Shown here: piece after piece, positions 1 through 64,000 of the stretch
Position numbering within the stretch: position 1 is the stretch's first letter
Layout of the letters: each line of letters opens with the position of its first letter
DNA from: Escherichia coli
GTDB lineage: Bacteria > Pseudomonadota > Gammaproteobacteria > Enterobacterales > Enterobacteriaceae
Length of the DNA: 64,000 nt
NCBI RefSeq assembly: GCF_013315695.1
Contig: NZ_CP054353.1
Reading direction: 5' to 3' (one strand)
Translations under genes and position numbers: made by a program
Notes under the pieces: model-generated
The model's database searches: none
What the model saw: the letters and a program-made list of their open reading frames with translations, nothing else
What the model was told of the DNA's origin: nothing

Positions 1-4153
<4,153 letters not shown>

Positions 4154-4155
4154 CA

Positions 4156-4497
4156 ATGCGAATATTTGTCTACGGCAGTTTACGCCACAAACAAGGCAAC
4201 AGTCACTGGATGACCAATGCCCAGTTACTGGGCGATTTCAGTATCGATAACTACCAGTTGTATAGCCTGGGCCACTATCCAGGCGCAGTTCCGGGGAACG
4301 GAACGGTACACGGTGAAGTTTATCGTATTGACAACGCCACGCTGGCCGAACTTGATGCCTTGCGCACCAGGGGCGGTGAATACGCGCGCCAGTTGATTCA
4401 GACGCCGTACGGGAGTGCATGGATGTACGTTTATCAACGACCCGTCGATGGATTAAAGCTAATTGAAAGCGGCGACTGGTTAGACAGGGATAAGTAA
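4156..4497 (+). CDS. ytfP: Gamma-glutamylcyclotransferase-family protein YtfP (113 aa)
   Basis: ORF 2 nt after tamB stop; sequence recognised as YtfP. Confidence 0.9.
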   Translation: MRIFVYGSLRHKQGNSHWMTNAQLLGDFSIDNYQLYSLGHYPGAVPGNGTVHGEVYRIDNATLAELDALRTRGGEYARQLIQTPYGSAWMYVYQRPVDGLKLIESGDWLDRDK

Positions 4498-4505
4498 TAA
4501 TAAAA

Positions 4506-4534
4506 GCACGCCACCTTCGGGTGGCGTTGTTTTA
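4506..4534 (+). terminator. Rho-independent terminator after ytfP
   Basis: Hairpin acgccacc-ttcg-ggtggcgt followed by tgtttta. Confidence 0.7.
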
Positions 4535-4876
4535 TGCGATGTATCTCGCGATTTTTTTTTGTAACTTTTCCATCTTTTGCTTTTCTCTCCGAGCCGCTTT
4601 CCATATCTGCAATCGCATAAAAAACTCTGCTGGCGTTCACAAATGTGCAGGGGTAAAACGGGGGCACGCTTTGAACGGTGAGTATGAGTGAGGTCGGCTA
4701 ACTTCCAGCAAGTGGCTATGAACAGCAAAATGGTGGTCGGGTTTGCTTGTTCTTACCGTTCAAGCCTTGCAACCGCTGAGAATAATGATGGTGGAATAGA
4801 GAGTTTATTTATCGCGGGCATAAAAAAACCCTTACTAACCGAAGCCCGGCGTTCAGGGTTATTGCGCTAGAAGAAC

Positions 4877-5407
4877 TTATTTATTCTTTGCGCGCTCGAA
4901 GGAAGCAACGATTTCAGCTTTAGCGGCTTCTGCGTTTTCCCAACCTTCAACTTTCACCCACTTGCCTTTTTCGAGGTCTTTGTAGTGCTCGAAGAAGTGA
5001 GCGATTTGCGCTTTCAGCAGTTCAGGCAGATCGTTTACGTCTTTAATGTGATCGTATTCTTTGCTCAGCTTGCTGTGCGGAACCGCAACCAGTTTCGCAT
5101 CTTCACCGGCTTCGTCGGTCATTTTCAGAACGCCAACCGGACGGCAACGGATCACAGAACCAGGCTGCAGCGGGTACGGAGTCGGGACCAGTACGTCAAC
5201 CGGGTCACCGTCCAGAGACAGGGTGTGGTTGATGTAACCGTAGTTGCACGGATAGAACATCGCGGTGGACATGAAGCGGTCAACGAACAGTGCGCCGCTC
5301 TCTTTGTCGATTTCGTATTTGATCGGATCTGCGTTAGCCGGGATCTCAATAACAACGTAGATGTCTTCCGGCAGATCTTTACCCGCAGGGACGTTGAGTA
5401 AGCTCAT
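4877..5407 (-). CDS. ppa: Inorganic pyrophosphatase (176 aa)
   Basis: Protein [32 protein letters not shown]... recognised as E. coli Ppa. Confidence 0.97.
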
Positions 5408-5716
5408 GTCTGTTTCCTTTAAAAATATGTGGCAAACAAGTGCCGAGTATTATAGCCAACTCGCGCCGAATGTCTTTGCTTGTTTTCGTCTTCATTTTCC
5501 TTTTTCGCCAGTTTTAAGACGGTATACAGAGCAGGAAAATCCATAACCGTAGCCGCATTTTTCATAGTGAGATGAAAGCGATTACAAACTTGTGATTAAC
5601 GTTTTATTTACTTTTTTGAAGTGTGATGTAACGCAATCCGTTACATAACGAATTGTCTATAGTTTTTTCGCGAACATCTTTTCACCAATAATAATTACCC
5701 CGACGAGGACAACCCT

Positions 5717-6673
5717 ATGTGGAAACGCTTACTTGTAGTCTCTGCAGTCTCGGCAGCCATGTCGTCTATGGCGTTGGCCGCTCCATTAACCGTAGGATTT
5801 TCGCAGGTCGGATCGGAATCCGGCTGGCGCGCCGCAGAAACCAATGTGGCGAAAAGTGAGGCCGAAAAACGCGGAATTACGTTGAAAATTGCCGATGGTC
5901 AGCAAAAGCAGGAAAACCAGATTAAAGCGGTACGTTCCTTCGTTGCACAAGGGGTGGATGCGATCTTTATCGCTCCAGTGGTTGCGACGGGTTGGGAACC
6001 GGTATTAAAAGAGGCGAAAGATGCCGAAATCCCGGTCTTCTTGCTCGACCGTTCCATCGATGTGAAAGACAAATCTCTCTATATGACCACCGTTACTGCC
6101 GACAACATCCTCGAAGGTAAGTTGATCGGTGACTGGCTGGTAAAAGAAGTGAATGGCAAACCATGCAACGTGGTGGAGCTGCAGGGCACCGTTGGGGCCA
6201 GCGTCGCCATTGACCGTAAGAAAGGCTTTGCCGAAGCCATTAAGAATGCGCCAAATATCAAAATTATCCGCTCGCAGTCAGGTGACTTCACCCGCAGTAA
6301 AGGCAAAGAAGTCATGGAGAGCTTTATCAAAGCGGAAAACAACGGCAAAAACATCTGCATGGTTTACGCCCATAACGACGACATGGTGATTGGTGCAATT
6401 CAGGCAATTAAAGAAGCGGGCCTGAAACCGGGCAAAGATATCCTCACGGGTTCCATTGACGGTGTACCGGACATCTACAAAGCGATGATGGATGGCGAAG
6501 CGAACGCCAGTGTTGAACTGACGCCGAACATGGCGGGACCCGCTTTCGATGCGCTGGAGAAATACAAAAAAGACGGCACCATGCCTGAAAAGCTGACGTT
6601 AACCAAATCCACCCTTTACCTGCCTGATACCGCAAAAGAAGAGTTAGAGAAGAAGAAAAATATGGGGTATTGA
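5717..6673 (+). CDS. ytfQ: Galactofuranose ABC transporter periplasmic binding protein (318 aa)
   Basis: Signal peptide plus sugar-binding-protein fold ORF; first gene of ytfQRT-yjfF cluster. Confidence 0.92.
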   Translation: MWKRLLVVSAVSAAMSSMALAAPLTVGFSQVGSESGWRAAETNVAKSEAEKRGITLKIADGQQKQENQIKAVRSFVAQGVDAIFIAPVVATGWEPVLKEAKDAEIPVFLLDRSIDVKDKSLYMTTVTADNILEGKLIGDWLVKEVNGKPCNVVELQGTVGASVAIDRKKGFAEAIKNAPNIKIIRSQSGDFTRSKGKEVMESFIKAENNGKNICMVYAHNDDMVIGAIQAIKEAGLKPGKDILTGSIDGVPDIYKAMMDGEANASVELTPNMAGPAFDALEKYKKDGTMPEKLTLTKSTLYLPDTAKEELEKKKNMGY

Positions 6674-6683
6674 GGGTTGCTAT

Positions 6684-6780
6684 GCCTGATGCCGATTCGT
6701 AGGCCGGATAAGGCGCTCGCGCCGCATCCGGCGATGGTGCACTGAAGCCTGATTCGACGCTTACCGCGTCTTATCATGCC
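6684..6780. repeat. REP (repetitive extragenic palindrome) elements
   Basis: gccggataaggcgc...gcatccggc motifs typical of E. coli REP/PU units. Confidence 0.8.
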
Positions 6781-6812
6781 TACTGGGAGCACGCTTTACA
6801 CCGGGGGAAACC

Positions 6813-8315
6813 ATGACGACCGACCAACACCAGGAGATCCTCCGCACCGAAGGATTAAGTAAATTTTTCCCCGGCGTCAAAGCGTTAGACAACGTTGATT
6901 TCAGCCTGCGCCGTGGCGAAATCATGGCGCTGCTTGGTGAAAACGGGGCGGGAAAATCAACGCTAATCAAAGCATTAACTGGTGTATACCACGCCGATCG
7001 CGGCACCATCTGGCTGGAAGGCCAGGCTATCTCACCGAAAAATACCGCCCATGCACAACAACTCGGTATCGGCACCGTCTATCAGGAAGTCAACCTGCTA
7101 CCCAATATGTCGGTTGCTGATAATCTATTCATAGGTCGCGAACCCAAACGTTTCGGCCTTCTACGCCGTAAAGAGATGGAAAAGCGCGCCACCGAACTGA
7201 TGGCATCTTACGGTTTCTCCCTCGACGTGCGCGAACCGCTTAACCGTTTTTCGGTGGCGATGCAGCAAATCGTCGCCATTTGCCGGGCTATCGATCTCTC
7301 CGCCAAAGTGCTGATCCTCGATGAACCCACCGCCAGCCTCGACACCCAGGAAGTGGAGCTATTATTTGGCCTGATGCGTCAGTTGCGCGATCGCGGCGTC
7401 AGCCTGATCTTTGTCACTCACTTTCTCGATCAGGTCTATCAGGTCAGCGATCGGATCACCGTCTTACGCAACGGCAGTTTCGTAGGCTGTCGGGAAACGC
7501 GCGAGCTACCGCAGATCGAACTGGTAAAAATGATGCTGGGGCGCGAGCTGGATACCCACGCGCTACAGCGTGCCGGGCGAACATTGTTGAGCGACAAACC
7601 CGTTGCCGCGTTCAAAAATTACGGCAAAAAAGGAACGATAGCACCGTTTGATCTCGAAGTGCGCCCCGGCGAGATCGTCGGTCTGGCTGGCTTGCTGGGA
7701 TCCGGACGTACCGAAACCGCCGAAGTGATCTTCGGTATCAAACCTGCTGACAGCGGCACGGCGTTGATCAAAGGCAAACCGCAAACCCTGCGATCGCCAC
7801 ATCAGGCTTCAGTACTGGGCATCGGATTCTGCCCGGAAGACAGGAAAACCGATGGCATCATCGCCGCTGCCTCGGTGCGGGAAAATATCATCCTCGCTCT
7901 CCAGGCCCAGCGCGGCTGGCTACGACCCATTTCCCGCAAAGAGCAGCAAGAGATTGCCGAACGCTTTATCCGCCAGCTTGGCATTCGCACACCTTCAACT
8001 GAACAACCGATTGAATTTCTCTCCGGTGGCAATCAGCAAAAAGTGCTGCTTTCACGTTGGCTACTGACCCGACCGCAATTTCTGATCCTTGATGAGCCAA
8101 CCCGTGGCATTGATGTTGGTGCCCACGCCGAGATCATCCGCCTGATTGAAACGCTGTGTGCTGACGGTCTGGCGCTGCTGGTGATCTCCTCCGAACTGGA
8201 AGAGCTGGTGGGCTATGCCGACCGGGTGATCATCATGCGCGATCGCAAACAGGTGGCGGAGATCCCGCTGGCACAGCTTTCCGTTCCGGCGATCATGAAC
8301 GCCATTGCGGCGTAA
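6813..8315 (+). CDS. ytfR: Sugar ABC transporter ATP-binding protein, duplicated ATPase domains (500 aa)
   Basis: Two Walker A motifs (GENGAGKST; second domain GLLGSGRTE) and LSGG signature motifs. Confidence 0.93.
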   Translation: MTTDQHQEILRTEGLSKFFPGVKALDNVDFSLRRGEIMALLGENGAGKSTLIKALTGVYHADRGTIWLEGQAISPKNTAHAQQLGIGTVYQEVNLLPNMSVADNLFIGREPKRFGLLRRKEMEKRATELMASYGFSLDVREPLNRFSVAMQQIVAICRAIDLSAKVLILDEPTASLDTQEVELLFGLMRQLRDRGVSLIFVTHFLDQVYQVSDRITVLRNGSFVGCRETRELPQIELVKMMLGRELDTHALQRAGRTLLSDKPVAAFKNYGKKGTIAPFDLEVRPGEIVGLAGLLGSGRTETAEVIFGIKPADSGTALIKGKPQTLRSPHQASVLGIGFCPEDRKTDGIIAAASVRENIILALQAQRGWLRPISRKEQQEIAERFIRQLGIRTPSTEQPIEFLSGGNQQKVLLSRWLLTRPQFLILDEPTRGIDVGAHAEIIRLIETLCADGLALLVISSELEELVGYADRVIIMRDRKQVAEIPLAQLSVPAIMNAIAA

Positions 8316-8325
8316 GGAGAACAGT

Positions 8326-9351
8326 GTGATGCCTCAATCTCTCCCTGACACTACGCCGCCAAAAAGGCGTTTTCACTGGCCGACGGGGATGCCGCAGCTG
8401 GCGGCACTGTTGCTGGTGCTGCTGGTCGATAGCCTGGTAGCCCCGCATTTCTGGCAGGTGGTGCTTCAGGATGGGCGTTTGTTCGGTAGCCCTATCGACA
8501 TTCTTAACCGTGCAGCTCCCGTTGCGTTACTGGCGATTGGTATGACGCTGGTGATCGCCACCGGTGGTATCGATCTCTCTGTGGGGGCGGTGATGGCTAT
8601 CGCCGGAGCCACAACGGCTGCGATGACGGTCGCGGGATTCAGCCTGCCGATTGTTTTGTTAAGCGCCCTGGGCACCGGCATCCTGGCGGGATTGTGGAAC
8701 GGCATACTGGTAGCGATCCTCAAAATTCAGCCGTTTGTCGCCACCCTGATCCTGATGGTCGCCGGGCGCGGCGTGGCGCAACTGATCACCGCCGGGCAGA
8801 TCGTCACGTTTAACTCGCCGGATCTCTCATGGTTTGGCAGCGGATCGCTGTTGTTCCTGCCAACGCCGGTCATTATCGCGGTGCTGACGCTTCTCCTGTT
8901 CTGGCTGTTGACCCGCAAAACGGCGCTGGGGATGTTTATCGAAGCCGTTGGTATCAACATTCGGGCGGCAAAAAATGCCGGGGTAAACACGCGAATCATC
9001 GTCATGCTCACCTACGTGTTGAGCGGGCTATGTGCGGCGATTGCGGGCATTATCGTGGCGGCGGATATTCGCGGTGCCGATGCCAACAACGCCGGATTAT
9101 GGCTGGAGCTGGACGCCATTCTCGCGGTGGTGATTGGCGGCGGATCGCTGATGGGCGGGCGCTTTAACCTGCTGCTCTCGGTAGTGGGGGCGCTGATTAT
9201 TCAGGGGATGAACACCGGAATTTTGCTTTCGGGCTTTCCGCCGGAGATGAACCAGGTGGTGAAAGCGGTGGTGGTGCTTTGTGTGCTGATTGTTCAGTCG
9301 CAACGCTTTATCAGTCTGATTAAAGGAGTACGTAGCCATGATAAAACGTAA
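8326..9351 (+). CDS. ytfT: ABC transporter permease (341 aa from GTG start)
   Basis: Polytopic membrane ORF; GTG at 8326 gives the K-12 length; overlaps ytfR end. Confidence 0.88.
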   Translation: MMPQSLPDTTPPKRRFHWPTGMPQLAALLLVLLVDSLVAPHFWQVVLQDGRLFGSPIDILNRAAPVALLAIGMTLVIATGGIDLSVGAVMAIAGATTAAMTVAGFSLPIVLLSALGTGILAGLWNGILVAILKIQPFVATLILMVAGRGVAQLITAGQIVTFNSPDLSWFGSGSLLFLPTPVIIAVLTLLLFWLLTRKTALGMFIEAVGINIRAAKNAGVNTRIIVMLTYVLSGLCAAIAGIIVAADIRGADANNAGLWLELDAILAVVIGGGSLMGGRFNLLLSVVGALIIQGMNTGILLSGFPPEMNQVVKAVVVLCVLIVQSQRFISLIKGVRSHDKT

Positions 9352-10333
9352 CTTGCCGCTGATGATCACCATCGGCGTCTTTGTGCTGGGCTATCTCTAC
9401 TGCCTGACCCAGTTTCCCGGTTTTGCTTCCACAAGGGTGATCTGCAATATCCTGACCGATAACGCCTTTCTTGGGATAATCGCCGTTGGCATGACCTTTG
9501 TGATCCTATCTGGCGGTATCGATCTCTCCGTCGGTTCGGTGATCGCCTTTACTGGCGTGTTTCTGGCAAAAGTGGTTGGCGATTTCGGCCTCTCGCCGCT
9601 GCTGGCGTTTCCGCTAGTGCTGGTGATGGGCTGTGCCTTCGGCGCATTTATGGGGCTTCTGATCGACGCCCTGAAGATCCCGGCATTTATCATTACGCTT
9701 GCGGGGATGTTCTTTTTGCGCGGCGTCAGCTATCTCGTTTCGGAAGAGTCGATTCCGATAAACCATCCCATTTATGACACGCTCTCAAGCCTTGCGTGGA
9801 AAATCCCTGGCGGCGGTCGCTTAAGTGCGATGGGACTGCTGATGTTGGCGGTGGTGGTTATCGGCATATTCCTCGCGCATCGTACCCGTTTTGGTAATCA
9901 GGTATACGCCATTGGCGGCAACGCAACGTCGGCGAATCTGATGGGGATTTCCACTCGCAGCACCACTATTCGCATTTATATGCTCTCCACCGGACTGGCA
10001 ACGCTGGCGGGGATTGTCTTCTCGATTTATACCCAGGCCGGATATGCGCTGGCGGGCGTAGGTGTGGAACTGGATGCTATCGCCTCAGTGGTAATTGGCG
10101 GTACGCTTTTGAGCGGTGGCGTTGGAACGGTATTAGGGACGCTTTTTGGCGTGGCGATTCAGGGACTGATTCAGACTTACATAAACTTTGATGGCACGCT
10201 GAGTTCCTGGTGGACGAAAATCGCCATCGGTATTTTGTTGTTTATTTTTATAGCATTACAGCGTGGATTAACGGTGCTGTGGGAGAATCGTCAGAGTTCG
10301 CCAGTGACAAGAGTCAACATTGCGCAGCAATAA
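9338..10333 (+). CDS. yjfF: ABC transporter permease (331 aa)
   Basis: Polytopic membrane ORF overlapping ytfT end; paralogous to ytfT. Confidence 0.9.
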   Translation: MIKRNLPLMITIGVFVLGYLYCLTQFPGFASTRVICNILTDNAFLGIIAVGMTFVILSGGIDLSVGSVIAFTGVFLAKVVGDFGLSPLLAFPLVLVMGCAFGAFMGLLIDALKIPAFIITLAGMFFLRGVSYLVSEESIPINHPIYDTLSSLAWKIPGGGRLSAMGLLMLAVVVIGIFLAHRTRFGNQVYAIGGNATSANLMGISTRSTTIRIYMLSTGLATLAGIVFSIYTQAGYALAGVGVELDAIASVVIGGTLLSGGVGTVLGTLFGVAIQGLIQTYINFDGTLSSWWTKIAIGILLFIFIALQRGLTVLWENRQSSPVTRVNIAQQ

Positions 10334-10336
10334 AAA

Positions 10337-10358
10337 CGCCTCTCCGTGTGGAGAGGCG
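10337..10358 (-). terminator. Intrinsic terminator downstream of fbp
   Basis: Perfect hairpin cgcctctcc-gtgtg-gagaggcg with A-run on plus strand (U-run on minus). Confidence 0.7.
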
Positions 10359-10365
10359 CAGGAGA

Positions 10366-11364
10366 TTACGCGTCCGGGAACTCACGGATAAAGCGTTCGA
10401 CATCTTCAACCATATGGTCGTTGCCGACAAAGAACGAACGGCGCTGGTGCAGGGTTTCCGGGATAATATCCAGAATACGCTCTTTGCCATCGCTCGCTTT
10501 ACCGCCCGCTTGTTCCGCCAGGAATGCCATCGGGTTGCACTCATACAGTAAACGCAGTTTACCGTCCGGGTGGCTGGCGGTGCTTGGGTAGAGATAAATA
10601 CCGCCTTTCAGCAGGTTACGGTGGAAATCCGCAACCAGTGAACCGATATAACGTGAGGTATACGGGCGGTTGGTGGATTTATCTTCTTCCTGGCAGAATT
10701 TAATGTACTTCTTCACCCCGTTCGGAAACTTAATGTAGTTTCCTTCGTTGATGGAGTAGGTTTTGCCTTTCTCCGGGAAGCGCATCCGTTCCTGGCACAG
10801 GCAGAAAACGCCCAGCGAAGGATCGTAAGTAAAGGCGTGAACACCGCATCCGGTGGTGTAAACCAGCATGGTAGAGGAGCCGTATACCACGTAACCTGCC
10901 GCAACCTGTTTGTTACCAGGCTGGAGGAAATCTTCTTCCGTTACCGGCGTGCCAACAGGCGTAACGCGGCGGTAGATGGAGAAAATGGTACCGACAGAGA
11001 CGTTAACATCGATGTTGGACGAGCCATCCAGGGGGTCCATCAGCACCACGTATTTTGCGTGTTCACAGCCTTCAAAGACGACAATCTCATCTTCTTCTTC
11101 AGAGGCAATCCCCGCAACGATATCGCGTGCTTTCAGTGCGGCTTTCAGTTTTTCATTAGCGAACAAGTCGAGTTTCTGCTGAACCTCGCCCTGCACGTTC
11201 TCAGCACCGCTGGCACCCAGGATATCAACCAGTCCTGCTTTGTTGATATCGCGATGGATAATCTTGGCGCCCAGTTTTATTGCCGACAGCAAAGCAGTGA
11301 GCTCACCGGTAGCATGAGAAAACTCGTGCTGCTTTTCGACAATAAATTCACCTAACGTTTTCAT
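10366..11364 (-). CDS. fbp: Fructose-1,6-bisphosphatase class 1 (332 aa)
   Basis: Protein starts [12 protein letters not shown]...; the longer 393-aa ORF is an upstream in-frame extension. Confidence 0.95.
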
Positions 11365-11539
11365 AAAACTTTCCCTGCAATGTTTATGGAGTAAAGCGAC
11401 CGCAACAATCTTAACAAATAATCTCAATGTTGCGCTCAGGTGAATCGCGCCAGCAAATTGCGGATTATCCTGAAATGCGTTTCTCACTTGCCCGACATAT
11501 GCGTAAAATGAGCGGCAGATTAAAAAAGGATAGTGACGT

Positions 11540-12913
11540 ATGCGCATTCATATTTTAGGAATTTGTGGCACGTTTATGGGCGGTCTGGCGATGCTGGCGC
11601 GCCAGTTAGGCCATGAAGTAACGGGTTCGGACGCCAATGTGTATCCGCCGATGAGCACCTTACTTGAGAAGCAAGGCATTGAACTGATTCAGGGTTACGA
11701 TGCCAGCCAGCTCGAGCCGCAGCCGGATCTGGTGATTATTGGCAACGCCATGACCCGTGGAAATCCGTGTGTGGAAGCGGTACTGGAAAAAAACATCCCT
11801 TATATGTCAGGTCCACAGTGGCTGCACGATTTTGTGCTGCGCGACCGCTGGGTGCTGGCCGTTGCCGGTACACACGGCAAAACCACCACCGCGGGAATGG
11901 CGACCTGGATTCTGGAACAGTGTGGTTACAAACCGGGATTTGTGATCGGCGGTGTGCCGGGGAACTTTGAGGTTTCGGCGCGTCTGGGCGAAAGCGACTT
12001 CTTTGTTATCGAAGCGGATGAGTACGACTGCGCCTTCTTCGACAAACGCTCTAAATTTGTCCATTACTGCCCGCGTACGCTGATCCTCAACAACCTTGAG
12101 TTCGATCACGCCGATATCTTTGACGACCTGAAAGCGATCCAGAAACAGTTCCACCATCTGGTGCGTATCGTTCCGGGGCAGGGCCGTATTATCTGGCCGG
12201 AAAATGACATCAACCTGAAACAGACCATGGCGATGGGCTGCTGGAGCGAGCAGGAGCTGGTGGGTGAGCAGGGTCACTGGCAGGCGAAAAAGCTGACCAC
12301 CGATGCTTCCGAATGGGAAGTTTTGCTGGATGGCGAAAAAGTGGGCGAAGTGAAATGGTCGCTGGTAGGCGAACATAATATGCACAATGGCCTGATGGCG
12401 ATTGCAGCGGCTCGCCATGTTGGTGTAGCGCCGGCAGATGCCGCTAACGCGCTGGGTTCGTTTATTAATGCTCGTCGCCGTCTGGAGTTGCGTGGTGAAG
12501 CGAATGGCGTCACGGTATATGACGATTTTGCCCATCACCCGACGGCGATTCTGGCAACGCTGGCGGCGCTGCGTGGCAAAGTTGGTGGTACGGCGCGCAT
12601 TATTGCTGTGCTGGAACCGCGCTCGAATACCATGAAAATGGGGATCTGCAAAGACGATTTGGCACCTTCATTAGGTCGTGCCGATGAAGTCTTCCTGCTG
12701 CAACCGGCGCATATTCCGTGGCAGGTGGCAGAAGTGGCAGAAGCCTGCGTTCAGCCTGCACACTGGAGTGGCGATGTGGATACGCTGGCAGATATGGTGG
12801 TGAAAACCGCTCAGCCTGGCGACCATATTCTGGTGATGAGCAACGGCGGTTTTGGTGGGATCCATCAGAAACTGCTGGATGGTCTGGCGAAGAAGGCGGA
12901 AGCTGCGCAGTAA
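11540..12913 (+). CDS. mpl: UDP-N-acetylmuramate:L-alanyl-gamma-D-glutamyl-meso-diaminopimelate ligase (457 aa)
   Basis: Mur ligase family ORF (GTHGKTTT P-loop); divergent from fbp. Confidence 0.95.
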
Positions 12914-12921
12914 TTCGGCTT

Positions 12922-13045
12922 CAGCCTGATATAGCATTGCCGGATAAGGCGTTTACGCCGCATCCGGCATTTGAGCATAGTGCCTGATGCGACGCTTGAT
13001 GCGTCTTATCAGGCCTACAGGTGCACCGCATCCGGCAAACCATAC
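12922..13045. repeat. REP/BIME elements
   Basis: Multiple gccggataaggcg / gcctgatgcgacgc palindromic units. Confidence 0.8.
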
Positions 13046-13063
13046 TCACATCAACAACGAAAA

Positions 13064-13615
13064 TTACCCTTCGTTTTCCGCTAATTCGCGCAAATACTGG
13101 AAAATCTGGCGTGCGGATTTCGGCGGCTTATTCCCTTCTTTCTCTTTCTTCGCATTGCGGATCAGAGTACGCAGCTGCTGACGATCGGCATCGGGCCACA
13201 GATTCAATACTTCAGCGATAGCGTCATCTCCCTGGTCGATCAGACGATCGCGCAGGTTTTCCAGTTTATGGAACAGCACCACCTGCTGGTTATGACGGTT
13301 TTTCAGCTTATCCAGCGCCTGACGGATCGGTTCTACATCGCGCTGGCGCAGCATCTTACCGATGAGCTGCAACTGGCGGCGGCGACCTTCCATCTTAATA
13401 CGCTGGGCGAGCTCAATAGCCGCGCGCAGATCCGCATCTAACGGGATCTTATCCAGCGCGTTTTTCCCCAGATCAACAATTTCCGCGCCAAGGCGTTTTA
13501 GCTCCTCGGCATCACGTTTAATTTCACTTTTACTGACCCAGATAATTTCATCGTCTTCGTCTTCGATGTCATCACCGGGAACGTCGTCGAGCCAGTCTTC
13601 GGGCTGCTTAGTCAT
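13064..13615 (-). CDS. yjgA: Ribosome-associated protein YjgA (DUF615, 183 aa)
   Basis: Acidic N-terminus and conserved YjgA sequence; synteny. Confidence 0.9.
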
Positions 13616-13720
13616 CTCAGGCTCCTTAAAAAAAGAGGCTAATGTTACCAGTTAAGATGCGCACTGAAAAACGGTTCTCTGTTAGACTTCAGAGAAACTC
13701 TCTACATTATGGCACTTGCA

Positions 13721-15061
13721 ATGAAAGTAATCTCTCAAGTTGAAGCGCAGCGCAAGATTCTGGAAGAAGCAGTTTCCACTGCGCTGGAGTTGGCCTCAGG
13801 CAAATCGGACGGTGCGGAAGTTGCCGTCAGCAAGACCACCGGCATTAGCGTAAGCACGCGTTATGGTGAAGTGGAGAATGTTGAATTCAATAGCGATGGC
13901 GCGCTGGGGATCACTGTTTATCACCAGAACCGCAAAGGTAGCGCATCATCCACCGATTTAAGCCCGCAGGCCATTGCCCGTACTGTACAGGCGGCGCTGG
14001 ATATTGCCCGTTATACCTCGCCAGATCCCTGTGCCGGCGTGGCAGACAAAGAGCTGCTGGCCTTTGACGCACCAGATCTCGACTTGTTCCACCCTGCGGA
14101 AGTTTCCCCGGATGAAGCCATTGAACTGGCGGCCCGCGCAGAACAGGCGGCATTGCAGGCGGACAAACGCATCACCAATACCGAAGGTGGCAGCTTTAAC
14201 AGCCACTACGGTGTCAAAGTTTTTGGCAACAGCCACGGCATGTTGCAGGGTTACTGCTCAACGCGTCATTCGCTCTCCAGCTGTGTAATTGCCGAAGAAA
14301 ATGGCGATATGGAGCGTGATTACGCCTACACCATTGGCCGCGCGATGAGCGATCTGCAAACGCCAGAGTGGGTCGGGGCCGACTGTGCTCGCCGTACTTT
14401 ATCGCGCCTGTCACCGCGTAAACTCTCCACCATGAAAGCGCCGGTCATTTTTGCCAATGAAGTGGCAACCGGGCTTTTTGGCCATCTGGTGGGGGCGATA
14501 GCGGGTGGCTCGGTTTACCGTAAATCTACCTTTCTGCTGGATTCGCTGGGTAAACAAATTCTGCCGGACTGGCTGACCATTGAAGAGCATCCGCATCTGC
14601 TGAAAGGGCTGGCGTCGACGCCATTCGACAGCGAAGGTGTGCGCACCGAGCGTCGCGATATTATTAAAGATGGCATCCTGACTCAGTGGCTGCTGACCAG
14701 CTACTCGGCGCGGAAACTGGGGCTGAAAAGCACCGGACATGCGGGCGGTATTCACAACTGGCGGATTGCCGGACAAGGGCTAAGCTTCGAACAAATGCTC
14801 AAAGAGATGGGCACCGGGCTGGTGGTGACGGAGCTGATGGGCCAGGGCGTGAGTGCCATTACCGGTGATTATTCCCGTGGTGCAGCGGGCTTCTGGGTAG
14901 AGAATGGCGAAATTCAGTATCCCGTTAGTGAAATCACCATCGCAGGTAATTTAAAAGATATGTGGCGCAATATTGTCACCGTCGGTAACGATATTGAAAC
15001 ACGCAGTAATATACAGTGTGGTTCTGTGCTGTTGCCGGAGATGAAAATCGCCGGGCAGTAA
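13721..15061 (+). CDS. pmbA: Metalloprotease PmbA (TldE), 446 aa
   Basis: Sequence recognised; start taken at [12 protein letters not shown] (ORF track begins 4 codons upstream). Confidence 0.92.
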
Positions 15062-15240
15062 AAAACTGGCGCGACCTGCCGCGCTATAAACTAAAAAATT
15101 ACACAAAATCATTCGCACTGCATCGAGACGGAAAGTGAATGAGGGCCGGGGAGCGTACTCGCAGTACGTGACCCGGGCGAATGAGCGTAGCCGTCGATGA
15201 GGCAGTGTGAAGGATGAAGTGTAAATAAAAAAGGAAGTGA

Positions 15241-15630
<390 letters not shown>

Positions 15631-15674
15631 TTCCTCATTTCCCTGTTGCCTGCACTCAGGTAACAGGGAACTTA

Positions 15675-16139
15675 TCATCGCAAATGATGCACCACCTGAT
15701 TGCTGCTGCCGCGCCAGATCAGGGAAGGGTCTTTTAAATCCTGCACAAATTTGCCGTCGACCAGCACGTTAATCAAATCAACAACCTGCATTTGCGCAGC
15801 GTTGAGTTCGTCGAGTTTATAGCCTGTCCACACCCAGATGTCTTTACCCGGACACTCGGCGCGGATGCGTTTTACCAGTTTCAGAATATCCGGCACGTTT
15901 TGCGGATGCAGCGGATCGCCGCCGGAGAGGGAAATCCCCTGGCGTTTGATACGAGTGTCATTCAGATCTTTAATGATCTTGTCTTCCATTGCTTTGGTAA
16001 ATGGCTGACCAGAATTTACCCGCCATGTGCTTTTGTTATAGCAACCGGGGCATTCATGAACACACCCGGAGACAAACAGGGTGCAGCGAGTGCCGGGGCC
16101 GTTGACGATGTCGACAGGATAGTACTGATGATAATTCAT
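15675..16139 (-). CDS. nrdG: Anaerobic ribonucleotide reductase activating protein (154 aa)
   Basis: Radical-SAM Cys cluster (CxxxCxxC region GCVHECPGCYN); downstream of nrdD. Confidence 0.95.
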   Translation of the reverse strand: MNYHQYYPVDIVNGPGTRCTLFVSGCVHECPGCYNKSTWRVNSGQPFTKAMEDKIIKDLNDTRIKRQGISLSGGDPLHPQNVPDILKLVKRIRAECPGKDIWVWTGYKLDELNAAQMQVVDLINVLVDGKFVQDLKDPSLIWRGSSNQVVHHLR

Positions 16140-16149
16140 TATTTCGCCT

Positions 16150-16290
<141 letters not shown>

Positions 16291-16296
16291 TGAAGA

Positions 16297-18435
16297 TTAA
16301 CCTATCTGCCCATTCCCCAAATGTTTAACGCGGCGCTTAACTTCTTCCTGCTTACCAGCGTTAAACGGACGTGCATCCGGGCTACCTAAATATCCGCACA
16401 CGCGGCGAGTTACCGACACACGGGAGGCGTCATGGTTACCACATTTCGGGCAAGTGAAGCCTTTGCTGGTGCACTCGAACTCACCGGTAAAGCCACACTC
16501 GTAGCACTCATCAATCGGTGTATTGGTGCCGTAATACGGTACATGCTGATAGCTGTAATCCCAGACATCTTCCAGCGCTTTCAGGTTGTGCTGAATGTTT
16601 GGATACTCGCCGTAGCAAATGAAACCACCGTTCGCCAGCGGCGGGTAAGGCGCTTCAAAGTCGATCTTGTCGTACGGGTTCACCTTCTTCTCCACATCAA
16701 GGTGGAAACTGTTGGTGTAGTAACCTTTATCGGTCACGCCCGGCACCACGCCAAACTCAGCAGTATCGAGACGGCAGAAGCGGTCGCACAGGTTTTCACT
16801 CGGCGTGCTGTAGAGACTGAAACCATAACCCGTTTCTTCTTTCCACTGATCCACTGCCTGACGCAGACGTTCAACAATGGCGATACCTTTCGCGCGAAGC
16901 TGCTCGTTGTCGTAAACATGCTCGCCGCCGAACAGCGCGTTAATGGTTTCGTGGATGCCGATGTAACCCAGCGAAATAGACGCACGACCGTTTTTGAAGA
17001 TTTCAGAAACATCATCGTCAGCATTCAGACGTACGCCACAAGCACCTTCCATATAGAGGATCGGGGCGACGCGCGCTTTCACGCCTTCGAGACGAGCGAT
17101 ACGGGTCATCAGTGCCTTACGTGCCAGCACCAGACGTTCATCCAGCAGCTTCCAGAAGGTGGCTTCATCGCCTTTTGCTTCCAGAGCAATACGCGGCAGG
17201 TTCAGGCTGATCACGCCGAGGTTGTTACGACCATCGTGGATCTGCTCGCCGTTTTCATTTTCCCACACGCCGAGGAAGCTGCGGCAGCCCATCGGGGTTT
17301 TAAACGAACCGGTGACTTTCACTACCTGATCGTAGTTCAGGATATCCGGATACATGCGCTTGCTTGCGCACTCCAGCGCCAGCTGTTTGATGTCGTAGTT
17401 CGGATCGCCTTTTTTATGGTTCAGGCCATCGCGAATCGCAAACACCAGTTTCGGGAACACCGCAGTTTTACGGTTTTTACCGAGGCCTGCGATACGGTTA
17501 CGCAGGATCGATTCCTGAATCAGGCGCGATTCCCAGCTGGTGCCCAGACCAAAACCAAAGGTTACAAACGGCGTCTGACCGTTGGCGGTGTGCAGGGTGT
17601 TTACTTCGTACTCCAGCGACTGGAAGGCATCGTAGCACTCTTTGATGGTACGAGAGTTAGCGTAGCCTTCGGCGTCCGGGATGTTCCACTCTTCTGCGGT
17701 CTTGCGATGTTTGTTGTAGCTGGCGGTAACAAACGGCGCCAGCACTTCATCGATACGGTTAATGGTGGTGCCGCCATAAATATGGCTGGCGACCTGAGCA
17801 ATAATCTGCGCAGTTACCGCGGTTGCCGTAGAGATCGACTTCGGCGGTTCAATCTCGGCGTTCCCCATTTTAAAGCCCTGGGTCAGCATGCCTTTCAGGT
17901 CGATCAACATGCAGTTGAACATCGGGAAGAACGGCGAGTAATCGAGATCGTGATAGTGAATATCGCCACGCTCATGTGCCTGCACCACGTCACGCGGCAG
18001 CAGGTGCTGGCGTGCATAGTGTTTAGCCACGATCCCGGCCAGCAGGTCGCGCTGGGTTGGAATCACCTTGCTGTCTTTGTTGGCGTTTTCGTTGAGTAAC
18101 GAGGCGTTGGTCTGCTCGACCAGACCACGGATCTCCTGGTTCAGGCGACCGCGTTTTTCACGTTCAATGTCGCGATCGTGACGGTACTCGATGTAAGCAC
18201 GAGCCAGTTGTTTGTATGGACCCGACATCAGCTGGTTTTCAACTGCGGTCTGGATCTCGTTGATATCCACCTGGTTGCGGCCCTGCATCTGCTCGCTGAC
18301 AACCGCGGCAACAGTGGCGCAATAATCGGCATCATCGACTTCCGCTGCTTTAGCTGCACGCAGAATCGCTTCTTTGATGCGCTCTGATTTAAACGGCACT
18401 TTGCAGCCGTCTCGTTTCATCACATGCGGTGTCAT
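16297..18435 (-). CDS. nrdD: Anaerobic ribonucleoside-triphosphate reductase (712 aa)
   Basis: C-terminal glycyl-radical motif (RVCGYLG) and Zn-ribbon cysteines; length. Confidence 0.96.
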   Translation of the reverse strand: MTPHVMKRDGCKVPFKSERIKEAILRAAKAAEVDDADYCATVAAVVSEQMQGRNQVDINEIQTAVENQLMSGPYKQLARAYIEYRHDRDIEREKRGRLNQEIRGLVEQTNASLLNENANKDSKVIPTQRDLLAGIVAKHYARQHLLPRDVVQAHERGDIHYHDLDYSPFFPMFNCMLIDLKGMLTQGFKMGNAEIEPPKSISTATAVTAQIIAQVASHIYGGTTINRIDEVLAPFVTASYNKHRKTAEEWNIPDAEGYANSRTIKECYDAFQSLEYEVNTLHTANGQTPFVTFGFGLGTSWESRLIQESILRNRIAGLGKNRKTAVFPKLVFAIRDGLNHKKGDPNYDIKQLALECASKRMYPDILNYDQVVKVTGSFKTPMGCRSFLGVWENENGEQIHDGRNNLGVISLNLPRIALEAKGDEATFWKLLDERLVLARKALMTRIARLEGVKARVAPILYMEGACGVRLNADDDVSEIFKNGRASISLGYIGIHETINALFGGEHVYDNEQLRAKGIAIVERLRQAVDQWKEETGYGFSLYSTPSENLCDRFCRLDTAEFGVVPGVTDKGYYTNSFHLDVEKKVNPYDKIDFEAPYPPLANGGFICYGEYPNIQHNLKALEDVWDYSYQHVPYYGTNTPIDECYECGFTGEFECTSKGFTCPKCGNHDASRVSVTRRVCGYLGSPDARPFNAGKQEEVKRRVKHLGNGQIG

Positions 18436-18670
18436 GATCGCTCCATATTTTTAAGAACAGGTTATCCACAGAAATTGGGAAAGGCGTTTTCCGGTTTTTT
18501 CGTTTCGTTTTCCGGTGCTTTCCGCAATCGCCATCCGCTTATCCACAACGCCGCACCTTTTTCGTGGGGAGCTGTAGTAGCAATTATAGTCGATTAATAC
18601 AACATATTGGGTTGGGACGCATTTTAAAGTCTATATATAGTGCTTTGCATCAAGGATGTTTTAACTTTTT

Positions 18671-18684
18671 TTGATGTAGCTCAA
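18671..18684 (-). promoter_or_regulatory. Candidate FNR-type site upstream of nrdD
   Basis: TTGAT-gtag-CTCAA, 9/10 match to TTGAT-N4-ATCAA; nrdDG is known to be FNR-activated. Confidence 0.3.
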
Positions 18685-18828
18685 AGTAAAAAGCAGAGCG
18701 TACGGATGACGGGCGCTACAGCGTTATGTAAATTTTTTAATGAATTTGCTGGTTGAAAAATCAACAAAAACAACATGCTGACAGACAAAACCCCGGAATG
18801 ACCGGCATTACCGGGGCTTAGGGAAGAT

Positions 18829-20484
18829 TTACTTCTGTAACCACCAGACAGCCTCAAAAGGCCGTAAATTCATGGCACAGGGTTGTGGTGAGGCTTCTTC
18901 GTAGTTATGCATCACAAGCTGCCAGTTGCCGCGCATTTGCCCTGGCTGCCAGGGTTGGATCTCACGGCTAAGGTTGGCAATGACCAGCAAGGTTTGCCCC
19001 TTCCATTCACGGCGATAGCACCACAATACAGGGCTGTTTGGCAGCAGATCCTGGTAATTGCCCCATGTCAGGATGGCTTCTTGCTTACGCAGTGCGATTA
19101 ACTTTTGGTAGGTGTAAAACACCGAGGAGTCATCGGCCAGCGCGGCTTCTACGTTGATTTGTTGATAGTTATCGCCCAGGCCAATCCACGGTTCGCCAGC
19201 CGTAAACCCGGCATTATCGCCGTTGCTCCATTGCATGGGCGTGCGACTGTTGTCACGGGATTTACTGGCGAGGATTGCCAATAACTCGTCGGCATCACGC
19301 CCATCGTTGCGCAGCTCGGCAAACATATTGAGGCTCTCCACGTCGCGATAGTCAGTAATGCGCGTGAAATGCGGGTTGGTCATGCCAATCTCTTCGCCCT
19401 GGTAGATATACGGCGTTCCCTGCATGCCATGCAGCACCATCGCCAGCATTTTTGCCGCAGGCACGCGGTATTCACCTTCATCACCAAAGCGAGAAACAAT
19501 GCGCGGCTGATCGTGGTTACACCAGAACAAGGCATTCCATGCTACGTTGTGCATTCCTTGTTGCCAGTGGCGGAACAATGTTTTCAACGCCACAAAGTCA
19601 GGTTTAGCCAGCGTCCATTTTTCACCACCGGGATAATCGACCTTCAGGTGATGAAAATTAAAGGTCATCGATAATTCACTGCCTGTCAGTGCCGCGTATC
19701 GCTGGCAATGCTCAAGGCTGGTGGAGGACATTTCACCTACGGTCATTAACCCGCGTGGCGTAAACACATCGCGGTTCATCTCGTGCAAAAACTCGTGTGC
19801 TCGTGGCCCGTCGGTGTAGAAGCGACGCCCGTCGCCGTCCAGGTCTTCAGGGAAACGCGGGTCTTTGGAGATCAGATTCACCACATCCAGGCGCAACCCG
19901 TCGACCCCACGATCGGCCCAGAACTCACAGACTTTTTTCAGCTCTGCGCGTACCGCTGGATTCTCCCAGTTGAGATCCGCCTGTTCTGGTGCAAAGAGAT
20001 GCAAATAGTACTGTTCGCTTTCCGCATGCCAGCGCCACGCACTACCGCCAAATTTTGAACGCCAGTTGTTCGGTGGCGTTTCTGGTTCGCCATCGCGCCA
20101 GATATAAAACTGGCGGTAAGGGCTTTCTTTGTTCAGCGCCTCGCGAAACCAGGCATGTTGGGTAGAGGTATGGTTAAACACCATATCGAGAATGATACGA
20201 ATCCCGCGCGATTTTGCCTGCGTCACCAGTTCGTCAAAATCGTCCAGCGTGCCGTAGGTGGGATCAATCGCCGTATAGTTCGCTACATCGTAACCGTTAT
20301 CGACCTGCGGAGAGACATAAAAGGGGGTTAGCCAGATGGCATCAACGCCCAGTTTATGCAGATAGTCCAGGCGTTGGATAACGCCACGTAAATCGCCGGT
20401 GCCGCTACCCGTGGTGTCCTGAAAACTCTTTGGATAAATCTGGTAGATAACGCCGTTTTGCCACCAGTGGGGAAGATTAGTCAT
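18829..20484 (-). CDS. treC: Trehalose-6-phosphate hydrolase (551 aa)
   Basis: Alpha-amylase family ORF starting MTNLPHWWQNGVIYQIYPKSF; the 600-aa ORF is an upstream extension. Confidence 0.95.
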   Translation of the reverse strand: MTNLPHWWQNGVIYQIYPKSFQDTTGSGTGDLRGVIQRLDYLHKLGVDAIWLTPFYVSPQVDNGYDVANYTAIDPTYGTLDDFDELVTQAKSRGIRIILDMVFNHTSTQHAWFREALNKESPYRQFYIWRDGEPETPPNNWRSKFGGSAWRWHAESEQYYLHLFAPEQADLNWENPAVRAELKKVCEFWADRGVDGLRLDVVNLISKDPRFPEDLDGDGRRFYTDGPRAHEFLHEMNRDVFTPRGLMTVGEMSSTSLEHCQRYAALTGSELSMTFNFHHLKVDYPGGEKWTLAKPDFVALKTLFRHWQQGMHNVAWNALFWCNHDQPRIVSRFGDEGEYRVPAAKMLAMVLHGMQGTPYIYQGEEIGMTNPHFTRITDYRDVESLNMFAELRNDGRDADELLAILASKSRDNSRTPMQWSNGDNAGFTAGEPWIGLGDNYQQINVEAALADDSSVFYTYQKLIALRKQEAILTWGNYQDLLPNSPVLWCYRREWKGQTLLVIANLSREIQPWQPGQMRGNWQLVMHNYEEASPQPCAMNLRPFEAVWWLQK

Positions 20485-20533
20485 TACGTTATTCCTGCAA
20501 ATGCGAGGGGGCGCAATTGCGCCCCGAAGAAAA

Positions 20534-21955
20534 TTAAACAATGTCCAGCGTGCCCAGGCGGTATTTCCGCTGATAGATAAACGAGGTGAGTACAATCGGG
20601 ATGATGATGGCGATAGCCATTGCCAGCGCAAACACCTGCCAGTAGCTCGGTTGAATCGAGAGAATTCCCGGCAGGCCGCCTACGCCGATGCCATTCGCCA
20701 TAACGCCGTTCAGGCCACATAGCAATCCTGCCAGACCAGAACCAATCATCGCGCACAGCATCGGGAAGCGATATTTCAGGTTGATGCCGTACATTGCAGG
20801 CTCAGTGACCCCAAGCCAGGCGGAGATAGCGGCAGGAACGGAGATCTCGCGTTCATTGTGCTTGCGGCTGGAAATGATAATGCCTATCACGGCGGAGCCC
20901 TGAGCGATATTCGACAGCGCAATCAGCGGCCACACTGGCGTACCACCCATGCTTTGAATCATCTGCAAATCAATAGCAAGCGTGGTCTGGTGTACCCCGG
21001 TGATCACCAGCGGGGCGTACAGGAAGCCAAACAATGCCGCGCCAATCGGAGCAAAGCTGCCGGTCATCAGGTGACGTACCGCAAAGGCAACGCCATCGCC
21101 AATCATGCGACCAAACGGACCAATCAGCGCATGGGCGAGGAACACCGCGAGGATCAGCGAACAGACGGGCACCACCACCAGATAGAGGTAATCTGGCACG
21201 ATGCGTTTAAGGCGAGTTTCAATAACGCCCAGCGCCAGCCCGGCTAACAGTGCCGGGATCACCTGCGCCTGATAGCCCACTTTGGCGATGCTGAACATGC
21301 CAAAGTCCCACACTTCCGGCAGCTGCTGCCCGAGCAGATAAGCGTTCATCAGCTGGGGGGAAACCAGTGTCACGCCAAGTACGATACCAAGGATCGGCGT
21401 GCCGCCCATTTTTTTCACCGCCGACCAGCAAATCCCGACCGGCAGGTAGAAGAAGATCGCTTCACCGATCAACCACAGAAAATCGTAGATCGTTTGCAGG
21501 GAAGGGTACATTTGCGCCAGCGTTTGACCGTTGCTCATGGGCAAATCGCCGATCACATTGCGAAAACCGAGGATCAAACCGCCGCTAATCAACGCGGGCA
21601 GCAACGGGAAGAAGATCTCCGCGAAATGAGAGATCAACTGCTCATGCCATTTCATATTCTGCCGGGCGGCTTTTTTTACCTGCTCTTTATCAACCTGCGC
21701 CTGTCCGGTTGACGCTATCAGTGCTTGATAGTAATCACCCACGTTGGTGCCAATCACCACCTGAAATTGCCCGGCATTGGTGAAACAGCCTTTCACCATG
21801 GGGAGTTGCTCAATTTCTTTCGGTCTGGCATTGGCCGGTTGGTTGAGGACAAAGCGCAGGCGAGTAATACAGTAGCTCACCGTCGCAATATTGCCGCGCC
21901 CGCCGACCAGTTCAATCAACCGATCGATATCCGTTTGGTTTATTTTGCTCATCAT
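20534..21955 (-). CDS. treB: PTS trehalose-specific EIIBC component (473 aa)
   Basis: N-terminal EIIB cysteine motif (CITRLR) and polytopic EIIC domain; upstream of treC. Confidence 0.95.
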   Translation of the reverse strand: MMSKINQTDIDRLIELVGGRGNIATVSYCITRLRFVLNQPANARPKEIEQLPMVKGCFTNAGQFQVVIGTNVGDYYQALIASTGQAQVDKEQVKKAARQNMKWHEQLISHFAEIFFPLLPALISGGLILGFRNVIGDLPMSNGQTLAQMYPSLQTIYDFLWLIGEAIFFYLPVGICWSAVKKMGGTPILGIVLGVTLVSPQLMNAYLLGQQLPEVWDFGMFSIAKVGYQAQVIPALLAGLALGVIETRLKRIVPDYLYLVVVPVCSLILAVFLAHALIGPFGRMIGDGVAFAVRHLMTGSFAPIGAALFGFLYAPLVITGVHQTTLAIDLQMIQSMGGTPVWPLIALSNIAQGSAVIGIIISSRKHNEREISVPAAISAWLGVTEPAMYGINLKYRFPMLCAMIGSGLAGLLCGLNGVMANGIGVGGLPGILSIQPSYWQVFALAMAIAIIIPIVLTSFIYQRKYRLGTLDIV

Positions 21956-22073
21956 AAAGCCCCATGGCAGATGACATTTTTGGTTGGCTGCAGAATATAT
22001 TGCGCGGAAAAATTTAAAAACGGGAACGTTCCCGAAACGCAGCGAAGATCACAATTTATCGTTCAGGAAACGA

Positions 22074-23021
22074 TCAGGACAGGGTGGCGGGGATGATGAT
22101 TTGTTGCGGTTCGCTGCGTCCGGTTACCTGCGCGATCAACTGGTAGGCCGCCTGGCGTCCAGCTTCGGCGTAACCAGGATCTACGGTGACGATCTCCGGA
22201 TGAAGGAATTTCATTAATGGCGTATTACCGACGCTCGCCAGTTGCAAGGTGTCGATGCGTTGCTCTTGCAGGTATTTACTTGCGCCAAGTGCCAGCGTGT
22301 CGGTTGCGCACAGTAAGGCGGTAGTTTCAGGCGTAATCACTTTTACTACGTTCTCATAGCCTTGCTTCATAGCAAGGCCTGGCAGGGCGGCAACGGGATG
22401 CAGTTTATGCGCTTTGCAGAACGCCAGGTAGGCTTCGTGACGTCGCTTCCCGGTCGTCACGTCACTATGCGGCACGCCGAGATAACTGATATTGCGATGC
22501 CCCTGGTCATACAGCCGTTGCATCAGGATCTTGATTGCCCCTTCGTCGTCATAACAGACCGAAGCAAAGCCTTTTGCGTCACGCGCCAGCAGAACCAGCG
22601 ATGACTGCCAGTGGGCTAACATTTCTTCTGTTATGCCGGTAAAACCGAACAGCACTACGCCGTCGATATTACGCCGTTTCAGCACCCCCAAATGTTCGGC
22701 AACTAATTGCGGGGAAAACTGACTTTCCATCATGATTGGATCGTAACCTTGTTCATAGAACGCTGGCAGCATGGTTTGAACGGCGAGATTTTCTGACAAC
22801 GAATCCAGACGGGTGACAATGATGGCGACCACTTTATCGCTTTGCCCACGCATAGCGCGTGCAGAACGGGAAGGGGAAAATCCATGCTGATTCATCACTG
22901 CTTCAACACGCTCGCGCGTGCGCTGGCTCACGCCGCTTTCGTTATTCAGCACCCGGGAAACCGTAGATTTCCCCACGCCGCTTAAGCGCGCGATGTCTTT
23001 GATGGTCAGCCGATTTTGCAT
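22074..23021 (-). CDS. treR: Trehalose operon repressor, LacI family (315 aa)
   Basis: N-terminal HTH (LTIKDIARLSGVGKSTVSRVLNN) plus periplasmic-binding-like domain. Confidence 0.95.
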   Translation of the reverse strand: MQNRLTIKDIARLSGVGKSTVSRVLNNESGVSQRTRERVEAVMNQHGFSPSRSARAMRGQSDKVVAIIVTRLDSLSENLAVQTMLPAFYEQGYDPIMMESQFSPQLVAEHLGVLKRRNIDGVVLFGFTGITEEMLAHWQSSLVLLARDAKGFASVCYDDEGAIKILMQRLYDQGHRNISYLGVPHSDVTTGKRRHEAYLAFCKAHKLHPVAALPGLAMKQGYENVVKVITPETTALLCATDTLALGASKYLQEQRIDTLQLASVGNTPLMKFLHPEIVTVDPGYAEAGRQAAYQLIAQVTGRSEPQQIIIPATLS

Positions 23022-23094
23022 CCTGTTGTCCCGTAACGTGTTGTTTAATTATTTGAGGCTAACTTTACCCGTGCATTCAGCAATGGGTAAAGTC

Positions 23095-23112
23095 TGGTTT
23101 ATCGTTGGTTTA
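23095..23112 (+). promoter_or_regulatory. PhoP box upstream of mgtA
   Basis: Direct repeat tGGTTTA-tcgtt-GGTTTA matching the (T/G)GTTTA-N5-(T/G)GTTTA PhoP consensus. Confidence 0.6.
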
Positions 23113-23205
23113 GTTGCCAGCAGGTATTATATCGCCATAAATGCTACGAATATTATTGGATTCTCCTTATTATTTGCGGCGCTTTTTTCACTTACCGGAG
23201 GTTAT

Positions 23206-23259
23206 ATGGAACCTGATCCCACGCCTCTCCCTCGACGGAGATTAAAACTTTTCCGGTAA
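23206..23259 (+). CDS. mgtL: mgtA leader peptide MgtL (17 aa, proline-rich)
   Basis: ATG at 23206 encodes [17 protein letters not shown]; lies in the mgtA 5' leader. Confidence 0.85.
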
Positions 23260-23399
23260 GCCCGTCTTTTCACGGCGTTACCGGATGCGTAAGGCCGTGA
23301 CGTTTTAACGTCCCTGCTCAGCTTTATTACCTTCAGGTAAGGCTTCGCCACGCCTGAAGACATTTCTGTACTGTTTCAGACAGTGCGGAGGGACTCCTT

Positions 23400-26096
23400 A
23401 TGTTTAAAGAAATTTTTACCCGGCTCACTCGCCATTTACCTTCCCGTCTGGTTCATCGTGATCCATTGCCTGGCGTGCAGCAGACAGTGAATACGGTGGT
23501 CCCGCCGTCCTTAAGTGCGCAATGCCTGAAAATGGCGGTGATGCCCGAAGAAGAATTGTGGAAAACGTTCGACACCCATCCGGAAGGGTTACATCAGGCG
23601 GAAGTGGAATCTGCCCGCGAACAACATGGTGAAAATAAATTACCCGCACAACAACCGTCGCCGTGGTGGGTACATTTATGGGTCTGCTATCGCAACCCCT
23701 TTAATATTTTACTCACCATTCTCGGCGCTATTTCTTACGCCACGGAAGATTTATTTGCCGCGGGCGTTATCGCGCTAATGGTCGCTATTTCAACGTTGCT
23801 GAACTTTATTCAGGAAGCACGTTCCACTAAAGCGGCAGATGCCCTGAAAGCGATGGTCAGCAATACCGCGACGGTGCTGCGCGTAATTAACGACAAAGGC
23901 GAAAATGGCTGGCTGGAGATCCCGATCGACCAGCTGGTGCCCGGCGATATTATAAAACTGGCGGCGGGAGATATGATCCCGGCAGATTTACGTATCTTGC
24001 AGGCGCGGGATCTGTTCGTCGCTCAGGCGTCGTTAACCGGTGAGTCTCTGCCCGTGGAAAAAGCCGCTACCACTCGCCAGCCGGAGCACAGCAATCCGCT
24101 GGAGTGCGACACGCTGTGTTTTATGGGCACCACCGTGGTGAGCGGCACGGCACAAGCAATGGTGATTGCTACAGGTGCCAATACCTGGTTTGGTCAACTG
24201 GCGGGGCGTGTTAGTGAGCAGGAAAGCGAGCCGAATGCCTTTCAGCAAGGGATCAGCCGCGTCAGTATGCTGCTGATTCGCTTTATGCTGGTGATGGCAC
24301 CGGTGGTGCTGTTAATCAATGGCTACACCAAAGGCGACTGGTGGGAAGCGGCGCTGTTTGCGCTTTCGGTCGCGGTAGGCCTAACGCCGGAAATGTTGCC
24401 GATGATTGTTACCTCGACGCTGGCGCGCGGCGCAGTAAAGCTGTCGAAACAGAAAGTGATCGTCAAACATCTGGATGCTATTCAGAACTTTGGCGCAATG
24501 GATATTCTGTGCACTGATAAAACCGGCACCCTGACACAGGATAAAATTGTGCTGGAGAATCATACCGATATCTCCGGTAAAACCAGCGAACGCGTGCTGC
24601 ATAGCGCGTGGTTGAACAGTCATTACCAGACCGGGCTTAAAAACCTGCTCGATACAGCGGTGCTCGAAGGTACGGATGAAGAGTCAGCGCGCTCGCTGGC
24701 CAGTCGTTGGCAAAAAATCGATGAGATTCCGTTTGATTTCGAGCGTCGCCGGATGTCGGTGGTAGTGGCAGAAAATACCGAGCACCATCAGCTGGTTTGC
24801 AAAGGTGCATTGCAGGAAATCCTCAATGTGTGTTCGCAGGTGCGTCACAATGGCGAGATTGTGCCGCTCGATGACATCATGCTGCGTAAGATTAAGCGGG
24901 TTACTGATACGCTGAATCGTCAGGGGCTGCGCGTGGTTGCGGTGGCGACGAAATACCTGCCAGCGCGTGAAGGAGATTACCAGCGGGCGGATGAATCCGA
25001 CCTGATCCTCGAAGGATATATTGCTTTCCTTGATCCGCCAAAAGAGACAACCGCTCCGGCACTGAAGGCATTAAAAGCGAGTGGAATTACCGTAAAAATC
25101 CTTACTGGCGACAGTGAGTTAGTTGCAGCGAAAGTGTGCCATGAAGTGGGGCTGGACGCGGGAGAGGTGGTCATTGGTAGTGATATTGAAACGCTATCTG
25201 ACGACGAACTGGCAAATCTTGCACAGCGCACCACGCTGTTTGCCCGCCTGACGCCGATGCATAAAGAACGCATTGTGACCTTACTGAAGCGCGAAGGGCA
25301 TGTGGTTGGCTTTATGGGCGATGGTATTAATGATGCGCCCGCCTTACGCGCTGCGGATATCGGCATTTCTGTGGACGGCGCGGTAGATATTGCCCGTGAA
25401 GCGGCTGATATCATCCTGCTGGAAAAAAGCCTGATGGTGCTGGAAGAGGGGGTTATTGAGGGACGTCGCACTTTCGCCAACATGCTGAAATACATCAAAA
25501 TGACGGCGAGTTCTAACTTCGGTAATGTGTTCAGCGTGCTGGTGGCGAGTGCTTTCTTGCCCTTCCTGCCGATGTTGCCGTTACATTTGCTTATTCAGAA
25601 CCTGCTGTACGATGTGTCACAGGTGGCGATCCCGTTTGATAACGTCGACGACGAGCAAATTCAAAAGCCGCAGCGTTGGAATCCGGCGGATCTGGGGCGC
25701 TTTATGATCTTCTTCGGACCGATCAGCTCGATCTTCGATATTCTGACGTTTTGCCTGATGTGGTGGGTATTCCATGCCAACACGCCGGAAACACAAACGC
25801 TGTTCCAGTCGGGATGGTTTGTGGTGGGCTTACTGTCGCAAACGCTGATTGTGCATATGATCCGCACCCGCCGTGTGCCGTTTATTCAGAGCTGTGCATC
25901 GTGGCCGTTAATGATCATGACCGTGATCGTGATGATTGTCGGGATCGCATTGCCGTTTTCACCGCTGGCCAGTTATCTGCAATTACAGGCGCTGCCGTTA
26001 AGCTATTTCCCGTGGCTGGTTGCGATTCTGGCAGGGTATATGACATTAACCCAGTTGGTGAAAGGGTTCTATAGCCGTCGTTACGGCTGGCAGTAA
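23400..26096 (+). CDS. mgtA: Magnesium-transporting P-type ATPase (898 aa)
   Basis: P-type ATPase motifs DKTGTLT and GDGINDAPAL. Confidence 0.97.
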   Translation: MFKEIFTRLTRHLPSRLVHRDPLPGVQQTVNTVVPPSLSAQCLKMAVMPEEELWKTFDTHPEGLHQAEVESAREQHGENKLPAQQPSPWWVHLWVCYRNPFNILLTILGAISYATEDLFAAGVIALMVAISTLLNFIQEARSTKAADALKAMVSNTATVLRVINDKGENGWLEIPIDQLVPGDIIKLAAGDMIPADLRILQARDLFVAQASLTGESLPVEKAATTRQPEHSNPLECDTLCFMGTTVVSGTAQAMVIATGANTWFGQLAGRVSEQESEPNAFQQGISRVSMLLIRFMLVMAPVVLLINGYTKGDWWEAALFALSVAVGLTPEMLPMIVTSTLARGAVKLSKQKVIVKHLDAIQNFGAMDILCTDKTGTLTQDKIVLENHTDISGKTSERVLHSAWLNSHYQTGLKNLLDTAVLEGTDEESARSLASRWQKIDEIPFDFERRRMSVVVAENTEHHQLVCKGALQEILNVCSQVRHNGEIVPLDDIMLRKIKRVTDTLNRQGLRVVAVATKYLPAREGDYQRADESDLILEGYIAFLDPPKETTAPALKALKASGITVKILTGDSELVAAKVCHEVGLDAGEVVIGSDIETLSDDELANLAQRTTLFARLTPMHKERIVTLLKREGHVVGFMGDGINDAPALRAADIGISVDGAVDIAREAADIILLEKSLMVLEEGVIEGRRTFANMLKYIKMTASSNFGNVFSVLVASAFLPFLPMLPLHLLIQNLLYDVSQVAIPFDNVDDEQIQKPQRWNPADLGRFMIFFGPISSIFDILTFCLMWWVFHANTPETQTLFQSGWFVVGLLSQTLIVHMIRTRRVPFIQSCASWPLMIMTVIVMIVGIALPFSPLASYLQLQALPLSYFPWLVAILAGYMTLTQLVKGFYSRRYGWQ

Positions 26097-26100
26097 AGAA

Positions 26101-26300
26101 TAAACTGGGCATGGTGGCCCGGATTCAGATTGCAGACAAAGTGAGTTTTGTTCATGCCGGATGCGGCGTAAACGCCTAATCCGGTCTACAAATTCAATAA
26201 ATTGCAGGAATCACGTAGGCCTGATAAGCGTAGCGCATCAGGCGATTTTGCGTTTGTCATCAGACTTAATCCGGGCATGATAGCCCGGATTTCCATCAAG
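26101..26300. repeat. REP/BIME-like palindromic elements
   Basis: gccggatgcggcgtaaacgcctaatccgg and gtaggcctgataagcgtagcgcatcaggc units plus cccggat inverted repeats. Confidence 0.7.
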
Positions 26301-26301
26301 A

Positions 26302-26688
26302 TTAGCGACGAACAGCGATCGCTTCGATCTCAATCTTCACGTCTTTCGGCAGACGGGCAACTTCAACGCAAGAACGTGCCGGGAAGGTGGCGTTGTGTTC
26401 GGTGAAGAAGGCTTCGTAGGTAGCATTAACGGTTGCGAAGTCGTTCAGATCTTTTACAAACACGGTAGTTTTAACGATGTCGCCCACTTTCAGACCAGCG
26501 GCTTCGACGATCGCTTTTACGTTATCCAGCGACTGACGTGCCTGTGCAGCGACGTCTGCCGGTACTTCGCCCGTTTTCGGATTTACCGGGATCTGACCGG
26601 AGGTGATGATCATATTGCCCAGATCAACGCCCTGTACGTAAGGGCCGATAGCTGCCGGTGCATTTTCCGTCGCGATAGTTTTGCTCAT
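26302..26688 (-). CDS. ridA: Enamine/imine deaminase RidA (128 aa)
   Basis: Starts MSKTIATENAPAAIGPYVQG; YjgF/RidA family. Confidence 0.95.
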   Translation of the reverse strand: MSKTIATENAPAAIGPYVQGVDLGNMIITSGQIPVNPKTGEVPADVAAQARQSLDNVKAIVEAAGLKVGDIVKTTVFVKDLNDFATVNATYEAFFTEHNATFPARSCVEVARLPKDVKIEIEAIAVRR

Positions 26689-26760
26689 GATTTCTCCTTT
26701 ATTACAGCGGTAAAAAGTCTGGCTCATTATAGGGAGCCAGACTTTTATTACCAACCGCAA

Positions 26761-36651: not shown

Positions 36652-39507
36652 TTACAGCGCGGCGATAACAGCCTGCTGTTCAATCAGCTTAGCTTTCGCT
36701 TCTGCATAGCCTTCCAGCTTCTCACGCTCTTTCGCGATGACCGCTTCCGGTGCGCGGGCGACAAAGCCTTCATTCGCCAGCTTGTTCTCGATACGGCTGA
36801 TTTCGCCTTCGATCTTCGCCACTTCTTTCGCCAGACGCGCCAGCTCATCTTCTTTGTTGATGAGGCCAGCCATCGGGATCAGCAGCTCTGCGCCGTCGAT
36901 GATCTTCGTAACGGAAACCGGACCTTTGTCATCGGCAGGCAGCACGGTGATGCTTTCCAGACGCGCCAGGGTTTGCAGGAAGCCACGGTTTTCATTTACG
37001 CGACGTTCTGCATCCGCGCTGCAACCACGCAGCAGCAGCTCCAGCGGTTTGCCCGGCGCGATATTCATTTCTGCACGGATGTTACGTACGGCAACGATCG
37101 CCTGTTTCAGCCACTCGGTGTCGGCCAGCGCCGCTTCATCAACCTGAGACGCATCATACTGCGGGAACGGCTGCAGCATGATGGTGTCGGCAGTGATACC
37201 GCAAAGTACTTTCACACGCTGCCAGATGGTTTCGGTGATGAACGGAATGATCGGATGCGCGAGGCGCAGCAGACCTTCCAGTACAGTCACCAGCGTATGG
37301 CGAGTACCGCGCAGTTCGGCGTCTGTTCCACCGTTCATTACCGGCTTGGTCAGCTCCAGATACCAGTCGCAGAACTGGTTCCAGGTGAACTCATACAGAA
37401 TGCCTGCGGCGATATCGAAGCGGAAGCTGTCCAGCGCTTCGCGGTACGCTTTGATGGTCTGGTTGAACTCCGCCAGAATCCAGCGATCCGCCAGCGACAG
37501 CGTCATTTCACCGCCGTTAAAGCCGCAATCCTGACCTTCTGTGTTCATCAGCACAAAGCGGCTGGCGTTCCACAGCTTGTTACAGAAGTTACGGTAACCT
37601 TCCAGGCGCTTCATATCCCAGTTGATGTCACGACCGGTAGAAGCCAGTGCCGCCAGGGTGAAACGCAGCGCGTCAGTACCGTGCGGCTCAATACCGTTCG
37701 GGAACTGCTTCTCGGTGCGCTTACGGATTTTGTCCGCCAGCTGCGGCTGCATCATATTGCCGGTACGTTTCTCCAGCAGTTCCGGCAGCGAAATACCGTC
37801 AACCATATCCAGCGGGTCAATAACGTTACCCTTGGATTTGGACATCTTCTGACCTTCGTCATCACGAATCAGACCAGTCATGTAAACGGTGTGGAACGGC
37901 ACCTGCGGTTTGCCATTTTCATCTTTGATGAAGTGCATGGTCATCATGATCATGCGGGCAATCCAGAAGAAGATGATGTCGAAGCCGGATACCATCACGC
38001 TGGTTGGGTGGAACTGACGCAGGGCGTCGGTGTTTTCCGGCCAGCCAAGGGTAGAGAAGGTCCACAGCGCAGAAGAGAACCAGGTGTCGAGAACGTCTTC
38101 GTCCTGACGTAGAGCAACGTCGGCACCGAGGTTATTTTCTTTACGCACTTCATCTTCGTTGCGGCCAACATAAACGTTACCCGCTTCGTCGTACCATGCC
38201 GGGATACGGTGACCCCACCACAGCTGACGAGAGATACACCAGTCCTGAATATCGCGCATCCAGGAGAAGTACATGTTTTCGTACTGCTTCGGTACGAACT
38301 GAATGTCGCCGTTCTCAACCGCTTCAACCGCCGGTTTCGCCAGTACATCGGCACGCACGTACCACTGGTCGGTCAGCATTGGTTCGATAACTACGCCGCC
38401 ACGGTCGCCGTAAGGAACGGTCAGGTCGTGCGGTTTAATTTCTTCCAGCAGGCCGAGTGCGTCAACCGCAGCAACGACCGCTTTACGTGCAGCAAAACGC
38501 TCGAGTTTCTGGAACTCTGCCGGGATTTCGCTGGAATAAACGTCAGATTCGTTACCTTTGGTATCGAACACCTGGGCGCTTTCACGGATATCGCCGTCAA
38601 AGGTCAGGATGTTGATCATCGGCAGCGCGTGACGTTTACCCACTTCATAGTCGTTAAAGTCGTGCGCCGGAGTGATTTTCACGCAGCCGGTGCCTTTTTC
38701 CATGTCGGCGTGTTCGTCGCCAACGATCGGAATACGACGGTTAACCAGCGGCAGAATGACATATTTGCCAATCAGATCTTTGTAACGCGGATCTTCCGGG
38801 TTAACGGCTACGCCAGTATCGCCCAGCAGGGTTTCCGGACGGGTAGTCGCGACCACCAGATAATCTTTACCGTCTGCGGTTTTCGCACCGTCAGCCAGCG
38901 GATAGCGGATGTGCCACATCGAACCTTTCGATTCGCGGTTTTCCACTTCCAGGTCAGAGATAGCGGTGCGCAGTTTCGGGTCCCAGTTTACCAGGCGTTT
39001 GCCACGGTAAATCAGGTCTTCTTTATATAGACGAACGAAAACTTCTTTCACCGCATTGGACAGGCCTTCGTCCATCGTGAAGCGTTCACGCTCCCAGTCG
39101 ACGGAGTTGCCGAGACGGCGCATCTGACGGGTAATGGTGCCGCCGGACTCCGCTTTCCATTCCCAGATTTTGTCGATGAAAGCTTCGCGGCCGTAGTCGT
39201 GACGGGTTTTACCTTCTTCTGCGGCAATCTTGCGCTCAACGACCATCTGGGTAGCGATCCCAGCGTGGTCAGTACCGACCTGCCACAGGGTGTTTTTGCC
39301 CTGCATGCGCTGATAGCGGATCATGGTATCCATGATGGTTTGCTGGAAGGCGTGACCCATATGCAAACTGCCGGTGACGTTCGGCGGCGGGATCATGATG
39401 CAGAAACTCTCCTGGCTTTCATCGCCATTAGGCTTAAAGTAGCCCTGCTTTTCCCAGTGCTCGTAAAGCGGCTGTTCGATATCTTGTGGGTTATATGTCT
39501 TTTCCAT
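36652..39507 (-). CDS. valS: Valine--tRNA ligase (951 aa)
   Basis: Class I synthetase HIGH ([12 protein letters not shown]) and KMSKS motifs; C-terminal coiled coil. Confidence 0.98.
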
Positions 39508-39950
39508 TATTTCCAGGTTGCCGTATTCAGGTTGAAACCAGCCACGCGGTAGGCTTTATAGCGTTCGCGCGCCAGTTGTTTCAGAGAATCTTCATAAGGA
39601 ACGAAGTCTACCACTTCTGTGAAAGCGGTGGCAAAATCTGCAAAGCTTGTTCGCAGACTAATCAATATATCGTGCGGGCTGCTGCTGCGTTTTTGCGGCC
39701 AGGCGATCTCCACCGGCGCACCGCCGCGCGGTCCTTCTCCCGCTAAATTATGCGGAACAAAGCTTTCTGCCGGACGCGCCCATAGGGCTTCATCCAGCCG
39801 GTAAGCCTGCTTTTCATCTTCACAGGCGATGAGCACGCGCTTACCGCTGCGCCAACGTTCTGCGGCAATTTCACACACCAGTTGCTCAACGGCGCTTAAG
39901 CCATCGACGGTGGTGTCATTGTCCAGAAGGTAGAACGTCGCGTTTTTCAT
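39507..39950 (-). CDS. holC: DNA polymerase III chi subunit (147 aa)
   Basis: Sequence [46 protein letters not shown] recognised; upstream of valS. Confidence 0.95.
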
Positions 39951-40002
39951 AAATGGGGCTTCTTGTGGTGGATTTAAATACGCATCAGGTATACACCGCA
40001 GC

Positions 40003-41818
<1,816 letters not shown>

Positions 41819-42081
41819 CTACGCTCCTGAATCTTAAAGACAACGGCGGTGGCTACAGATAGAATTGCAAGCTTTCGTAACTCATGTCCGCTGTTGCGAT
41901 GACTTCGTGTTAATCTTAACGTTATTACGGCATTGGCACGTCAGAACAAAATCTGAGAGGTGAATCCGTTGAGTATAATTATCTTAGCGACGATTTCGAC
42001 GACTCAAGAGAATAAATGACGTTTAAGCCATGAAACAAGCTAAAATCCTGCAAAAGACGAGTTTTTACGGGCGTATTTAAA

Positions 42082-43182
42082 GTGATAATCATAAGATATC
42101 TGGTGCGGGAGACGCTCAAAAGCCAGCTGGCGATACTCTTCATCTTGCTTTTGATCTTCTTCTGTCAAAAGTTAGTGAGGATCCTCGGCGCAGCGGTTGA
42201 CGGCGATATTCCGGCGAATCTGGTGCTCTCCCTTCTCGGGTTGGGCGTGCCGGAAATGGCGCAGCTTATCCTGCCATTAAGCCTGTTCCTCGGGCTGCTG
42301 ATGACGCTGGGCAAACTGTATACCGAAAGTGAAATTACGGTAATGCATGCCTGCGGCCTGAGCAAAGCGGTTCTGGTGAAAGCGGCAATGATCCTTGCGG
42401 TATTCACGGCAATCGTCGCGGCGATTAACGTGATGTGGGCGGGACCGTGGTCATCGCGTCATCAGGATGAAGTGTTAGCAGAAGCGAAAGCGAACCCTGG
42501 CATGGCGGCGCTGGCGCAAGGGCAATTCCAGCAAGCGACTAATGGCAGTTCGGTGCTGTTCATCGAAAGCGTTGACGGCAGCGATTTCAAAGATGTGTTC
42601 CTCGCGCAAATTCGACCAAAAGGTAATGCACGTCCTTCTGTGGTGGTGGCCGATTCCGGACATTTAACCCAGCTGCGCGACGGCTCCCAGGTCGTCACTC
42701 TCAACCAGGGAACGCGCTTCGAAGGCACTGCACTGTTACGTGATTTCCGCATTACGGATTTCCAGGATTATCAGGCGATCATTGGTCACCAGGCGGTGGC
42801 GCTCGACCCGAACGATACCGACCAGATGGACATGCGCACATTGTGGAACACTGACACCGATCGTGCTCGCGCAGAACTGAACTGGCGTATCACGTTGGTA
42901 TTCACCGTGTTTATGATGGCACTTATGGTCGTACCGCTGAGCGTGGTTAACCCACGTCAGGGACGCGTACTGTCGATGCTGCCAGCCATGCTGCTGTATC
43001 TACTTTTCTTCCTGATCCAGACCTCCCTGAAATCGAACGGCGGTAAAGGTAAGCTGGACCCGACGCTGTGGATGTGGACCGTTAACCTGATTTATCTGGC
43101 TTTGGCGATTGTTCTCAACCTTTGGGACACCGTGCCGGTCCGCCGCCTGCGCGCCAGTTTTTCGCGTAAAGGAGCGGTGTGA
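42082..43182 (+). CDS. lptF: LPS export ABC transporter permease LptF (366 aa, GTG start)
   Basis: Starts (V)IIIRYLVRETLKSQ; divergent from pepA. Confidence 0.95.
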   Translation: MIIIRYLVRETLKSQLAILFILLLIFFCQKLVRILGAAVDGDIPANLVLSLLGLGVPEMAQLILPLSLFLGLLMTLGKLYTESEITVMHACGLSKAVLVKAAMILAVFTAIVAAINVMWAGPWSSRHQDEVLAEAKANPGMAALAQGQFQQATNGSSVLFIESVDGSDFKDVFLAQIRPKGNARPSVVVADSGHLTQLRDGSQVVTLNQGTRFEGTALLRDFRITDFQDYQAIIGHQAVALDPNDTDQMDMRTLWNTDTDRARAELNWRITLVFTVFMMALMVVPLSVVNPRQGRVLSMLPAMLLYLLFFLIQTSLKSNGGKGKLDPTLWMWTVNLIYLALAIVLNLWDTVPVRRLRASFSRKGAV

Positions 43183-44264
43183 TGCAACCTTTTGGCGTAC
43201 TTGACCGCTATATCGGTAAAACTATTTTCACCACCATCATGATGACGCTGTTCATGCTGGTGTCGCTGTCGGGCATTATCAAGTTTGTCGATCAGCTGAA
43301 AAAAGCCGGGCAGGGGAGTTACGACGCGTTAGGCGCAGGAATGTATACCTTGCTGAGCGTGCCGAAAGATGTGCAGATCTTCTTCCCGATGGCGGCTCTG
43401 CTTGGGGCGTTGCTTGGTCTTGGGATGCTGGCGCAGCGCAGCGAACTGGTGGTGATGCAGGCTTCTGGTTTTACCCGTATGCAGGTGGCGCTGTCGGTGA
43501 TGAAAACCGCCATTCCGCTGGTCTTACTGACGATGGCGATTGGCGAATGGGTCGCGCCGCAGGGCGAGCAGATGGCGCGTAACTACCGTGCGCAGGCGAT
43601 GTACGGCGGCTCGTTGCTCTCTACCCAGCAAGGCTTATGGGCGAAAGATGGCAACAACTTCGTCTACATTGAGCGGGTTAAAGGTGACGAAGAGTTAGGT
43701 GGCATCAGCATTTATGCCTTTAACGAGAATCGTCGTCTGCAATCCGTACGCTATGCCGCTACTGCGAAGTTTGACCCGGAACATAAAGTCTGGCGTCTGT
43801 CGCAGGTTGATGAATCTGATCTGACCAATCCGAAACAGATTACCGGTTCGCAGACGGTGAGCGGCACCTGGAAAACCAACCTCACGCCTGACAAACTGGG
43901 CGTGGTGGCGCTGGACCCGGATGCACTCTCTATCAGCGGTTTGCACAACTATGTGAAGTATCTGAAGTCGAGCGGTCAGGATGCCGGACGTTATCAGCTC
44001 AACATGTGGAGCAAAATCTTCCAGCCGCTATCTGTGGCGGTGATGATGCTGATGGCGCTGTCGTTCATCTTTGGCCCACTGCGTAGCGTACCGATGGGCG
44101 TGCGTGTGGTCACCGGTATCAGTTTCGGTTTTGTCTTCTACGTACTGGACCAGATCTTCGGCCCGCTGACGTTGGTTTATGGCATCCCGCCGATCATCGG
44201 CGCACTGTTGCCAAGCGCCAGCTTCTTCTTAATCAGCCTGTGGCTGTTAATGAGAAAATCGTAA
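43182..44264 (+). CDS. lptG: LPS export ABC transporter permease LptG (360 aa)
   Basis: Starts MQPFGVLDRYIGKTI; 1-nt overlap with lptF stop (TGATG). Confidence 0.95.
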   Translation: MQPFGVLDRYIGKTIFTTIMMTLFMLVSLSGIIKFVDQLKKAGQGSYDALGAGMYTLLSVPKDVQIFFPMAALLGALLGLGMLAQRSELVVMQASGFTRMQVALSVMKTAIPLVLLTMAIGEWVAPQGEQMARNYRAQAMYGGSLLSTQQGLWAKDGNNFVYIERVKGDEELGGISIYAFNENRRLQSVRYAATAKFDPEHKVWRLSQVDESDLTNPKQITGSQTVSGTWKTNLTPDKLGVVALDPDALSISGLHNYVKYLKSSGQDAGRYQLNMWSKIFQPLSVAVMMLMALSFIFGPLRSVPMGVRVVTGISFGFVFYVLDQIFGPLTLVYGIPPIIGALLPSASFFLISLWLLMRKS

Positions 44265-44278
44265 CCGAATGAACGAAT

Positions 44279-44308
44279 AAAGGGAGCGAAAGCTCCCTTT
44301 ATTATTGT
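44279..44308 (+). terminator. Intrinsic terminator after lptG
   Basis: Hairpin aaagggagc-gaaa-gctcccttt followed by attattgtt. Confidence 0.75.
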
Positions 44309-44398
44309 TAGCAAAGTGTGCTTCGTTCATTCCTGAAAAATAATTAAAATTCAATATATTGCAGTGGGGTGGGCATGATAAGACGCGCCAGCGTCGCA

Positions 44399-45928
44399 TC
44401 AGGCAAAGACAAATCTCGCCTGACTTACCTTCTTCTCCCCCCCCAGCAAACTCCCCAACATCCCGCGTACAATCTGATTCGTCACCTGGCGAGCGGCGCT
44501 TTTGGCCATTGTTTGCACCACACCATCTTTCTTCCCGCCGCGTGGTCCGGTAGTGCCGAACAAAATATCCTTCAATCCACCAAGAATGCCGTCATCCACC
44601 GCTACCTCTTTCCCTTTCGCGGGGGGATTATTTTGCTGCTCGGTACTGGCCTGAAAGCCTTTTTGCAACATCTCATAGGCGGATTCCCGGTCCACCTCAT
44701 CCTCATATTTGCCATACACCGGAGAGTGATTAATCAAGCCATTACGCTCATCTTCCGTCACCGGTCCCATCCGCGAACAAGGCGCAATCACCATCGCCCG
44801 TTCCACCACAGAAGGGCTTCCTTTCGCATCCAGAAAAGAGATCAACGCCTCGCCGGTGCCCAGTTTCTGAATCGCCTTTTCGGTATCAAATGCCGGATTG
44901 ACCCGCATGGTTTGCGCCGCAGCTTTTACCGCTTTCTGATCTTTGGGCGTAAAAGTCCGCAAAGCGTGTTGAACGCGATTACCGAGCTGGCCGAGCACGT
45001 TATCCGGAATATCGGACGGATTTTGCGAAACGAACCAGACGCCCACGCCTTTTGAGCGAATAAGCCTTATCACCTGCTCAATCTTATCCAGCAGTACCTG
45101 CGGTGCATCGTTAAACAGCAGATGTGCCTCGTCGAAGAAAAACACCAGTTTTGGTTTCTCCAGATCGCCCGCTTCCGGCAATTGTTCATACAACTCCGAG
45201 AGCATCCACAACAGGCTGGCGGCATACAGTTTCGGCATCTGATAAAGCTTCTCGGCGCTGAGGATATTGATAACGCCTTTACCGTTGGCATCGGTGCGCA
45301 TCCAGTCTTTGATATCCAGCATCGGCTCACCAAAGAAGTGTGCTGCGCCTTGCTGTTCCAGCGACAACAGCCCGCGCTGGATGGCACCAACCGATGCGCT
45401 ACTGATATTTCCGTACTGATTCTGGAAAGATTTGGCGTTATCGCCGATGTATTGGGTAATCGCCCGCAAATCTTTAAAGTCGAGCAGTAACAGCCCCTGA
45501 TCGTCAGCAATGCGGAAGATGATATTCAGCACGCCAGATTGCACATCGTTGAGATTCAACAGCCGCGCCAGCAACAGCGGCCCCAGATCCGAAACCGTCG
45601 CCCGCACCGGATGGCCTTTCTCGCCAAAGATATCCCACACCACCACCGGATTGGCATGCGGTTGCCAGTCATTGACGCCGATATTTTTAAGCCTTGTGAG
45701 CAGTTTTTCCGACGCCGTTCCTGCCTGCGCGATACCGGTCAGATCGCCTTTCACATCAGCCATAAACACCGGCACGCCGATTTCCGACAATGACTCTGCC
45801 AGTTTTTGCAGCGTAACGGTTTTACCCGTCCCCGTTGCGCCAGTAATCAGCCCGTGACGGTTAGCCATTCCCGGCAGTAAAAACAGTTCTGTGTCCGGCG
45901 TGCGGGCAATTAACAGGGGTTCGCTCAT
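44399..45928 (-). CDS. yjgR: Uncharacterised ATPase YjgR (DUF853), about 509 aa
   Basis: Walker A (GATGTGKT) and Walker B (FFFDEAH); start at [11 protein letters not shown] is uncertain. Confidence 0.85.
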
Positions 45929-46055
45929 GAGATTTCCTCCAGTTCCTGCCTGGAGTATAGGCAACGGCTGTGCACTCTTCACCGCTAAATTCAGCAGATT
46001 GCGAGACGCCTTCCAAAGAGATTTAAGTGCCGGGCGACAGCACCCGGCAAAGGGA

Positions 46056-47075
46056 TCAGAAGTCAGCTTTCAGGACTACTCGGTAGCGAGCTTTACCATC
46101 GCGTACATGCTGAATGGCGTCGTTAATTTTCGACATCGGGAACAGTTCGGTTGTCGGCGCAACCTTGCTGCGGGCGGCAAAGCGCATCAGCTTTCGCAGC
46201 TCATAAGGCGTGCCGGTAGCAGAACCAGAGATGCTGCGGTCGCCCGCAATTAACGTAAAGGCCGGAACAGACAGCGGCGTGAGAACCGCACCGACCGTAT
46301 GGAAATTACCGCCATAGGTCAGCGCCTCAAAATAAGGCTGCCAGTCGAGGCTGACGTTCACAGTATTGATAATGAGATCAAACTGCCCCGACAGGGCTTT
46401 CAGTGCCTGCGGATCGCGGCTATTCACCACTTTATCGGTACCCATCGCCAGTACTTCCTGCTCTTTCGCCGGATTAGAACTAAAGGCCGTCACCTCGCAT
46501 CCCATTGCGTGCAGAAGTTTTATAGCGATATGCCCCAGCCCGCCAATACCAATTACCCCAACGCGGCTGGTAGCAGTGATATGGTGCATCAACAGTGGTT
46601 TAAAGACCGTGATACCGCCGCACAACAGCGGCCCGGCGGACTCGATATCAATATTTTCTGGCAGTGGAATCACCCATTGCCAGTCCGCACGCAACTTCTC
46701 GGCAAAGCCACCGCGATTCATAATCGTCGGCACCGCACCTTGCTCGCAGTTGATCTGATTACCGCTAATACAGGCGTCGCAGTGACCACAGCTACGCGCC
46801 GTCCAGCCAATCCCGACACGCTGACCGACCTGCAAACCTTTATCCTGCGCGGCGCTCCCGAGTGCCACCACGCGCCCAATCACCTCATGCCCGGCAACCA
46901 GCGGATATTGTGAAAATCCCCATTCGTTATCGATCATCGACAGATCGGAATGACAAATCCCGCAGTAATCCACCTGCACTTCAACATCTTGTGGCTTCAG
47001 CTCACCGGGATCGTACTCATAAACTTCCAGTTCGCCGCCCGCTTCTTTTGCGGCATAGCTTTTTATCATCGACAT
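46056..47075 (-). CDS. ahr: NADPH-dependent aldehyde reductase Ahr (YjgB), Zn-dependent ADH family (339 aa)
   Basis: Zn-ligand motif GHEVIG, structural-Zn cysteines CGHCDAC, GIGGLG NADP motif; start at MSMIKSY. Confidence 0.95.
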
Positions 47076-47213
47076 TTTTGGGTCCTTCTCTGGTGTTGTT
47101 TGGGAAGTGTAGAGCATGGCAGGGCGGGGTGCCTGGAGTGTGACAAAGGTTACATATCGCTGAGTGTAATGCTGAAAATTTCAGCACTTAGCGAGGTGGG
47201 TGCAAGCTGGCGC

Positions 47214-47241
47214 TTGCATGGTGGCGTGCGACAGGTATAAT
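47214..47241 (+). promoter_or_regulatory. Candidate sigma70 promoter for leuX
   Basis: TTGCAT (-35), 16-nt spacer, TATAAT (-10), about 30 nt upstream of the tRNA. Confidence 0.5.
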
Positions 47242-47270
47242 CCACAACGTTTTCCGCATACCTCTTCAGT

Positions 47271-47355
47271 GCCGAAGTGGCGAAATCGGTAGACGCAGTT
47301 GATTCAAAATCAACCGTAGAAATACGTGCCGGTTCGAGTCCGGCCTTCGGCACCA
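47271..47355 (+). tRNA. leuX: tRNA-Leu (anticodon CAA), 85 nt with long variable arm
   Basis: Sequence gccgaagtggcgaaatcggtagacgcagttgattCAAaatcaaccgtagaaatacgtgccggttcgagtccggccttcggcacca. Confidence 0.95.
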
Positions 47356-47889
47356 TCTACATTTTCCTCTTGAAAAACAAGCGATTAAGTAAATTATTTT
47401 ACCTTTTTTGCCTATCTAATCTTCACTGATTCTTTCCCGTATAAAAGCCACTGTGATTGTTAATGGCTTTGGTATGTTAGCACGCAGTGGCAAGTAGTTA
47501 CCAGGCTCAACCTTGTACTGCATACGCCAGTATGCCCCCCTTTGAAGCAGGAAGACGCGCCGCCGTCTCTAAACCTATGCCAAGCACTTTTAACCGTTCC
47601 ACACTTAGTTCGGCGTTCCGTTCAAGCCTGTCGTGGTGACTTACCACGAATAAACAAGCAAATTCGCGGTATGGTATTCGTTACGAGAGCGGTTAACTGA
47701 CAAGACTCCTGTGATACGCCTAAGGTGCTTAAATTGATGCGTCCAACATGGCACAAAAGGCGGTCTATCGTTTAATTTTGCTCCATACATCAACTGGCAT
47801 TGCCAGCTGTATGGGGCTTGGTCTGCTGGTTCCGATGAACGGATTAAATTGCTAAGATGCAGACCATAAGCCATAAGGCGGAGATAAGT

Positions 47890-49098
47890 ATGAAATCTGT
47901 AGAACTATTTGCCGGTGCTGGTGGCTTGGCTATGGGTTGCGAAATTGCTGGTTTTGAGCATCTTGCAGTCGTTGAATGGGATAAATGGGCCTGTGATACC
48001 GTTAGAGAGAACAAAAAGAATGGCTTTCCGCTGTTGTCTGATTGGGATCTTTTTGAGGGTGATGTAAGAGAATTTGATTGGTCGAAAATCCCTAAAGGGA
48101 TTGACCTTCTTGCGGGAGGGCCACCTTGCCAGCCATTTTCAATCGGTGGTAAGCACAAGGCTAATTCTGATTCGCGGGACATGTTTCCAGCGACAGCAGA
48201 AGCGATCAGGCAAATTCGCCCTAAGGCTTTCATCGTCGAGAATGTGAAAGGCTTAACACGGGCAACCTTTGCGAGCTATTTCCAGTACATCCAGTTACAG
48301 CTTGAGTTTCCAGAAGTAGCCCCGCGAAATGGCGAAGACTGGAGCGAGCATTTAAAACGCTTGCAGGAAGAAAAAACCAGTGGAAAGAACAAAGGGAGAG
48401 GGCTGACGTATAACGTTCTGGCTACGTTAGTCAATGCAGCAGACTACGGCATCCCACAAAAACGTGAGCGTGTCTTCATTGTTGGCTTCCGCGATGATCT
48501 TGAAATTGAGTGGTCGTTCCCTAAACCGACACACAGTTATGATGCACTCGTTTATGATCAGTGGGTTACTGGTGATTACTGGAAACGACATGGTTTAGAA
48601 ATGCCAACTGTTCCAAGCCAGATGGTTAACCGTATCGCAAAATTGCGTAAAAATCCTCCCGATACACTTCCGTGGAAAACTGTTCGAGATGCAATCGCGG
48701 ATTTGCCAGATCCTGAAACAAAGGCGGCAAAGATGATCCGGAATCATGCGTTCCAGGCGGGGGCACGAACTTATCCCGGTCATACCGGAAGCCCCTTAGA
48801 TCTGCCAGCTAAAACGCTCAAAGCAGGTGCTCATGGCGTTCCTGGGGGCGAGAACATGCTTGTTCGTGATGATGGCTCAGTACGCTATTTTACTGTGCGA
48901 GAAAGTGCCAGAATTCAAACATTTCCCGATAGTTATCGTTTTCACGGGAGTTGGACTGAAACTATGAGGCAGTTAGGTAACGCTGTGCCGGTTCATTTGG
49001 CGTATTGCGTTGCCAGCAGTGTAGCGGAAAAGCTGCTGACCTCTGAAATTGGGAACATCCTTAAGCAGGGTGGCAATTATAAAAGGGCTTCTGCATGA
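47890..49098 (+). CDS. DNA (cytosine-5)-methyltransferase, Type II R-M modification subunit (~402 aa)
   Basis: C5-MTase motifs I FAGAGG, IV PPCQPFS, VI ENV, VIII QKRERVFIVG, X GNAV; SD GGAG upstream of ATG 47890 (ORF track starts at 47857). Confidence 0.85.
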   Translation: MKSVELFAGAGGLAMGCEIAGFEHLAVVEWDKWACDTVRENKKNGFPLLSDWDLFEGDVREFDWSKIPKGIDLLAGGPPCQPFSIGGKHKANSDSRDMFPATAEAIRQIRPKAFIVENVKGLTRATFASYFQYIQLQLEFPEVAPRNGEDWSEHLKRLQEEKTSGKNKGRGLTYNVLATLVNAADYGIPQKRERVFIVGFRDDLEIEWSFPKPTHSYDALVYDQWVTGDYWKRHGLEMPTVPSQMVNRIAKLRKNPPDTLPWKTVRDAIADLPDPETKAAKMIRNHAFQAGARTYPGHTGSPLDLPAKTLKAGAHGVPGGENMLVRDDGSVRYFTVRESARIQTFPDSYRFHGSWTETMRQLGNAVPVHLAYCVASSVAEKLLTSEIGNILKQGGNYKRASA

Positions 49099-49745
49099 CA
49101 GGAAAGGTCATACCATTTAATCCACTTGATAAACAAAATTTAGGTGCCAGCGTTGCGGAAGCCTTATTGAGCAAAGATGCTCATCCTCTGGAGGAGTTAA
49201 CCTCATTTCAAGGAGCAGGGATTTACGCAATTTATTACACTGGCGATCATCCTGCTTATAGGCAACTGGCAGAACTGAATCGTGACGGGCAATTTCGATT
49301 GCCTATCTACGTGGGTAAGGCCGTCCCAGCAGGGGCGAGAATGGGGCTTACCAACCCTGATAAGGTTGGTAACGTTCTGTTTAGGCGCTTGAAAGAACAT
49401 GCAGAAAGTATTCGCGCAGCGGAAAATCTTTCGATTGAAGATTTTTATTGTCGATTTTTGGTTGTTGATGACATCTGGATCCCATTGGGAGAATCGCTGG
49501 TTATCTCTCGCTTTAAACCGATTTGGAATTCGTCTATTGATGGTTTCGGTAATCATGACCCAGGTAAGCATCGCTACACTGGTTTACGTCCTCGCTGGGA
49601 CTTTATGCACCCGGGGAGAGGATGGGCTCAAAATTTACGTGAGCGTGATGAAACTGTGGATGAACTCATTCGTGATTCTATACAGTATCTTCAGAATTTA
49701 CCGCCTTGCTTGGCTCAGAAATTTATCGAAGCTGAAGGCGATTAA
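49095..49745 (+). CDS. GIY-YIG-family restriction endonuclease, Eco29kI/Cfr42I-like (216 aa)
   Basis: GIY...YVG motif (GIYAIYYTGD...RLPIYVGKA); start overlaps the MTase stop (ATGA). Confidence 0.65.
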   Translation: MTGKVIPFNPLDKQNLGASVAEALLSKDAHPLEELTSFQGAGIYAIYYTGDHPAYRQLAELNRDGQFRLPIYVGKAVPAGARMGLTNPDKVGNVLFRRLKEHAESIRAAENLSIEDFYCRFLVVDDIWIPLGESLVISRFKPIWNSSIDGFGNHDPGKHRYTGLRPRWDFMHPGRGWAQNLRERDETVDELIRDSIQYLQNLPPCLAQKFIEAEGD

Positions 49746-49866
49746 TCAGCAAATGATCATCGGAGGCATCTGCCTCCGAATGTGATTAAGCCTTGGTTGA
49801 CAAAGTGGTTGCTTAAAACATTAAGCGTTAATTTTCTGGCCCTCTACCTTCTGACGTGCATAATTC

Positions 49867-50442
49867 TCAAATATCAGGGAGTTGCAAGAACGACTTAAGT
49901 CGGTAGAAGGTTGCTTTGCTGATCTCTAACCTATCCTGGACCGCTGCTGGTGGTAATCCTCGTGCTAATAACTCACGTACTTGTTCAACGGTTGCTTTGA
50001 TCGGTCTGCCGCAATGCTTACCTTCCGACTGAGCTCGTTTGATTCCTGCGGCTCTACGCTCTGCGATTAGGTCTTTTTCCAGGCTGGCAAGTCCTGCCAT
50101 CATAGTGAGCATGGCTTTACCCACTGGTGTTGAAAGATCAAACCCCTCTCGCAAGCTGACAACCTTCACACCCTTCATTTGCAACATTTCAACAGTAGAT
50201 AGTACATCGATAGTGTTACGTCCCAAGCGGTTTATAGCAATCACGATCAGCGTATCGCCTTCTCGCACATAATTGAGTAGTTCAGCAAACCCTGGACGCT
50301 CTCCTGCCTTGATTGCACCACTCACCGCTTCATCACTAAACCAGCGAGTTACGCTATAACCAGCATCGGCTATCTGCTTCTTCTGGTTTTCAACGTTTTG
50401 ATCGCTGGTGGAAACTCGCACATATCCGATCACAGTTGTCAT
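49867..50442 (-). CDS. Serine recombinase, resolvase/invertase family (191 aa)
   Basis: N-terminal catalytic motif IGYVRVSTSDQ and C-terminal HTH. Confidence 0.85.
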   Translation of the reverse strand: MTTVIGYVRVSTSDQNVENQKKQIADAGYSVTRWFSDEAVSGAIKAGERPGFAELLNYVREGDTLIVIAINRLGRNTIDVLSTVEMLQMKGVKVVSLREGFDLSTPVGKAMLTMMAGLASLEKDLIAERRAAGIKRAQSEGKHCGRPIKATVEQVRELLARGLPPAAVQDRLEISKATFYRLKSFLQLPDI

Positions 50443-50454
50443 GATGTTCTCTAA

Positions 50455-50576
50455 GTCTCAAAAGGTAGTGTCAAAATAATAGCTGTCTCAAAATTAAAGA
50501 TCAACCTTTTGAGACAAGGCGAAGCCGCATTCTGTCGTTGCGTCGGTGTGGTCTTATAAGGAGATGGTTTTGAGAC
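50455..50576. promoter_or_regulatory. Candidate res/recombination site: GTCTCAAAA repeats upstream of the serine recombinase
   Basis: GTCTCAAAA at 50455 and 50485, GTGTCAAAA at 50468, inverted TTTTGAGAC at 50507 and 50568. Confidence 0.45.
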
Positions 50577-50681
50577 TGGATAGCAGCGGTTTAGGAATAG
50601 AGGCTTGGAACGAGAGTATGGGGAGAATGGAAATTCGGAATGGGCGGTCAACTTATTGGGCGTGATTGCTCACGCCTTTGT

Positions 50682-51033
50682 TTAGATCTCAGAACACAGG
50701 CTCAGCGTGTAGAGTGCCGTTTCACCATCGTTGTTAGTTGGGCGCATAACGAAAACTGGATCACTGCCGTTGTCGATGTAAGTAACCGCTATTCCACCGT
50801 CTGGGGTGGCGTACATCTTCGCAATACTTTTCTCTCCAATGAAACCCAGCCGCCAGGTTTTACCACCCATGCTCACTTTCATGATTTTGTCCCGCACATC
50901 GAGGCGAGTTTCGACAGACGATTTTTGGCTACCAGAATCTATCTGCCCTTCCTGAATGGCCTTACAGGTGAATGTGGTTGCACTTGAGGCGAAGGGGGGG
51001 GACGAGCAGCGCCGCGAGAATCAATTTTTTCAT
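50682..51033 (-). pseudogene. Small secreted protein gene interrupted by a G8/C8 homopolymer frameshift (possible phase-variable gene)
   Basis: ATG at 51033 encodes signal peptide MKKLILAALLV then 8 C at 50994..51001 shifts frame; 7 or 10 C would join it to the 71-aa ORF 50682..50897. Confidence 0.5.
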
Positions 51034-51213
51034 GGTCTTCCTTTTGGATACGAGTTAAGAGTTCGTCGGGAGACATTATAAAATCTTTAATTGATAAAAA
51101 CGATCAATTTCTATCGTATTGATCGATAAAATTGATCATAATTGAAACTATAAATCCTACGCTCAGTCGTTATGGATGAGGTTTTTTATAAGAGAACTCA
51201 ACGGGATGATGTT

Positions 51214-51420
51214 ATGAAAAGAGCAATGATGGTGATGTGTGGGCTACTGTTTTCACAGTTGGTAGCAGCAGGGCAGATCACAATGATCGATCCCCAGCAG
51301 GATACGACGGAGAATGGCAAGACGCTTTGCACCTACGAGAACAGCCAGTATGTTTTTACCTACGTCACTAAAGGGCAGTGCCCCTATGCAAAGACTTTCG
51401 ATACTCAGGATTCAGAGTAG
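51214..51420 (+). CDS. Small secreted cysteine-containing protein (68 aa from MKRAMM)
   Basis: Signal peptide MKRAMMVMCGLLFSQLVAAG; mature part has two Cys (TLCTY, GQCPY). Confidence 0.5.
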   Translation: MKRAMMVMCGLLFSQLVAAGQITMIDPQQDTTENGKTLCTYENSQYVFTYVTKGQCPYAKTFDTQDSE

Positions 51421-52604
51421 AGGCTGCATAAAATAGGAAGTGTTGTTTAACTTCATGAAAAGACAGGTGTGCTTAGCACAAGCCTCCAACGGATTGATTG
51501 TTAATTCTTCTGATAACGGCACAGCGCAAGGCTTTACGCAAAGAGAGTGATAGTTACTATCTTGATGACTATGGCAATTTTCCCCCTGTAACAACGGCAT
51601 TCATTACCTGCTAATTACCAGCGGATTACGCGCCAGTTTGATGGGAATTAACTCAGGGTTATTGCATGGGGTAGTGTGGAGTGAGCAGGGTGACAGTCTA
51701 CCGTTGGGTGAAGGGCTGATAGGTAATCGACGCGAAGCGCCGGAACCATACTGTTATGCGCTGGCCTTGGTGCCAGGCTCACGCCGCGCATGAAAGATAG
51801 CCATTACAGGAGAGATAATTTTTGACAAGTTACCTTCATCAAAGGTGCTTCTCCTGTATAAATGCTTGTTATGCTCGCTATGCTCCCAAACACAAACCCA
51901 TTAAACCCAACTAACTTAAGGTTAGTTAATTGGTTTTCTCTCTCTCTTGGGCTACTACCGCCCAAACTTTGCTTAATGCCATACAGCGACTACGCCGCCA
52001 TTAACAACACTCCACAATGATCCAATGGCATTCCTGCTTAATGTCATCCACCGATCTTGATTAGCCACCAACCAAACAACCACCCTAAATCTTTTAGGCT
52101 GTCTGTTTATCTGGTGCAAGGTAGCTATGACATTACCATACGTGCAAACATCCCAAGCCAATCATCACTGATTGGCTCGTGCTGATGCACTTCAGTGCAG
52201 AGAGAGAATCTCTCTACTATTATAGCGTATTTAGTAGGTCCCTGTATTTAAAGGAAAAATTAGGGTGAAAATCGCCATTGTTCACTTTTTTTCTCAAGAA
52301 ATGGCGAGATGCTGTTCGTAAATGGGAGGCATGGCTGTCTTCTCTGGTGGCAAGTTCTACCACAAATTTTGATTGACAGCAACCATCTATTTCTGGTATA
52401 AGAAGCACTAATTGCAAAGCAAAAATGCAACTAATTGAAAATGACCAAAAATATTTCATGAGATCACCGTTTGGGTATTGACAAACGTTAGTGGTCTATG
52501 GTATTCTTAATACTAAGAAGGGGAGAAAACCTTCTGAACTTTTCAGCCCTGGGCAGGGTAACTGCCTGGGGCTTTTTGCATCCAAAATCCGAAGGAGGCC
52601 ATTA

Positions 52605-52781
52605 TTGAAGTATTACAGCAGTGACCAGATTTTTAATGACCTGGTGAGCGGCGAAGTGAAACGCCACGTTATTTACGCATCTATGCAAGCAGCAAAATCG
52701 AGAGGGTATACAGACCGAATGGAAATGTTTCAATCTGCAATTATCCGTTATGACCAACACCGAAGGGAGAACACCAACTAA
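52605..52781 (+). CDS. Hypothetical small protein (58 aa, TTG start)
   Basis: Perfect SD AGGAGG 6 nt upstream of TTG 52605; stop overlaps the next gene's SD; function unknown. Confidence 0.4.
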   Translation: MKYYSSDQIFNDLVSGEVKRHVIYASMQAAKSRGYTDRMEMFQSAIIRYDQHRRENTN

Positions 52782-52790
52782 GGAGGAACA

Positions 52791-53711
52791 TTGATTCAAG
52801 CATACGAAGACGGCTATTTTTACAGAGATACCCCGCACCACGATCACTGCCCGCTTTCAGCATTTTCCAGACCATCCCAGCAATTCATCGTTATTGATAA
52901 TGTTCTGTACGTTGTCGAAGTGGAAAGTGGTGAAATTCTTCACTACGACTCGACAGAGTATTTGCTTGATGGTGGCATTGTTCAGGATCTGCATTTGAGT
53001 TACTCGACAGCAGACACCGCCAAATCAAAACAGGCTCACCGTGAATACGCTAATAAGCTGGGCGACCTTCCAGGGAATGCAGCCTATAACGGGATCAAGG
53101 AATACGCAGACGTATTAAGCAAGCCAGATTTCAAGAAAGTATTTGCATTGTGTCAGGAAGTAGATAGACGCAATGTAGTGTTTATAAAACGTGCGGATTT
53201 GAGCATAATACTGAACACCACGCCGGATCATCTCAATCGTGTATTATCTGCTCTTGAACGTAAGCACTACATCAAAGTTGATAAAGCTGAACACCAGAAA
53301 GGAGTATTAAAACTGTGGGTTAATCCTTCGTTTGTCTGGAAGGGTGATTCAGCTAACCGCTACTTATCTGGATATTTGCAGGGCTTCCCAATCTTGGAAC
53401 GTAAACGCTCCACAAAACGTTCTGACGTGCTCGACACGCTCACGGCTGCTGCAATGGTTGCCTTTGATACCTGGCACATTGAACACGGTTATAAGGCCAA
53501 TCAGCCTCATTCTAATGAATGGTATGCAGAGATCACGATGTACGAAAACGCCTACGGCGAAGGGGTGAGGCTTGCAGCAGAAAATAAGACATTGAACAAG
53601 TTATTGAACCCGGCAACATCTGAGGGGGATTTCGTTTATGAGCTATTCACTACGGCACAATACAGGGAATACCTGCAAACATTGGCAAAACAAGTAAGGA
53701 GATTACACTGA
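52791..53711 (+). CDS. Hypothetical protein (306 aa, TTG start) with possible winged-helix region
   Basis: SD AGGAGG at 52781..52786, TTG at 52791; N-terminal His/Cys cluster (HHDHCP); central helix-rich segment; no recognised catalytic motif. Confidence 0.6.
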   Translation: MIQAYEDGYFYRDTPHHDHCPLSAFSRPSQQFIVIDNVLYVVEVESGEILHYDSTEYLLDGGIVQDLHLSYSTADTAKSKQAHREYANKLGDLPGNAAYNGIKEYADVLSKPDFKKVFALCQEVDRRNVVFIKRADLSIILNTTPDHLNRVLSALERKHYIKVDKAEHQKGVLKLWVNPSFVWKGDSANRYLSGYLQGFPILERKRSTKRSDVLDTLTAAAMVAFDTWHIEHGYKANQPHSNEWYAEITMYENAYGEGVRLAAENKTLNKLLNPATSEGDFVYELFTTAQYREYLQTLAKQVRRLH

Positions 53712-53995
53712 ACCAATGTTTTGTAATAAAGAAGCCAGCACAATACTTATTTGAACTAAATTAAGCAACTCTCATACACACCGCTCTTTTGGTGAGTTAT
53801 TTATTACTATCTTTAAGGTGATGAGTGTTTATACTGTATTAAATTATTATAAATAAGGGGATGGTGTATGATTACAGCTCTTTATTGGTGTTTGTTCTTT
53901 CAGTTTGCGCTGTATTTTTTGTCTAAATTAAATTTAAATTGAAAATTAGCCCTGATCTTGAAATAGTTCAGGGCTGGAATTTCTAAAAAATAACA

Positions 53996-54955
53996 TCAGT
54001 GTGCTTTTAGTTCATCTTTAGCTAATGAGTCATAGAGTATTTTTGTGAGCGGAGACTCTAAATAATCATCACTAAGTAGTTTAATAAAATGCTTTTGGGA
54101 TTCTTTTGTTTTTACGAGCAATTGTGTGCCGTCTTCACTTACAATTAAAACTGTTGAAAGATAGGTATGCTTGCTTACATAATCGATAATTTCTGGCACA
54201 TCAATTTTCCCCAGTACAGGTGAGTGTTTGGCAATTTTGGCAAGCTTCCTTGAGAAAGAAATTTCTTTTGCACTCTTCTCAAGGTGAGTAAGATCTTCGA
54301 TAAGCAATGAAGCTTTCAATGCTTCCAAAGCCACCGTTGCTTGAGCTTCAATAACCTGATGGAACTGCATCGTTATTTCTAAAGTTTTTTGATTTTTTAT
54401 CAGGAATTCGTCGTCTATAAGAGCCAAGTCATAATTATAATCTAATCGGAACACTTGGGTTGGCAATTCTTTTAAATACCCGTCTGCGTCTGGTATCAAG
54501 TTAAACAATTTTCGGCTTTGCTCAAAAACCATGAGGTTTGTTTTGTTCTTATACAATGACAAACACTTATTGTTGCCTCTTAACTGAATTATTATCCCTT
54601 TCACGTCAGTAAATTTATTATTTAAATCATAATAATCCTGAGAGTTAGGCGGTATGGCTATTGCATTTTTTATAAAATCAAACTCTTTTGGATGTTCTTC
54701 ATAATCAAATGCAAACAAGGCATTTTTTCTATCATCAAAATTCGAAAGGAGAGGAATGGTTAAATCCTCATTTGTCACAATGTCGTCGTAAAGCCTAATT
54801 TTGAATCCTTCAACAATTTTTGGTAAAGCTTCAGCATCTATTTTAGATAATTTTAATTCATAATTATCTTCAGTTTTAACTATAAAGATAATTCTTATAC
54901 CTGAGAAATTATCGAAAATTTCGGTGATTTGATTTTTAAAATTCACAGGGGTCAT
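53996..54955 (-). CDS. Candidate Kiwa KwaB-like (DUF4868-like) defence protein (319 aa)
   Basis: AT-rich soluble ORF coupled by 1-nt TAATG overlap to the upstream 4-TM protein; assignment is by architecture only. Confidence 0.45.
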   Translation of the reverse strand: MTPVNFKNQITEIFDNFSGIRIIFIVKTEDNYELKLSKIDAEALPKIVEGFKIRLYDDIVTNEDLTIPLLSNFDDRKNALFAFDYEEHPKEFDFIKNAIAIPPNSQDYYDLNNKFTDVKGIIIQLRGNNKCLSLYKNKTNLMVFEQSRKLFNLIPDADGYLKELPTQVFRLDYNYDLALIDDEFLIKNQKTLEITMQFHQVIEAQATVALEALKASLLIEDLTHLEKSAKEISFSRKLAKIAKHSPVLGKIDVPEIIDYVSKHTYLSTVLIVSEDGTQLLVKTKESQKHFIKLLSDDYLESPLTKILYDSLAKDELKAH

Positions 54956-55542
54956 TATTTTTTCCTTGCTATGAAAACGTAGTCATCAAAAAAACTATAG
55001 AATACTTGATCGTCAACAGTCAGCACATCCATCGAGATTGCAATGACGTTTTTTACTTCACCACTTCCTGCATGAGAAATGTTAACTCTATACAACTTAT
55101 AACCGAAAAGCGCCAAAGTAGGATTCGCATAATACTTATCCGTTTTAATGAAAATTAAACCAATAACTACTATTAAGAGAAAGTACGCAATGTTTTTCTG
55201 AGGGTCATCAAAACTGAATCCCATAAAAGGTACTATGTAAGTTGCTAAGAAAGTCAAACTTTCATAGCTCTCACTTTGGCAAGCAGTGATTGTTACACAG
55301 TCAGCATTGTTGACCTTCGTCAATCCTTTAAACCTTCTATAGAAATAAAATGCTATTCCTATAAAAATTAAACAAATTATTGAGATTATGTTGCTGGAAG
55401 CTAATTGATAAAAACCTATAAAATGGCAGGAAGAGCCATAACAAAATGGGATTTTTGCGCTCAAAATGATAATAAAAACAAACAGCAACATTAAAGACAG
55501 TATGTATAGTCCCATCTTGTTGAATGTGCTTTTTCGTTTCAT
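54955..55542 (-). CDS. Candidate Kiwa KwaA-like membrane protein (~195 aa, four predicted TM helices)
   Basis: Four hydrophobic segments; start taken at MKRKSTF with GGGGGA SD (ORF track starts 10 codons upstream). Confidence 0.45.
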   Translation of the reverse strand: MKRKSTFNKMGLYILSLMLLFVFIIILSAKIPFCYGSSCHFIGFYQLASSNIISIICLIFIGIAFYFYRRFKGLTKVNNADCVTITACQSESYESLTFLATYIVPFMGFSFDDPQKNIAYFLLIVVIGLIFIKTDKYYANPTLALFGYKLYRVNISHAGSGEVKNVIAISMDVLTVDDQVFYSFFDDYVFIARKK

Positions 55543-55826
55543 GTTATCCCCCAGTGATGAAATCATAATCAAAACTTGATCATGTGAACATCAAAAGCAT
55601 ACCTTAAAGCACTGGTTTTTTGTACAGCAATCGGCAAATTCATGCGTACTATCGAACTTACAAGAGGACGCATAGTAGATTTTCTGATCCAAATTGCCAT
55701 CATGTACTTTTAATTCATGTAGAGTAGCCAATGAAGTATCAGCAATTACATGATTTTATTGTCTATTTTTTATGTTTTTTTGTAAAACACCAGAAGATTG
55801 AAAAGGGCCAATGAGGCCCCTTGGCG

Positions 55827-56078
55827 TTATTTACGGTTTTTGTTGGATTGAGCCAGCACGGAAGCAGCAAGCTGCTTGGTTAAAGTACTGGAACGTGGAT
55901 TATCCAGCGCCGCAGATGCTTTATGTTCCATTGCACCACTTGTCTGATTTGAGGAACCTTTTTGAGAGAGAGCTGAACCAGCAAGGCTCTTCTGAATTGC
56001 AGATGCGTTGGGGTTGTTTAGGGTTTGTGCTGCGACTGATGCGACTTTACTTGATGTTTGCTTTGAATTGTTAGCCAT
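55827..56078 (-). CDS. Hypothetical low-complexity Ser/Ala/Gln-rich small protein with ~20-aa internal repeats (83 aa)
   Basis: Repeats of A-[AS]-x-[LA]-x-Q (SVAAQTLNNP / SLAGSALSQK / SAALDNPRSS / LAASVLAQSN); no TM segment. Confidence 0.35.
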   Translation of the reverse strand: MANNSKQTSSKVASVAAQTLNNPNASAIQKSLAGSALSQKGSSNQTSGAMEHKASAALDNPRSSTLTKQLAASVLAQSNKNRK

Positions 56079-56309
56079 TCTCAACACCTATTCAAGAAGT
56101 GAATTATTGAACATCTTGTATTTAAATCAAGAATGAATACAAGATGTAGTGTTAATGATAATCCTCACCGCTTCGCTGTGCAACGATGAAAAATCTCTTT
56201 ACTGGATAAAACTACAGTTTTAAAAATGTGCGGTATTTCTGCTTTCAAATTGGCTTAATGTGCATACATTTAGATGATACCACTGCGTTTTCTGATCGTT
56301 ATTCGTTCA

Positions 56310-57587
56310 CTATTTATCAGTTTTCTCACGTTGGGGCTCCGTCTCTATCTCTGGGTAACGTAATAGCTCGATGTATGGCTGTAGTTCAATCGGAGATGCT
56401 GCATTCTTGCTGTACGTCTTGAAACTTTCTGTAGAGCCGCGCTCATGACCCAAGAGAAGTGCGATCCGGTCTTCTGTAACTGGTTTTAACTTACCTCGTC
56501 CAACCCCCCCACGATCCAGAATCTGCGCCACTGCATGGCGTAGACTGTGAAAAACTTTCAACTCTGATCCTACTTCCCCCAATGCCTTACGTTTAGCCCT
56601 CGTAAAACGCTGTGAATGCCACGTAGAGCGCTTTCCATCTGCGCGGTCAGCTATCGACGCACGATAGAATAAAAAGCCGTTATGGGGCTTCTCACGCAGC
56701 GACAAAACCAACGGAGTGATCAGGCTATGCACCGGAATAATACGGGCTGCTGATTTGGTCTTCCCCTCCGTCACTTCGAAACATAACACCCCTTCAATCT
56801 CTCGGATGTTGGCTGCACGTAATGAACAAATTTCATTCAGGCGCATACCGCTATACATCCCGATCAGCGTTACATTTTGCATCTCTTCATCATTCGCCAT
56901 CACAGCGAACACCTTCGCCAATTCTCCAGGCTCAAATACTTCATAACTCACCTTGCTACTTTTGGCCTCCAGCGCATGACCGCGCCAGATGTTTTCTTGC
57001 GGTGCATCGTGGTAGCGATTACGGGCCAGATCCCAGATTTGAGCCAGTGCGCTGACATAGTTTTGTATGGTCTGTGGTGCTTTCTCCGTCTTGAGCTGAT
57101 CAAGCCAGCCTGTAACGGTGGTTCGGTTAACGTCACGAAGCTGAACATCACGCTTTTTCAGATGTTCTAAGAGCACTTCAACAGCCTTGTTTGTCTTCGA
57201 TAGCGTAGTGAGTTTGCGCTTCTCGCTGAACTGCAATAGATAAAGATCACGCATTTTCAGGAGGGATGGCACTCCTTGGGATTGGGTATTGCTCATGACA
57301 TGCTGAACAGGTGTTTCATGAACTCGGGCGCTAACTCTGCGTAGCTCTGCAATTGCCTGCTCAATCTTACTCCCTTCTCTTGGTTTGACCTGTTCCCGTA
57401 AACGTATCCATTCAACAGCGATAGCATCTCTGAACAATCGCGCCTGACGTATGTCACTTGTGCCAGTGCTCTTGACGAAGTAGCGCTTGTTGCCAAAAAG
57501 CGAGCGCATGTAAGCTGGAACGGTAATCCTTACCAGATAGTTTCCGCATGGATCTAAAACTAAGTAACGATCTCTCTTGAAACTCAT
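56310..57587 (-). CDS. Tyrosine site-specific recombinase (island integrase), ~425 aa
   Basis: C-terminal catalytic region with conserved R...HxxR...Y (SLRHAVAQ ... ESFKTYSK); adjacent to island att repeat. Confidence 0.85.
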   Translation of the reverse strand: MSFKRDRYLVLDPCGNYLVRITVPAYMRSLFGNKRYFVKSTGTSDIRQARLFRDAIAVEWIRLREQVKPREGSKIEQAIAELRRVSARVHETPVQHVMSNTQSQGVPSLLKMRDLYLLQFSEKRKLTTLSKTNKAVEVLLEHLKKRDVQLRDVNRTTVTGWLDQLKTEKAPQTIQNYVSALAQIWDLARNRYHDAPQENIWRGHALEAKSSKVSYEVFEPGELAKVFAVMANDEEMQNVTLIGMYSGMRLNEICSLRAANIREIEGVLCFEVTEGKTKSAARIIPVHSLITPLVLSLREKPHNGFLFYRASIADRADGKRSTWHSQRFTRAKRKALGEVGSELKVFHSLRHAVAQILDRGGVGRGKLKPVTEDRIALLLGHERGSTESFKTYSKNAASPIELQPYIELLRYPEIETEPQREKTDK

Positions 57588-57707
57588 GTTCACCCCGGCT
57601 ATTTTGTAAGGGCTTTTACATGGGGAAGTTTCCTGTGTAGATTGTTGGAGCGGCGAATTATTAGCAGTTGATTCAATAGCTTAGATCAGCTTGCTGGACA
57701 AGCGAAC

Positions 57708-57750
57708 ACCGTAGAAATACGTGCCGGTTCGAGCCCGGCCTTCGGCACCA
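57708..57750 (+). repeat. Direct repeat of leuX 3' end (island attR), 43 bp with one mismatch
   Basis: accgtagaaatacgtgccggttcgagCccggccttcggcacca versus tRNA 47313..47355 (T in the tRNA). Confidence 0.9.
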
Positions 57751-57764
57751 TCGGAACATCAATA

Positions 57765-57788
57765 GACGTCAACGGACGTCTTTTTTTG
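57765..57788 (+). terminator. Intrinsic terminator after the displaced tRNA 3'-end copy
   Basis: Hairpin gacgtc-aacg-gacgtc followed by T7. Confidence 0.7.
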
Positions 57789-57948
57789 TGCCTAAAATCC
57801 AGTATCCGCAAGGCTTTCCTCGCTTTTTCACTCAACCTAAGTCAACCTGATTCAATCTACATCAACTTACTGATGCGGGTACAACTGCGGGTATTTCCCG
57901 GTTCGATAATGTTTGTACCCACACAGAACCCTTGAAAGGATACTCATC

Positions 57949-64000: not shown

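Follow-up and report, generated by a model that had tools for sequence, protein, structure and literature searches.

What fills a kilobase of DNA without genes inside a mobile island, and what might it do there? The question is raised by a locus in a 64,000-nucleotide stretch of Escherichia coli DNA, which we refer to as the window. With a cut-off of 80 aa, the longest part of the window free of open reading frames (ORFs) is the 1,070 nt from 51421 to 52490; the runner-up measures 603 nt. Only ORFs of 30-79 aa, scattered over all frames, are found in this interval. A first-pass annotation had reported about 1.1 kb without genes, which our analysis bears out, and had set the right edge at 52477. 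The true edge is 52604: at 52605 begins a conserved ORF of 58 aa that has a GGAGG Shine-Dalgarno site. The stretch is a composite of three parts: the relic of an HTH gene, a hairpin-rich non-coding module, and a promoter/terminator region (Table 1). The explanation that we prefer, and to which we give an even chance of being correct, is that this non-coding stretch serves a small integrative island as the control region for its replication module.

The island measures 10,395 bp, occupies the leuX (tRNA-Leu) site of E. coli, and is flanked by 45 bp repeats. It encodes a tyrosine integrase with a DUF6538 domain rather than Arm-DNA-bind_3. The ORF-free stretch has a serine invertase-like recombinase gene as a neighbour, a 116 aa gene near the stretch is frameshifted in the window genome, and the genes flanking the hairpin module all lie on the + strand. 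Annotation and domain searches revealed no relaxase or mobilisation gene in the island, and no P4 alpha-type primase is present in it. Islands of the window type occur in seven copies in E. coli genomes; carriers include E. coli EcPF7 and NCTC9080 as well as Cronobacter sakazakii. Members of the wider family are inserted at tRNA-Leu and at the thiM TPP riboswitch, and one variant of the Rep-like protein alone is found in 730 indexed blocks of the assembly collection. Fuller relatives encode lambda-E-type major capsid, Ant-like and tape-measure-like proteins, so the family looks like phage satellites. As part of our preferred explanation, we consider it an evenly balanced proposition that the present island derives from a phage-satellite-like element at leuX. 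We found no description of this island family in the literature.

Table 1. Features of the ORF-free stretch and of the island around it, in window coordinates
Feature	Position	Strand	Description
tRNA-Leu(CAA), leuX	47271-47355		sole tRNA found by ARAGORN
attL	47313-47357	+	45 bp direct repeat at the 3' end of tRNA-Leu(CAA)
Whole ORF-free interval	51421-52604	no strand	between a 68 aa signal-peptide gene (51214-51420) and the 58 aa ORF
Upstream region and N-terminal remains of HTH gene	51421-51674	+	family-wide conserved block CGGCACAGCGCAAGGCTTTACGCA...GATAGTTACTATC
Weak promoter-like sequence	51533-51560	+	TTTACG-16-TACTAT, read by eye
C-terminal relic of HTH_7/HTH_23-type gene	51675-51719	+	CGVSRVTVYRWVKG, stop at 51717-51719
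Module, left half	51720-52037	no strand	motifs TAGGTAATCGACGCGAAGCG (51722-51741) and GCATGAAAGATAGCCATT (51788-51805) retained in distant lineages
Stem-loop	51805-51856		in left half of module
CA-rich tract	51884-51912		in left half of module
Palindrome	51909-51927		in left half of module
(TC)n run	51936-51948		in left half of module
Hairpin	51947-51965		in left half of module
Long imperfect hairpin	52038-52135		outer stem TAATGTCAT/ATGACATTA, CA-rich 5' arm, apex CCTAAA-tct-TTTAGG
Three palindromes in a row	52156-52215		GCCAATCA/TGATTGGC (52156-52177), GCAC/GTGC (52187-52198), AGAGAGA/TCTCTCT (52199-52215)
Conserved A+T-rich tract	52216-52310		ACTATTATAGCG.ATTTAGTA.GT...AAAGGAAAAA
8 bp inverted repeat closing the A+T-rich tract	52272-52279 / 52300-52307		TCGCCATT / AATGGCGA, T-rich spacer
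Block conserved in all island types	52332-52415	+	promoter-like TTGACA (52373-52378), 18 nt spacer, TATAAG (52397-52402), TG upstream
Best sigma-70-like promoter of the region	52478-52507	+	TTGACA-18-TATTCT, 10/12 matches, TG motif
Leader or possible sRNA, about 65 nt	52512-52580	+	hairpin GAAGG/CCTTC, then intrinsic terminator
Intrinsic terminator	52545-52573 (stem)	+	12 pairs, then TTTTT
58 aa ORF	52605-52781	+	TTG start, GGAGG Shine-Dalgarno, family M[KR][YW]F..D[QD]...
306 aa winged-helix protein	52791-53711	+	occupies the slot of Rep-like/helicase proteins in other lineages
attR	57708-57752	+	second copy of the 45 bp repeat, 98% identical to attL

The left part of the stretch is best understood from related islands. 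An intact HTH ORF of 58-67 aa, carrying the precomputed Pfam labels HTH_23/HTH_7, occupies the same position in the elements of ETEC (L005), Erwinia (L006, P0001), Raoultella (L007, P0002), Enterobacter (L015), and E. coli B (L017). Relative to the intact copies, the window lacks about 115-120 bp between 51676 and 51680, which takes helices 1-2 of the HTH, and only the last 14 codons (CGVSRVTVYRWVKG, followed by the stop) are in frame, with stops upstream. Alignment with these copies identifies 51421-51719 as what is left of a small gene for an HTH regulator, now dead, together with its promoter region. A 'hypothetical protein' of 50 aa (WP_001311340.1) appears in the RefSeq annotation of some genomes at the equivalent of about 51641-51793 in the window; it reads across the relic out of frame and is probably spurious. 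A decayed gene, one of the possibilities that the first-pass annotation had raised, is found for the left quarter of the stretch and not for the remainder. The comparison with related islands that it had proposed does recover an intact gene and leaves most of the gap unexplained. Relatives with the intact HTH gene still have about 1.0-1.1 kb of ORF-free DNA after it, so its decay is insufficient to account for the whole stretch.

The module that follows, from 51720 to 52310, is packed with local hairpins. About eight of them lie within 51800-52220, each with z between -3.4 and -5.4 relative to shuffled sequences. One of these is the palindrome that had been placed near 52195, which proves to be AGAGAGA-gaa-TCTCTCT at 52199-52215, and the CT-rich runs that had also been pointed out correspond to the (TC)n run at 51936-51948, whose length differs by one TC unit between relatives. 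When larger segments are folded, the 296 nt block at 51940-52235 gives z = -4.7 on the + strand and -5.3 on the - strand, and a 701 nt segment gives -7.2 and -3.3, respectively. Folding of the hairpin region with DNA parameters yields z = -5.4. The homologous blocks of the L026 and L028 islands fold near their shuffles (z = -1.7 and -1.1).

Several of these stems persist although their sequences differ between lineages. The long hairpin is present in eight of eight window-type sequences, and its stems are altered on both sides in distant lineages. The AGAGAGA/TCTCTCT palindrome has as its counterpart AGCTAC/GTAGCT in L026 and AGACTC/GAGTCT in the L025 island, the arms of the TCGCCATT/AATGGCGA repeat change together in E. 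kobei and L026, and hairpins are retained with different stem sequences in L025, L026, and L028. Such changes on both sides of a palindrome are equally compatible with structure in RNA and in single-stranded DNA. Tracts that are CA-rich and G-poor on the + strand recur in all lineages, and one stem in L026 and L028 requires a G-U pair on that strand.

The module is also highly conserved. Relative to Kosakonia, the region 51550-52150 differs at 1-3 positions per 100 nt, compared with 6-57 for most of the flanking sequence. About 190 nt are near-invariant in eight sequences from six genera, including an E. kobei element whose flanks are unalignable and whose Rep-like protein is 78% identical. 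The right half of the module (52038-52310) is less variable than the flanking genes and is, on the alignments compared, the slowest-evolving sequence of the island. Recent recombination could be a partial cause of the low divergence of this block, because the family is visibly mosaic. Homologues of the module are recognisable where the neighbouring Rep-like protein is only 35-54% identical, and the left half is absent from thiM-type islands. A protein gene in the core was considered and rejected. In E. kobei and Buttiauxella, indels of 1 and 2 nt disrupt the candidate, a 62 aa ORF on the minus strand (51973-52161); they fall in a hairpin loop amid otherwise invariant sequence, which excludes coding.

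Comparison among lineages shows which genes the module travels with. The E. kobei and Raoultella elements have capsid proteins that are 87.5% identical, yet they differ in their Rep-like proteins and in the contents of the gap. E. kobei, L025, and L026 have a common Rep-like family together with the block, and the E. kobei and L026 capsids are only about 22% identical to that of L025. The block is also retained in islands without any capsid gene. Judged by this distribution, the module is co-inherited with the winged-helix Rep-like protein family and not with the capsid genes. An invertible DNA switch, driven by the neighbouring serine invertase-like recombinase, was rejected as well: long-range inverted repeats are only weak and non-conserved, no inverted copy was seen in >100 genomes, and all compared copies (7 E. 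coli, 102 thiM-type E. coli, and about 20 other loci) are collinear.

The right part of the stretch, from 52332 to 52604, carries signals for transcription. The block at 52332-52415 is conserved independently of reading frame. Promoter prediction gives a strong candidate in each of the window, L025, and L026, and an alternative -10 element, TACTAT, occurs in strain E1739 and in Cronobacter. Directly before the small ORF, the window, EC96, L025, and Raoultella each have a terminator hairpin with a U-run, and these hairpins are unrelated in sequence. The layout of an attenuator, in which a promoter is followed within about 100 nt by a terminator and then by the first ORF, is found in the window and its relatives. 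Promoter prediction gave no - strand promoter in 50900-52900 from which an antisense RNA regulating termination could be made. In the mechanism we propose, two tandem sigma-70-type promoters would feed a leader of about 65 nt whose intrinsic terminator stands just before the 58 aa ORF, with the winged-helix gene next in line. Expression of the module may be set by this leader and terminator, through attenuation of transcription or in the form of a small RNA. The first-pass annotation had missed the promoter, leader, and terminator that lie just beyond 52477.

The two genes downstream differ in how readily they can be interpreted. The 58 aa ORF is annotated in E1739 and missing from the annotation of the window genome; its protein is conserved across the family, and by this comparison it is a real gene. 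Sequence and predicted fold (AlphaFold mean pLDDT 70.7) both class the 306 aa protein as no more than a generic MarR-like winged helix, and Foldseek matched it to no solved structure at E <= 0.001. Candidate assignments to a known initiator family were rejected after searches of Pfam, PHROGs, NCBIfam, PDB sequences, and, by profile, 1.84 billion proteins, along with AlphaFold and Foldseek, all of which returned only the generic winged helix. IMG/VR contains no relatives of the Rep-like protein. Relatives in the same slot have weak matches to phage replication-initiator families, with E about 1e-3. By its position and by analogy, the 306 aa protein may be a replication initiator.

In every relative that we found, 1.0-2.3 kb of ORF-free DNA precede the small ORF and the Rep-like gene, and this gap persists even in lineages in which the Rep-like protein is only 35-54% identical. 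The gaps of sister lineages start with three to five direct repeats at a spacing of 22-23 or 32 bp, or with two copies at 48 bp in E. coli B. In most repeat-bearing sister lineages the repeats are followed by an AT-rich tract with repeated AAGAT/GATC-type motifs. ETEC and L015, with Rep-like proteins 89% identical, have common repeats, as do EC96 and Erwinia (96% identical), and different Rep-like proteins accompany different repeats. This covariation between repeat type and protein in sister lineages supports a probable binding role. The Rep-like gene slot holds several unrelated wHTH proteins or a P-loop helicase, depending on the lineage.

No direct-repeat array was detected in the window, where a repeat finder, TRF, and a mismatch-tolerant k-mer search all stayed at chance level, with repeat families no larger than those of shuffled sequence. 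The stretch has no DnaA box (TTATNCACA) within one mismatch, and its single IHF-like site lies within the gene-relic part. The window lineage therefore lacks the features by which a repeat-based origin is classically recognised. The A+T-rich tract at 52216-52310, with its 8 bp inverted repeat, is present and conserved, and is a putative unwinding segment.

In the reading that we prefer, 51720-52310 would be the cis-acting site of the winged-helix protein, serving as the origin of the excised element, as an operator, or as both. An origin had already been suggested in the first-pass annotation. It is the best-supported proposal for the remainder of the stretch by analogy with the repeats and AT-rich GATC tracts of sister lineages, whereas the window itself shows no repeat array and no DnaA box. 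A bolder formulation, which we offer with low confidence, is that 51720-52310 (about 300-600 nt) is a new structured element, acting as RNA or as single-stranded DNA, and is the defining cis module of an undescribed family of small integrative elements in Enterobacteriaceae. Some members of this family encode capsids and resemble phage satellites, and others carry Kiwa, restriction-modification, Hachiman, or TIR proteins instead. The module might then control replication, immunity, or transfer in a manner unlike classical repeat-based origins.

It is possible, though rather unlikely, that the module (about 51800-52310) is transcribed, probably from the + strand, into either a structured, long non-coding RNA or a leader that lends structure to the start of the small-ORF/winged-helix operon. 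Folding well beyond that of shuffles over both the 701 and 296 nt segments, hairpins maintained by two-sided changes in diverged lineages, the CA-rich, G-poor + strand tracts, the + strand G-U pair needed by one stem, and the common + direction of the flanking genes would all suit an RNA. However, the - strand folds about equally, and the long hairpin is more stable on that strand, as expected of DNA palindromes. The homologous blocks of L026 and L028 do not fold beyond shuffles, and in the window the block has no convincing promoter upstream or terminator downstream. A global conserved RNA fold was rejected for the thiM-type gaps, whose consensus reaches only -52 kcal/mol over 530 columns with an unfavourable covariation term of +0.86. 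A scan of 49000-55000 with the covariance models of Rfam 15 gave no match at E <= 1 other than IS102 RNA (E = 0.64, 24 bits against a gathering score of 46) at 51100-51194, a chance match outside the stretch. The suggestion of a known non-coding RNA family, including retron msr/msd and C4/CI, accordingly finds no match in the stretch, and a retron is further disfavoured by the absence of a reverse transcriptase gene from the island. The same hairpins could instead work in single-stranded DNA, either as an oriT that hijacks a conjugative helper or as a single-strand initiation or promoter element after transfer, which we regard as unlikely. The DNA-parameter folding would fit such a role, and the conserved A+T-rich ..TATTATAGCG.ATTTA.. 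lies a few bases beyond a variable inverted repeat, a layout that resembles a relaxase-binding repeat beside a nick site. Against it, the plasmids of PLSDB contain not even a short match to 51780-52240 at E <= 5, and the whole stretch is likewise unmatched there. In E. coli genomes the core is confined to the seven copies of the window-type island, no relaxase or mobilisation gene accompanies it, and the capsid and tape-measure-like proteins of sister elements point to phage, not conjugative, transfer. Islands that have an oriT and no relaxase are reported to be common, with defence genes near oriT, in a preprint (bioRxiv 10.64898/2026.01.13.699239), which is a source of the hypothesis and not a match to this sequence.

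A phage-satellite-like family with capsid genes would need a packaging site, and the first-pass annotation had mentioned one. We nonetheless think it quite improbable that the block is a cos or pac signal for the terminase of a helper phage. It has no similarity beyond chance to 50,697 phage records, even at E <= 10, and no relatives in IMG/VR, including no exact 24-mer match. Moreover, it segregates with the Rep-like gene and not with the capsid gene, and is kept in islands that have lost all capsid genes. It is very unlikely that the stretch, promoters aside, is merely decaying DNA made up of dead genes without a function of its own. The left 300 nt are indeed a gene relic, the neighbouring 116 aa gene is frameshifted, and 51720-52037 is not common to the thiM-type islands. 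However, the core is the least variable part of the island across six genera, its homologues outlast the divergence of the neighbouring protein, paired changes maintain its stems, and an ORF-free kilobase stands at the same place in every lineage examined.

The islands of this family are widespread in Enterobacteriaceae and deliver anti-phage systems to fixed sites. Of their features, only the non-coding kilobase is kept by every member, and in the window lineage it evolves slower than the surrounding proteins. If it is the origin and control region that we favour, it would provide a handle for testing defence islands as active replicons or satellites, for identifying their helpers, and for picking out members of the family that escape gene-based finders. 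Should it prove to be an RNA, it would count as a novel large regulatory RNA encoded by mobile elements. The analysis also amends the annotation at two points, by the probable removal of one RefSeq 'hypothetical protein' and by the addition of a real 58 aa gene to the window genome.

Three kinds of known system bear comparison with the island. Hairpin-packed non-coding DNA is found in the intergenic region of filamentous Ff phages and in the single-strand initiation and single-strand promoter elements of conjugative plasmids. The island similarly has several hundred non-coding bases of consecutive hairpins together with an A+T-rich segment. However, it has no sequence similarity to plasmids or phages, a single-stranded stage is only putative, and the capsid protein encoded by its relatives is of the lambda type, for double-stranded DNA. 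Attenuation in a leader is known from the antisense-RNA-controlled rep leaders of pT181/pIP501-type plasmids and from the immunity leaders of P4 (CI RNA) and P1/P7 (C4 RNA). The island differs from these in that no antisense promoter was found in the window and no C4 or CI match in Rfam, and it differs from P4 in its integrase domain and in lacking an alpha-type primase. Like P4 it resides at leuX, and like these leaders it places a promoter, a short leader, and an intrinsic terminator right before the first ORF of the replication module, a layout retained with unrelated sequences in four lineages.

Repeat-based (iteron) origins include those of the plasmids P1 (oriR) and pSC101; in the phage satellites SaPI/PICI the ori lies next to rep, and phage P4 has ori and crr. 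In contrast to these, the window lineage is without a repeat array and DnaA boxes, the island region is unusually long at 1.0-2.3 kb, its most conserved part consists of hairpins located about 300-600 bp from the position of the sister-lineage repeats, and the adjacent protein matches no known initiator family. The likenesses concern the overall plan. In both cases the non-coding region adjoins the gene for a DNA-binding protein, and sister lineages of the island have three to five direct repeats in helical phase that co-vary with this protein and precede an AT-rich GATC tract. The replication-gene slot is, moreover, interchangeable between island lineages.

The gene-free stretch at 51421–52604 is real, is non-coding except for a gene relic at its left side, and is a conserved control region preceding the replication-type module of a family of mobile islands. 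With an ORF cut-off of 80 aa, 51421–52490 is the longest ORF-free run in the window (1,070 nt; the next is 603 nt), as the first-pass annotation had it in describing about 1.1 kb without genes. The palindrome that it gave at about 52195 is present at 52199–52215, and a run answering to its CT-rich runs lies at 51936–51948. However, its right boundary of 52477 moves to 52604, where a conserved 58 aa ORF comes next. A GGAGG site precedes this ORF, whose protein sequence is conserved across the family; it is annotated in E1739 (WP_001417235.1), but not in EcPF7, which is 100% identical to the window E. coli chromosome over the query. In the (TC)n run at 51936–51948 the window differs by one TC unit from all other copies compared (E1739, Cronobacter, Kosakonia, Klebsiella and E. 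kobei), which is a slippage polymorphism in non-coding DNA.

The island measures 10,395 bp between two 45 bp direct repeats. At 96% identity or more it occurs in 7 of 5,426 complete E. coli genomes, and it is common outside E. coli, for example in Cronobacter. A second, decayed island lies directly 3' of attR (about 57949–64000; from 26850 in locus L001), comprising a P4-type integrase pseudogene and then remnants of IS3, IS66, IS110 and IS21, and leuX thus holds tandem insertions. The 116 aa gene (phrog_35183, unknown function) is intact in E1739 and other genera. The divergent promoter region between it and the 68 aa gene (51087–51145) contains the GATC-containing repeats TTAATTGATAAAAACGATCA and TTGATCGATAAAATTGATCA at a spacing of 32, and an Rfam match to IS102 RNA there is at chance level (E = 0.64).

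Features of the island and of related loci (window positions unless a locus is named)
Feature	Coordinates	Strand
Left 45 bp repeat, 3' end of tRNA-Leu(CAA) (leuX)	47313–47357	
Eco29kI-type methyltransferase and endonuclease	47857–49745	+
Serine recombinase, left of gap	49867–50442	-
116 aa gene, frameshifted in the window genome	about 50682–51033	-
68 aa signal-peptide protein	51214–51420	+
Gene-free stretch	51421–52604	
58 aa ORF, not annotated in the window's genome	52605–52781	+
306 aa winged-helix protein	52791–53711	+
KwaB and KwaA	53996–55572	-
83 aa protein	55827–56078	-
Tyrosine integrase	56310–57587	-
Right 45 bp repeat	57708–57752	
Cargo slot, L005 (ETEC1732)	4001–6616	
Cargo slot, L006 (Erwinia)	3198–6667	
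Cargo slot, L004	5947–6969	
Cargo slots, L018	103–1958; 6201–7746	
TPP riboswitch sites, L005	1616–1711; 12584–12681	
TPP riboswitch site, L004	12410–12506	
TPP riboswitch site, L017 (E. coli B)	11977–12073	
Recombinase left of gap, L007 (Raoultella)	8419–9036	
Recombinase left of gap, L003	7136–7717	
Recombinase left of gap, L023	2707–3285	
Recombinase left of gap, L013, L014, L009		

The first 300 nt of the stretch have a roughly 70% identical relative in about 100 other E. coli genomes by distant blastn, in islands at the thiM TPP riboswitch. Three-frame translation gives an intact 58 aa HTH ORF in ETEC1732, with the C-terminus ...AVSRATIYRWVK; in the window it is reduced to CGVSRVTVYRWVKG and a stop (51675–51719), with stops upstream and about 115–120 bp missing. 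A search of 5.8 billion protein sequences returned just two matches, 'resolvase HTH' proteins of 62 and 67 aa from Raoultella and Erwinia, whose genes occupy the same position in related elements, and more intact copies are found in Enterobacter chuandaensis and E. coli B. The segment 51421–51719 is thus a promoter region and the relic of a small HTH gene. The sequence CGGCACAGCGCAAGG.TTTA.GCA upstream of the relic is common to all island types. The 50 aa RefSeq 'hypothetical protein' WP_001311340.1, annotated in some genomes at about 51641–51793, reads the relic out of frame and is probably a spurious gene call.

A decayed gene, as proposed earlier, therefore accounts for this left part but not for the remainder: in relatives with an intact HTH gene, about 1.0–1.1 kb without a credible ORF still follows, and then a small M[KR]YF..DQ ORF. 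Three routes led to relatives: the small ORF (9 genomes), homology to the 306 aa protein, and a profile search covering 1.84 billion proteins. Every relative locus collected has 1.0–2.3 kb of ORF-free DNA at this position, even where the Rep-like protein, encoded just right of the gap, is only 35–54% identical to that of the window. E. coli B REL606 (L017, NC_012967, about 2,140,580–2,142,801), BL21(DE3) and derivatives carry an IS1-truncated thiM-type remnant in which the HTH gene (60 aa) is intact and is followed by a gap of about 990 nt, the small ORF and a Rep-like gene of 221 aa.

In sister lineages, three to five direct repeats spaced 22–23 or 32 bp apart are located directly 3' of the HTH gene (two copies at 48 bp spacing in E. 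coli B), and in most of these lineages the repeats give way to an AT-rich tract in which motifs of the AATAAGAT or TATTAGATCA type, with GATC sites, recur. Repeat sequence and the protein in the Rep-like slot vary together. Repeats are common to ETEC1732 and the Enterobacter locus L015 (Rep-like proteins 89% identical) and to EC96 and Erwinia (96%), whereas Kluyvera and Raoultella, at 46% identity, share the 32 bp period but not the repeat sequence. The HTH protein's recognition helix stays constant across repeat-bearing lineages while the repeats change, which excludes them as its binding sites. The Rep-slot proteins can be placed in families only weakly by direct assignment, and other lineages have a P-loop helicase in this slot. 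Such joint variation is what a replication origin and its initiator are expected to show, and to this extent the origin option of the first-pass annotation is favoured; however, the window gap shows no sign of a repeat array, a DnaA box or a GATC-rich tract. We give about an even chance that the core of the stretch would serve as origin and operator for the island's replication-type module.

This core is strongly conserved in the window lineage. Relative to Kosakonia (87% identity overall), 51550–52150 has 1–3 differences per 100 nt and most flanking sequence 6–57, and comparison with E1739 places the divergence minimum identically. About 190 nt (roughly 52038–52225) are almost invariant among eight aligned sequences from six genera, and are kept in an E. 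kobei element with unrelated flanks and a Rep-like protein 78% identical. The block is not coding, since its only sizeable ORF is disrupted by 1 nt and 2 nt indels in the loop of a hairpin. A profile of the block found homologues in three diverged lineages (L025, L026 and L028) that keep the short motifs GTGCAAGGTA.CTATGACA, TCAGTGCAG, TAT.TATAGC and GATTTA.TA.GT, with stems altered on both sides. The outer stem of the long hairpin changes from AATGTCAT/ATGACATT in the window to ATTGTCA/TGACAAT in a diverged lineage, and its apex from CCTAAA/TTTAGG to CAATC/GATTG. The last short palindrome, AGAGAGA/TCTCTCT, becomes AGCTAC/GTAGCT (L026) or AGACTC/GAGTCT (L025), and the repeat around a T-rich spacer, TCGCCATT/AATGGCGA, becomes CCTCATT/AATGAG (E. 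kobei) or TCTTCA/TGAAG (L026). The block is inherited with the Rep-like gene and not with the capsid gene: E. kobei, L025 and L026 have the Rep-like family and the block in common, although the E. kobei and L026 capsids are only about 22% identical to that of L025, and E. kobei and Raoultella differ in Rep-like protein and gap contents despite capsid proteins 87.5% identical.

The main rival is that the core is a structured RNA. Local hairpins in the stretch are denser than chance (about eight, each z -3.4 to -5.4), and CA-rich tracts recur on the plus strand. However, both strands fold about equally well (z = -4.7 and -5.3 for 296 nt), distant copies are not significantly structured overall (z = -1.7 and -1.1), and for the thiM-type gaps the covariation term of the consensus fold is unfavourable. 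Rfam gives no match to the block, and no promoter and terminator pair is predicted to flank it in the window. On balance these results make a cis-acting DNA element, with a few palindromes under selection, more probable than a transcript. A retron RNA is unsupported, with neither an Rfam match in the stretch nor a reverse transcriptase.

An oriT mimic is kept as a low-probability alternative to the DNA cis element as origin and operator because an inverted repeat is followed by conserved AT-rich sequence and because a recent preprint treats oriT-only islands (bioRxiv 10.64898/2026.01.13.699239); against it, plasmids show no similarity to the block at E <= 5, and within E. coli the core is confined to this island. 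The packaging site suggested earlier is unsupported, as phage similarity is absent even at E <= 10 and the block is linked to the Rep-like and not the capsid module. An invertible switch was rejected, all copies being collinear and without conserved flanking repeats.

On the right side, a block common to all island types (52332–52415) contains TTGACA-18-TATAAG with TG upstream. The best promoter match in the region is TTGACA-18-TATTCT at 52478–52507; E1739 and Cronobacter have a different, still consensus-like -10 (TACTAT), and promoters predicted to be equally good occupy the equivalent place in L025 and L026. The leader, about 65 nt long, is closed by a 12-pair terminator and TTTTT (52545–52578), just 5' of the 58 aa ORF's Shine-Dalgarno site. 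Terminator hairpins with U-runs, unrelated in sequence, occupy this place in EC96, L025 and Raoultella too. From this predicted arrangement, the replication module may be preceded by an attenuator that controls it, or by a small RNA.

In the sister islands the point of insertion is the TPP riboswitch that precedes thiM. As the riboswitch is annotated at both island ends in ETEC1732, the attachment site seems to fall inside it or to adjoin it, and to duplicate it. Left of the gap, some lineages encode a small serine recombinase (resolvase/invertase type, 185–191 aa) and others a short tyrosine recombinase (about 190–212 aa), which an 8 bp inverted repeat, ATCATTGT-GG-ACAATGAT, adjoins. That non-orthologous enzymes replace each other here points to a common task, for instance resolving dimers of the excised circle. 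Defence cargo on the same backbone varies by host: a TIR-domain protein, Hachiman (HamA and helicase), an AIPR/Abi-like protein, or Eco29kI with Kiwa.

Our literature search found no description of the island family or the block, which does not in itself prove novelty. The capsid-encoding elements (L023/L024, L007, L003/L010, L025 and L026) show, in the parts seen, neither a terminase nor a portal that could be recognised; no relatives were found in IMG/VR, and they match no described phage-satellite family found here; their tape-measure-like protein is about 617 aa (phrog_16051, E = 6e-102). Since the fuller relatives (E. kobei, Raoultella, XYEH3934, L025 and L026) encode lambda-E-type major capsid, Ant-like and tape-measure-like proteins, the family looks like phage satellites, and the window island looks like a derivative in which the capsid module was exchanged for Kiwa and a restriction-modification system.

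What the first reader, a model, noticed from the sequence alone, without database searches (positions are those of the whole stretch)
53996..55542. Candidate Kiwa-like two-gene membrane-associated anti-phage module
An AT-rich pair on the minus strand: a ~195-aa protein with four hydrophobic helices is translationally coupled (TAATG overlap at 54955) to a 319-aa soluble protein with no recognisable enzymatic motif. That architecture matches Kiwa (KwaA 4-TM protein plus KwaB DUF4868). It sits in a tRNA-integrated island beside an R-M system, typical defence-island context. I cannot confirm DUF4868 membership from sequence alone, so it may be a different or undescribed two-component membrane system.
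Basis: partly seen in the sequence, partly recalled or inferred. Interest (0 to 1): 0.8.

Follow-up and report, generated by a model that had tools for sequence, protein, structure and literature searches.

The report
Known Kiwa anti-phage system (kwaA–kwaB)

Summary
On the minus strand, a 195-aa membrane protein (54955..55542) and a 319-aa soluble protein (53996..54955) overlap in a TAATG junction. The region is 33% G+C against 50% for the window.

- Both proteins exceed NCBI's curated equivalog cut-offs: KwaA 192.6 bits against 100, KwaB 244.9 against 200.
- Both hit PADLOC KwaA/KwaB models (E = 1e-79 and 1e-116).
- KwaB carries Pfam PF16162 (DUF4868).
- They are 72% and 66% identical over their full length to the cryo-EM/crystal structures of E. 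coli O55:H7 KwaA and KwaB.

The same DNA is 100% identical in five complete E. coli genomes, where RefSeq already annotates it as kwaA/kwaB. The exact KwaB protein occurs in hundreds of public assemblies.

The residues mutated in the published "ECOR49" Kiwa match these proteins in identity and number. This allele has therefore probably already been tested experimentally.

The pair lies on a 10.4-kb integrative island at tRNA-Leu(CAA). The island is bounded by a 45-nt direct repeat and also carries a type II restriction-modification system.

Novelty: already known. Interest is low. The only mildly interesting extra is an allelic swap of kwaB, but not kwaA, between two versions of the same island.

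The parts
54955..55542 (-). kwaA: 195-aa four-TM membrane protein with a cytoplasmic C-terminal beta-barrel, the sensor/scaffold of Kiwa
   Evidence: NCBIfam NF041622 KwaA equivalog scores 192.6 bits against a cut-off of 100. PADLOC PDLC00219 gives 1.4e-79. It is 72% identical to O55:H7 KwaA and matches PDB 9mrg_A at 1.7e-89. RefSeq annotates it as kwaA, WP_000824184.1.
53996..54955 (-). kwaB: 319-aa soluble protein with an N-terminal Rossmann-like domain and a C-terminal DUF4868 DNA-binding domain, the effector of Kiwa
   Evidence: Pfam PF16162 gives 1e-31 over residues 117-304. NCBIfam NF041623 scores 244.9 bits against a cut-off of 200. PADLOC PDLC00233 gives 9.6e-117. It is 66% identical to O55:H7 KwaB and matches PDB 9o0i_H and 9mrx_K at about 1e-131. 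RefSeq annotates it as kwaB, WP_000189294.1.
54953..54957 (-). TAATG stop/start overlap between kwaA and kwaB (likely translational coupling)
   Evidence: Read directly from the sequence.
55547..55552 (-). Shine-Dalgarno-like GGGGGA, 4 nt upstream of the kwaA ATG
   Evidence: Read from the sequence. It supports the ATG at 55542 over the TTG at 55572.
53941..53975 (-). Intrinsic-terminator-like hairpin (AGCCCUGA...UCAGGGCU) followed by AAUUUUC, 20 nt after the kwaB stop
   Evidence: RNA fold gives -16.9 kcal/mol, z = -3.84, with 0 of 200 shuffles folding as well. The simple terminator scan missed it.
47313..47357 (+). attL: 45-nt repeat formed by the 3' part of tRNA-Leu(CAA) (tRNA at 47271..47355)
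   Evidence: Direct repeat family D1. tRNA found by ARAGORN.
57708..57752 (+). attR: second copy of the 45-nt repeat (44/45 identical), closing a 10.4-kb integrative island
   Evidence: Similarity to the E1739 island ends here.
56310..57593 (-). Tyrosine integrase of the island, next to attR
   Evidence: RefSeq calls it a tyrosine-type recombinase/integrase. Precomputed Pfam hit PF00589 Phage_integrase. Weak XerD-family hits.
47857..49745 (+). Type II restriction-modification system on the same island: m5C DNA methyltransferase (47857..49098; RefSeq start 47890) and Eco29kI-family endonuclease (49095..49745)
   Evidence: PADLOC MTase_II 5.2e-135 and REase_II 1.1e-153. TIGR00675 dcm. RefSeq names.

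Best explanation
This is an intact two-gene Kiwa anti-phage defence operon (kwaA-kwaB). It is cargo of a 10.4-kb integrase-bearing island inserted at the tRNA-Leu(CAA) gene of an E. coli chromosome.

The mechanism below is taken from the close homologues studied in PMC11785009. It is inferred here by homology, not shown.
1. KwaA, a four-TM protein with a cytoplasmic beta-barrel, forms tetramers in the inner membrane.
2. Each tetramer binds KwaB dimers, which bridge neighbouring tetramers into a fence-like curved supercomplex.
3. Phage attachment, DNA ejection or conjugation distorts the membrane. KwaA senses this and activates KwaB at the entry site.
4. KwaB clamps incoming DNA non-specifically in the positively charged channel of its DUF4868 domain, without cutting it.
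5. This stalls phage replication forks and so blocks late transcription and morphogenesis, while the cell survives (not abortive infection).
6. DNA-mimic proteins such as lambda Gam can block KwaB. Host RecBCD partly titrates them.

Shown here: the gene pair, its family membership, conservation of the experimentally required interface residues, operon signals and the island structure.

Inferred: assembly, sensing, DNA clamping and defence activity of this particular allele.
For: Family membership:
- PADLOC gives KwaB 9.6e-117 and KwaA 1.4e-79, both nearly end to end on the profiles.
- NCBIfam equivalogs are above their curated cut-offs.
- Pfam PF16162 KwaB gives 1e-31. PF28043 KwaA is precomputed for the identical protein.
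- Full-length matches to solved Kiwa structures: 9mrg, 9mrx and 9o0i.
- Identity to the O55:H7 founder system is 72% (KwaA) and 66% (KwaB).

Functional residues (O55:H7 numbering to this window, residues):
- All KwaA-KwaB interface residues whose mutation abolished defence are conserved.
- KwaA: K75 to K76, N77 to N78, Y181 to Y182, F183 to F184, K194 to K195. D80 to D81 and H156 to H157 are also conserved.
- KwaB: R21, R35 to K38, P100 to P103, N101 to N104, Q103 to Q106, Y157 to Y160.
- Five of the six predicted DNA-contact residues are conserved: N137, R170, D172, K190, R236.

Link to the tested ECOR49 allele:
- The paper's ECOR49 mutant names fit these proteins exactly in residue and number. 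These are KwaA K76A/V77A/N78A and Y182A/F184A/K195A, and KwaB R21A/K38A/Y160A.
- 139/194 = 71.6% identity equals the paper's figure for ECOR49 KwaA against O55:H7.
- The ECOR49 system protected against phage in that paper.

Intactness and selection:
- Both ORFs are full length.
- There is a Shine-Dalgarno motif before each gene, a TAATG overlap and a terminator-like hairpin after kwaB.
- kwaA dN/dS is 0.056 against the E1739 allele.
- The exact KwaB sequence is indexed in 969 blocks of the assembly collection. Nine of the ten loci shown carry an identical KwaA.

Prior annotation: five complete E. coli genomes are 100% identical over the queried stretch 53800..55800 and are annotated kwaA/kwaB.

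Context: an integrative island with att repeats, an integrase and a type II restriction-modification system.
Against:
- Identity with the ECOR49 allele is inferred from residue numbering only. The primer and supplementary tables were not available. One published triple mutant (P102A/N103A/Q104A) does not fit the numbering here (P103/N104/Q106).
- One of the six predicted DNA-contact residues is charge-reversed (O55:H7 R142 to E145). Two minor interface contacts also differ: KwaA Q79 to A80 and T162 to V163, and KwaB N42 to P45.
- The mechanism comes from a preprint version (PMC11785009). Several of its steps are models rather than demonstrations, namely membrane-curvature sensing, replication-fork stalling and the AlphaFold3 DNA and Gam complexes.
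- No promoter was identified above chance level.
Confidence: 0.9

Rival explanations
1. It is Kiwa by descent, but the mechanism differs from the published DNA-clamp model. For example, the KwaA tetramer could act as a gated channel that perturbs ion balance or membrane potential. Alternatively, Kiwa could act mainly by modulating host RecBCD nuclease activity on phage DNA.
For: [quoted passage not shown] Phage DNA levels dropped only about 25%. Gam links Kiwa and RecBCD functionally. Charge reversal at one predicted DNA-contact residue in this allele (R142 to E145) shows the DNA channel is not strictly conserved.
Against: KwaB binds ssDNA and dsDNA without cleaving them, and a six-residue DUF4868 mutant loses binding. 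Kiwa remains active in delta-RecB cells against Gam-less phage. Infected cells survive, which argues against a depolarising abortive mechanism.
Confidence: 0.1
2. It is a decayed or silent Kiwa remnant that no longer defends, carried passively on the island.
For: No promoter was found above chance. One assembly (L013) carries a truncated kwaA next to the identical kwaB, so decay does happen. A neighbouring island gene is frameshifted in EcPF7.
Against: Both ORFs are full length. All residues shown to be required for defence are conserved. kwaA is under purifying selection (dN/dS 0.056). Identical proteins occur in hundreds of assemblies. The residue numbering matches the experimentally active ECOR49 system.
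Confidence: 0.04
3. It is a different or undescribed two-component membrane system that merely resembles Kiwa in architecture.
For: None beyond the architecture. The Pfam-A release used by profile_search gave no significant hit for the membrane protein.
Against: Equivalog-level hits for both proteins. 66-72% full-length identity to solved Kiwa proteins. PF28043 KwaA appears in the precomputed annotations. RefSeq already names both genes.
Confidence: 0.01

Closest known systems
Kiwa of E. coli ECOR49 (functionally tested and mutagenised in PMC11785009)
   Same: All checkable mutant residue names and numbers fit the window proteins: KwaA K76/V77/N78 and Y182/F184/K195, and KwaB R21/K38/Y160. Identity of KwaA to the O55:H7 protein is 71.6%, the paper's own figure. 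The two-gene operon scheme is the same.
   Different: Identity could not be verified directly, because no sequence or primer table was available. The published P102A/N103A/Q104A label does not fit P103/N104/Q106 here. That may be a numbering slip or a small sequence difference.
Kiwa of E. coli O55:H7 RM12579 (founder system; structures PDB 9mrg, 9mrr, 9mrx, 9mtn, 9nyu, 9o0i)
   Same: Same gene order and strand, with kwaA upstream of kwaB and a short overlap. KwaA is 195 aa in both. KwaB has the same two-domain layout. Identity is 72% (KwaA) and 66% (KwaB) over full length. The interface residues required for defence are conserved.
   Different: KwaB here is 4 residues longer, with a 3-residue insertion near residue 26. 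R142 becomes E145 in the predicted DNA channel. The genomic setting differs: in O55:H7 the neighbours are an HsdM-like methyltransferase, a phosphorothioate-dependent endonuclease and type II Zorya.
Kiwa allele in E. coli E1739 (same leuX island)
   Same: The island is collinear, at the same tRNA-Leu site, and 92-100% identical over most of its length. KwaA is 97% identical.
   Different: KwaB is only 73% identical, with saturated synonymous sites (pS 0.76). Nucleotide identity drops to 68-78% between about 53600 and 55000, with the breakpoint at the kwaA/kwaB junction. The E1739 KwaB also has F160 and T190 where this one has Y160 and K190.
Zorya (ZorAB-based membrane-anchored defence)
   Same: It is also a membrane-embedded sensor coupled to a cytoplasmic DNA-targeting effector, found in E. 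coli defence islands. In O55:H7 it lies next to Kiwa.
   Different: No sequence relationship. Neither protein hit any Zor model in PADLOC down to E = 1. Zorya uses a MotAB-like proton-driven motor, which Kiwa lacks (my own knowledge of the Zorya literature).

Membership tests
Kiwa (KwaA + KwaB) | KwaB protein carrying the DUF4868 / PF16162 domain | tested here: met
   Pfam PF16162 gives 1e-31, covering model positions 3-186 of 186. The NCBIfam KwaB equivalog scores 244.9 bits against a cut-off of 200. PADLOC KwaB gives 9.6e-117.
Kiwa (KwaA + KwaB) | KwaA: small inner-membrane protein with four TM helices and a cytoplasmic C-terminal beta-barrel | tested here: met
   The NCBIfam KwaA equivalog scores 192.6 bits against a cut-off of 100, covering profile positions 1-182 of 182. 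The protein is 72% identical, without gaps, to the solved four-TM KwaA. Hydropathy shows three strong segments and one weaker one at the expected positions. The fold itself is inferred from homology; no structure was predicted here.
Kiwa (KwaA + KwaB) | Two adjacent co-directional genes, kwaA upstream of kwaB, forming one operon | tested here: met
   The two genes share one base in a TAATG overlap. There is a Shine-Dalgarno motif before each gene and a terminator-like hairpin only after kwaB.
Kiwa (KwaA + KwaB) | Conservation of KwaA-KwaB interface residues whose mutation abolishes defence | tested here: met
   KwaA K76, N78, Y182, F184 and K195 are present. KwaB R21, K38 (R in O55:H7), P103, N104, Q106 and Y160 are all present (residues).
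Kiwa (KwaA + KwaB) | Conservation of DUF4868 residues predicted to contact DNA (N134, R142, R167, D169, K187, R233 in O55:H7) | tested here: inconclusive
   Five of six are conserved and R142 is replaced by E145. Only the six-fold mutant was tested in the paper, so the weight of this single change is unknown.
Kiwa (KwaA + KwaB) | Assembly into a KwaA-tetramer / KwaB-dimer membrane supercomplex | not testable with these tools
   Inferred from 66-72% identity to the solved complex (9mrx). No multimer prediction tool was available.
Kiwa (KwaA + KwaB) | Protection against phage infection and reduced conjugation, with both genes required | not testable with these tools
   This needs plaque and conjugation assays. 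Five Kiwa systems, including the ECOR49 one that this allele appears to match, showed anti-phage activity in PMC11785009; four of the five also reduced conjugation.

The most novel reading that the evidence does not exclude
Within one otherwise conserved leuX island, kwaB has been exchanged for an anciently diverged allele while kwaA was kept. Between the two island versions KwaB is 73% identical with saturated synonymous sites, and KwaA is 97% identical. The recombination breakpoint sits at the gene junction. This could mean that KwaB is a swappable specificity or anti-inhibitor module. Exchange of the DNA-binding effector, including differences in channel residues (E145 in both island alleles versus R142 in O55:H7; Y160/F160 and K190/T190 between the two island alleles), would let hosts escape phage DNA mimics such as Gam while keeping the same membrane sensor.
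Probability: 0.2. Interest if true: 0.35.

Novelty: already known. Interest (0 to 1): 0.1.

Why it matters
It matters little as a discovery. Kiwa was described in 2018, and its structure and mechanism have since been published. This exact allele is annotated as kwaA/kwaB in RefSeq and is probably one of the alleles already tested experimentally.

Its value is as a positive control for the scan. A reader working from raw sequence alone correctly recognised a defence system from its architecture and context.

The clean 10.4-kb att-bounded island (restriction-modification system plus Kiwa plus integrase) and the kwaB-only allele swap are small but useful examples of how defence cargo is packaged and shuffled in E. 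coli.

Tried and rejected
- Pfam scan of the membrane protein found nothing significant. The Pfam release behind profile_search appears to lack the newer PF28043 KwaA family, which does show up in precomputed annotations. Identification of KwaA therefore rests on NCBIfam, PADLOC and PDB matches.
- I looked for the paper's supplementary primer table to prove identity with the ECOR49 construct. No supplements are held.
- The consensus promoter scan gave 10 sites against 10.1 expected, so no promoter can be claimed. The best-placed candidate is TTTACA-17-GACAAT at 55786..55758.
- The simple terminator scan missed the hairpin after kwaB. Folding the 64 nt after the stop showed it.
- I considered whether the flanking 306-aa wHTH protein (52791..53711) and the small ORF (about 83-86 aa; 55827..56087) are extra Kiwa components. 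They have no PADLOC or NCBIfam hits and are absent next to the O55:H7 Kiwa. I treat them as island genes, not parts of Kiwa.
- I considered rapid diversifying selection as the cause of the kwaB divergence in E1739. I rejected it in favour of allele replacement, because synonymous sites are saturated and the identity profile has sharp edges.
- Structure prediction, fold search and large database searches were deliberately not run. With 66-72% identity to solved structures they would add nothing.

Full report
**Observation**

The minus strand between 53996 and 55572 carries two ORFs. One is 319 aa (53996..54955). The other is 205 aa from a TTG at 55572, or 195 aa from the ATG at 55542.

The ATG at 55542 is the likely start for three reasons. 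It has a GGGGGA motif 4 nt upstream. It is the start used in RefSeq. The resulting 195 aa aligns over residues 3-195 with the solved KwaA chain.

The pair is 32.8% G+C in a 50.0% window.

Hydropathy gives three strong hydrophobic segments and one weaker one in the 195-aa protein, and none in the 319-aa protein.

A hairpin followed by a short U-rich tail (AAUUUUC) lies 20 nt after the 319-aa ORF. It folds at -16.9 kcal/mol with z = -3.84.

**Identification**

Both proteins are members of the Kiwa defence system.
- Against PADLOC, the 319-aa protein matches KwaB model PDLC00233 end to end at 9.6e-117. The 195-aa protein matches KwaA model PDLC00219 at 1.4e-79. No non-Kiwa model appears for either protein.
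- NCBIfam's curated equivalog models are both exceeded: KwaB NF041623 at 244.9 bits against a cut-off of 200, and KwaA NF041622 at 192.6 bits against a cut-off of 100.
- Pfam places PF16162 (KwaB, formerly DUF4868) on residues 117-304 at 1e-31.
- The Pfam release used by profile_search had nothing for the membrane protein. Precomputed annotation of the identical protein lists PF28043 KwaA.
- Against solved structures, KwaB matches 9o0i_H and 9mrx_K at about 1e-131, and KwaA matches 9mrg_A at 1.7e-89. The depositors named all of these 'Kiwa protein KwaA/KwaB'.
- Pairwise identity to the founder system of E. coli O55:H7 RM12579 is 72% for KwaA (no gaps) and 66% for KwaB.

**Prior knowledge of this exact sequence**

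The 2-kb region is 100% identical in five complete E. coli chromosomes: EcPF7, MS15047, NCTC9080, JSWP006 and MINF_7C. RefSeq annotates the genes there as 'anti-phage protein KwaA/KwaB'.

The window is 99.96% identical to EcPF7 over 30.2 kb.

The exact 319-aa sequence is indexed in 969 blocks of the public assembly collection. It always sits in the same arrangement: integrase, 83-aa ORF, KwaA, KwaB, 306-aa ORF. Nine of the ten loci shown have an identical KwaA.

**Link to experiments**

The mechanistic paper (PMC11785009) solved structures with the O55:H7 proteins. It did its point mutagenesis in the Kiwa of E. coli ECOR49, giving both numberings.

Mapping the O55:H7 residues onto the window proteins reproduces the ECOR49 labels exactly:
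- KwaA K76/V77/N78 and Y182/F184/K195.
- KwaB R21/K38/Y160.

O55:H7 has Y at the position of V77 and R at the position of K38. The match is therefore to ECOR49 specifically.

The KwaA identity of 139/194 = 71.6% equals the figure the paper gives for ECOR49 KwaA. The related E1739 allele has F160 and fits less well.

One label (P102A/N103A/Q104A) does not fit P103/N104/Q106. I could not obtain the primer table. 'This is the ECOR49 allele' therefore remains a strong inference, not a demonstration.

**Mechanism (from PMC11785009; inferred here by homology)**

- KwaA forms hourglass-shaped tetramers in the membrane.
- KwaB dimers bridge KwaA tetramers into a curved, fence-like supercomplex.
- Both genes and the TM region are required for defence.
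- KwaB foci form at phage attachment sites before DNA ejection.
- Escape mutations map to tail fibres and to inhibitors of sigma-S.
- KwaB binds ssDNA and dsDNA non-specifically through DUF4868 without cutting.
- Late phage transcription fails and phage DNA drops by about 25%.
- Cells survive, so this is not abortive infection.
- Lambda Gam binds KwaB and competes with DNA, and RecBCD titrates Gam.

In the window proteins every interface residue shown to be required is present. Five of six predicted DNA contacts are conserved. The exception is a charge reversal, R142 to E145. I therefore expect this allele to work in the same way.

I hold the family assignment at about 0.98. I hold the published mechanism, as applied to this allele, at about 0.75. 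The sensing step and the fork-stalling step are still models in the source paper.

**Context**

The tRNA-Leu(CAA) gene lies at 47271..47355. Its 3' 45 nt (47313..47357) are repeated at 57708..57752 with 44 of 45 matches. This repeat delimits a 10.4-kb integrative element.

The island's contents are as follows:
- an m5C methyltransferase and an Eco29kI-family endonuclease (47857..49745; PADLOC 5e-135 and 1e-153);
- a small serine recombinase (49867..50442, minus strand);
- several short hypothetical genes;
- a 306-aa winged-helix protein (52791..53711);
- kwaBA;
- a small ORF (about 83-86 aa);
- a tyrosine integrase (56310..57593, minus strand) next to attR.

Directly after attR a second, degenerate integrase begins at 57913. 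It is broken into fragments. At least two islands have therefore accreted in tandem at this tRNA.

The restriction-modification system lies 4.3 kb from kwaB, not next to it.

**Something extra: the kwaB allele swap**

Strain E1739 carries the same island at the same site. A sliding identity profile is 92-100% over most of the island. It falls to 68-78% between about 53600 and 55000 and recovers exactly at the kwaA/kwaB junction.

KwaA is 97% identical between the two versions and KwaB only 73%. Synonymous sites are saturated in kwaB (pS 0.76), whereas kwaA has dS 0.23 and dN/dS 0.056.

This is allele replacement by recombination, not fast local evolution. It agrees with the paper's remark that KwaA and KwaB phylogenies are partly incongruent. 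It is a tidy example, not a new principle.

**Verdict**

The system is already known, down to this allele's annotation in RefSeq and probably its experimental testing.

Novelty: already known. Interest: about 0.1.

Noticed in passing
window 47313-47357 and 57708-57752: A 45-nt direct repeat (44/45) of the tRNA-Leu(CAA) 3' end brackets a discrete 10.4-kb integrative island. The island carries a type II restriction-modification system, a serine recombinase, Kiwa and a tyrosine integrase. Similarity to the E1739 island stops at the second repeat.
   Followed up: yes
window 53600-55000 versus L003 (E. coli E1739) 7800-9135: Between two versions of the same island, kwaB and its 3' flank are only 68-78% identical in nucleotides (73% in protein, synonymous sites saturated). 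kwaA is 97% identical in protein. The breakpoint is at the gene junction, which indicates replacement of the kwaB allele by recombination.
   Followed up: yes
window 57913-59142 (+): A second, P4-type integrase gene lies immediately after attR. It is broken into three ORF fragments and is annotated as a pseudogene with an internal stop in EcPF7. IS fragments follow it, which suggests an older island accreted in tandem at the same tRNA.
   Followed up: partly
window 54521-54523 (KwaB residue E145): One of the six residues predicted to contact DNA in the KwaB channel is charge-reversed: R142 in O55:H7 is E here, and also in the E1739 allele. The effect on DNA or Gam binding is unknown.
   Followed up: no
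window 52791-53711 (+) and 55827-56087 (-): A 306-aa winged-helix protein and a small protein (about 83-86 aa) flank this Kiwa allele in every assembly inspected. Neither has a PADLOC or NCBIfam hit, and both are absent next to the O55:H7 Kiwa. Their function is unknown.
   Followed up: partly
L013 (GCA_900448165.1) 2732-3001: One assembly has an identical kwaB, but kwaA is called as only 89 aa and mismatches the full-length protein. This looks like a decayed Kiwa copy, showing that the system can be lost by kwaA disruption.
   Followed up: no
window 40003-40298: Self-overlapping BLAST matches offset by about 98 bp (93% identity) indicate a short tandem duplication or repeat. It lies in the holC-pepA intergenic region.
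   Followed up: no
window 31000-33000: A 2-kb stretch of very low G+C (30-37%) lies upstream of the gene RefSeq annotates as argF (ornithine carbamoyltransferase), well outside the leuX island. It was not examined.
   Followed up: no
PMC11785009, section 8: The paper's residue labels are not fully consistent with the sequences. It gives 'V76' for O55:H7 KwaA where the protein has Y76. Its ECOR49 'P102A/N103A/Q104A' does not fit P103/N104/Q106 here. These are probably numbering slips.
   Followed up: partly
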